This document shows, one piece after another, positions 1 through 64,000 of a DNA stretch of 64,000 nucleotides; within the stretch, counting starts at the first letter, position 1, and each line of letters begins with the position of its first letter. The DNA comes from Eledone cirrhosa. Lineage: Eukaryota. Position numbers and translations under genes: made by a program. The stretch lies in NCBI GenBank assembly GCA_964016885.1, contig OZ024741.1:361894001-361958000 (forward strand), given 5' to 3'. The notes below the pieces were generated by a model. The model did not search any database. It worked only from the letters and a program-made list of their open reading frames with translations, and was not told the origin of the DNA.

Positions 1-568
1 GAGACTGAGCATAAGAGGAATCAAATGCTGTGTGCAGGAGAGGTGGTTGCGTTGGTATGGACATGTGATGCATATGAAGGATGACAGCTGCATAAAAAGG
101 TGCAAAGCACTAGAAGTCAATGGAAACCGTGCAGTGGGGAGACCCAAGATGACCTGGGATGAGGTGATAAAAGCCGACCTTACCCAATTACACCTCTCAA
201 AGGCAATGACACACGACCGTGACCTCTGGCATCACGCAGTAATACAGAGTACCCGACCTCCCATGGGTACAAGCTGAAGCATATAGACAATATGCCCCCA
301 CACCCCCCACCGCAAGGTGGTCGTGGAGGTGCCACGGCAAAAAAGCACCCAGCCACACTGTAAAGTGGACGTGTAGGCGCCACAAAAAAGCACCCAGCAC
401 TCACTGTAAATGAGGTTGGTGTTAGGAAGGGTACCCAGCTGTAGAAATCAAGCCAAATCAGTTCCTGTATGAGCAAGGCAGACCAGACACTGCCCACAAC
501 AGGACAACCCATCTAACCCATGCTAGCGTGGAAGAACGGACGTAAAACGGTGATGATGATGATGATGA
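1..568 (+). mobile_element. 3' end of RTE-clade LINE (family A): ORF C-terminus, 3' UTR and (GAT)n tail
   Basis: ORF 32..277 (RLRWYGHV..GRPKMTWDEVIK) is nearly identical to 51903-52478; ends in (GAT)n running into (TA)n. Confidence 0.95.
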
Positions 569-671
569 TATATATAAATATATATATATAAATATATATA
601 TATAAATATATATATATAAATATATATATATAAATATATATATATAAATATATATATATAAATATATATAT

Positions 672-1231
672 AATCAAGGTTTAGCAAATAAGAAAAAGTT
701 TCAAAATAAATTTTAAAAAATTAACTTTACTCACTATGGTTACCTTTACCGAATCGGTTTCGAGTCTCAAAAATAAATGGACAGTCCTTACGGCATCCAT
801 TGCAAACATAAACTCTCGTCAGAAGGATCTTTTCACTCGGAGAATATAAAATTCCTGAGTTAAAATTACGAACTGGCGCTATTCAAAATTGTTCCCGAGA
901 TGAGAATAAATGAAGTGGAAGCAATTCCTTCAAGTGCCGTGTGTAAAGATAGAAGCAAAGGCAGGGAGGTCAGTCTACTACCACTGTAACTAGCAGCAGT
1001 CCGAACGACCAAATTTTTTTCTCGACCAAGAGGAGAATAATAATAAAGTATATATCCCTACACGCACAAAGCGCTTAGGGACACATGTATTGTCCAACCA
1101 TATGCCAATGTGGTTCAATGGCAGGTTAATAAATTAACGAGCCAGAACATATATAATCAAGGTTTAGCAAATAAGAAAAAGTTTCAAAATAAATTTTTTT
1201 AAATTAACTTTACTCACTATGGTTACCTTTA

Positions 1232-1233
<2 letters not shown>
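672..1233 (-). mobile_element. Non-coding hammerhead-bearing unit (retrozyme / Penelope pLTR-like), 483-bp period with 79-bp terminal redundancy
   Basis: 672-750 is repeated at 1155-1233; flanked by (TA)n on both sides; contains the HHR at 743-826. Confidence 0.75.
743..826 (-). ncRNA. Type I hammerhead ribozyme
   Basis: Minus strand: cctt-CTGACGA-gagt...actc-GAAA-ccgattcgg-TA-aagg; stems I, II and III pair; GUA cleavage triplet. Confidence 0.85.
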
Positions 1234-1269
<36 letters not shown>

Positions 1270-1283
1270 TTCACCATACCGAG

Positions 1284-1329
<46 letters not shown>

Positions 1330-1333
<4 letters not shown>

Positions 1334-2120
1334 ATTATGAAGAGAGAAGAAACATTAGATATAATTAGTAATAAGATGTATCATACCTAAACTGCTTCTA
1401 AATTCCTCGACTACGTAGTTTCGTGGCATAATCAAAAACAATACATCACAGAGATATATAATTTTTGTGAGGTCTGCCGACTTATCAAGTGTGTCCGCAT
1501 GTATCTGTGTGTTTCTCTATATATTGTTTATAACTCCCTTTGGTCGAGTAACCCTTGAAGTGTAGTGACTGCTGGAAAGCTGCCATTACTCATACTTCTT
1601 GCCTCCTTAACCACCTCTTCTACGGCCTCGATATAAATACCCCCTCCGCCTCCGTGGTATTTTTTTCAGGGTTATAAGAGGCTTAGCTCTGTTTCATGAC
1701 CGCTGTATCACGTGATTGACTCCCCCTCCGCCTTTTGGGATTCTATCTCGCATCTTACAGACGTGTTTATGAAATCCTTAATGAGGTATCCTCTTGATAA
1801 GTCGGCAGACCTCACAAAAGCTCTATATCTCTATGATGTATTGTTTTTGATTATGCCACGAAACTACGTAGTCGAGGAATTTAGAAGCAGTTTAGGTATG
1901 ATACATCTTATTACTAATTATATCTAAATGTTTCTTCTCTCTTAATAATGTACTTTATAGCTCTGATACTGGTTCAGTCTAATCCATTCGGATTGGTTTG
2001 TCCCAGTTATTCATAGAGCAACATCGGTTAAGGTTGGCACCATTAACTCAAGGATGGATGTGGATATATTCATGTATATGTGTGTGTCTGCATGTATCTG
2101 TGTGTTTCTCTATATATTGT
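1330..2120 (+). mobile_element. Second HHR-bearing non-coding unit (593-bp period) with a 5' inverted duplication
   Basis: 1491-1527 is repeated at 2084-2120; 1330-1489 is the reverse complement of 1793-1953; TATAAATA at ~1632; flanked by (TA)n. Confidence 0.75.
1789..1878 (+). ncRNA. Type I hammerhead ribozyme, U3-A8 core variant
   Basis: tcctc-TTGATAA-gtcggca...tgccac-GAAA-ctacgtag-TC-gagga; 5-bp stem I, palindromic stem III (ACTACGTAGT), GUC site. Confidence 0.8.
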
Positions 2121-2297
2121 ATATATATATATATTATATATATATATATATATATAATATATATATATAATATATATACATTCAAGTAAAAAAATTTTCT
2201 TCACTCTACATGGCTGAATACAATAATTTTTTTAATTTATTTGAATGTGGCAAAGCCAGCCATTTATCGCTCGTATACAGGAAACTGACTGGCCAGT

Positions 2298-2390
2298 CTG
2301 CTGATATGCAAATCTGGCCGATCAGTGGATCTGCTAATATGCAGATCTGACTGATCAGCTAGTTCGCTAATATGCAAATCATGCCGATCA
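2298..2390 (+). promoter_or_regulatory. 33-bp triplication carrying octamer motifs
   Basis: ATGCAAAT 2306-2313, ATGCAGAT 2339-2346, ATGCAAAT 2372-2379 at exact 33-bp spacing. Confidence 0.5.
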
Positions 2391-2438
2391 GACACTGTAT
2401 ATTTTAGAAAATAGCATATATTTTCACTAGCTCTGACA

Positions 2439-2520
2439 GTTGGCAGGTGAACAGTGAACTGTACTGATGAAGGGTAATACCCAGAAACATTAGTGTCTGC
2501 AGCTCTGTTTACATGCCAAC
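2439..2520 (+). ncRNA. Type I hammerhead ribozyme with long bulged stem I
   Basis: gttggcaggtgaacag-tgaa-ctgta-CTGATGA-agggtaataccca-GAAA-cattagtg-TC-tgcag-ct-ctgtttacatgccaac; distal stem I arms are complementary. Confidence 0.85.
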
Positions 2521-2687
2521 ACAAAAGCAAGAATGAAGGGTTCATTCTACTGACATGGCTTTAAAAATGAAGCTTGTTTGCATAATTGCAAACGAATTGA
2601 ATGTTATTAATATTTGAAAAACTCAGATTACATTTATTATATATACCATATACTGTACCGATTGTGTTGTTATTTCTGTTTACCTTT

Positions 2688-2738
<51 letters not shown>

Positions 2739-3257
2739 GATGTAGAGAATTGAACATGAGTTCTAGCAATTATATTGGTACATATATACGCAAACACAGT
2801 CATATGCACACACACACACCCACACCCACATAAACACACACATATATATATGTATACATATTAAATTGTTCTAAAGAATTTTGCTCGATTAAATTTGTAT
2901 CCCCCAGCTGGTGCAAGACAGACCACACCCAATAGTCATAATTCAGTTAGCAGCAGCAGCTGTTTCTAGATTGATTTCATTCTGACTACAAACATCAACA
3001 TTTTCTAACATGGATTAAGACTTTTTTCAATATTTTAGAATGAAACCTTAACCTTTTTGATACCAACCCAGCCAAAATGGACTCTGGTTCTATGAAACAA
3101 AACCATCCATTTTAAAAGGTTATCATTTAAATTGAAAACTTCCAACACAATTTGATATAAGAAACATATTTTAGTAATGAAATAATTAATAATTTTAGTG
3201 AATCCCTCTAAATTCTTCATTACTTAATTCAAACACAGAGTATTTCATTACAAATGT

Positions 3258-3565
3258 AATAATTGTTTCTACTTTTGGCACAAGGCCAGCAATTATCCCA
3301 GTGTATTACTGGTACTTTATTTTATCGACTCCGTAAGGATGAAAGGCTAATGGTTTCTTATATAGGCATAAAGACAGCAATTTTGGGGGAGGGTAAAGCC
3401 AATTAAATTGACCCCAGTGTGTGACTGGTACTTTATTTTATCGACCCCGTAAGGATGAAAGGCAAAGTTAACCTCGGCGAGATTTGAACTCAGATCATAA
3501 AGGGACGTAACTCTATGCTTCAAAGCATGTTGTCCGACTCTCTACCGATACTGCCAATCCACCGA
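3258..3565 (-). mobile_element. tRNA-derived SINE (Meta-domain-like family): one partial and one near-full copy
   Basis: Reverse complement of the family at 55181-55407 (gcctttcatccttacggggtcgataaa core, B box). Confidence 0.8.
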
Positions 3566-5219
3566 ATGAAAGGATCAATGCCTTGAATTCTTTATACAGG
3601 TGGTGAATTAGCAGAGTTGTTAGAGTTTTAAGGCATTTGTTCCAACACCCTGTGCTCTGATGAAAAAAAAAAAAAATCGAATCAATTCATTTTTACATTG
3701 GAATCAGTGGATGGTAGATTCTATATGTAGACTGGTTTAACACAATTGCAGAGTGCTTGAGTGCCTTTAATGGAGTTCACTATGTTGCAAGTATTCAAGT
3801 CAAGTTTACTTTCTTCCCTCCCTCATGTACTCATACACATCATTCTAAGAAGCTTGAAATGGTCATGGACACTGACATACCTTCCCTCACTAAACAATAA
3901 ACACACTCACACAGACACACACACACAGACACACACTCACAGACACACATACACACACACACTCAGACACACACACAGACACACACTCACAGACACACAA
4001 ACACACACGCATACACAGACACACACACAAAGAAAACTCACCTAACGCTTGCTATTTCATTAAGATTATTAATTAATTGAAATCAAAGATAATCAATTTG
4101 TATGGTTAGTTATTTTCAGTTTGTAAATATTGACTGAGTTTTCATCTTAATGGTAAATCATGTTGTTTCATTGCATATAACATTATTTACATAAAGTACC
4201 AGTAATACACTGGGTAATTGCTGGCCTTGTGCCTAAAGTAGAAACAATTATTTACATAGGTACACATTGAAAAAATATTCACATTATCACATTTTCATTA
4301 TTTATCATCATTTTATGTCCGCTTTCCATGCTGGCATAGGTTGGATCATTGATCATGGCCCAAGACTAAAAGAGTTAGCGAACCCCTTCTTCATGCATTC
4401 CATATTTTGGTATCGTTTCTATAGTTGGGGGCCCTTCTTAACACCAATCACTTTTCTGAAATTACTGTGCTTTTTATCATGACACAAGCTCTACCACTTT
4501 ACAGGGTGTATTGGGTGCTTTTATTGTGACATAAGCACTATCAATGTAGAATGCTAGGATTTTTTTCAACACGCTGACGCGTATGAGTGTATGTGCATAT
4601 GAATACATTTATATGTATGAGTATATAAATATAAACGTGCAAACACAGACACACTTACAAAAATACACACAAACACATACATACACACAACCACATACAC
4701 AGCATAACAAATGGAATGCCAGCCATTATTTGCTATAGTTTTTTTCACCAGCCTCTGCCTTCCCTTTACACACATACATTCACACAGGCAGCAGAGGTAA
4801 AGAGAGGGGAGTAGTATGAGCTAGTCAAACTACTCCTCTCTCTTTACGTGTTGAGACAGAATCACAGAAATTTATATATAGATTAGTGCATTTTATTATT
4901 ACATCCACAGGGCCACTTGCACCATACAAATGTGTGTATGAGTATTACCTTTGCCCATGTAAACACAATGTGAAAAACCAATATGTAATTTATCTATTGG
5001 CCCTATAAATCATCAATTCAAAACATATGGCCAGGCCAAACACATGACAACCTTCCTTGTATTTGTGTCTTGATAAAATGCATTGACTATAATCTGTAAA
5101 GTGTTTGGTGACAGAAAGGATATCCAATCATAAAAAACTATGTCTAAACCAGAATGTATGTAAGCAAGATGTGCCCCACCGCACTCCCACCTCTCTAGAG
5201 GTACAGCAACTCTGATTAA

Positions 5220-5432
5220 CCCTTTTTACATTACTCTAAATATACTATTATATTTTCACAGTAAAGGCTTTACCTTACATAATTATCTCATATAATATTG
5301 AAGCTATGAGATTTTGATATTTATTTTGAGAACAATACCTTAACATCAGTATGAGTGGCTGGTTACAGCCGGTTTGAACAGAAAGAGGTGAGAGAATTCT
5401 GGCCGGATATGGCTGGTTTAAATACTAAAGGG
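5220..5432. mobile_element. piggyBac-like MITE (family M1)
   Basis: TTAA|CCCTTT...AAAGGG|TTAA; related copies at 7743-7945, 35887-36029, 48797-48860 and 52648-52815. Confidence 0.75.
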
Positions 5433-5547
5433 TTAAGTATTGACTTGGTCTGTAACAACTTGTCCAAACCATGTTAAATGATGAAACACTTTAGAATAAG
5501 CAGTTTTATATCATACTAGGCTTTGCTCGGGAGAATAGTTAAGAGAA

Positions 5548-5773
5548 GATGGTGACGGTGATGGTAGTGATGGTGATAGTGGTGATGGTGGTTGTGGTGA
5601 TAGTGGTTACGGTGATAGTGGCTACGGTGATGGTGGTTGTGGTGATGTTGGTTGTGGTGATAGTAGTTATGACGATAGTGGTTGTGGTATTGGTGGTTAT
5701 GATGATAGTGGTTGTGGTGATGGTGGTAGTGGTTGTGGCAATGGTGGTTATGATGATAGTGATGATGATGATA
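5548..5773. repeat. Degenerate (GGT/GAT)n trinucleotide microsatellite
   Basis: Direct reading. Confidence 0.9.
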
Positions 5774-6029
5774 ATCCACTTTCACACAAATTTCTCTCAG
5801 ACAGATTTCTTAAGACAGGCAAAGTGTACAGTATTTTGTCATCTTTGTCTGCTTGAACCTCCCCATTAACACTTCCCTCACCAACACCCTCATTGAATGT
5901 CATTTAGTCTTAAGTGATAGTCATAAATAACAACAGTATGACGTAATAAAGTTGAGATAAGTATGAGCTACTTGATCATATTTACAACTTAACAATAGAC
6001 AGCAGTGTTCTCTTAGGTTAGCTTAAAAT

Positions 6030-6440
6030 CTTTTATTCTTTTACTACTTTCAGTCACTGGATTGTGGCCATGCAGAAGTAAAGTCTTGAAAAGATTTGTT
6101 TGATCATATTAATCTCAGTATTTAATTTTTGAAGCCTGCTACTAATTTTATTGATTTAGTTTTGTCAAACTGCTAAGTCAAGGGATATAAACATACACAG
6201 AGACACACATTCATACACACACACATGCACATACACACACATATGCACTTACTCACCCACACACATTCACACAAACACAGAGACACACATAGACATACAC
6301 ACATTAACACAAACACACATACACATGCATATACGACAGGTCTACACAGGTTTCATCTACGAAATTCCATTCACAAGACATTGGTTAGCTTGAGGTTCTA
6401 GTAGAAGATACTTGCTTAAAGTGACATGCAATGGGACGAA
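6030..6440 (-). mobile_element. Decayed SINE with internal (CA)n
   Basis: Similar to 8015-8160, 14655-14770 and 29975-30125 (gaagacacttgc..aagg CORE-like segment on the minus strand). Confidence 0.5.
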
Positions 6441-6495
6441 TGTTCTCTCAAAGCTGCGAGGCTGTACAGGTGCCATGCACACTAAAATGTTGTAC

Positions 6496-7650
6496 AGTAG
6501 TTATGAAATATTGTCACTCAGTAGCTATGAAATGTAGCTGCTCAGTAGCTATGAAATGTAGCTGCTCAGTAGCTATGAAATGTAGCTGCTCAGTAGCTAT
6601 GAAATGTAGCTGCTCAGTTGCTATGAAATGTAGCTGCTCAGTAGCTATGAAATGTAGCTGCTCAGTTGCTATGAAATGTAGCTGCTCAGTAGCTATGAAA
6701 TGTAGCTGCTCAGTAGTTATGAAATGTAGCTGCTCAGTAGCTATGAAATATTGTCGCTCAGTAGCTATGAAATGTAGCTGCTCAGTTGCTATGAAATGTA
6801 GCTGCTCAGTTGCTATGAAATGTAGCTGCTCAGTTGCTATGAAATGTAGCTGCTCAGTAGCTATGAAATGTAGCTGTTCAGTTGCTATGAAATGTAGCTG
6901 CTCAGTAGCTATGACATGTAGCTGCTCAGTTGCTATGAAATGTAGCTGCTCAGTAGCTATGAAATGTAGCTGCTCAGTAGCTATGAAATATTGTCACTCA
7001 GTAGCTATGAAATGTAGCTGCTCAGTTGCTGTGAAATGTAGCTGCTCAGTAGCTATGAAATGTAGCTGCTCAGTTGCTATGAAATGTAGCTGCTCAGTAG
7101 CTATGAAATGTAGCTGCTCAGTTGCTGTGAAATGTAGCTGCTCAGTAGCTATGAAATATTGTCACTCAGTAGCTATGAAATGTAGCTGCTCAGTTGCTAT
7201 GAAATGTAGCTGCTCAGTAGCTATGAAATATTGTCACTCAGTAGCTATGAAATGTAGCTGCTCAGTTGCTGTGAAATGTAGCTGCTCAGTAGCTATGAAA
7301 TGTTGCTGCTTAGTTGCTATGAAATGTAGCTGCTCAGTTGCTGTGAAATGTAGCTGCTCAGTAGCTATGAAATGTTGCTGCTTAGTTGCTATGAAATGTA
7401 GCTGCTCAGTAGCTATGAAATGTAGCTGCTCAGTAGCTATGAAATATTGTCACTCAGTAGCTATGAAATGTATCTGCTCAGTTGCTGTGAAATGTAGCTG
7501 CTCAGTAGCTATGAAATGTTGCTGCTTAGTTGCTATGAAATATAGCTGCTCAGTTGCTATGAAATGTTGCCACTCAGTAGCTATGAAATATTGCCACTCA
7601 GTAGCTATGGAATGTTGCCACTTAGTAGCTATGAAATGTAGCTGTTTATG
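6496..7650. repeat. 24-bp minisatellite (ctcagtagctatgaaatgtagctg), ~47 copies
   Basis: Tandem unit with recurring variants (tattgtcac, gttgctgtg, tgttgctgcttag). Confidence 0.97.
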
Positions 7651-9114
7651 AAGTAAAAAATTCACAAATACATAAATATATCTTCGTTTATCAATTAAAA
7701 AAAATATTTTAAATGTAAAGATTTACATTGAAATAGCAGGCTTTAACCCTTTAGCATTCACATTACTCTATATATACTATTATATTTTCATGGTAAATGC
7801 TTTATCTCACATAATATCGAATCTATGAGATTTTGAAAGTATTTATTTTGAGAACAATACCTTAACATCAGTTTGAGTGACCAGTTACAGCTAGTTTCAA
7901 CAGAAAAAGGTAGAGAATTCTGGCCAGTTTTGACCGGTTTGAACATTTTCATTTCCTTTCAGATTCATTTTAATGTTTGCTATAATAAAACTGCCAAATA
8001 TCAATATGAAATTCCTTTATTCTGGTTTCAGTCTGTGGCCATCATGGGAGACTGCCTTGAAAATATTGACTCCGGTACTTATTTTTTCAAGTCTGGTAGA
8101 TATTTTATCAAATTTGTTTTGTCAAACTACTTAGCTACAAGACATAAAAAAAAGAGAACATAAACACAGACACACATACACTGTACACACCCTACACACA
8201 TACATGTTTGTAAAGTGGTTGGTGATTGGAATGGAAACAACAAAGGGTAAAGAAGCCTCTTCAGTTCTTCAGTCTTGCTCAGTACATGACAATCTCTCTA
8301 ATGCCGGGTCAATGTAATGCTACCACTTTACTCTGTAAAGTGGTAGTGCTTGTGAAATACACCTATTACACTCCATAAAGTGTTTGGCATTAAGAAGGCA
8401 CCCAGCTGTAGAATCTATGCCATAATATAGAACATATGAGCATGACATGATGACTTATCTAATCCATGCCTGTATGAAAAGTGGCCATAAAATGATGTTG
8501 ATGATAATAATATATGACAGGCTTCCACACAGTTTCTGTCTATCAAATTTCATTCCCAATGCAAATGCCTAATCTTTCATTTCATAAAAACAACAATATC
8601 TACAAAACAGCCACAAATAAAGTTCTGGGAAACATTGCAGCCACATACACATGTTTAGTTAGTAATTATTATACAGAGGAACAAGTATACACATGTTTAT
8701 TAGAAACATGACTATTGAATTATTTAGTTGTTAACAATGTAACATGTAAAATCTATCACGCAAACAGGAATTCATGCATAGTAAATGTTCAGCTAGAGTT
8801 AACAATTTAAATAAGATGAAAAATTAGAATAATCATTAACATGTCAGACAGAAGGCTTTACATTATTCATTCCAACCAGGGCTTAATGAGAGGGATATCC
8901 AGCTGGTACTTTGTTCTGGGGCTCAAGAGCTAAGAAGGCGCCACAGCAACCATGCAACATCCATTTTCAGAAAAATCTTTGCCTGCTTCGGGCCTCAAAG
9001 GGGTCTTGTACTGTCTTGCAAAATTTCTCTTGGAGGCCCTGATTCTAGCTATCTGCATTCTGAATTAGAATCCGGTTAAGCTCAACCTTGCCTTTCATCC
9101 TTTCCAAATCCAAA

Positions 9115-9425
9115 TCCAGTGCCTTCTCACTCATGTTGGAGGAACTCCTTCCTGGTTGACCTCAACCACTTCCTATCTTTGGCTATACTGAGCCATGTGG
9201 GACCAAAGTATTGGGTTAAATTGTTGCACCATCTTGCCTTTAGTTCTTCTCCACTGCCTTGGTGTCCACTCTGTCACTCTAATAGTCCACCTGTCGTCTC
9301 TGAGATGAGAGACGTGGCTAGCCCATCTATGTTTGCCCTTCTTAATGACTCGATTATGTCCTTCACTCCAGTTATCCTCTGGAAGCCGATAAATAAAGTA
9401 CCAGTCAAGTATTGGGGTCAATTCT
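9115..9425 (-). mobile_element. Decayed RTE (BovB-like) LINE C-terminal fragment
   Basis: Translation RWASHVSHLRDDRWTIRVTEWTPR matches the RTE C-terminal WAGHV..D.RW...EW.P motif. Confidence 0.7.
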
Positions 9426-9961
9426 TCCTCTATCTCCCTCTTTTTTCTGGAGGAAACCAGTTGTGTTCAGGCTTGGAGAGGAGATGGGTCCTGACGTGTT
9501 TAAATGTGTAAGAGAGGTTGCACTTACGATTCTAGCAGGAGTTTATGAATTATGTATGCAAATACATTTAATGTAGTGAGCATCAAATATCATCATCATT
9601 GTATTCATCATTTTATGTCTGTTTTCCATGTTGGCTTGGCTTAGATGTGTTAACACTACAGGAGATTAGACAGGTCAGGAGGACCACATTTTATTCATAT
9701 TCTTAAAATAGTTTTTACAACTAAATGCCCTTTCTAATGCTAACAATTTTACAGAGTGCACTATAAATATCTAATTAGAAATACTTATGTGGTGAGGAAA
9801 AGACAACATTTTCATTAAAATGGAGCTTATGTAAGTATATTTATATATGTAACTGAAACACTGCCAGCCTTTTTTTTGACCACCTTATCATAGCTTCCCT
9901 AAGTAACCATACCCCACACCACCTTCTACACCAACCATTTCTGGAGGAATAAAACAGAAAC

Positions 9962-9965
<4 letters not shown>

Positions 9966-10053
<88 letters not shown>
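9966..10053. repeat. (GA)n microsatellite
   Basis: Direct reading. Confidence 0.98.
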
Positions 10054-10055
<2 letters not shown>

Positions 10056-10749
10056 GTTTTCTGGCAGTCAGTTAAGAAGTCTACCTACTGCCTCACTGTA
10101 ACAAGACATTTTCTCCATATAAGATGATGTCAATGTATATTAGCTGGTGTTAGGTCAATGAGCAAAGGCCTCTCTGCAGTCATTAATTTGCTAGAATTAA
10201 TAGATAAATTTCCATCAAATTCCACTGTGGTCTTCTTGGGTGGTAGACTTAATCCATCAGTCAGGTTAACACCACTGCCACCACATAGCTCTTAGGTGAC
10301 TTTAGCAGAGTCCACTCTATAGAAGATGTTTGGGCAAGGTCTCTAGTTTAAGGACAACTTCTCATTCTCCCCTCCTCCCACCAGCCACAGAGACCCTGAA
10401 AGGGTCTTAAGCACTGCCCTCACCTCCTTGACTAAAGATTTATATATTATTCAGTTTTTATATTTGCAAATGTATTTTTATACTTCATGAATTATTCGTA
10501 ATTTATTTAAAAGCTTTGGAGTTTACAAAGAAAAAAAAAAAGAATTGAGTACATCTTCAATGCAAACAAGCATGATCAAACACGAATGAAAGAGAAAGAT
10601 AGGTAATATGAATGACAGGTAAAAACGATCATGGAACATTTGTGTTTGTAAACACCACTCACCTGTACAAATGAAAACAACACTTAGTTTTCAATAAGAA
10701 AAAGCTATAAGCATGCAATGAAATATAAACAAGTCCTAACATAGATCAA

Positions 10750-10985
10750 AAGGCATTTGGCCTAGTGGTTAGGGTGGCACATTGTGTTCTTGTGAAAAAC
10801 ACTTCATTTCATGTTGCTCCAGTCCACTCAGCTGATAATGAGTACTTGCAGTAACTGGGAGTTAACCCAACAATGAACTGGCATCCTGTATTTGGGAGAG
10901 TCTTCTACTTTCAGTCATTAAACATCAAGGAAACCAGGATAAGCACCAGCCTGATAAGCCTCTGGGCCTATGACAGACTTTTTAA
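10750..10985 (+). mobile_element. tRNA-derived CORE-like SINE
   Basis: tggcctagtggttagg A box and gttcttg..aaaacacttcatttca core; homologous to 15535-15775, 38060-38340 and 61860-62110(-). Confidence 0.7.
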
Positions 10986-11994
10986 CATAGATCTAACAGG
11001 AGGAACGATATTAGCAATACTGACGAGATATCAACACACAAAGCATTGCTCCAGCATGGCCATAACTGTCAAATGCCCCCACACCTAGCATCACCTCACC
11101 CCCATCTGTAGAGTAGAATGGGCTCTTCAGTTGAGTCAGTGATAGCAACCTTTATAGTGATAGTGTCACGATAAATGCACCCAGTACACCTGGAAAATTG
11201 GTTGGTGATAGAAAGAGAACCCTGCTGTAGAAATCATCCCAAAAGGGTAAAAAAGTTTCTTACTTGTGTTAGGGCATGATAACTTCTCTATGTTGAGTAA
11301 CTACATGATAAACACACCTAGTACACTCAGTAAAGTGGTTGGTGATAGGAAGAACATTCAGCCACAGAAAACTTACCAAACCAAGAGGCAAGAAGACTCT
11401 TCAGCTATGTGCTGGCACCATGATAAAATGCACTCTGTGTAGCACAGGATTATATGTCAGGGCTCCCAGCCCACCTGATTGTCAGTGGGTCTGCTTGAGG
11501 ACTGACTGGTCTGTGACGAAATGTCCAACACTTGCACTTGCTGGCAGAGAAAAAAGGCGTTAAACAATGATGATGATCCTTATTATATTTTCATCACCTT
11601 CATTTTCATTATGTCTTAGTCCCCTATATATGTGTGTGTGTGTGTGTGCGTGTATGAGTAAAGTGGTAATGCTGGTGCTACAATAAAATGCATTTAGTAC
11701 ACTCTATAAAGTGTCTGGCATTAGAAAGGGAACCTAATCATAAAGACCATTTCCAAAATGGAAAATATTGAGTAAAATGTGGTCTCTTGACCCATCTAAG
11801 AAGACAGTAGCTCAATTGTGTTGGTTTTTAATGCTCCATCCAACCCATACCAGCATAGAAAAATAGACATAAAATGCAGGATTTTTAATAACAACCATAG
11901 GACTAAGATGTCCTGATTCAACTAGTTTTCAAACAAAATGGAACATTCTCAAAAATAGGATAAAATAACAAGGATGATACCACTACTACCACAA

Positions 11995-12382
11995 ATAATA
12001 ATTTCTAATTTAGGCACAAGGTCAGCAGTTTGTAGGGAAAGAAAAAAGTTGATTTTATTGACCACAGTACTTGAAAGAATGAAAGGCAAAGTTGACCTCA
12101 ACAAGATTTGAACTCAGAACATGAAGAGTTAAAACAAATGCTGCTTTGCATTTGTCTGACACTCTAATGACTCTGCCAATGCATTGTCCTCTCATTAAGT
12201 TAATAATTGTTTCTACTTTAAGCACAAGGCCAGCAATTACCCAGTACATTACTGGTACTTTATTTTATCGACCCCGTAAGGATGAAAGGCAAAGTCAACC
12301 TCGGCGGGATTTGAACTCAGATCGTAAAGGGACGTAACTATGCTGGAAAGCATGGCGTCTGACCCTCTACTGATGCTGCCAA
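11995..12382 (-). mobile_element. Two tandem Meta-domain-like SINE copies
   Basis: Same family as 55181-55407. Confidence 0.75.
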
Positions 12383-12729
12383 ATATTTAGTCGTTTTACC
12401 AGTTTACTAACTATTTATGATGGTTCTGTACTATTTAAAACCTATTCCACTAATATCTGTTTTACTTTCTTGTGTGTCTAATTTTGAAAATATATTTATT
12501 GGGTGTGTCAATATATATATTAGGTATTTAAGTGTGTGTGTGGGGGGGAGGGGATAAAAATATAACCACCATACCAGTTATTGACTAGTTTTGATATGTC
12601 AAAAGGTAGAGTGATATTAGGGTGAAAATTGGGCTGAGAAACTATGTTACTGTTGTCATTATTAAAGTGGTTGGTCAAACAACTATGTGTAACCTAAAGG
12701 TTTATTGTTGCAGACATATTATACTTCCA

Positions 12730-13245
12730 CGTTGCTGTGATCACTCCAATATGCAGCGATTAATGTGGTAAAGTTGGAAGAACAGCAAGGTGGTCAAGTG
12801 TTGAGTGTAAGAAGGGTATTGGAATGAACTCTATCAAATGTACAATATGCACCTGGTGGGTACATTGAAAATGTAGTTGTGTGAGAGGATTATTAAATAA
12901 TATAGCAGCTACATTTAAGTGTAAAGTGAGAGGATATTGACCTAGATCTTGGGGATGATGTGAAGGTGGAAAATATAAAAACATTTTGTTATCTTGGAGA
13001 CGTTGAATGGAGAAGGTGAATCTAACTCGGCAATGATAGCGAGAATGAGATGTGTAAGGAAGAAGTTCTGGGAACTGAGTGGTGATCTAATGGGGAGGGA
13101 AGTGTAGCAAAACTTTAAGGCAAAGGTATATGTTGCATGTGTGAGAAGTGCCATAATTTATGGGAGAGAACTGCTCAGAGAGAGGCAGACAATGAATTAC
13201 TGACATGACTAAAGATGATGTAAGAAGAAATGAAAGCCAGCAAAT
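12730..13245 (+). mobile_element. Highly decayed RTE LINE fragment
   Basis: Remnants such as CKKGIGMNSIKCTICTWWVH, FCYLGD and KVYVACVRSAIIYG. Confidence 0.7.
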
Positions 13246-13247
13246 TA

Positions 13248-14028
13248 AAGGCGATGACACACGACCGTGACCTCTGGCATCATGCAGTAATACAGAGTAC
13301 CCGACCACCCATGGGTACAAGCCGAAGCTGAAGCATATAGACAATATGCCCCCACACCCTCCCACTGCAAACTGGTCGTGGAGGTGCCACAGCAAAAAAG
13401 CACCTAGCCCACACTGTAAAGTGGACGTGGAGGTGCCACAGCAAAAAAGCACCCAGCCCACACTGTAAAGTGGACGTGGAGGTGCCACAGCAAAAAAGCA
13501 CCCAGCCCACACTGTAAAGTGGACGTGGAGGTGCCACAGCAAAAAAGCACCCAGCCCACACTGTAAAGTGGACGTGGAGGTGCCACAGCAAAAAAGCACC
13601 CAGCCCACACTGTAAAGTGGACGTGGAGGTGCCACAGCAAAAAAGCACCCAGCCCACACTGTAAAGTGGACGTGGAGGTGCCACAGCAAAAAAGCACCCA
13701 GCCCACACTGTAAAGTGGACGTGGAGGTGCCACGGCAAAAAAGCACCCAGCACTCACTGTAAAGTGGACGTGGAGGTGCCACAGCAAAAAAGCACCCAGC
13801 CCACACTGTAAAGTGGACGTGGAGGTGCCACGGCAAAAAAGCACCCAGCACTCACTGTAAATGAGGTTGGTGTTAGGAAGGGCATCCAGCTGTAGAAATC
13901 AAGCCAGAATCAGTTCCCGTACGAGCAAGACAAGGTCAGCCAACCAGACACTGCCCACAACAGGACAACCCGTCTAACCCATGCTAGCATGGAAGAACGG
14001 ATGTAAAACGGTGATGATGATGATGATG
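13248..14028 (+). mobile_element. RTE family A 3' end with a 49-bp UTR unit amplified 10 times
   Basis: Matches 200-568 and 52103-52478; unit gtggaggtgccacagcaaaaaagcacccagcccacactgtaaagtggac is tandem over 13378-13860. Confidence 0.9.
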
Positions 14029-14932
14029 AGAGAGAGCGAGAGAGAAATGGCTTCTACAGGAATAGAACTGTTTCATTCAAATGAAACTTGGTGTTTACTC
14101 TCTACTATTGTATTGAGTACCTTACAAACTGTGGTTACCCCCAATTGAACCCATGACTCATACACACACACACGCACATCATCATCATTTAACGTCCATT
14201 TTCCATGCTAGCATGGTTAGATGGATCGTCCCATTTGAGGTAAGTTGGGTCAGGTGACCATGTCTTACTCATATTCATATATATATATGTACATATATAC
14301 ATATATATATAGATGGACGTTAAACGATGATGATGATGATGAATATATAGGTAGATATAAATATAATATTAATAATATTAATTCATGCACGAATAATCAA
14401 ACAAAATATTCAACCCAATTTTCTAAGATGTTTTTGTGAAATAAGTCTGCTGTTTTTGCATTATGTACATCTCTATGTAGTAAACATTTAGCAGTGAGGA
14501 CTTTCAATAAGATTATGACTCGTTGGCGTCAAAATATATGTCATTTTAGTTTCTTGCTATTTAAAAGGTCATTGTCAGACTAACATTAACATATGTAGCA
14601 ACAAAAGCTACCTTTTGTAGATAGCCTATGTACTTTCATACTTAGCTTACTTTTTTATTGTTTTACTAGATTCAGTTATTGGACTGTGGCCATTTAGGGC
14701 ACTTCCTTTGAGGGATTTAGTCAATCATATTGACTCCAGTAATTATATTCTCAAGTTTGATACATAAACACAGACATGGACACACTCACAGGTATACATA
14801 TATATAACCAGAATGGGGGGTGGTAAAAACGAACTAGACCATTACTCACCAGAGAACTCAATACATGGGGTAGTAGAGTGGGTAATATGAAAAATTCAGG
14901 ACTCTGATGACTGAGCACTATCGGGGTCCCAA

Positions 14933-14969
<37 letters not shown>

Positions 14970-15458
14970 ATATAGGGAGAAGGAGAGAGAGAGTCATTAG
15001 ACCATTTAAATATATAATAACATTTTTTACAATTAATTTACAAATAAAAGGATTGAGTCATCCTGTATATATACATATAAAACACTAAGTCCACTCTGTA
15101 TGGTAATATGGCGTCACAACAACAAAAGCACTGTCTATCTTGTAAGGCGGTCATGTTGGTGACAAGATAAAAAAACGCCCAGTCCACCCTGTAAAGTGTT
15201 TGTGTTGGTGACGCAACAAAATGTGCCCAGTTCACCATGTTAGATGGTCATTTTGGTGTCACGATAAAAAGCACCCAGTTCACACTGTAATATAGTTGGC
15301 ATGAGAAGGGCATCCAGCTGTAAAAACCAAGCCAAAATACAGATCTGTATGAAACAACATAGTTTACTGGCCTGATTTGTCCAATGCAACTTAACCCATG
15401 CAAGTGTGGAAAAATAGACGTTAAATAATGATGAATAACACACACATATATATATATG

Positions 15459-15489
<31 letters not shown>

Positions 15490-15889
15490 GTATACATATA
15501 TATATGTATATATATATATATATGTGTGTGTGTGTGGAGGCCTAGTGGTAACAGTGTTGGACTTATGATCATAATGTTATGGGTTCGATTTCTGTGTTGC
15601 GTGTTGTGTTCTTGAGCAAAACACTTGATTTCAAGTTGTTACAGTATACTCAGGTGAAAATGAGTACCAGCAATAGCTGCGGGTTTAACCCTGCGATGGA
15701 CTGGCGTCCTGTCCAGGAGGGAGTCTAATACTCTCAGTCGCTTCACATCATGAAACTGGGATAAGCACCGGCCAAAAAGCTGTTCATTTTAAACTATTTA
15801 TATTTATCTAAATATCTTCCATCATAATTTTATAATAATAATAATAATTGTTTCTACTTTTGGCACAACGCCAGCAATTAATGGAGGGG

Positions 15890-18800
15890 GAATATCAGGT
15901 GTAGTGTTGGCAAATTTCAGGAAGTATGGAGGTTTTAAAGGATGTAGTATCCTGGCAGCTAACAACTGATGCAGGTAGTTTGTTCCATGCTTCAGCAACT
16001 CTGTTTCCCAAAAGTCATGGGAGCTGTGGTGTTTTCTGACTCTATAAGGCATGCCCACGTGTGTTAGACACATGGAATTCAAAAAGGTGCTCAGGGTTGT
16101 TGTTGGTTAATAATTTTGTGGGTGTTTACCAAGTCAGTTGCCAGACGTCGGAGCTTCAATGTATCCATGCCCAGGGAAGAAAGGCGTTCAGAGTATGGTA
16201 GATGTCTGATGTTTGGTTGCACGTCTCTGAACAGTTTCCAGGAGGTCAATATTCTGAGCAAGATAGGGGTTCCAGACCGGTGATGCAAATTCTTAGTGTG
16301 GCCGCACCATAGCTATATACAGCTTTAAATAGATAGCTGGAGAGCGGCTGAAAAAGGTCTTCTTGATAATTTTAGAGATGTGCTTTGTGCAATGCAAATC
16401 GCTGCTGACTGTAATGCCCAGGTCATGTTCACAAGAAGACTTCTTGATATTAGTGTTGTGGAAGGAGTATGTGGATGCTGGGTTTTCCTCCCAAAATGGA
16501 TGGTGGTACACTTGTCCACAGCCAGCTTGAGTTGCCAGTCTGTGATCCATTGCTGCATTGTGTCCAGGTCTGATTGCAGGAAATATCTATAGTGTTCAGG
16601 ATCTGTCCTTTTTATTTCAAGGTACAGCTTGATGTCATATGCATATTTCAGCATTCTTTAAGTTGGCATCTATGTCATTGATATATGCAACAAACAAAAA
16701 AGGACCAAGATCAGATCCCTGTGGTACTCCAGATGACATCTCATACAGTGAAGAATGCTGTCCTAGAACCGTGACTACCTCTTCTCGACTGAGAATGAAG
16801 GACTTCAACCAGTTGTAAAGAACATCTCTCACACCCATAGCAGAGAGTTTTGTCATAACTCTTTTGTGTGACATGGAATTAAAAGCTTTAGCAAAGTCAA
16901 GGTAAACAACATCCACCCATGAGGCACCATCAGTGATCTTCAAGAAACTCAATAAGTTGATCACAGCAGCTGGAGTTAGGGCTAAATCCAGATTGCAAGG
17001 GCAGGATAAGGCTATGAGAATTCCAGAAGTTCTAGAGTGTTTCTCTGACACAGGATTCCATCAGTTTGGCAATGCCGCTAGTAAGACTGACTGGATGATA
17101 GTTGACAGGCGACATGCGGTCACTCTTTTTGAAGAGAGGAATGACACTGGTAGTTTTCCACTGCTCCGGAGTAACACCATTGTTAAGACAGAATTGAAAG
17201 AAGAGTGAAAGCTGGTGCAGAAGGAAATACCCACCACATGGGTACATAACACCATCAAGATACAGGAGAGGCATAGTTGCACTTATTCTTAAGGTGATGT
17301 TGCAACATTGCAGGTCATAACACCAGCAGGTACATAACACCATCAAGACCAGGAGAGGCATAGTTGCACTTATTCTTAAGGTGATGTTGCAACATTGCAG
17401 GTGTAAATTCCATAGTTGTTATAGAATTTGATGTCAAAGGTGGTGGGGATGGTACATTTTGGTTTTCAACAGTAAAAATGCCTGCATAGCATTCAGCATT
17501 GATTTATGCGCATTCTTTGGGATCGTCAATAATTTGGCTTGTGAGGGATTGTGAAGAGGACCAACTGGAGAGTGAGGTGTCTGCTTTGAATGTACATATT
17601 TCCAGAACACTTTACTGTCAGGGTTGGTTGTGCTGTTTAAATTCAAGCTCTGCCTTTTTTTGTCACCTGCTTGAGATGGTTGGATGATTTATTGCGCTTT
17701 TTTCTGTTGATATCTGATTTATGCAGTTTGTATTCCCGTTCAGCATTACGTTCTTTTCTCGCATCAGACTGCTGCAGTCTCTCAAATTGCACTTTTGGGA
17801 TGTTTTTTGTGCTTACATGGTACTGATGCTGCACATGTTGTCCATATTGAGTCCAGGATGTTCTGAAGTATAGTATTCACATCTCCAGAATCGTAAAATT
17901 CAAGCCAGTTTGGGTTTTGTAGCTCGGTGCAGTAAGAGTTCAAGTTTGCTTTATTCCAGTCAAAGCAAGTAGTTTGGAAATGGTTGTTGTTATTGCCCAT
18001 AAGAGAGAGATTGACAATGATCATAGCATGATCAGAGTCACCTAAAGGTTCCTCAGTAATAACACTAATAACAGTTTCAGCAGTAGTGGTAAAGAGCAGA
18101 TCAAAAGTGTTGTTACCCCTTGTTGGGGAGGTGACTACTTGAGACCAGCTCGAGTCCAGTACTAGCTCAAGGAAATCATTTGCACTTTGCAGCCAATGAA
18201 AGGTTTCCCAATCAATCTCAGGGTGATTGAACTCGCCTGCAATAAAAACATAAGTGGCTGTTTTCCTGGCAGCAGCTCTGAGGATATCACAAAGTTGAGT
18301 GTCCTGATGGTAATTTGATGGGGCGGGGGTAAACAACTCCAAGTAGAAGTGCTGACATGGTCATATGTATATCGCAGAAAAATACCTCTTGTGATTGGTT
18401 CAAATCAACGCAAGGAATTGCTGAAAAGTTTGAACGAACGTACACCCTCACACCACCACCATGATTAATGCGGTCTTTGCGAAACAAGTTGTAGCCAGCT
18501 ATGCTGAAAACCCCATCACAGAATAAAGAATGCGCCTATGTTTCCACGACTGTAATGAAATCGGGTGTCGATACTTTTGACATAAGAATCAAAAAGATAT
18601 ATCTTATTGCATAAACTACAAGCATTTAAGGACAACAGTTTGTACCTTGATTTCAGTTTATGATGATGTATAGTGGATGGCAGGTTGTTCTGATTTAGTT
18701 TTCCAGTTTTTTCATTGTCAGCTATTGTGGGTACCATGTGGTCAGACCAGCTGGTATCTCTTTTCCATGTTTCTCCAGATTTGATAAACTTCCATATCTG

Positions 18801-19800
18801 CCCATCGTTATGTAGTCGGTAGCTTTCATGTTGTGCTGAGTTGTGATTTAAGCTGCAGCATGTATCTTTGGACATACATTAGGTGGTAAGCCAGGGAATA
18901 TTCGAAAGGTAATCCGATTTTCACGCCTTGCTTTATCAGAGGCTAAATGGTATGCACATGCCTCAGTAGCATTTGTAAAAGACAACCTAATTAGTCTGGA
19001 TTTCGGACCTGGTCGACCAAGGCGGAGAGCACCCTTTAGGGGAGTACAGCCTAGGTCTTTAGATGAGCTGCCAGCAAATGTCTGAAGATCAGCTATGTCT
19101 TCTGATACACCAATGGCAATTACTTTGTGGGTGGCAGATTCAGAGGTTTTTTCAATGATTCGGCAAGAGCTCCAGGCAGATTTTTTAACAAGGCACTCCA
19201 ATAAGATCCCTCATTGTGAGGTTCTACACAAACGCTTGATTTGATTCATACTATTTGTCGGCATAAAGCAGAAATCGTTTGTCGAATTTCTGCAACCTTT
19301 GTAGTGATGGTCAATTTTTATTGTTGTTGTTGTCAACAGGAATTGTAGCAGAAGCCATGGCCGTCGGTTTTTGCCGTTGTTCAGCAGCAATGGTAGAGGA
19401 AGACATGATCATCGGTTTTTGTTGTTGTTGTTCAACAGCAATGGTAAAGGAAGACACACAGACCAGGCACTGAAAGGACCAATTTAGTAGCTGGACTATT
19501 TCCCAGAGTCCATCCATCATAAAATATGGTGTCCCTTCTTATGACCTGGGATCTTTCGAAAGTTTGTGGCACATTAAAGGTAGACAGAAACACGACATTT
19601 ACCACATTCAACCCATCGATTTCGGAAGGACTTCTCGGGTTCTGTACATAGATGACATACGTGATTTTCTGGACAATGTTCTATTTTGGAACAGTGACCA
19701 GTTTTATCTCACACATCATCCATGGATGTCGCTATAGCAATTTTGTTCTGTCTGTCTATCCGTACAGTAGAACAAAAGGTAAACAAATAGATATGCTGTG
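15890..19800 (-). mobile_element. Decayed near full-length CR1/L2-group LINE (ORF1 with PHD finger; ORF2 APE + RT)
   Basis: RT motifs YLDFAKAF, GVPQGS.LGP.LF..YIND, YA.D.KLY; APE motifs FRKDR..GGGV, AGEFNHP, SDH; ORF1 RLGR...RLIRL and VCHLC..WVECGKC; many frameshifts and stops. Confidence 0.9.
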
Positions 19801-20661
19801 TAAGTTTAGCACACTTGTTAATGAGATAAATAAAATATTTTTTTTTTATTTCTACTTTTCTGTGTATTGTGTGTGTATATACAAAAAGCTCTGCGCAGGT
19901 ATATATAATTAAAATATGTATGTAGGTTAGAAATGAAGTCAATGTCCAGAGTGTTTTTATAATGTACGTTACGATGGTTACTATTCTCACACGAAATAGT
20001 ATGATTTCTTTTCACTTTACACATCTATGTGTATGTTGTTTATAGAATTTGAGATGTACTTACTGTGATCCATAGGGGGTGTAGTGATTTTTTTTTCTAT
20101 TCATGTCTACATGTGGTTTGTTGGCGAAAATGAGATTTACTTCATTAAAGTGATGCTATGTTGAAACTGGTTCTACTTGTCAGTGAATAATGAAAGTACC
20201 GTATATACTCGCGTATAGGTCGCACTTTTTTAACGATAAATAAGTATAAATATTTGGGGTGCGACCTATCCGATCGACATCAGACTGACCAATGATTTTT
20301 CATAGACTTAATCAACGATGGGTATTTATAAAAATAACTTTGTTAATATTTTTTATTATTTAACATAATAATTTCATATATCTACCTTCTTATACATATA
20401 TTTCTTGATTTTAAATTTTTAACTAAAACTTCGTAGTGTTTACGTTTTTTTCTATCTGACCGAACCACCCTTCATTAAAATCCATAGAAATGCATACCCT
20501 GTATTTAAAATGTGATTTCATTGTCTTAGCGTTGCTATGAACACGTATTGTGACGTATTTACTTTAACAGGAAACAGATTATTACATGTGGCGTTGCTTT
20601 TCAAAATTAGCAAGTGAGAAAAGTTGATAGTTGAAATTTTTTTTATAATTCACTGAGAAAT

Positions 20662-22041
20662 ATGAATTCCGGTAAGAGAAAAAGTTATCAAACAGTTTTC
20701 AAGTTAAAGGTGGTTTGTTATGCAGAAGAATTTGGAAATAGATCAGCAGAAAGGGAGTTTGGAGTGTCAGAAAAGGTGGTGAGAGGTTGGAGGAAACAAA
20801 AAGACAAGCTGGGAGAAATGCCTAAATCAAAGAGATCAGCAAGGTTTGGAGTATCACCATATCAAGATCTTGAAAAAGAGCTAAATGATCGGGTTTAGAT
20901 ATCAGGGAAAATGGACACATTGTTACAAGACTTTCTATAAGAACGAAAGCCCTTCACCTTGCACCAACCAAAGTACCATTTATCCCAATTTAAATCGTCA
21001 GCAGGGTGGTGCACCAGGTTTATGAATAGGTTTGGACTGACTCTTCGCCAAAAGACACATATTGCACAAAAGCTGCCAAAAGATATTGATGACAAAGTAC
21101 ACAATTTTGTAAAATTTGTGTTAAAGGAAAGAAAAATGTTTGATTTTGCCGTGGAGAATATAGCCAACATGGATGAAACACCCATGTACTTTGACATGCC
21201 AGGCAACACAACTGTGGATAGTATAGGTAACAAAACTGTTACAGTCAAAACCACAGGTCATGAAAAACAACATTTTACTGTTGTTCTAGCATGCCAGGCT
21301 GAAGGAAAAAAACTTTGCTCTATGGTTATTTTCAAAAGGAAAATTATGCCAAAAAAGAATTTTCCAAGCGATGTGATTGTGAAGGTACATCTGAAGGGCT
21401 GGATGGACAAGAACTTAACAAAGTTATGGCTTGATGAAGTGTGGATGAAAAGACCAGGGGCATTACTGAAGTCATGAAGTTTGCTAGTTTGGGATATGTT
21501 TCGATCTCATTGCCGTGAGTCTGTAAAGGCTAAGCTGAAGGATTGTAAAACAAGACAAGCAGTGATGCTTGGTGGTTGCACTTCAGTCTTATAACCCCTT
21601 GATATGGCAGTAAATAAGCCCTTCAAGACTTATTTCCGTAAACTCTGGACTTCTTGGATGATATCAGGTGAAAAAGAAATTACCAAAGGTGGATCATTGA
21701 AAAGACCTGGCTTGAGATTAGTGGTGGAGTGGGTGAAGGAGGCTTGGGAAAGTATCCCTGAAGAGCTTATAATGAAGGCTTTCAAAAAATGTGGCATATC
21801 AAATACGATGGACGGGACTGAAGATGATGTGTTATATGAGGATTTAGTTGGTGAAAAGACAGAAAATGCAGAGAGTGATGAGGGAGATGATATTGAAGAA
21901 TGTGAAGATGAATTGAATGACTATTATAACGAATGCACAGTTACAGATGAAGAAATGAAAAAACTATTAATTAACAGGTGTAAAAGTAATAACTTTATGG
22001 ATATACACAAAAATTTAAACTTTATCTGCCTTACCTGTTAG
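20662..22041 (+). pseudogene. pogo-type transposase pseudogene (Brinker-like DBD, CENP-B HTH, DDE_1)
   Basis: RKSY...FKLKVV, FKSSAGW..RFM.R, NMDETP, VWD.FRSH, PLD.AVNKPFK; frameshift at ~20895 and stop at 21475-21477. Confidence 0.92.
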
Positions 22042-22349
22042 ATTTGTTGCAAAAAGAAATTCAATAATGACCTAGATGTTGACTTCCATCAATTCTAGCA
22101 GTTTTCCAAACAGGTGAATTAATTAAAATTGCAGATATAATCAGTACAAGGTTTTAGTATACCAGGCAAATATTTTCATTGAAAAAAATGTATAAAACCT
22201 TTTCACCAGTCAAAATAATATTTGCAATGTACTCTTACACAATGTACGGTGTAAATTTACGTAACAGAATGTTTCCAATATATAAGTTCATTAACAGGTG
22301 TGAACATGTATTGGTGTTGTATCTTTCAACCACGTTGCTGTAATATTTT

Positions 22350-22660
22350 CAATGGTGTCCGTCAGATCTAACCCAAGTTCTGCTGCACGTTGGGCTGAGG
22401 AGGCCAAGCTCCTCAAATACCGGTCGCTCTCCGACAGGTTTGCGGTTGTACTCCTGGCAGTGGAGACTTCTGGTGTCCTCGACCCCAGGGCTACCTCCTT
22501 ACTCACCACCATAGGTGCTGAGCTGGCCAGCCGCAGGTGTGAGCCCCTCGAGTTGGAGTGGCTTTTCCTGCGCGTCTCCCTTGCCGTCCTCCGGGGAAAC
22601 GCCTTCTCCATTCTGTCTGCCGGAGCTGTGGGTGGGCCCCATCACGTACTGTTGTAGTTG
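22350..22660 (+). mobile_element. CRE/Hero-type non-LTR retrotransposon fragment (restriction-like endonuclease C-terminus), nested in pogo
   Basis: AVETSGVL....WLFLRVSLAVLRGNAFSIL motif. Confidence 0.75.
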
Positions 22661-22722
22661 TTGTATACAGATATTAACTCATCAATCCCATTGTCCTAAT
22701 CCATAAAATTAAATAGGGTTTC

Positions 22723-22755
<33 letters not shown>

Positions 22756-22768
22756 GTATATATATATG

Positions 22769-22815
<47 letters not shown>

Positions 22816-24078
22816 TGTTATACTTGAGGAGGGTCATATTTGTGTAATAATATTGCCAGAATTAATAACAGAACACACTCACTGTTTGGTTGGTTTTCGT
22901 TTCTGTCTTTTATATCAGTTAATTTAATTTATTCGGTCTTCAATGTTACCATTGACTGACCAACAGTCAAAAATACAGATACAATATAGACACAAACACA
23001 TATAGTCTAACAAAGTTCTTTCGTTGCACATCTGCAACATCGTCAGTGGTGCTATTATGTTTCCTCCCATTGTATTGTATGCCTACGCCATCTTTATTTA
23101 GTCTGTTTATTTATTTATTTATTTGTTTTTTTTTTTGTCTTCTCTGCGCATGCGTTTGCATGTGTGTATAGTGTTTTGTTTGATGTGTGTTCATGTTTGG
23201 GTGACTGTGTATTGGTTATTGTATTCTATCTTAGTTTACTAGTGTGTTTATATGTGTTTGTTGTTATTGTGCTTGTGTATGTATTTATTTGCAGAAACAT
23301 GACAACAACATACATAGGCGAGACAGCTCGTAGCATAGGTGAAAGGATAGACCAACACTGGGGGGAACTAAAAGGACGAAAAAACGGTTCAGTACTATAC
23401 GAACATGCCAGACAACAACACGACGGTAACATAGACAACATAGAAATGACCCAGCACATAGGCAAATCAGAGAGGCCAGCGAAATAGAACTTAGAAGGCC
23501 AAGGCTAAACAGAAAAAATGAATGGAATAACAACAACACCCAAACAAACAACACTGACCTAAGAGAAGTATAAATAAATAAATAAATAGATAAATAAATA
23601 AATAAATAAATACATACACAAGCACAATAACAACAAACACATATAAAAACACTAGTAAACTAAGATAGAATACAATAACCAATACACAGTCACCCAAACA
23701 CGAACACACATCAAACAAAAGACTATACACACACGCAAACGCATGCGCAGAGAAGACAAAAAACAAACAAACAAATAAATAAATAAATAAACAGACTAAA
23801 TAAAGAAGGCGTAGGCATACAATACAATGGGAGGAAACATAATAGCACCACTGATGATGTTGCAGATGTGCAACGAAAGAACTTTGTTAGACTATATATA
23901 TGTGTTTGTGTCTATATTGTATCTGTATTTTTGCCCGTTGGTCAGTCAATGGTAACATTGAGGACCGAATAAATTAAATTAACCGATATAAAAGACAGAA
24001 ACAAAAACCAACCAAACAGTGAGTGTGTTCTGTTATTAATTCTGGCAATATTATTATGACCCTCTCCAAGTATAACAA
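22816..24078 (+). mobile_element. Penelope-like element 3' remnant: GIY-YIG fragment between inverted pLTRs, inserted in (TA)n inside pogo
   Basis: ~22816-23290 is the reverse complement of ~23595-24078; the spacer encodes YIGETARSIGERIDQH...SVLYEH. Confidence 0.85.
23842..23894 (+). ncRNA. Minimal hammerhead ribozyme motif (inverted copy at 23002-23055, minus strand)
   Basis: CTGATGA-t-gttgca gatg tgcaac-GAAA-gaac-TT; stem I is imperfect; the inverted copy has CTGACGA. Confidence 0.55.
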
Positions 24079-25034
24079 TATTTGTTTCGACACACGATTT
24101 CATATCAAAAACCTCGCAAAACTATATATATATATATATATAGTAATAATAATAAATTTGAAGACTAAAATCCAAAGAGGCCTCAATAAGGATAAATATA
24201 TATCAAATATATAAGAACCGTAGAGCAAATATTTATTAAAATAACAGATTAGCCAAATAGTAATAATAATAAATTTGAAGACTAAAATCCATATGTATAT
24301 ATACATATGGATATGTGAACATACAAAAATCTGTTATACTTTCAATGTTAAAAAACATGTGTTATTTCAAGTTGTTTCACTATATTAAGAGTTAATTTTC
24401 GCGCTTAAAGGCTTTATCTCGCAGTAATCTCGAATTGAGGAGAGATTTCGATGAGGTTAATGTTTATTTTATAAATAAAACATGGTTTGGAGTATATATC
24501 GCAACGGCGAAGTAATGGAAAGCTAACAGATTATTAGTTTCAATTATCATAAAAAATAGTAGTTTGACGGCCCAAATTTCAGTGCAACCTATCTGCGAGT
24601 CAATGGCAAATAGCCTATTTGTTAAATGAAAAGTGGGTATGCGACCTATCTGCCGGGGCGACCTATACGGGAGTATATATGGTATTTGCAATTATGAATA
24701 TTGTAATCCATCTGATATGTGTTAAGAGGGAAGTTTTCGGTGATATTGTTTATATAGGAGAGCTTTGGTCATGAGTCGTTCCTTGTCGCCATTTTGTCAC
24801 ATCTTATGTACAAATTTTTAAGTTTTCATTCTATTAAGGCAATATAATAATACAATGCTTACAGAACGAAAGCACAAACAAATATAATATAAAAGAAAGG
24901 AAAAAGGAAAACAAAAAAGGAAAAGAAAGAGAAAAGAAAAAAAAAACACAAGCAGTTAACACACACATTTAGGACCACATACAACAAAAGGCAGGCGAAA
25001 GGGGTGGACAAACGAGCTGCTACCAGAGTAAAAG

Positions 25035-25225
25035 ATAACAGTATCACGAGGAGCACGAGAAACCTCTCTAATAATTTTTTAGGGAAGCCAGTACACTCGC
25101 GGTGTTAGCTCGGTGATGGCGAGGGTGATGTGCTGGAACAACCAAGCACTCTCACGAGCATCACTAGTTACCTCTGTTAGGTGAGTGGCCAGTGAAGATC
25201 AGAACCGCGCAGTCAGTAGCCAAAC
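25035..25225 (-). mobile_element. CRE/Hero-type REL fragment
   Basis: Minus-strand translation ..DARESAWLFQHITLAI..ANTASVL. Confidence 0.55.
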
Positions 25226-25659
25226 ACCATCTTAATATTACTAAAACCATCCAGATTCTTTCTATTTTTCAAAATTATTTGAAAATCATTGGCAGAATAT
25301 ATCTTTCATTAGAAATATGGTAACAAAAGAGTTAACCAGTTTAAGAATCTATGGTGTTATTCCCGGTTTTATGGTTCAATAATTTTACTGAATAATAACA
25401 GCATTTCTAATTATCTACTTTGAATATTTTATCTTTATTCATTTAGGTATTAATAATTACTGCAAAACTTCCTGGTTTAATTGTACAACAATAATAATGA
25501 ATCAATGAATGGATTATAATTTATCATTTATTAATTTAAAATACAAACAATATTCCTGATTTAATGGTTCAGTATTAACTACTCACTGTATGATGATGGT
25601 GATGGTGATGATGATGATGATGACGATGACGACGACGACGACGACGACGACGACGATGA

Positions 25660-26495
25660 TGTTGTTTTCTAATTTAGGCACAAGACTAGCAATTTTGAGG
25701 TGAGGGGGAAAGGTTGATTATATCGACCCCCCAGTACTTGACTGACACTTTATTTTATTGACCTTGGAAGGAAAAAAGCAAAGTTGAGTTTGGCAGGATT
25801 TAGACTCTGAAGGTAAAAAGTTGGAACAATTACCACAAGGTATTTTTGTTTGGTGCTCTAACGATTCTGCTAACTCACAGACAACTGAAATAAATACTGT
25901 AAAGCATTCTATTTACTGCTCTAATGTTTCTGCTAATCCATTGCCTTTGTCATGAGCATTGAGCTTTCAATTGGGAGGTTGTGAGTTCAATTCTTGGGCC
26001 GGCTGATGTGTTGTGTTCTTCAGCAAGACATTTTATTTCAAGTTGCTCCAGTTTACTCAGCTGCAGAAAAGAGTTGCACCGTCACTTGTGCCAAGCTGTA
26101 TTGGCCATTGCCTTTCCCTTGGACAACATCAGTGGCATGGAGAGGGGAGACTGGAATACATTGGCAACTGCTGGTCTTTCACAAACAACCTTGCCTGGAC
26201 TTGTGCCTCAGAGGGGAACTTTCTAGGTGAAAATCCCATGGTCATTCGTGACCGAAGGAGGTCTTTACCCTTTTTTCATAAGGATTTCTAACTTAGGCAC
26301 ACGACCAGCAGTTTGGGAAGAGAGGAAAGTTGATTATATACACCCACTACTAGACTAATACTTTATTTTAATGATCTTGGAAGGATGAAAGTTAAAGTTG
26401 ACCATGGCAGGATTTGAACCCAGAACGTAAAGAGATGAAACCAATACTGTAAAGCATTTTATCCAGAGCTCAAATGACTCTGCCAATTCAACACT
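25660..26495. mobile_element. Cluster of decayed SINEs
   Basis: Meta-like copies on the minus strand at 25660-25950 and 26285-26495; CORE-like SINE on the plus strand at ~25955-26275. Confidence 0.6.
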
Positions 26496-26496
26496 C

Positions 26497-26514
26497 AGTA
26501 ACAATAGTAGCAGC

Positions 26515-26594
<80 letters not shown>

Positions 26595-26634
26595 CAGCAG
26601 CGGTAGTAGTAGTAGTAGCAGCAGTAGTAGTAGT

Positions 26635-26683
<49 letters not shown>

Positions 26684-26722
26684 ATCGTTGTAGTAGTAGT
26701 AGCAGCAGCAGCAGCAGCAGCA
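26497..26722. repeat. (TAG/CAG)n compound microsatellite
   Basis: Direct reading. Confidence 0.95.
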
Positions 26723-27269
26723 ATGATTTCTTTATTAGCCACTTGGGCTGAAAACATTATGTACAATACAAACAAACAGAGGTAGCAGGGATTTACATGA
26801 AAAGAATAATCAGAAAATAACAGGAAACAGAAGAAAGAATAAATGAATAACAACAGATTCCCCGGTAAGTGGTTGAACCACTCAGAGGTAATTAAGAAAC
26901 CCCATAGATTTTAAATACCCCTCCTCCAATCACCAAGAACACCATAAGCAAATGTCCTTCTTTCCAAGCTATGCATGACCCATTCTGTCCAGCCCACATC
27001 CACTTTTAACAACAAATATACCCTGGTGGGGAGGTGGTGGACAGCAATTCCTTTGCTACCCTCATTTTCATTTCTAAGTTGGAAAGTATTTATTAAGAGG
27101 AATTCTTGGAAGCCAGGAAAACTACCACATTATATTAACTTTCCAATTGTCTTTTTCAGTCATTACATATTAACCCCTTCAATACTGCATCTTTTCTAAC
27201 GAAAGAGACTGCCTAATTTTGAAAATAACCAAGAATTTAGAGAGATTTTGTAATACGAATATCTCCTCT

Positions 27270-27705
27270 CAACAAGACCATAAAGCATGGCCTGGATGAT
27301 GCAGGCTTCACTTCCCAGTTCAAGCAAGCAGGGTTTGGCTGAAGGGATAGCAAAAGGCCAGATGGCATGACAATCTTCCTGGGTAAGCCCCTCATCTGGG
27401 ATGCTACATGCTGTGACACCTTCTCTAATGGCAATCTGGTGTGTTTGGTTGCCAGGCCAGGTGGAAGAGGGCAAACTGTTCAAGTATCAACCGCACTGAT
27501 AGGTTTGCACTAGAGCCAATAGCAGTGGGGACTTCTGGCGTTCTTGGCCCCTGGACTACATCCTTGCTCACTGCTAATAGAACAGAGTTGGCTGCTTGCA
27601 GGTGCCAGCCTCGTGAGGTGGAGTGGCTGTTCCAGCACATCTCCCTTGCTGTCCTCCAGGGCAATGTATTCTCCCTTCTGTCGGCTGGAACAAAGAGGCG
27701 GAGGG
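27270..27705 (+). mobile_element. CRE/Hero-type REL endonuclease fragment
   Basis: KRPDGMTIF..KPLIWDATCCDT and PIAVGTSGVLG..WLFQHISLAVLQGN. Confidence 0.8.
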
Positions 27706-28899
27706 TAAGTTATACATATACACACATACTCAACCACTTACACAGTCCTCGTGGCTATCTTCAGAGAACTAACTTTCTTATTATTAGGTAGGTTTTGGAA
27801 CATAGCTCAACAAAGATTTTAACGGGAGCTTTTTTTTAAAAGATAAATATAAACATTTAAAAACAAACAATTTTGTAACATACAGCCAGGGGCAGTTTCA
27901 GGCAGTTTGTTATCAAAAGGGTTAAAGTATGTGTTAATATGTATTTCCTCTTCAGTTCTAGCTTAAACTATCACTACGGGGGAGTAGAATATACATTGAT
28001 ATGAATGAGCTGAACAAATTAGCTGAAGGTCAGCATTTTCAGTGTCAGAGCAACGAAGAAAATATTTTGCAATGAAATTTTGTCTGTAACATTGACTAGA
28101 CACAAAAGGCATGTAGAAGATAAAAAAACAAACAAATATATAAATAAAAGAGTCTCAGACAGTTGTGTTAATGTGTAAGAAAGTGTTGATGTGACAAGTG
28201 GGTGTTTATAAAAGGATTTCTTGAAAACTATATTCAAGTATTTATTACTTAAAACTTGGAATGAGAAAAATGTTTTCACTATACACACCCTGTATATAAC
28301 TAACTCAGTTGGGTTCTTTCTTAATGGTAAGTGTTCCTAAACCATCTTTATTGCTCATTATTGATAATAAGGAAATATTTAGTTTGTGAAGGAAAAAAAA
28401 TATAACTTTAACCGTTTTGATACCAAACTGCTTGAAACCACCACTTGTTCTAGGATGAAAAACTTTGTTTTAAAGTGTTTATATCATCATCATCACCACC
28501 ATTTAACGTCCATTTTTCTATGGTTATATGTATCTAAAAACTTTCCATCATAATTTTTCTGTAAGAACTTTCGTTAAGTTATATTAAAGACCAGCTTGAT
28601 AATGAGAAACTTAGTTATATTATTAAACCTTACCAAATTCTTCTTTATTTTTAAGATTATTTGAAAATCATGGACACCGTTTTCATTAGAAATATAGTAA
28701 TGAAAAAATAAGTACTGTGGTTGAAATGATTGATTCAATTCCTTCAAGGCGATACCTATTCATCATCATCATTTTATGTTCACATTCCATGTTGGCAAGG
28801 GTTGGACTTGTCATATGGTCTTAGACTATACAGGTCAGAGAACTACATATTTTGGCATGGTTTCTACGGCTAAATGCCCTTCCTAATGTTAACTGCTTT

Positions 28900-29320
28900 G
28901 CAGAGTGTACAGGGTGAATTTTATCAGGGTACCACCATTAACACCTTATATGTACTGAGTGTCTTTTATTGTGACACCAGCACTGTCATCTTACAGAGTT
29001 TAGTGAGGAAGTTTTATTATGGTACCAGCACTATTGCTTTACAGAATGTGGTGAGGAAATTTCATCATGGTACCAACACTATTGCTTTACAGTATATGGT
29101 GATGGAATTTTATCATGGTACCAGCACTATTGCTTTACAGAATGTGGTGATGGAATTTTATCCTGGTACCAGCACTACTACTTTACAGAATGTGGTGAGA
29201 GAATTTTACCATGGTACCAGCACTACTACTTTACAGAATATAGTGATGGAATTTTATCATGATATCAGCAGTATTGCTTTACAGAATGTGGTGATGGAAT
29301 TTTATCATGGTATCAGCACT
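28900..29320. repeat. 48-bp minisatellite (~8 copies) derived from the RTE 3' UTR-like repeat
   Basis: Unit gaattttatcatggtaccagcactattgctttacagaatgtggtgatg; continuous with atgcccttcctaa at 28874. Confidence 0.85.
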
Positions 29321-29582
29321 AGGGAGGATCCTCACTACTTTATGCTGTCTCGATTTGTTTGCCCAACACTTTACATGTACTAAGTGCATACCACCATGGA
29401 ATAAAATAAGAATAAAGATATATAAACTATAATTGAAGAATAAGAAAAGCCATAAATTTCTTAATTTGTACAAATATATTATTTTGCACATGTGTTGGAC
29501 CTCCATGAAATTATCATGCAAGCAGCTGAAATTTTCACCAATATGCAAACCTTAACATGATTCTTAGGGAGATTTAATGAGT

Positions 29583-29952
29583 CCTGTTGACTGTTATGTA
29601 TATTTTACACAGCTACAGTAAAATAACTATTTAAAAAATAACATTTATTATTAACAACACATATATGAATGATTGACAAACATCACATCAATAAACTAGT
29701 AACCCCATCTAGCTTTGAAGTTATGAACTGTTGGAAACGAGTTTATAACTTTTAAGTTATGAACTGTTGGAAATGAGTTCAAACATGTTAGGACAAGTTA
29801 TCTCGTCTGTGGCACTGGAATGCATACATGTTAAGATGAGTTATCTTGTCTGTGGCACTGGAATGCATACATGTTAGGACAAGTTATCTCGTCTGTGGCA
29901 CTGGAATGCATACATGTTAAGATGAGTTATCTTGCCTACAGCACTGAAGAGG
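29583..29952. mobile_element. piggyBac-like MITE (family M2) with internal ~46-bp tandem expansion
   Basis: Reverse complement of 54567-54833; ends gaagagg|TTAA. Confidence 0.7.
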
Positions 29953-30644
29953 TTAAATTATAGGTACAATCCATATGATGATGGGCTTCCAAGCAGTTTT
30001 CATCTACCCAATTTAACACACAAGTTTTAGGTCAACCTGAGGCAATGATAAATGACACTTGCTCAAGATACCATGAAGTAGGATTGAGCCTGGGACCTCA
30101 TGGTTGTTAAGTGAACTTCTTAACAGTTCATTCATGGTGCATCCACATAAGATTAAGAATATATAGTTTAAAATAAAAGAATAAGAAAAGCTGTAAATTC
30201 TTTGTTAATTTACACAAAGGTATTTTTTTGGCACAACTTGCACAGACTTTCCCAATTGTTGAGAAGTTTATCTGAACAGTTCATGACTGTTACCTGATCC
30301 CTTCCCAGACAACATTCCTAGACCTATTGTTCTGCCATGTTTACACATGAATGTTCCAGAAATTTACATAAATTGCCATATGACTGCACACAATAGTCAA
30401 ATGTTCTTTGTTTTTAAAAAATTCTAATTTTATATGTATGTATGCATATAACACCACAATGTTATAGGTGTGGTCAAACTGTTTATTTGACATTCCTGAT
30501 GATTTCATACAAATGAAACAATTCTAGTCCTGTAGAATTCATTTCTATATATATAATAAAGATACCTATACTCAACTAATGTATTAACTGTTGTTAAAAC
30601 CCCACCCCCAACCCAACTCTGGAATCTACATATTATATGTATAT

Positions 30645-30832
30645 AGGAAAATGTGTGACCCCGACGGCAGAGCTCAAGCCATTTCAATGGCTATTTCTGG
30701 ACTGAAATAGCCATCGAAATGGCTTGAGCTCTGCTGTCGGAGTCATACATTTTCTTATTATCCACTCTATTACCCTAAGTATTGAGTACTCTGGTGAGTT
30801 ATGGTCCATCTGGTTCCTTACCACACCTCCTT
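30645..30832 (+). mobile_element. Penelope pLTR 3' fragment with fold-back palindrome
   Basis: Homologous to 45692-45825 and 37868-38005; 30645-30697 is inverted against 30704-30756. Confidence 0.75.
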
Positions 30833-31295
30833 CATTATTATATGTATATATATGTACATAGGGAGCTTATAGATCGGACAACACACGCTGTTTTTGGTAA
30901 GTTTTGATTAATTTTTGTATTTTGAAACATCAAAATACAACAAAATGTTTGCTCACTGGACTCGGGAAATGTTCTGACACAAGCTGTGGAAGCTACACAA
31001 ATATTTCATATATTTTTCCCAGAGCAATCTTTATTTACATTTTACATTTTACGTTTAGTTGCCTAAGAATGCTATAAATTGCTATAAATTCAAATTTTGA
31101 AAAGAGAGGAAAACGGACAAGTGATGTATGAACTAGATACATCTCACTGACCCCCGCCACCACAATAATGTGTACCCTCGCTCCCTACCACCACCGCATT
31201 TACACAAGTCATTACTCTATCTAGACTAAAGTGACTGACTTGTTGCCAAACTCCTTACTCTGTGTTGAATGTGTGTATATATATATATATGTATG

Positions 31296-31326
<31 letters not shown>

Positions 31327-32142
31327 CTCAGTCGAAGCGACCAAATTTCAACCCCAACATCTACAAGAACAACAACAGCAACAACACCATTGTATGCAGC
31401 AGCAGCAGCAGCAGCAGAATGAAATGAACATCAAGAGGAACAACAAACAACAACAATAACATCAACTGCCACCACCATCACTGCCACCATCCACCACCAC
31501 CACCATCACAACCACCATCACCATCACCAGCGATCAGGCCATAAGAAAACAACAACTATAATAATAATTATTCTGTTTTTGGCACGGAGCAGCGATTGTC
31601 CCAGCGCATTGCTGGTGCCTTGTTTTGTCGGCTTTGTGGGGATGAAGGACAGGGTTGACCTCAGCGGGATTTGAACCCGGAGCGTGGAGGGCCGTAGCTC
31701 TATGCTGTAAAACAATTATTATAATAATTGTTTCTACTTTTTGGCACAAGGCCAGCAATTACCCAGTGCATTACTGGTACTTTATTTTATCGACCCCGTA
31801 AGGATGAAAGAACAGTAACACACGGCTTCAATTATAGAACTCTTTTGAAAGTCAACAGTTAACATGGTCTTGTATCAGTAATGACGGCAATATATGTATA
31901 TCTGTGTGTGTGTGTGTGTGTGTGTGTGTTTAAGTGAGTGGCATGTGTGTGTTTGTATGCATGAGTGTTGATGTGTGAGTGAGTGTGTGTGTGTGTGAGT
32001 GGCATGTGTATGTATGCATGAGTGTTGGTGTGTGAGTGAATGTGTGTGTGTCGTACGTATGAGTGTCAATAAGTGATTATAATTTTAAAAAAATTTTATT
32101 TTGCGCGGGGACATAGAAATAATCAGGCTGGATACCTGATTG

Positions 32143-32400
32143 CGCAGTTAAACCACTGGGAGTAAAGGACCCCTAGCCCTTGTCAGGGCATTCTTCTAGA
32201 AGGTATCTCAGGAAACTGGGTTAACTCCGACATAAAACCTGCAGATCAGTAGTTACCGATGATGTTGATCTTTTCTTCTTTTCGGGTTATAGCTACTGTC
32301 GCTCAGAGAGTGGGATTGGCTCAGTGCACAGTCTTTCCTCACTTTAAAAATATTCTTCACACACAGGCATTGCACAATTGCATTAATTAATAATTATTAT
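32143..32400 (+). mobile_element. Interspersed repeat with an RTE 5'-UTR-like segment (SINE-like)
   Basis: Near-identical copy at 36821-37085, diverged copy at 37330-37560; ctaggagaagg.aactc motif. Confidence 0.65.
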
Positions 32401-32699
32401 TATTGTTATTATTGTTAAGACCATACTGTAAAAAGGATGGGTAGAGAGGGCCCATGAGTCCAGTAAGACATCCTCTCTAGTGCACAAATAAAAGAACCCA
32501 GTCCATGCTGTAAAGTGGCACTGGTGTTAGGAAGGGCATCCAACCAGTGTATTAATGCCAAAACAATTATGAGCACAGCAGCAAATATATATATCGCAAT
32601 AACTGCTTAAACAGCAATAGCACTAACCATGTTAGGGCTGCGCACAGTAGCGGGGTGGCTGGTGCAGCCATGTGCAGGAACCCCCTGACCGTCTTCAAG

Positions 32700-35185
32700 C
32701 AATCGCAGTACAGGAAAAGGAACAAGAATATGAAGACATCACATCTCAGAGTTGCAACACTTAATGTTGGCACTCTCACAGGTAGATCTGGTGAAATAGC
32801 GGAGATGGTGGAGAGAAGGCATGTGGATGTGTGGTGTGTGCAAGAGGTGAGATGGAAAGGTACCTCTGCGAGACTAATCGCAGGCAAACATCTTAGTTAT
32901 AACCTTTTCTGGGTAGGTAAGGATGATGGGTTAGGGGGAGTAGGCATTTTCCTGGCTGAGAGATGGATCGATAAGACAATAGAGGTAGTTCGAGTTAATA
33001 GTAGAATAATTAAGCTTAGATTAGTTGTAGGCAGGAGACTACTGACAATCATCTCTGCCTATGCTCCCCAGACGGGCCTAGGTAAAGAAGAGAAAGACTG
33101 CTTTTAGGAGCAACTTTTACAAACAGCCGCAATGACAGAGGACAGAGACATCGTTATGCTAGCAGGGGACTTCAATGGTCATGTTGGACAGCTCCAGAAT
33201 GGTTACACTAGGGTACATGGTGGGCACGGTTACGGCTCAAGAAATGAAGAAAGAGTGAGACTTCTTGAATTTTGTGATGCAAGTGCACTAACCATTTGCA
33301 ACACTAACTTCCAGAAACCTGTCAATGCAAATCAGGATGTTGTTAGAGATAAATGTGTTCGGAATGATGCCGGTGCGCTTAGTGTCACGAATGATCAGAA
33401 AAAGGAGGCCTGGAAATGTCATTATGAGAGACTGATGAATGTGGAGAACGAATGGGAGAGAGAGAAATTACCCTTAGTAGATCCAACAGAGGGACCAGCT
33501 ATTGAGATTGACGAATATATGGTCCAAGAGGCGATTAAGGAAATGAAAAATGGTAAGGCCGCTTGACCGTCGGGGATAGTTCCTGAGATGCTGAAGGCAT
33601 CAGGGGACGTAGGCACTAAACTGGTTGCACGCATCATCAATCAGGCTATATATGGTGGTGTCATACCCAAAGACTGGTGCAGCAGTATTCTCATAAATTA
33701 CTACAAAGGTAAAGGGGGTGCTCTGGAGAGGAGCAATTATAGGGGTATAAAACTGATGGATCAGGTTATGAAAGTGGCAGAAATGATATTAGCACAACTA
33801 ATTAGAGAAAGTGTCAAACTAGATGAGATGCAGTTTGGTTTTGTGCCTGGGAAAAGTACAACAGATGCCCTCTTCTAGGTGAGACAATTACAAGAGAGGT
33901 TCTAAGCCACTATACTTAGCTTTTGTTGACCTAGAGAAGGCCTTTGATAGGGTACCCTGATCTGTCATCTGGTGGTCCCTAAGGAAACTAGGTGTTGAGG
34001 AATGGCTTCTGAGGACAGTACAAACTTTGTACAGAGGTGCTGTCAGTAAAGTGAAGGTAGGAATGGAGATACAAGTAGGAGTACATCAGGGTTCGGTCCT
34101 CAGCCCGCTCTTGTTCATTATAGTCCTCCAAGCCATATCAGAGAAGCTTAAGACTGGCTGTCCATGTGAACTTCTCTATGCTGACGATCTGGTTCTTATA
34201 GTAGAATCAGTAGAGAAGTTGGAGAATAAATTCTGGCTATGGAAACAGCAGTTGGAAGCAAGAGGACTGAGAGTGAACCTAGCTAAGACAAAAGTGTTGA
34301 TGAGTAGAAAAGAGGACAAAACTCTGATTCCGTCAGGGAAATGGCCATGTTCAATATGCAGAAAAGGAACTGGCATAAATTCTATAAAATGCACACAATG
34401 CAGATCCTGGGTACACAAGAGATGTAGTCGGATAGCAGGCAAACTAACAGGTAGGGAGAAATACATATGCAGTAGATGTACAGGGAAATTTGACAGTAGA
34501 AGTTGCATTGATAGACACATTTTTCAAATGCAGGTGGATGCTATAGAAGTGGTTGATAGCTTCTGGTACCTAGGTGATCAGATTAGCATGGGAGGTGGGT
34601 GTTCCGAGGCCATAGTGTCTAGAATAAGGACGGGTTGGAAGAAGTTTAGGGAGCTGCTTCCTCTGCTGACAAAGAAGGGTTTCTCCCTGCGTACAAAGGG
34701 CCGGTTATATGATGCCTGTGTGAGGAGCGTGATGCTGCATGGTAGTGAGACATGGGCAGCATCTGCAGAGGATATGCGACAGGCTGGAGAGAAATGAGGC
34801 AAACATGCTCCATTGGATGTGCAATGTCAATGTGCGTGAACGACCGAGCATGGATGTGTTGAGAGAGAGACTGTGTCTGAGAGGGATAGATTGTAGTGTA
34901 CGGGAGAGGAGACTGAGGTGGTATGGACATGTGATGCGCATGGAGGTTGACTGATGGGTGAAGAAGTGCCAGGAAATGCCAGTTGAAGGAAAACGTGGTA
35001 GAGGTAGACGACGAAAAGCATGGGCGGAGGTGGTGAGAGCAGACCTCAGATCGCTGAAGCTCACGGTGGAGATGACGAAGGACCGTGACAAGTGGAGAGA
35101 TACTGTGCTGAATAGGACCTGTCCCACCCTTGCAAGCAGGGAAAAGCGGACGTAAAATGATGATGATGATGATGATGATAATGAT
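32700..35185 (+). mobile_element. RTE-clade LINE (family B), decayed, with internal deletion
   Basis: APE (ATLNVGTL, QEVRW, AYAPQ, GDFNGH), RT (QFGF, HQGSVLSP, YADD), C-terminus, (GAT)n tail; ~0.6-kb deletion near 33325 relative to family A. Confidence 0.93.
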
Positions 35186-35193
35186 ATATATAT

Positions 35194-35460
35194 ACAGTAA
35201 TCCCCCGTTTAACGCGGAGGATATGTTCCAGAACCAACTGCGATAAATGAAGATCCACGATATAGAGAAACCATAAAGACAACCGTCGTTTTCATAGTTT
35301 AAACCTTAAAATACTTATCCTACACGCTTTAAGTACATATAAACTCATTAAAATACACTTTTGTATTTAAACACGAAAAACAGCCAGTAACTATCGTATA
35401 GAAACTATCACCAATGATCGTACCACTAGTTAACAAATGATTTTGAAAACTGTAATATAA
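35194..35460 (+). mobile_element. Tigger/pogo-like DNA transposon terminal fragment
   Basis: TA|CAGTAATCCCCCGTTTAACGCGG resembles Tigger-type TIRs; partner end not found. Confidence 0.5.
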
Positions 35461-37271
35461 GAAAGACACTTAAAAGTCAGTGTTGATTATGCATTGCAGA
35501 AAAATACAACACTCCCACAAAAAATGATTACTCAATAAGAGAAATGAGATCATCTCCTGGTACAGACTGGATAAATATCCTGAAGTTGATGTAATAGGAT
35601 AAATATGGTAGCAAGATAATAGAAAACTACAAGGAAACAACTCAACAGGAGAAACTACCTCAATGGATTGACCTATGACAATATGCTGATATTTGAAAAT
35701 AGTAACCACATGTAATAGTTTGAACAATAGAATTAGTTCCTTGAATGATAGCAGGGTGTGAAGTATGTATAGCAGTCAAATACTTGCACAGTATATAGAT
35801 TATGGTTAGGTGACTAATTCACTTATTAAAACTATTATAATCTTTTATGTGTCGATCATTCTCATAGCTCTATCTGTTTTCATTGGTTAATCCTTTAGCA
35901 TTTAAACCAGCCATATCCGGTCAGAATTTTCTCACCTCTTTTTGTTTATAGATTTGATATTATGTGAGATAATAATTACCACAAAAATACAATAGTCTAT
36001 ATAGAGCAATGTAAATGTTAAAGGGTTAAACCAGTTGTACCCTGGTGAAGAATTTCTTATTATTTTGTTGTTGTCTTCTCACAACTATGTCATAGAGGAT
36101 GTTTACTTTATCTGTAACTCTGATCTATTTTTCATGCAGATTGTGAAGCACCGGCCTACCAAATAGCAGTCAACTGAAGCGATCAATCCAAATTGTTCTT
36201 TATACCTGCTGTGGAGAGTGAACATCATAAGTATATATGAGAAATATGTAAGCATGAATAGTATAATATGAAAGTTATAAAATATATAAAATGGAATATA
36301 TGGTGGGCTACCAGGCTGCTGTCAGAGATGCTACTCATCATACCTGTTAAGCATATGGAAAAGGAGGAGGGCTCAAACGACATGCAAAAGTACATGAGGA
36401 CCAACCACAGCTGGTTATTACCAGTGAATGTTTTTATCATGGTTGCCAACTCTGTGCAAGACATTCTAGATCATTGGTTGGGCTAAAAAGCCACATTCGA
36501 GTGCAGCACCATTAAACATTTTTCTTTTTGAAATTTTTTTTATTGTGTAATAGCCATACTCAATAATGAGGGGGCAGCCATCATCATCATGTATGTATGT
36601 CGGGTCACTCTTGAGTGTTACTGGTAACATGTAACCCAGTACAACCTGTCACATGGTCGGGTTGCCGGCGACTACTCCGGTAACCCCACCCAGTTTACTT
36701 GGTGAGGAGGGTGATTTTGGACATCCTGCAGGACAAAAAACAAAATCTGGCAAAGGGCGGAAGAACTCATAAGAGTCAAGGGCCATCCAAAAGTGTGTAA
36801 ATATGTATATACACATGTACCGCGCGGTTAAACCACTGGGAGTGAAGGACCCCTAGCCTTTGTCAGGGCATTCTTCTAGGAGAAGGCAACTCAGGAAACT
36901 GGGATAACTCCGATATAAAACCTGCGGTTCAGTAGTTACCGATGATGTTGATCTTTTCTTCTTTTCAGGTTATAGCTACTGTCGCTCAGAGAGTGGGATT
37001 GGCTCAGTGCACAGTCTTTCCTCACTTTAAAAAATATCTTCACGCTCAGGCATTGCACAATAGAATTAATTAATAATTATTAATAATGGTATATCGTGCA
37101 ATGGCCATACTCGATAATGAGGGGGCAGCCATCATGTATGTATATGAGGTAAAATTTATGTGGACGACATTTTAAAAGTATGTCAGGTCTAAAAAGTCAC
37201 ATGGGTTCTCATGCCAGACCTGAGCTCCATGTACATTGAGGTGGTCAAGCTTTATATTGAGCAGACAACCG

Positions 37272-37331
<60 letters not shown>

Positions 37332-37768
37332 CAGTCAATGGCCATCCAAAATCACCGGGAGAGATGACCCCTTAGCCTTTGTCAAGGCAGAATTCTAGGA
37401 GAAGGAAAACTCTGATCTAACACCTGCAACTCTGATGGTATCCAATGATGTTGACTTGTTCTTCTTTTTGGTAAATATCACCTTGGTTAAGAGAGTGGGA
37501 CTGGCTTTGTGCAGTGCCTTTGCTCACTATAAAAGCTTCACAGCACAGGCATTGCTTTATATCTGGAGATATCTCTGCACTTGTCGTCACATGGTACCAT
37601 GGGCCCACCACTATGTGTCAATAATTGTGACAAGTGTAGCGTTTGTACCAGAGTTTTCAAGTCGCTGGCTGGACTAAAAAGTCACACTTGTTCAGCGTAT
37701 CGGTAGGGGTTCTCCTACATGGATATAAAATAGTGGCCGTACTCGAAAATGAGTTGGCAGCCACCATG

Positions 37769-37835
<67 letters not shown>

Positions 37836-38020
37836 ATATATATATATATAATATATATATATATATTAGTCCAGAATTAGCCGTCGAAACGGCTTGAGCT
37901 CAGCCGTCGGGGTCCTACTCGTTCCTATTACCCACTCTACTACCCTAAGTATTGAGTACTTTGGTGCGTTATGGTCCACCTGGTTCCTTACCACATTTCC
38001 TTCGTTTTATATATATATAA

Positions 38021-38059
<39 letters not shown>

Positions 38060-38340
38060 AAGGCATATGGCCGCGTGGTACGGATGTTGGACTTACGACC
38101 ATAAAGTTGTGGGTTCGATTCCTGGGTTGGGTGTTGTGTTCTTGAGCAAAACACTTCATTTCACGCTGCTCCAGTATACTCAGCTGAAAATGAGTACCAG
38201 CAACAGCTGGGGATTTAATCCTATGATGGACTGGCGTCATTTCCAGGGGGGCGGGGAGTCTTATACTTTCAGTCGCTTCATACCATGAAACCGGGATAAG
38301 CACTGGCCAAATGAGCCTTCTGGCTTAAGACAGACTTTAG
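38060..38340 (+). mobile_element. tRNA-derived CORE-like SINE, near full length
   Basis: A box tggccgcgtgg, B box ggttcgattcc, core gttcttgagcaaaacacttc. Confidence 0.8.
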
Positions 38341-38361
38341 ACTTTTATATATATATATATA

Positions 38362-38835
38362 TCATCATCATCGTTTAACGTCTATCTTCCATGCTAGCAT
38401 GGGTTAGACGGGAATTGTCCCACTTGAGGCAAGATTGGTCGGGTGACCGTGTCTCGCTCGTATAGGACTATCTGGCAGGTTTTCTACTGTTGGATGCCCT
38501 TCCTAACACCAACCACATTTACAGTTTGGACTGGGAGCTTTTTACCGTTTTACTTACACGGCCACATTACAGCGTGGACTGTGTGTTGTTTTGTCGTTAC
38601 ACCTACACCACCTCATTTGTACTGGATGTTGTGGTACCAACATAACTTTATAGAGAAAGAGAGGTGTTGGCGGGAATGGAAGGATGGAGTAGAGGTAGTG
38701 GGCTGGGGTGTATGTTTGGTTTGGAGGGGCCTACTGAGGGTAGGTTAACTTCTGTATTACTGCGTGGCACCAACGATCTCGATCCAGTGACATTGCCTTA
38801 GAGAGGTGCAAGTGTACAAGGTCGGAATTTATCAT
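38362..38835 (-). mobile_element. RTE LINE 3' end (related to family C)
   Basis: (ATC)n tail, shared 3' UTR and ORF end similar to 39136-39630. Confidence 0.8.
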
Positions 38836-38890
38836 ATATATAAAACGTCAGCGTGAAGGTGATTAGGAATTTATTTGCTTTAACATATGT

Positions 38891-38956
<66 letters not shown>

Positions 38957-38957
38957 T

Positions 38958-38998
<41 letters not shown>

Positions 38999-39135
38999 AT
39001 GTGTGGATGTGTGTGTTTATATATATATATATATATATTTCTATATATATATATATGTGTGGATGTGTGTGTTTATATATATATATATATATATATATTT
39101 CTATATATATATATATGTGTGTGTGTGTTTATATA

Positions 39136-40672
39136 TCATCATCATCATCATCATCATCATTGTTTAACGTCCATGTTCCACGCTTGCATGGGCTTGGACG
39201 GGGGTTTTCCCACTTGAGGCAAGAGTGATTGTCTTGCTCGCATAGGACTGTCTGGCGGGTTTTCTACAGCTGGATGCCCTTCCTAACACCAACCACATTT
39301 ACAGTGTGGGGCTGGGAGGTTTTTACCGTGTTGCCTACACGGCCACATTACAGCGTGGAGTGTGTTTTTTGTCGTGACACCTACACGATCTCATTTGTTT
39401 CAGCCTGGATGTTGTGGCACCAACATAACTTTACATTGAAAGGGGCGGTGTGGATGGGGTGGGGGTGGTGGGACGGGGGTGTATTTTGTTAGAGATGCCT
39501 ACTGACTGTAGTAGGTTTTACTTTGTATTTAGGTAAGGCGGGTCTTCTCTATTACTGAGTACCGCCAAAGGTCTCGGTCCAGTGACATTGTCTTGGAGAG
39601 GTGCAAGTGTGTGAGGTCGGAATTTATCAGCTCGTCCCAGGTTTTTCTGGGTCTGCCTACTCCGTAGCTACCGTCTATCTTTATTGCCCTGCACTTTGTT
39701 ATACAGCTGTCGTCTTTCATGCGCATCACGTGACCATACCAACGTAGCCTTCTCTTGAGTAAACAACATCTGATCCCTCTTATTTCTAATTTTTTCCTTA
39801 GTTCGCTTATGCTTTGCCGTTCACGTATGTTACTATTACACATCCAGCGGAGCATGCAAGCTTCATTCCTCTCTAGTCTGCTTATATCCTCTGCACACAA
39901 TGCCCAGGTCTCACTGCCATGCAACATTGCTGTTCGTATGCAGGCATCATACAGCCTGCCTTTCATTTTTAGGGAGAACCCTTTAGCGGCTAATAGTGGT
40001 ATAAGCTCTCTGAACTTTTTCCATCCAGTTCTGACTCTAGCTACTGTACTTTCAGAGCACCCTCCCCCACTGGTGATTTTGTCACCCAGGTAACGGAAGC
40101 TGTCCACTATTTCTATAGAACCCTCTGCGCAATTGAAAGAGCTAGTATTTTGTGGGCACTTGCTGCTACTTATTGCACCAGAGCACCGGCCACATGTAAA
40201 ATCTATGTTCTTAGTTAGCTTACCTGTGACCCCACTACATCTTTTATGCACCCATACTTTGCATTTGGGACATAAAATGGAGTTTCTACCTACGCCTTTC
40301 CTACACACTGAACATGGCCATTTCCCGGAAGGAACCATCGCCTTATTTTCTTTCCTACAAACTAGAACTTTAGTCTTAGCCAGGTTAATTTTAAGCCCTT
40401 TTGATTCTAGGCCATGTTTCCATGTTTGGAATTTCTTCTCTAGCTCGGCCATTGATTCAGCTATGAGCATTAGATCATCTGCGTATAGGAGTTCCCATGG
40501 ACAGCCGGTCTTGAACTCCACTGTTATAGCCTGAAGGGCAATAATAAATAGTAGGGGGCTAAGAACAGAGCCCTGATGTACACCAACTTTTACACTAAAC
40601 TCTTCACTATATTCGTTGTTAATTCTAACCTTGCTGACTGTTTCTTTATACATGGCTTGTATAGCTCTCACA
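39136..40672 (-). mobile_element. 5'-truncated RTE LINE (family C)
   Basis: ORF 39529..40752 with HQGSVLSP, YADD and RLRWYGHV; (GAT)n tail; both ends in (TA)n. Confidence 0.95.
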
Positions 40673-40838
40673 ATATATATATATATATATATATAATTGG
40701 ATATATGAGAGGGATGAACACAGATATAACTATACATGTGTTCCAATTGCAAATGACCAAGTTAGCTAGGTTGAAAAATACTAATTTAAAACATAATAAA
40801 TCAATAAAAATAACAAACCTATATCCTCAATCTATGAT

Positions 40839-40915
<77 letters not shown>

Positions 40916-40947
40916 AAAATGTGTGTAATCCTTGGTACAGTTAGGTA

Positions 40948-41243
40948 TATTAAGACAGGGGGGAAGAAAAAATGGCTTCATTTGTGCTTTCAACAAATTT
41001 ATTTTCTTCACAAAATCCAAAAAGAATTTTTCTTAAAAAAAAGACAAGCGCACCTCAGCGTGAAAGGTCTTTCTAAAAACGAAACAATACCTCCTACGTT
41101 AACCAAGAACTCCTAAGACCTAACCAACAACCAACAACTTAATTTATAAAATAATTTTTTTTAAGAAAAATTCTTTTTGGATTTTGTGAAGAAAATAAAT
41201 TTGTTGAAAGCACAAGTGAAGCCATTTTTTCTTCCCCCCTGTC

Positions 41244-41250
<7 letters not shown>
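40948..41250. repeat. ~93-bp inverted repeat with ~115-bp spacer
   Basis: 40948-41040 is the reverse complement of 41155-41250 (same peptide appears on both strands in the ORF track). Confidence 0.85.
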
Positions 41251-41300
<50 letters not shown>

Positions 41301-41785
41301 GGGTGATATGGCGCATGTCTTTCTGGCATGACACCCATAATTTTGATTTAGATTAAATTCATTTGATTTATCTTAATTTTGGATATAGATATATAAATGC
41401 AGCTCCTTAATTGTAGAGCTAACTCTGTTGAAAGGACTCGACTGCTGTTTCTAGTTGTCGATAACCCTATTCACGCCACTGGGATGAAGCTAGTATGATG
41501 TGTGTATTTCTAGTAGATACAGCACGTGTTGCTGACCAGTCGCTGATTTGAACTTGAAGTGTAAACATAGATCGCTGGACTTCTTCCTTGTTGAAAATCC
41601 AAGTATCCACTTCCGTGGTTTTAATGGAATATATACAGGGAAGATTAATCATATTATAAGGTATCTATTTTTGAAGTTCTGGTCAACTTTATTTAGTTAC
41701 CTACCTAGCTATGTGTGCTTACACACTTGTAAAAATTATCTCCTGTGATTATTCATGTTTATTTATATGTTAATCAATTTCTAGT

Positions 41786-41834
<49 letters not shown>

Positions 41835-41994
41835 GATAAATATACACGGGTGTGTATGATTGTGTATAGAAGATTATATTACTAAAAGGAATTCCAACTT
41901 TGTCTGATTTACTCGGTTTATTTACAATCCTTTAAAATTTATAATGGTATTAGAATGAAATAGTATGGTAGAATATTAAATGTTAAGTGTTAAT

Positions 41995-42033
41995 TGAACA
42001 AGTACTTTCATGCTTTCGCAATCTTCAGGTTCA
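41995..42033 (-). ncRNA. Minimal type I hammerhead ribozyme in a pLTR fragment (41845-42040)
   Basis: tgaac-CTGAAGA-t tgc gaaa gca t-GAAA-gtac-TT-gttca; identical to 62773-62811. Confidence 0.8.
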
Positions 42034-42045
42034 TATTGTGTGCAG

Positions 42046-43950
42046 CCCTTGTCTACCCACCCGGGTCGTTATGGGGTTTGAGGGCGAGGTAAGTCCTACA
42101 CAATCTGTGTTTGCATGCGGTAACCAGTTCGTCTTTCTTGTTTAGGAGTTGGTCCTTCGAAAACAGCATTTGTAATATTTCCTCCGAGCATAAGTTACAC
42201 GGACGGCGTCCGCCTATATAAGAGTTAGCTCTGGACAGTAAGCTCCAAGTGAGATTGTAGGTTATATTATTATCTTGGAGGTCCCAGATGTCACCTAAAA
42301 GTGTAGTGGCATGTCGCTGGACCGTGTTTCGGAAAGTATGTCGGTGTTGGTAGAGCTGGGTCTTGAAGTCACATGCAGTTAATCCTATATAAGCTTTATT
42401 GGAGGTGTCCGTCCTCACATTGCACTGGTAGATCACGTTACGTTCTCGGCATTTGTTGTTGAGGGGGCACGTAGATCTATCAGGGCATTTACACCACATG
42501 GTCGGCTTCACTGATATCTAGGTTGTTTCTTCCATAGGGGTTGAGTTTTTGGTTGTTTGAGGAGACGATGTTTTGTGCAAAGTTAGGTGTGGTGCTGTAG
42601 GAGAGTTTGATGGTGTTTTTGTTGATTATGTTGTGGTAGCGGTGTTGTAGTGGGAAGTGTTTTTCGAGGAGCCCAAAGAAGATTTTCCCGATAGGTGTTG
42701 CCACCTCAGCATTATTGGGAGGATTGAACCACGTTACGTTGCATGAGCGGTCGTGTCGCCTGCTGGTTCTGCTAAGGGAAGCTGGATAAAAGGATATTTC
42801 CTCCCGGAAACCACTCCGCTTGAGGGCTTGGTTGTAATGAGGCGCATGTTCGTCGAATATCTGCTCATTAGCGGACAAACGAGATATGCGGAGTGAGATG
42901 TTTTTAATCAGGTTATTGGTGATGTTTCTAGGATGGTTAGAGCGGCAGTGGATGTAGTGCAGGTTGTCGTTTGGTTTCCTGTATGGGTAGTACAGATAAT
43001 TTTCGAGGTTGAGGGTAACGTCCAGGAAATTGACTCGGGTTAGGGACGTTTGTAGGGTGATTTTAAATCCCCAGTCCCGGAAGAAGTTGATTAGTTGTTT
43101 ACGGACTCGGTCTGTACTACTGGGGTTGTACCCTTTGAGGGTGAGGAGCCCATCATCCCAGTACAATCCACCGCCGAATGCAGGAAACATTTTGGTGAGT
43201 TTAAATAGTAGGAATAATCCTATAAGATCTGTGACCTCGGCCGAATCTGTCGCGCCCATACTGACGTTGAAGGGGGGAGTCGGGAGCTCTCTTTATACAC
43301 TTGGAGTTGTGGAAAAGTAGGACTGTCTTCCTGGCGTGGAGAATATTTCTTTCCTGGTCAGTGATGGGTGCGAGTGTTTCGGCAAAGTCCAAGGCGCCAT
43401 AAGGAGCGGTAAGGTAATAGATGCATAGTAACTCTCTATGTCAAACTAAATGAATTTTGTGTCTCGTTTGTCCTCCATATTCCTGAACCATGAGATTACT
43501 TTCTGGGTGCTGACCCATAGGCTAAGTCTCACGTTTTGCTTAACTTTTGGTATAACGCGGTCTAGGATCTTTTTACTGATTCTCCCTATGTCCGACTTTG
43601 TTGGGTTTATAAGCCTAATGGATGGTTTGCGGTCGAAGTCTGATTTGTGGTCTTTCAGTGTGAAGTAGGGAGTCCGTGGGTCTAGGGGTTCAGTGCGGTC
43701 GGCGACCCCAAGGCTGGAGGTAATTTGTTGTCCATATCGATTTATGTCCTCGATAATTGAATGGTTAGCCTTTTTATAGGTGGAGTTTAGGCTGCTCCTG
43801 ATCAGTGTGTGGTATCTGTCAGGGTTGACGAAGTAGAGGTTTCCAGTTTTGTCCGAGTGCACCATGATGTCGTTGGTGTTTTCATACTCTGTTATTTTGC
43901 TAGGGATTTGTTGTAGGAATCTGTTGTGTTTGGGTTTGAATTTAATGCTC
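42046..43950 (-). mobile_element. Penelope-like element: RT + GIY-YIG, 5'-truncated and decayed
   Basis: SDKTGNLY, LKDHK, GLYWDDGL, VNFLDVTL, SNHP, WFNPP, CPLNNKC, NVIYQC, YIGLT, CNLC. Confidence 0.93.
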
Positions 43951-43954
43951 TTGA

Positions 43955-45827
43955 CCTACAAACGTCCCTAACCCGAGTCAATTTCCTGGACGTAACTCTC
44001 AACCTCGAAAATTATCTGTACTACCCATACAGGAAACCAAACGACAACCTGCACTACATCCACCGCCGCTCTAACCATCCTAGAAACATCACCAATAACC
44101 TGGTTAAAAACAACTCTCTCCGCATATCTCGTTTGTCCGCTAATGAGCAGATATTCGACGAACATGCGGCTCATTACAACCAGGCCCTCAAGCGGAGTGG
44201 CTTCCGGGAGGAAATATTTTTTTATCCAGCTTCCCTTAGAGGATCCAGCAGGCAACACGTCCGCTCATGCAACGTAACGTGGTTCAATCGTCCCCATAAT
44301 GCCGAGGTGGCAACACCTATCGCGAAAATCTTCTTTAGGCTCTTCGAAAAACACTTCCCACTACAACACCGCTACCACAACATAATCAACAAAAACACCA
44401 TCAAACTCTCCTACAGCACCACACCTAACTTTGCACAAAACATCGTCTCCTCAAACAACAAAAAACTCAACCCCTATGGAAGAAACAACCTAGACATCAG
44501 TGGAGCAGACAACGTGGTGTAACCGCCCTGATAGATCGATGTGCCCCCTCAACAACAAATGTCGAGAACGTAACGTGATCTACCAGTGCAACGTGAGGAC
44601 GGACACCTCCAACAAAGCTTATATAGGATTAACCGAGTGTGACTTCAAGACCCAGCTCTACCAACACCGACATACTTTCCGAAACCCGGTCCGGCGACAT
44701 GCCACTACACCTTTGGGCCACATCTGGGACCTCCAAGATAATAATATAACATACAATCTCACTTGGAGCGTACTGTCCAGAGCTAACTCTTACACGGGAG
44801 GACGCCGTCCGTGTAACTTATGCTCGGAGGAAACATTACAAATGTTGTTTTCGAAGGACCAACTCCTAAACAAGAAAGACGAACTGGTAACCGCATGCAA
44901 ATACAGATTGCATAGGACTTACCTTGCCCTCAAACCCCATAACGACCCGGGTGGGTAGACAAGGGCTGATACCCCCCTACTTGCCGAATAAGTTAGGGGA
45001 AACCCCAGTTTACATAGGTAGATGTATCTCTTTTCTTTTCCTCTATGTCTTCTTCCCCCGTCTCATCCTATCACTTCCTTCCACCCCCTATTTTCTTCCT
45101 CGTCTGCTTTTCCCCTTTCGCCTACCCCGATGCAGCTCATCGGGCCTTGTAGCTTCAGTTCCCCCACCCCTGTAATTTTAAGATAGAATTGGCCGAATAA
45201 GTTTTACTAACTACGTATAGCAGATGTGTTAGACCCATTTATTTTTGTATCATTTTTGTTACTACTCCATTTCTATAATTATTTTCTATTCTCAACTTAT
45301 TAACCTGTAATTGTAAGATAGCATTGTGATTTTTTTTATTCATTTCTCACTATCTAATTTTATATATTTTTTTATTTATTTCTATTATCTTTTATTTTCT
45401 CCTACTCTCATTCGAATTACCTATTCCATAACCTCCCTCCTCTACTTCATACACTATCCTAGAATCTACTGTATACATATCACTTTCAACGCTTGACCGG
45501 CTCCACTCACTCCCCTATTATTCTACAGGCAAGTTCAGCCACCCCTACCTCCCACCAAATGCCATGATAGACTTATTTGTGTTTACAACAAATTTTAACC
45601 AATCCTCTTGACAACTACAATCTTCCCATATAAGGAAGTACCCCCTTGACAAGTTCGGCTATTTATTCACCAGGCTGAAAATTCTAATTTAGTCCAGAAA
45701 TAGCTGTCGAAACGGCTTGAGCTCTGCCGTCGGGGTCATACTTTTTCCTATTTCCCACTCTACTACCCTAAGTATTGAGTACTCTGGTGCGTTATGGTCC
45801 ATCTGGTTCCTTACCACAATTCCTTTG

Positions 45828-45828
<1 letters not shown>
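43955..45828 (+). mobile_element. Penelope-like element, same family: RT thumb + GIY-YIG + 3' UTR/pLTR
   Basis: ORFs 43926..44522 and 44500..44958 mirror the minus-strand copy; ends after an HHR at (TA)n. Confidence 0.93.
45641..45735 (+). ncRNA. Type I hammerhead ribozyme, U3-A8 core variant
   Basis: cccc-TTGACAA-gttcggctattt...aaatagctgtc-GAAA-cggc ttgagctct gccg-TC-gggg. Confidence 0.75.
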
Positions 45829-45869
<41 letters not shown>

Positions 45870-46289
45870 ACACACACACACACACACACATATATATATG
45901 TAGTTATATATGTGTATATATATATATATATAAATATATATGTGTGTATATATATATTTATGTATATATGTATGGAGAGATGTGCATGTGTATATATATA
46001 TTTATACGTTATTACTGAGTACCTGTGTGAATGTGTGTGCGCATAAGTGAGCAAAAGATCATACGTTTTTATATGTGTGTATTTTTATTTCCATGTAGAC
46101 GCACATATACTTCTGTGTGAATGTATATGTTTACGCACTATTACATATATGCGTGAGTTTGAGTATGAGTATGTTTATGTTTTGGATATTTATTTATATA
46201 TTTTTTCCCCTCAATTTTTTACCTGTTATTTTATTTCAGCCTCACTTTCATTTATCCTATACTCTGTCTTCAAATCCATATTAAATAAA

Positions 46290-46365
46290 TATTTCATATT
46301 ATTTTTCTGACGACTGAAGACAGATATAAATATCTCTCTTCAAGAAACCACTGGTAAATGAAATA
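46290..46365 (+). ncRNA. Type I hammerhead ribozyme motif
   Basis: CTGACGA-ctgaaga...tcttcaa-GAAA-ccactgg-TA; interrupted stem I tatttca/tgaaata. Confidence 0.65.
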
Positions 46366-46684
46366 ATTATCTTATGTTGTTTATTACATAAATAAAATGT
46401 TCTGTAGCCTACATAGAGCACTCTCTTTTCTTTTACCATTCCTACAGAAATACTTCATATATATATGTATACAACCCTTATTGAGTCCTCTCTGAATTTT
46501 TTACAACAGAAATGACTAAAGACTGTGAAGGCTGGTGCTAAGCAGAGCTGAAGAAGACCCAACCTGCAACATACATTGTGACCTGACCTCCCCTCCCTCT
46601 TCCACTAGCACTCCCTAACAGTTATTCTCAACATCACTACTTCAGCCCCCACCCATACACATTTGCCAAACAAACACAAAGGCC

Positions 46685-47305
46685 CAGGAGGACCCTTCAG
46701 TTGTGTCATGGACATGACAGCCTTCCTAGTGTTGGTGATCTACATGATAAACACACCCAGTACACACTGTAAAGTGGTTGCTGATAGGAAGGGCATCCAA
46801 CCATAGAAAGCTTGCCAGACAAAGGACCCCCTTCAGTTGTGTCATGGACATGACAGCCTCCCTAGTTTTTGGTGATCACCCAATACATGCTGTAAAGTGA
46901 TTGGTGACAGGAAGGGTATCCATCAGTAGAAAGCTCGTCAGACAAAGGGGCGGGAAGACCCCTTCAGTTGTGTCAAGGACAAGACAACTTTCCTAGTGTT
47001 GGTGATTTACATGATAAATGCACCCAGTAGATGCTGTAAAGTGGTTGGTGATAGAAAGGGCATCCAGCTATAGAAATATTTTGAAACAAAGGTTTGGGAG
47101 GACCCTCAGTTGTGTCAAAGACATGACAACCTCTCCTGAGCACTCGATGGAATGTGAGACTGTACATAAGCAAGACACTGATCCCTGGCTTGAATGGGAG
47201 ATCAGTGGCTCTGTTTCAGTACTGACTTGATCTGTATGGACTCATCCAACCCTTGCTAGTAGGGAAAGTGGATTTTAAAGCGATGATGATAATGATGATG
47301 ATGAT
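46685..47305 (+). repeat. ~130-bp unit repeated 3-4 times, from an RTE 3' UTR-like/SINE family, with (GAT)n tail
   Basis: Repeated ccttcagttgtgtca...ctgtaaagtggttgg..ggaagggcatcca. Confidence 0.75.
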
Positions 47306-48035
47306 GGCAGCAGTGTGTGTGTGTGTGTGTATTTATATATAACAAGTAAAACACCTGAAAAAAAAAACATTACCAGGGAACAATACTTTACAATAATAGT
47401 ATAGTAATTTAATACTTAAAAGAAGTTATAAAAGAATCTTGGTGTTTTAGATGCTAGTACTTTATTGGAAAGGGAAGCACAGAAAGAAGAGATGTTTTGA
47501 AGAGGAAAAAACATATTCATGTTGTCACATGTCAACCACATAGAATGTATGTTAGCTCACCTGATTGCTCAGATAGACTAAATCAATAATTATTAAGTTT
47601 ATCATATAAGTCAAGATATCAGATGTTTGTACCAGAAAACTATAACTATAGTGCTTGTTTACAGAGCTGCATTGATTTTCTGGTTTATTGAGTCAAATAA
47701 TTGTATGATAGTGATATATGATCACACATTTCTATCTCTCAAGTTATCAATAAGAACATGGATTAGTTTTCCTGAAGAAACACAAAGAGTTATATAACTA
47801 ACTTGAAAGCATTCATGGAATAAGTACTAAAACATATATACCAGCAACAAGACTTCCAGTTGACACTTATTTTGTTACTGTGGTGATTGTTCACAAACAT
47901 GAACAACACATTTGATTGATGCTTGATTATTGTTCAACCATCTGTGGCCTGTTTTCTGAATTGCAAGCTTTACATTCTGATATTGTTAGTGAAATTATTT
48001 ACCTCTAACAATATATTATTATATAGGCTTGAGGA

Positions 48036-48228
48036 AGGGCGGTGGATTGGCAGTATTGGTAGAGGATCGGACGCCATATTTGACGTATAGAGTTACGACC
48101 CTTGCCATTCTGAGTTCAAATTCCGCCGAGGTTAACTTTGCCTTTCATCCTTACGGGGTCGATAAAATAAAGTACCAGTAATGCACTGGGTAATTGCTGG
48201 CCTTGTGCCAAACGTAGAAACAATTATA
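48036..48228 (+). mobile_element. tRNA-derived Meta-domain-like SINE
   Basis: A box tggcagtattgg, B box gagttcaaattc, core gcctttcatccttacggggtcgataaa. Confidence 0.85.
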
Positions 48229-48888
48229 TAGGCTTGAGCTAAAGAGGTGTTTCTGATATAATCTTTTCACACTGACATAAAAACAAGAATGATCACCAGA
48301 CTATAAACAAATAAGGTTTACAATGTATAAATGTGTAAAAAATAAAAAAAATTTGAAAACATTATTGTATTTTACATTCATGATATAACCTATTAGTTTC
48401 ACCAATTGACCTTAATATAAAATAATGATGGGAGGTTTTTAAATAAATATTAACATTTTAATGTATGCAACTTTGTATTATAGAACCAGTGGCAGTTTCA
48501 GGCGGTTTTGCAGCAAAAAAGTTAAATATCTTTTTGACACCTCAATTTGCATTGAAAATTACACAAGTAAAAACATTAGTGAATGGAAGGTGGAACATTT
48601 TAGCTTTCCAATAGATTAGAAAGAAGACATTGATGAGGTCATAACCATATGAATGGCTTGAGTGAAAAATGAAAGAAAGGGGGCTGTTTATGAAATTGGA
48701 GAAAGTTTCTGTGAGAGGGAAAGAGTAAAGCAATATAAATATGAAAAGAAACAAATCTTCCACAGGACTTTATTCAATAACTTTCATAAGGCCAAGTTAA
48801 TCCTTTAGCATTTACATTACTCTGTATATACTATTATATTTTCACGGTAAACACTTTATATATATATTATATTATATATATATATATT

Positions 48889-51800
48889 TCCACTGCTGCT
48901 GCTGCTACTACCTGCCTAACTAACTCTCTCCTCCTCTGGCGCATCCCAACACACCCTGCCATTACCCCACCACCACTGTCCTTCTAGCCCTCAATTTTCC
49001 CACCGTTATGGATGGATGAGCTGGGAATACACGAGCAACTCTGAATCAATAGATGAAATATGAATCTGCGAGCTACCAAGCACCCACGTGAAGCGCCAAC
49101 CCAGAGACCCTCCCCTACGAGTGTCGACAAATGCCCAAAACTCCGAGTTGGTACCATCAATGTAGGCTCAATGAAAGGAAGAGCAGGAGAAATCGTAGAA
49201 ATGCTAGAGCGAAAGGAAGTTGATGTATGCTGTGTGCAAGAGACTAGATAGAGAGGAGGGTCTGCTAGAGTCCTTGTAGGAAAAAGCCAGTGCTACAAAT
49301 TTTTCTGGGTGGGAAATGACGATGGGATGGGTGGTGTAGGTATACTATTAGCTGACAAGTGGGTAGATAAAGTAATCTCAGTGTACAGGGTAAATGCAAG
49401 AATCATTAAACTCAGACTAGTCCTGAATAAGACAATTACCACAATAATATCAGCTTACGCACCCCAATCGGGGCTGCCAGACGAACTTAAGGATAGGTTT
49501 TACGAGTCCCTAATACACACTACTGCTCTAACAGACGACAAGGACTTCCTAATCATTGCAGGAGATTTTAACGGACACGTAGGTAAACACTGCGACGGCT
49601 TCAATAGAGTACATGGAGGCCATGGAGTTGGCACAAGGAATGAGGAAGGATTCAGACTTCTAGAATTCTGCGACGCCAATGACATGTCGATATGTAACAC
49701 AAACTTTAAAAAACCCGACAACCACCTGATCACCTATAGATCAGGGGAGCACTCTAGTCAGTTAGATTTTATCCTCATCAGAGGACGTGACAGATGGACG
49801 GTCGTAAACACAAAAGCCTTCCCTAGTGAGGAATGTACATCCCAACATAGCTTAGTTGTCAGCGACCTCACGGTCAGAACTAGACGAGCCCTGAAACAGA
49901 GGCCAACCTGGAGAAGAAAGATCTGGAAGCTGAAAGTCCCCTCAACCAGTAACAGATTTAAAGATATTTTACTCAACGCCTACGACAGTAAAGAAGAACA
50001 GATAGAGACATTTAACGTAGAAGAGAACTGGGAGTTCCTAAAAAATAACTTACTAGAGGCGACGGATGAGGTTTGTGGCTGGAGTAAGACCTCAAGCAGG
50101 AGGAGAGTGACTTGGTGGTGGAACAATAAGGTAGATGAAGCAGTCAAGGCCAAGAGACAGGCATGGAAAGAATGGAAGAACGGGGGGAGCAGGGTACATT
50201 ACATAGAGACCAAGAGGGAAGCTAGGCGACAAGTATACTTAGCTAGGAGGGAAGCAGAGGATAGAAAATTCAAGCATGTTTTACAACGTGAGGACCAGAA
50301 ACAGGAGGTATTCAAGATTGCGAGGCAGTGTGTCAGAGATAGTTGTGATGTCATTGGAGAGAAGTGTATCCGGAATGATAAAGGTGAGCTTGCCCTCACA
50401 AGTGCTGAGAAGAAAGATGCATGGAAGAGTCATTATGATAGATTACTAAATGAGGAGAATGCATGGGAAGAAGAGACCCTACCCCACGTAGACCCTATAG
50501 AGGGACCAGCAGTACAAGTCAGCGGCAGCGTAGTAAGTAAGGCAATCAGAGATATGAAGATAGGGAAGGCAACCGGTCCATCGGGTATAGCTGCCGAGAT
50601 GCTGAAGGCATCTGGGTCTGTAGGTCACACTATAACCACACGTATCGTTAACCAGGTAATACTAGAGGGGGCCATACCAAAAGATTGGTGCAGTAGCATC
50701 ATTGTCAACTGCTACAAAGGTAAAGGCGATGCACTAGATAGAGGAAACTATAGAGGTATAAAGTTGATGGACCAGGTCATGAAAGTAACAGAAAGAGTTA
50801 TAGCACAGCTGATTAGGGACCGGGTGAATATAGACGAGATGCAATTTGGGTTTGTACCAGGGAAAGGCACCACTGATGCGCTCTTCCTTGTGAGGCAATT
50901 ACAGGAAAAGTACCTAGCTAAAAGTAAGCCACTCTACTTGGCATTTGTCGACCTTGAGAAAGCCTTTGACAGAGTTCCACGTGCAGTAATCTGGTGGGCT
51001 CTTAGAAAACTAGGAGTAGATGAATGGCTTGTGAAAGCGGTACAAGCCATGTATAGGGGAGCAGTCAGCAAAGTTAGGATTGGCAATGAGTATAGCAAGG
51101 AATTTAGCGTACAGGTTGGGGTCCACCAGGGCTCTGTTCTTAGCCCTCTCCTGTTCATCATAGTCCTGCAGGCAATAACGGAGGAATTTAAGACCGGATG
51201 CCCATGGGAACTCCTGTATGCTGATGACCTCGCACTCATAGCTGAATCTATGGTAGAACTAGAGAATAAATTCCAAACCTGGAAGCAGGGACTAGAGAGA
51301 AAGGGCCTCAAAGTCAACATGACAAAGACTAAGGTCCTTATAAGTAGACGAGAAAACAGAACCCAGATCCCCTCAGGGAAATGGCCTTGCTCAGTATGTA
51401 GGAAAGGTGTAGGTAGGAACTCCATTCTTTGCCCCAAATGCAAACAATGGGTACACAAGAGATGTAGCGGGATCTCAGGAAGCTTAATTAAGAATGTAGG
51501 ATTCACATGCAGCAGCTGTGCTGAAACAGCAAGCAAACAGCCACAGGAAACAAGTACCACCAATCTCTGGGAGGGCCCTGTAGAAACAGTAGACAGCTTC
51601 TGCTACCTAGGTGACCGAATTAGCAACGGAGGTGGGTGCTCAGAAAGTACAATAACTAGGGTAAGAACGGGATGGAAGAAGTTTAGGGAACTACTACCAC
51701 TGCTAGCTGCAAAAGGCTTCTCCCTCAGAATGAAAGGCAGACTGTATGACGCGTGTATCCGAACAGTGATGTTGCATGGTAGTGAGACCTGGGCGCTGAA

Positions 51801-52475
51801 GGTGGAAGACTTACGTAGATTAGAGAGAAACGAAGCCTGCATGCTCCGATGGATGTGTAACAGTAATATACGTGAACGACAAAGCATAAATGAATTGAGA
51901 GAGAGACTGAGCATAAGAGGAATCAAATGCTGCGTGCAGGAGAGGCGGTTACGCTGGTATGGACATGTGATGCGTATGAAGGATGACAGCTGCATAAAAA
52001 GGTGCAGAGCACTAGAAGTTGATGGAAACCGCGGAGTGGGGAGACCCAAGATGACTTGGGATGAGGTGATAAAAGCCGACCTTACCCAACTACACCTCTC
52101 AAAGTCAATGACACACGACCGTGACTTCTGGCGTCACGCAGTAATACAGGGTACCCGACCTCCCATGGGTACATGCTGAAGCATATAAACAATATGCCCC
52201 CCCCCCCCACCGCAAGGTGGTCGTGGAGGTGCCACGGCAAAAAAGCACCCAGCCCACACTGTAAAGTGGACGTGTAGGCGCCACGAAAAAGCACCCAGCA
52301 CTCACTGTAAATGAGGTTGGTGTTAGGAAGGGCATCCAGCTGTAGAAATCAAGCCAGATCAGTTCCTGTATGAGCAAGGCATGGTCAGCCGACCAGACAC
52401 TGCCCACAACAGGACAACCCGTCTAACCCATGCTAGCGTGGAAGAACGGACGTAAAACGGTGATGATGATGATGA

Positions 52476-52478
<3 letters not shown>
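48889..52478 (+). mobile_element. Near-intact full-length RTE-clade LINE (family A)
   Basis: Single reading frame 49060-52179, 3' UTR, (GAT)n tail; embedded in (TA)n. Confidence 0.97.
49060..52179 (+). CDS. LINE ORF: APE endonuclease + reverse transcriptase + Cys/His finger; one premature TAG at 49249-49251
   Basis: ORFs 49060..49251 and 49309..52179 are in the same frame; QETR*RGG where family B reads QEVRWKG; GDFNGH, FVDLEKAFDRV, YADD. Confidence 0.93.
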
Positions 52479-52518
<40 letters not shown>

Positions 52519-52815
52519 GCTAGCTAGCTAGCTAGATAGATAGATTTTAGATAAATGTCAATTTGACAAAGAATTCTATGTCAACATATAATGGATACCT
52601 TCTTAAAGATTAGTTTCTCGATAAAATATATTTTGAAGGTTTAATATTAACCCTTCAGCATTTAAACTAGCCAGATATGGCTAGAATTCTCTCACCTCTT
52701 TCTGTTCAAACTGGCTATAACCAGCCCCATATACTGATGTTAAGGTATTGTTCTCAAAATAAATAATATCAAAATCTCGTAGATTCAATATTATGTGAGA
52801 TAATTATGTAAATAT

Positions 52816-53831
52816 ACTAGCAGCAGTACCCAGCGTTGTCTGGGTAGGTAAAATAATATCTGCTTTGATGAAAAGGTGTTGATCTTAGCGACTGCTTCTC
52901 GATGACTCATCTATGGCCACACACAGGCCATGCGGGGGAGGGTGGTGATGACCTCTATCACTGAGAAACGCGGGTGACTGACGAAGGGGCATGCTGGGGG
53001 AGGGAGGTAATGACCTCTAACACTAAGCCAAATTTCCTCATGCTACTTGATTGGAAACCGATGAATTCTCAAATACACAACTAAAAGCTCAGACGACATC
53101 AGTGGCCATCGTTTTGCCTTTGACCATCTATAAGATGTGCAATGATAGGTTCTATCGTAGTATAAAAGTTGAACCAAATAAATTGATTTATGTGTGAGGT
53201 GGAGCCGAAGTTTCGAATTTGAACGAAATCGGTTGAAAAATGTGGGAGCTAGAGCCGAAAAGGTGGAAATTTGACCGAAAAGGTGGTATTTTCGAATATT
53301 TAAGCGGCTGCTACGCCGTTCCTGAACAAAAAATCCAAAATGTAAAGCCACTTTAAGACGTGAAATAATCAGATCTAGCGTAGTGTAACATTTGAACAAA
53401 GTAGGTTGATTAATGTGGGAGCTAGAGCCGAAAAAGTGGAAATTTGAGTCTAAAAGTGGTATTTTTAAATATTTAAGCGGCTGCCACGCCGTCCATGAAC
53501 AACAAATGCAAAATATAAAGCCATTACAGGATGTGCAATGATAAATTCTATTTCGCTTTAAAATTTGAACGAAATCAGTGGCAAAATGTGGGAGCTAGAG
53601 CCAAAAATCTTTTATTTTGGTACCTAAAAAAAGGTGACCCCCCCCCCTATCGATTTTTATCTGCAGAATGACCCTGGAATGAAAAAAACGATACGCTGAT
53701 ATATAGAAAACACTCCCCGATGACTAATCTATGAGCCTGTAAAGTTTCATGAAAATCGGTCGTAAGATGTAGGCCCCTATAGGTAATACACAGACAGACA
53801 CACACTTACTTAATTTTATATATATACAGAT
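52816..53831 (+). mobile_element. Helentron-associated (HINE/DINE-like) non-autonomous element
   Basis: Starts ACTAGCAGCAGTACCCAGCGTTGTCTGGGT (hairpin); internal tandem gaacgaaatcgg..gtgggagctagagccg repeats; ends acagacagaca..ttttatatata. Confidence 0.65.
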
Positions 53832-53867
53832 ATACCTACCTACCTATTTACCTATCTATCTATCTAT

Positions 53868-54375
53868 CAAACCGCCAACTTCTTTCAAAAACGAAAGAGA
53901 GGCGGTTTTCCTCTGTATAGTGGCTATGGTAAAAGAGTCTATATGGTGGATGAGACTGAGAGGACTGAGGACAGATGCCTTTCTCTCCGGACAACAACTC
54001 ATTCCCTTCTTTAGGTACCACTTTAGAAGGAGAATCAGAGTGAAGAGAGAGGCACTGCACCCCAGTAAATTTACTGAAAGGTGGGTGAATGTAGCAAAAA
54101 TGGTCAGTGATTGAGCCTTCTCTGTATATAAACCTGTAGGTTAAAGAAGAGAGCAAAAGGAAGAAAGGAGCACTTATACAACACGCTCCTGGAGTTGAGG
54201 GTTGTTCTATCGACAGGGTATTAAACAACCCATTTGTAACGCCTCCCTCCTATTGGGGATTTTGATTGTTAAATTTGTTTTAATAATATTTTTACACGAC
54301 TGTATGTAAAATCCCCGGCATGTCTCTTTGTATTGTCCCCTTTTCTTGTTCACCCTTGTGGCAAATAAAGAAATA
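53868..54375 (+). mobile_element. Tx1/L1-type LINE 3' fragment within a (TCTA)n tract
   Basis: VKESIWWMRL...FRYH...RIRV....F.ERW C-terminal pattern; aataaa then (TCTA)n; the same microsatellite on both sides. Confidence 0.55.
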
Positions 54376-54566
54376 TATCTATCTATCTATAGTTATCTGT
54401 TTATGTATATTTATCAATGCATCTATCTTTGAACAAGAACAACTATAATATAAAACATACAAACAAAACAACAACAAAGCATGAGTCCCAGCAGCAACCT
54501 GAAGATAGATACATAGGTAAAACAAAGTCATTATAATTTAGTGAATATACGCTTGATAATGATTAA

Positions 54567-54833
54567 CCTCTTCAGTGCTGTAGACGAGATAACTCGTCCT
54601 AACATGTATGCATTCTAGTGCCACAAATGAGATAACTCGTTCTAACATGCTTGAACTTTTTTCCAACAGTTCATAACATCAAAGCTAGATGTGGTTACCA
54701 GTTTATTGATGTGATGTTTGTCAATCATTCAGATGTGTTGTTAATAAATGTTTCTTTAAAAAAATAGTCATTTTAGTGGAAAAAACCTGGCACACAACTG
54801 TAGCTGTGTAAAATATATACGGCAGTCAACAGG
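54567..54833. mobile_element. piggyBac-like MITE (family M2)
   Basis: TTAA|CCTCTTCAGTGC...GCAGTCAACAGG|TTAA. Confidence 0.75.
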
Positions 54834-55180
54834 TTAAAGCAAGCATGGAAGAATATTATTACAATTAATTCACATTTTCGTTTATTTCTTTCTCTCTCTC
54901 TCACTTCCTTGGTGGTTTGGTGGTAGTAGCAGCTAAAATAGAAGTTAGCTTGTCCCTGTTACTGTCTGACTGGCTGTTAACTTCAATTGCAGCAGCAGCA
55001 GTAGTAGTAGTAGAGGGAGAAGAAGAAGAAGAAGAAGAAGAAGAAGAAGAAGAAGAAGAAGAAGAAGAAGAAGAAGAAGGTGTAGTAGTAATAATGGGGT
55101 TATAGTAAAGGGGGAAGGAAGATGAAGGAGGAGACGGCGGCAAGGTGTGGTAGTAATATTATCATTATTAGTAGTAGTGA

Positions 55181-55407
55181 GGGCGGTGGATTGGCAGTAT
55201 CGGTAGAGCGTCGGACTCCATGCTTTGAAGCATAGAGTTACAACCCTTTATGATCTGAGTTCAAATCATGCTGAGGTTAACTTTGCCTTTCATCCTTACG
55301 GGGTCGATAAAATAATGTACCAGTCACGTAGTGGGGTCGATTTAATTGACTTTCCCCTCCCCCAAAATTGCTGGCCTTGTGCCTATATAAGAAACCATTA
55401 TTATTAT
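55181..55407 (+). mobile_element. tRNA-derived Meta-domain-like SINE, full length, (TTA)n tail
   Basis: A box TGGCAGTATCGG, B box GAGTTCAAATC, conserved core. Confidence 0.85.
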
Positions 55408-55409
55408 TA

Positions 55410-56420
55410 GTAGTAATAGAAGCTGTCCATGGGACTGATCTTAATGATAGAGTGATCTAAAATTGAACTGAAGTAGTAATTGTTTCTAAATATATCTATC
55501 TTTCTTAGTATTTCTGTAGGAATTACTGTCGTTCTTAATTTGTCCATTGGTGCTAATGCGTTGATTATGGGTAGCATTGTCTTTAAATCTATAGAGAGGA
55601 AAAGTTCTGAAGTTGAGTTGTTCATTAGAGGTGCAGGTGTCAATGTGTTCACTCAGTGCTATTTTTCTGTATTCCTGTATTTTAATTTGGGATCTATGAA
55701 CGGTCATACGCTGACGAAGACTGCTTTTAGTTTGTCCTATGTACTGCTCTTGACAGCCTGAGCAAGTTAATACATATATCAGGTTTTCTGATGCACATGT
55801 GAAATTGTTTTTCAAAGTGTTGACCCTGTTTGAAACAAAACTCCGATCCCACGCATATACCACAGTTAAGTCTTCCACATTTTTTTTACTGTTGGTTTTG
55901 TTGTGGTGGTCGACTGGATATTGGCTTGTATTAGGATATTTTTCATTGACTGGGGTTGTCCTTTTCTCTTTATAATGTTGTGCATTTGAAGGATTTGGTT
56001 CATTCTATGATCCCCCTTTTTAAAGGAATGTTTTGGAGGATGGTGTCGAAGGCCTCATTGTTTAGGGGGTTGTGTGTTGAGATATATAGTAGGCCGTTCA
56101 GTTTCGATTCGTTCTTTAGTTTGGGGTGACCAAGTTCCTGCATACTGAGTTTTAGGGCACGTTGGAATCTATTGTTAATTAGGGGTGGTGGGCAATTCTT
56201 GCTGATGAGCGTATCCTTTAGATCTTGTAGTCGTATGTAACAGGTGTTTATATCAGATACTATTGTACAAATCCTTTTGGCTAGGCTGTAAGGGATATTC
56301 ATTTTAGTGTGTCTCAGGTGGCATGAGTTGAACAGAAGATATTGCTTGGAGTCTGTGGGCTTATAGTATATGTCTGTTTCTATTTTGTAGTTAGTTTTCT
56401 TAAAAAGGATGTCGACTTAT
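55410..56420 (-). mobile_element. Decayed Penelope-like element (second clade): RT thumb + GIY-YIG
   Basis: TDIYYKPTDSKQYL..SCH..HTK.NIPYS.A.RI; NLIYVLTC..C..QYIGQT...RQRM..HR. Confidence 0.88.
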
Positions 56421-56664
56421 TAAAGGACATTTTGTGACAGCCAGTTGGATTGTTTTACTGAACTTTTTGAAACTGTTTAATCAGCTGTCACAACTTATTT
56501 CTTTAAAAAATAATATCTATTCTGTCTTGAGTCCTTTATTTGAATGTATTTCCTACTTTACCTTTCAAAAACAACACACACACACTCATTTGTTTATATA
56601 TTTCCCCGTATACACACACACATACATATGCATATATGTATATATATATATATATGCATATGTA

Positions 56665-56930
56665 TGTTCCGTCCACTGTGTCGATGACACACCAGTCCAC
56701 ACTGTGAGGTGGCCATGTAGGAGACACGGTAAAAAGGCTTCCAGTCCACACTGTAAATGTGGTTAGCGTTAGGAAGGGCATCCAGCTATAAAAAACCTGC
56801 CAGAGACACTTCCGTACGAGCGAGACATGGTCTCCCAACGATTCCTGCATCAAATGGAACAAAACCGTCTAACCCATGCTAGCGTGGAAGATGGACGTTA
56901 AACGATGATGATGATGATGATGATGATGAT
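56665..56930 (+). mobile_element. RTE-type 3' UTR fragment with (GAT)n tail
   Basis: ttaggaagggcatccagc and aacccatgctagcgtggaagatggacgttaaac. Confidence 0.75.
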
Positions 56931-57306
56931 ATATATAGAGAGATAGGACCATATATCTTATAAGAAGACACAGTATCTTGTATATATACAAAGCAAGGAA
57001 AAATACACACTTTCGATGGAAAAAATTATAATTCCTAATGGCAATCATGAAATAGTGCTATTAAGAATTACATTTTCCCCATCTAAATTGCATATTTTCC
57101 CTTGATATATGTGTTTTGTACATATACAAAATACTGTGTCTTCTCATAAGATAAATGGTCCTTCTTCTCTCTCTCAATGCAAATATCTATTAATTTGAAA
57201 TATTATTGCTCTGGACAAAAGTCCATAGAGCTTTTTTATTGAGAAGCACAAATATCAGACATAATTGATATGTTTTGATATCTTAAATTTGCATATATAT
57301 ATGTGT

Positions 57307-58478
57307 ATCATCATCATCATCATCATCGTTTAACGTCCATGTTCCACGCTTGCATGGGTTTGGACGGGAGTTTTCCCACTTGAGGCAAGAGTGGTTGTCT
57401 TGCTCGCATAAGACTGTCTGGCGGGTTTTCTACAGCTGGATGCCCTTCCTAACACCAACCACATTTACAGTGTGGGACTGGGAGGTTTTTACCGTATTGC
57501 CTACACGGCCGCATTACAGCGTGGACTGTGTGTTTTTTTGTCGTGACACCTACACGATCTCATTTGTTTCGGCCTGGATGTTGTGGCACCAACGTAACTT
57601 TACATTGAAAGGGGCGGTGTGGATGGGGTGGGGGTGGTGTGACGGGGTGTATTTTGTTAGAGATGCCTACTGACTGTAGTAGGTTTACTTTGTATTTAGG
57701 CAAGGCGGGTCTTCTCTATTACTGAGTACCGCCAAAGATCTCAGTCCAGTGGTATTGTCTTGGAGAGGTGTAAGTGTGTGAGGTCGGAATTTATCAGGTC
57801 GTCCCAGGTTTTTCTGGGTCTGCCTACTCCGTGGCTACCGCCTATCTTTATTGCCCTGCACTTTTTTATACAGCTGTCGTCTTTCATGCGCATAACGTGA
57901 CCATACCAATGTAGCCTTCTCTCGAGTAAACAACATCTGATCCCTCTTATTTCTAATTTTTCCCTTAGTTCGTTTATGCTTTGCCGTTCGCGTATATTAC
58001 TATTACACATCCAGCGGAGCATGCAAGCTTCGTTCCTCTCTAGTCTGCGTATATCCTCTGCACACAATGCCCAGGTCTCACTGCCATGCAACATTGCTGT
58101 TCGTATGCAGGCATCATACAACCTGCCTTTCATTTTTAGGGAGAACCCTTTAGCGGCTAATAGTGGTATAAGCTCTCTGAACTTTTTCCATCCAGTTCTG
58201 ACTCTAGCTACTGTACTTTCAGAGCACCCTCCCCCACTGCTGATTTTATCACCCAGGTAACGGAAGCTGTCCACTATTTCTATAGAACCCTCTGCGCAAT
58301 TGAAAGAGCTAGTATTTTGTAGGCACTTGCTGCTACTTATTGCACCAGAGCACCGGCCACATGTAAAATCTATGTTCTTAGTTACCTTACCTGTGATCCC
58401 ACTACATCTTTTATGCACCCATACTTTGCATTTGGGACATAAAATGGAGTTTCTACCTACGCCTTTCCTACACACTGA

Positions 58479-58480
<2 letters not shown>
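57307..58480 (-). mobile_element. 5'-truncated RTE LINE (family C), second copy
   Basis: Nearly identical to 39136-40310; ORF 57741..58475. Confidence 0.95.
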
Positions 58481-58552
<72 letters not shown>

Positions 58553-58665
58553 ATATATATATATGTGTGTATATATATATATATGTGTGTATATATATAT
58601 ATGTGTATATATATATATATGTGTGTATATATATATATGTGTGTATATATATATATATACATATG

Positions 58666-58716
<51 letters not shown>

Positions 58717-58763
58717 ATTTATATATATATATATATATATAAATATATATATGTATATATATG

Positions 58764-58859
<96 letters not shown>

Positions 58860-58903
58860 GTGTATATATATATGTATATATATATATATATGTATATATA
58901 TAG

Positions 58904-59373
58904 AGAGATTACATGAAACAAAGTTCTGTTTAAATCATTTATTTGCTAACAATTGTTTCTTTATTTGTAAGCAAATAAATGATTTAAACAGAACTTTGTT
59001 TCATGTAATCTCTATATAACTTCCACCTCCTTTAAAGCTCGTCTTTATAATCATCATTCGTCTTTTAAATACCAACTTAAAAGAACCAACATAGCTCTCT
59101 CAGAACTCATATGGTCCTTGAAAGACAAAAATATTAAATATAACATCTCTTGGAAAAAGGTTTCTTCTGCTTCCACATACTTGAACAGTTCTCTATCCAA
59201 GACTTGCAATCTCTGTCTAAATGAAAAATTTACCATTATATCTAATTTAGATTCTATAATAAATAGACGCACTGACTTGTTTTCTCTCTGCTTGCATAAA
59301 TTCCACAGAACATTCCATAAAGTATACAGCTAATATCCAAAACTTTATCAATTTAGAATCCTTTTCTCAAAGG

Positions 59374-59422
<49 letters not shown>

Positions 59423-60419
59423 TTCTTTAAAAATATACCCATCTTTCTACCTTATTTCAAAGTTATTTATTATACATTATATAATACTTGTTACTCATTC
59501 TATATCACTCCTATTTATCACTTCCCTTTCTTCCTTTTCCTTTTCTTTTCTTTTTTTTCTAATTTCTAACCCCTAATCTGTACCTTTTCTCACTGTGCCT
59601 AACATAGAAACAATTATTACACAATACAATATATTCTTACTTTATATCACCTTGAAAAAATCCTTCGTAAACATAAACATTTTTTTGACGTTAGATTATT
59701 CATCCTCAATTCATTATTTTTTTCTCACTTTCCTGTTTCATCCTATCTTCTACTTTTTTCACAATATATCCTTACTTACATTACCTTTGCTATTTTTAAT
59801 AATACATATCAACATTTTCTTTCCATCGCACATATTATTAAACCCTTAAATATTATTCTTAATAGATATTAACATTTTCTTTCCATCGCACATATTATTA
59901 AACCCTTAAATATTATTCTTAATACATATTAATAATTTCTTTTCATCGCACATATTATTAAACCCTTCAATATACAAACCTTAACTTTACATTATTTTTC
60001 TCTTCGTTAATTTTCAAATTCTTTTAATTTATACATTATCTTCCAACGGTTTTTCAACCTCTCTATGTAAAACAATATATTTTTCTCAGTTATAAAAGCT
60101 ATCTCTCTCTCTATCACCCATCTCTCCTCCTATCTCATCCTTCCTCATTATACTCCTCTCCCTCCACTTTTTACTCTCTTCTCCTCCTCTTTTTCACCCC
60201 CCCCCCCCTCAAAAAAATGTTTGCCCCAATATCACACATCAATCTAAAACTACTTTTCATATGTTGATTTAAAACTGCACTATCCACAAGTGTTTTTTAA
60301 CCTTCATATCATGTCTTCCTATTTTATCTGATGAAAACACAAATGTTATTGCATGATGATATTTGTTTTTGAAATGCGCATAATAAAATACATGGAACTC
60401 TTTTAACCATCTTTTGATC

Positions 60420-60420
<1 letters not shown>
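58904..60420 (+). mobile_element. Decayed Penelope-like 3' end (GIY-YIG C-terminus, UTR with a 60-bp triplication, HHR)
   Basis: SFKARLYNH..SF, LSELIWSLK....YNISW, TCNLCLNEK; perfect hairpin at 58904-59013. Confidence 0.8.
60320..60390 (+). ncRNA. Type I hammerhead ribozyme
   Basis: tattttat-CTGATGA-aaacacaaat...atttgttttt-GAAA-tgcgca-TA-ataaaata; 8-bp stem I, palindromic stem III. Confidence 0.85.
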
Positions 60421-61137
<717 letters not shown>

Positions 61138-61460
61138 TAAGTTATTCCGGGTTGAATCGGAGGTAACCACAGTAAATAAGGTACTCAATACATAGCAGAG
61201 TATAAAATCTGTAGAATCTCATCTATATTAAAACTATATATATATATATATCGTCCAAACCCATGCAAGCGTGGAAGATGGACGTTAAACGATGATGATG
61301 ATATATATATATAGTGAAAAATGGAACGGGAACAAAACAGAGAGGCAGTACAAACAAAGTTTATTAGTTTCACGCTCTCTCTCTCTATATATATATATAC
61401 CCATGTTTCTATCTATATATACATATATAAATCTCACTCTCTCCCCCTCTCTTTGTCTCC

Positions 61461-61528
<68 letters not shown>

Positions 61529-62772
61529 GTAAAATAAAAAATGACAAACACAGAGATACAAGAACAATTAGTCTTATTAGGTCTGCACTTTGGATGAAAG
61601 AGAAAAGAAGTTCAACGTATCGAATGTTTGTCATTCGTCAGGAGAGTACAAGTAGATAAATTAGAAAATAGAAAAAGGGGGACATATGAGTGTGTGGGAT
61701 GTTTTTAATTTCTTGTCTGTATCACTATATATATTGGTAGAATGGTCTGTATATTGTTTTTGGTGGTGTCTCAATGTGCCCAACTGTATTAACATTGTAT
61801 ATGTGTGTGGTTTGTCTGTGTATGTATCAAATATAAAAGAAATTATTAGTGACAAATACATGTGTGTGACAACTCCCACCTTTGCAGGTTTAGTTGGTCT
61901 CCTCCAAGGTATATCTCGTTGGAGGTCTCTTGGGTAATTTAATGATAGGGACCCAGTCCTATCATCTCATTTCTACAGCTGAGTAAACTGGAGCAACGTG
62001 AAATAAAGTGTCTTGTTCAAGGAACGAGAATTGCTCACCCGGTCTGAGAATTGAACTCACAACTTTTCGATTGCAAGCCCAATGGTCTAACCACTAAGCC
62101 ATGCGCCTTCACAAATACATACATATGTATGTATGTATGTGAGGTTGCACTTCTACGCTACTGGTAATATGTAACTCAGTACAACCTGTACATGGTCAAG
62201 TCGTCAGTGACTAAACTAACTAATCTAAACTGGTAACTCCCAATCTCTCTCTCTATATTTATGTGTGTGTGGTGTAAAAACATCAAAATATACTGCAGCT
62301 TGTCAACAAACTAAATATACATACATGACTATAAAGTGAATTTCTCAACCCCTCAGCCATTGCCTTATCTACATAGCAGATAAATGTTAATGAAAATTAG
62401 TTTGATAGAAAACAAAAACAAAACAAAGCAAAATATGTCCATTTGTTGCACCTAGTGTGCTGCAAAGGGGTGTTGCACAGACAGAAAATAAAGAATGCGT
62501 TTGAGGAAATCCAAACATTTCCTTATGTGAGTACAGCTGTGTCTGTGCTTAGAATCACTTTTATATCACAAAAATGGATGAAATATTAGTTGTTTGCTTT
62601 TAGCACTGTTCTTTCATAGAATGTCACAATGTTATATTCTGTCACTTCATGAAATGACACAGCAATATCTTCTGTCACTTTAGCAGTGCTTTTCTTTCAT
62701 GAAAGTTGGGTGAAGTTGGATCAACTGTGTCGATCAACTGAATAGGAGTAGATCAACTGTCACCACATATTA

Positions 62773-62811
62773 TGAACCTGAAGATTGCGAAAGCATGAAA
62801 GTACTTGTTCA
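62773..62811 (+). ncRNA. Minimal type I hammerhead ribozyme in a pLTR fragment (62765-62965)
   Basis: Identical to 41995-42033 (minus strand); the downstream ~150 bp is also shared. Confidence 0.8.
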
Positions 62812-62962
62812 ATTAACACTTAGAATTTAATATTCTATCATACTATTTCATTATAATACCATTATAAATTTTAAAGGATTGTAAATAAAACGAGTAAATC
62901 AGACAAAGTTGGAGTTCCTCTTATTAATATAATCTTCTATACACAATCATACACACCCGTGT

Positions 62963-63143
<181 letters not shown>

Positions 63144-63514
63144 AAGCTCGTTGATAAAGTATTTCCTGTCCGCCGCTCTCTAGAAGTCTTATATATTTTT
63201 ATGTGGGCTGATAGTGGGCGGTTTAAGGATTTACAGAAACCCAAGAAGCTAGATTTACCATCTTTCTAGTGGGTCCGGGTAAGCTTTTTACATTCACATG
63301 ATTTATTGATTTATTGATATTTTATCTGAGTGACCCGAATCTTCCTGATCGTAATTTTTCGGTCGTATGGTTGATTTTAGACATAATCTATGTGTGTTGG
63401 TATTTTAACGATAGTTATAGCTCTGATTTATCTGAATTATTGAGCCCTCTGCCACTCATGTCGAATTTTGTTTATCGTGAACTCGTGCGCCGATTTTTCG
63501 ATACTCGATTATTC

Positions 63515-63612
<98 letters not shown>

Positions 63613-64000
63613 ATATATATGTATATGTATATATATGAGATGTATATATATGAGAGTATTGAAGTTTGCTTGAAGCATTGTGGAATAATAAGTAAATATC
63701 TTTAAGTCGTTTGGAAGCCTCGACAATGCAAATGGGTAAATCTCTGGTGGTGGAGAGAGAGATGTAAGTGGATGTACGTTGAGATGCGTGGTGTGTATAA
63801 GATGTGTAAGATGTGTAGAAGAATGAAGGGAAGAGTATAAAGGATAAAATAAAAATAACAACACAAGAGAGAGTTACCTTGGGAGAGATTTAATAGTCCC
63901 TATATATTTCGGATTCACATCCATCAACTGGGGTTTTTTTCCGGGGTGGGGGAAAGGTTGTCTGTCGGACAGGTGCGAAACGCGAAATGGGGTCGGTCCG

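Follow-up and report, generated by a model that had tools for sequence, protein, structure and literature searches.

Satellite 2 of newts (Coats et al. 1994), one of the closest described systems, reportedly has a promoter of the octamer/PSE type. This hammerhead repeat is described as a polymerase II transcription unit with an internal promoter of the snRNA type, and it is named, together with a schistosome satellite, as having internal promoters (PMC2220036). Metazoan non-LTR retrozymes, as described from coral, mussel and axolotl, are small units of low GC content, devoid of ORF, with one type I hammerhead per unit, which occur as dimers, are predicted to form self-paired circles and co-occur with Penelope-like elements (PMC7229834; bioRxiv 10.64898/2026.07.22.740005). 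A molluscan retrozyme, that of mussel, is already known (PMC7229834). Animal retrozymes accumulate as abundant circular RNAs, and read-through expression has been proposed for them since promoters were not seen (PMC7761336). Endonuclease-bearing Penelope-like elements carry hammerheads in their pseudo-LTRs (PMC8557442; PMC4209133; PMC11167929), and their insertions are characterised by partial tandems, inverted 5′ copies, short tails, and AT-rich or microsatellite targets (PMC8557442), the tail being the stretch between two internal start sites of reverse transcription (PMC11167929).

The window analysed here is a stretch of 64,000 nucleotides from Eledone cirrhosa, and the positions given below are those of this window. 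Its block from 2178 to about 2635, which the preliminary description had proposed to be a retrozyme driven by an snRNA-type promoter, is one copy of a dispersed 439-bp hammerhead repeat without ORF and is not unique. The unit, derived from the 30 best loci, has a GC content of 38%, and both its length and its composition lie within the limits applied to non-LTR retrozymes (about 150-450 bp, GC under 45-50%); its predicted circular monomer is 70% paired (z -11 versus 60 shuffles). A first look through the 3.0-Gb genome yielded 4,242 candidates, and positions 2225-2645 matched the 40 best places, those that were scored, at 90-95%, the window itself apart. A 25-letter pattern of the unit has at least 1,676 exact matches in the genome (control pattern, 0), from which we infer several thousand copies once divergence is allowed for. 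The family of this 439-bp unit, to which the window copy belongs, is called family A, and its structure was examined in 117 non-overlapping loci, namely the 30 best and 87 sampled by pattern from contig 1, with 3 overlapping loci left out.

The window copy comprises a forward monomer with one hammerhead (2225-2635, + strand; unit positions 26-439), which has 95% identity with the majority sequence of the family, and an inverted 5′ piece (2178-2224, − strand) that aligns to unit positions 1-49, forms a Penelope-type tail and adjoins the (TA)n target microsatellite at 2111-2178. The block had been thought to be bounded by (TA)n; this holds for the 5′ side, and the tail-less 3′ end is followed by just a short TA run (2636-2645), positions 2646-2690 being part of a different repeat. 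The absence of a TE ORF was borne out, no ORF of at least 150 aa overlapping the block. Private mutations affect the octamer box, the YCAG motif and stem I, and this copy, with one ribozyme and mutated motifs, would not itself be expected to yield a circle. Three runs, consisting of the assembled contigs of one sample, the kind of which is unrecorded, contained nothing beyond family variants.

Insertions of family A show the anatomy of Penelope-like elements, with which they share partial tandems, inverted 5′ copies, tails and targets. A direct tandem with a 5′-truncated unit is present in 47 of the 117 loci, an inverted piece in 68 and a short tail in 61, at least one of these features being found in 93. 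Two hammerheads in tandem occur in 15 loci; the longest tandem seen in the 117 loci is of about 2.3 units, and no long arrays were seen there. Element ends cluster twice, at unit positions 432-439 (107 ends) and 22-50 (63 tails); the tails are 30-40 bp long, and TA repeats follow 92 of the 107 tail-less ends. The small ORF-less unit, the type I hammerhead, the tandem copies and the Penelope-type ends support the assignment of the element to the non-LTR retrozymes, as had been suggested, and its ends make mobilisation by a Penelope-like reverse transcriptase likely. The 439-bp element shares with the metazoan non-LTR retrozymes their small low-GC unit without ORF, the single type I hammerhead per unit, the dimers, the predicted self-paired circle and the co-occurrence with Penelope-like elements. 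It differs from them in consisting mostly of dispersed monomers and partial tandems, in its explicit Penelope tails and inversions, in the A.A at the base of its stem II and in its conserved promoter-like module.

Other repeats were observed in the window and in the family. Positions 1324-2120 hold a different element with inverted arms (1324-1489 and 1793-1959), whose repeated short end adjoins the (TA)n that received the 439-bp copy. LINE-type ORFs at 33961-34797, 39529-40761 and 49252-52179, the last with an open frame of 975 aa, encode an endonuclease, a reverse transcriptase and then directly a PHD finger. A Neptune-like GIY-YIG fragment, interrupted by a SINE-like repeat, lies at 55486-56004 (−), and minisatellites were found at 6495-7644 (24 bp, 48 copies) and 13363-13861 (49 bp, 10 copies). 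At unit position 407, an insert is present at an identical ATTATTAAT site in 18 segments, with variable left breakpoints (L007, L066, L084, L087, L115, L123, L136-L138, L146, L156, L163, L169, L171 and others); most of these inserts are a SINE-like repeat of about 190 bp in which ARAGORN calls no tRNA, and they suggest repeated, site-preferring insertion. At locus L230, a U6atac copy is fused directly to an inverted fragment of the 439-bp element, as from a template switch in reverse transcription.

Core pattern and folding identify an extended type I hammerhead motif at 2439-2520 (+). Its core has the coordinates given in the preliminary description, with CTGATGA at 2464-2470, GAAA at 2484-2487 and GTC at 2495-2497, and cleavage is predicted after C2497. 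Stem I, previously put at about 20 bp across an internal loop, comprises about 21 pairs: after 5 inner pairs come an A.C mismatch that only the window copy has, a single additional pair, a bulge and then an outer helix of 16 positions (2439-2454 with 2505-2520) containing one G.A mismatch; the fold of 2435-2525 has a z-score of -3.7, and none of 200 shuffles was as good. Of the three common variants, two lie in stem I and keep its pairing (G.U to A-U and G.U to G-C), and one falls in loop II. This long, bulged stem I distinguishes the element from the minimal form found in Penelope-like elements. Short-stem motifs are indeed present elsewhere in the window, as had been noted, at 23851, 23046 (−), 62778 and 42028 (−); those at 23851 (+) and 23046 (−) are minimal hammerheads in an inverted arrangement within a Penelope-like fragment with a GIY-YIG remnant (22820-24125). 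Comparison with the Rfam hammerhead models, put forward earlier as a check, gave no match to the window motif, neither at the gathering score nor at E up to 10.

At the base of stem II, A2471.A2483 takes the place of the canonical G-C. The latter pair, G10.1-C11.1, is described as the second most conserved of the hammerhead (PMC3088659), and hammerheads with U.U in its position are known to cleave (PMC3088659; in axolotl, PMC7229834); no statement on A.A at the stem II base was found in these two sources. In family A, 117 of 124 copies have A.A, which is therefore a family state and not decay, and 89 of the 124 have an intact core. The extra base between positions 9 and 10.1, typical of Penelope hammerheads (PMC4209133), is shared by the element, which differs from them in having an extra A on the 3′ side of stem II as well. 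Also shared is the palindromic stem III (2487-2496), a 10-nt self-complementary stretch with a self-duplex of -8.8 kcal/mol; it is through such a stem that type I hammerheads of animals can cleave in dimeric form (PMC4209133). In the fold predicted for the monomer, stem III is paired with the core, which is thus hidden, and this fold lies below the active one by 6.5 kcal/mol for the family and 8.1 kcal/mol for the window copy. Cleavage by dimers is plausible, with about even chances, and the predicted geometry is compatible with a tertiary contact between loop II and the bulge of stem I; the A.A that opens stem II makes fast cleavage uncertain. As regards related systems, eight of nine predicted dimers of frog retrozymes showed no cleavage in vitro (bioRxiv 10.64898/2026.07.22.740005), and in an anole element cleavage needed protein and could be dispensed with in vitro (PMC11167929).

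Upstream of the hammerhead, tandem finding and folding delineate three 33-bp repeats (2297-2395, +; 2.9 copies), each with an octamer or octamer-like box and TCAG 16 bp further on. Three octamers had been reported at 33-bp spacing: the spacing is correct, with boxes at 2306, 2339 and 2372, and the middle one is a variant, ATGCAGAT. The three stem from one tandem duplication and are not independent; copies with one 33-bp repeat deleted occur in family A, and as RNA the repeats fold into a long hairpin (z -5.8). The third repeat contains an octamer box (2371-2382, +; private G>T at 2382) resembling that found at -76 to -78 in U6, U6atac and MRP genes and, at octamer +16, a YCAG motif (2388-2392, +; private T>A at 2392) resembling the TCAGT core at -55 to -58 of U1, U2, U4 and U5 genes. 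A weak TATA-like box lies at octamer +43 (2415-2421, +) and is stronger, at +41/+42, in other families. Spacings in host snRNA genes would place the start of transcription at 2445-2448 (+).

The host promoters used for comparison were those of the U1, U2, U4, U5, U6, U6atac and MRP loci of this genome (upstream 100 bp in L031-L064, L109-L114, L205-L226 and L053-L055). The polymerase II model was trained on 15 non-redundant promoters of 42, with 27 upstream regions dropped as redundant; one near-duplicate pair left in this set inflates the leave-one-out score of that pair. The polymerase III model was trained on five promoters that were selected visually because they carry the box, and the rows dropped were, for U6, 14 places without the start pattern, 1 with an upstream repeat and 2 redundant, and, for U6atac, the 5 of 6 loci that were devoid of promoter features. 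In the 15 U1/U2/U4/U5 promoters, three motifs follow one another: an AATTA box at about -90 (15/15), YCAG close to -57 and a TATA-like box close to -32. The five U6, U6atac and MRP promoters combine an octamer-type box at -76 to -78 with a TATA box at -30. A TTACCTCCC-type motif lies near -260 in many of the host snRNA promoters (U1/U2/U4/U5/U6/U6atac/MRP). This layout differs from that of vertebrates (PMC9652321) by an octamer close to the start and by TATA in both polymerase classes; in plants, spacing sets the choice of polymerase (PMC9652321).

The octamer box TATG(C/G)(A/T)AAT(T/G)AG reached 15.5 bits in the family sequence (host, 13.9-18.0 leave-one-out; 1/1000 shuffles) and 10.7 bits in the window copy, in a polymerase III matrix that any good POU site would match. 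The YCAG core scored 12.6 bits (host, 1.9-17.3; 8/300 shuffles) and 7.0 bits in the window copy; among 130 positions, octamer +16 ranked first as a polymerase II site in families A, B and C, but not in D. The TATA-like box 21-27 bp past the core gave 1.3 bits in family A, 9.8 in B, 4.5-4.8 in C and 3.4 in D. The AATTA box expected at about -90 is absent from the element (-5.5 bits), and its total under the full polymerase II model is 8.4 bits, versus 18.1-39.1 for the host. Likewise, TATA is absent at 46-48 bp past the octamer (-3.4 bits), the distance seen in the five polymerase III genes; in the elements this distance is 41-45 bp, with an optimum at +43 in family A and +42 in family B. Nor does the element have the distal TTACCTCCC-type motif (best, 3-4 mismatches). 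In sequence, therefore, the parts match those of host snRNA promoters and the whole module fits neither class: an octamer box shared with the polymerase III genes (U6, U6atac, MRP) precedes a YCAG core and a TATA-like box spaced roughly as in the polymerase II genes (U1/U2/U4/U5), in a hybrid order found in neither, with the octamer 2-6 bp nearer TATA than in polymerase III genes. The proposed likeness to host snRNA promoters thus stands for the octamer box and the YCAG core, and falls for the AATTA box and the TATA spacing; a strict newt-like promoter, made of an octamer enhancer and a PSE, is not what we found, since neither host model is matched in full.

Five families share the module, defined as an octamer followed by YCA at +16 and by a TATA-like box at +41 to +43, with the hammerhead core 80-100 bp downstream. 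Family B (517 candidates, 311-bp unit; L235-L274) was reached through the stem III pattern alone. Its box is identical to that of family A at 12 of 13 positions and both lie 92 bp from the core; in family B, CAG keeps its offset, a good TATA follows at +42 and the core lies at +92 exactly, whereas the spacer is identical at 12 of 42 positions. The 3′ parts of the two families align no better than shuffles (181/200 as good), and their stem sequences differ. Families C (L152/L164/L199/L028) and D (L068) were found by a hammerhead scan blind to octamers and have the same offsets, with cores at +80 to +100. Family D, with a unit of about 470 bp, is multi-copy and has no common variant inside the module, and the YCAG matrix failed in it (-14.3 bits). 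The same offsets were seen in family F (L120/L234), which was found by a module scan; family E (L030; about 310 bp, in tandem) has no octamer. The base of stem II is T.T in family B and the canonical G-C in family D. No ORF was seen in the examined DNA of families B, C, D, E and F. In 759 kb outside family A, a sample that includes 40 family B loci and some overlapping loci, the module was present at 8 of 90 octamers, and all 8 belong to the hammerhead families B, C, D and F; the probability of a chance octamer in a 31-bp window is about 0.001. The octamer is absent in six or seven of 11-12 hammerhead clusters, including one beside a Penelope ORF. As the families may share an ancestor, what is shown is selection on the module and not its independent invention.

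Some candidates were set aside during these comparisons. A sister family with the canonical G-C and the same stem III was not found among the 3 matches to the stem III pattern, two of which are family B with T.T and one a rearranged family A copy. The 27 metagenome loci that combine a box and a hammerhead were rejected as support: 24 look like chance, and the other three (L276, L288 and L295) have real-looking minimal hammerheads, with the octamer at an inverted-copy junction and the other motifs absent.

From these comparisons, the element is probably an ORF-less retrozyme with Penelope-type ends, copied by a Penelope-like reverse transcriptase, whose own octamer-YCA-TATA module would serve as an snRNA-like polymerase II promoter starting near 2445. 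The earlier idea of a self-promoting ribozyme RNA is thus retained in part, on the comparative evidence of a box at fixed spacing with two motifs in five families. The unit, a lower bound on its copy number, its ends, the fold of its hammerhead and the preservation of the module in five families are established, and from these we infer all the RNA-level steps of the cycle. In a tandem locus, polymerase II would start about 50 nt before the cleavage site and read into the next unit; the two hammerheads, paired through their self-complementary stem III, would release a monomer of 439 nt that carries the promoter inside and may be closed by ligation into a circle. A Penelope-like enzyme would then nick (TA)n DNA, and reverse transcription from two internal sites (unit about 439 and about 30-41) would generate tail-less and tailed ends, partial tandems and inversions. 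A box, a ribozyme and a second ribozyme occur in this order in 2 of the 117 loci only, and few loci could therefore be sources. A broader proposal, which we advance tentatively and regard as somewhat doubtful, is that at least five divergent retrozyme families possess one inherited hybrid snRNA-type promoter, which would attract the snRNA machinery, with a polymerase II start just before the hammerhead that would make their units self-expressing and let them carry the promoter along within the circle. The hybrid would, equally tentatively, consist of a U6-class octamer box joined at a new spacing to a U1-class core and TATA.

It is rather unlikely that the same retrozyme is expressed only by read-through from host promoters, the motifs acting as RNA hairpins, as a site for a reverse transcription or integration protein, or as a mere enhancer. 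The published view that promoters seem to be missing from metazoan retrozymes (PMC7761336) speaks for this, as does the strong RNA folding of the 33-bp repeats; this triplicated hairpin is specific to family A, however, and the other module families have a single box. Similarly, 13 of the 15 two-ribozyme loci have no box before the first ribozyme, and the 202 5′ breakpoints, which are broadly spread, show no peak at the predicted start and no sharp stop there or at the cleavage site. We did not accept these breakpoints as evidence for cleavage in vivo or for the start site, the mild rise near the cleavage site being explained by the sampling pattern. A promoter function is favoured over read-through by the three motifs, which hold base-exact spacing in five families while the spacers have diverged, and each of which resembles a part of host snRNA promoters at a matching distance.

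A second possibility, which we consider improbable, is that the module is a type 3 polymerase III promoter giving an RNA of about 230 nt, which would terminate at a T tract and be shortened by the ribozyme, while other transcripts would supply the mobile template. The match of the box to U6, U6atac and MRP genes would fit, and nowhere from the predicted start up to the tract at which the tails stop do four or more T follow one another. The octamer-to-TATA distance of 41-45 instead of 46-48 argues otherwise, and the YCAG motif belongs to polymerase II genes in this genome. Family B has no run of four T at all, and the T tract was rejected as a conserved polymerase III terminator, being absent in that family; tails of 30-40 bp are a general feature of Penelope-like elements (PMC8557442). 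Polymerase II is preferred over polymerase III because the T run at unit positions 28-39 would stop the latter before the second ribozyme.

We give the same low probability to the unit being the solo pseudo-LTR of an autonomous Penelope-like element, with the module as its ordinary mRNA promoter. Penelope-type ends would be expected in that case, pseudo-LTRs hold promoters and hammerheads (PMC4209133; PMC8557442), and frog retrozymes derive from pseudo-LTRs (bioRxiv 10.64898/2026.07.22.740005). The preliminary description had taken copies always attached to Penelope ORFs as an argument against its proposal; in none of the 117 loci is a reverse transcriptase or GIY-YIG ORF linked to the unit, in which the element also differs from Penelope-like elements, and GIY-YIG similarity is limited to scattered, unlinked places in 9 of them. 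What stands before a full unit in these loci is the 3′ end of the unit itself, a piece in inverted orientation, or DNA of the target. No autonomous partner ending in the 439-bp unit was found among 30 examined of the 10,595 genomic GIY-YIG candidates, a small fraction that leaves some room for such an element; locus L185 was rejected as a partner, its overlap being with a neighbour on the opposite strand. In L204, the sole ORF-linked hammerhead examined in full, CCAAT-like and TATA motifs are present and the octamer is absent. Finally, exaptation of the window copy as a host ribozyme or regulatory RNA gene, which had also been suggested and to which the intact core and long stem I could point, is highly improbable for an ordinary dispersed copy, one among well over a thousand similar ones, lying inside a nest of repeats and with private changes that weaken its box, YCAG motif and stem I.

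The class of the element is known, in a mollusc as well, and the shared promoter-like module appears new in the literature searched. Within its scope (titles and abstract openings, with few subscription papers), this literature gave no account of the 439-bp element, of a cephalopod retrozyme or of such a module; the 439-bp family may already be catalogued in Repbase or Dfam. The likeness to newt satellite 2 lies in a hammerhead repeat with an snRNA-type promoter, predicted here from sequence alone. The differences are that here the octamer lies 16 bp from an snRNA-like core, that a TATA-like box comes after it and that the arrangement recurs in five divergent families.

A three-part module at exact spacing in five families offers a precise predicted start site and boxes that can be mutated, and the grammar of the host snRNA promoters is useful for expression tools of the U6 type. 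The natural A.A variant of stem II and the clean two-site tails provide material for studying the Penelope-driven mobilisation of non-coding RNAs. If true, the reading of the module as a hybrid promoter would generalise the case of newt satellite 2 and contradict the read-through model for animal retrozymes.
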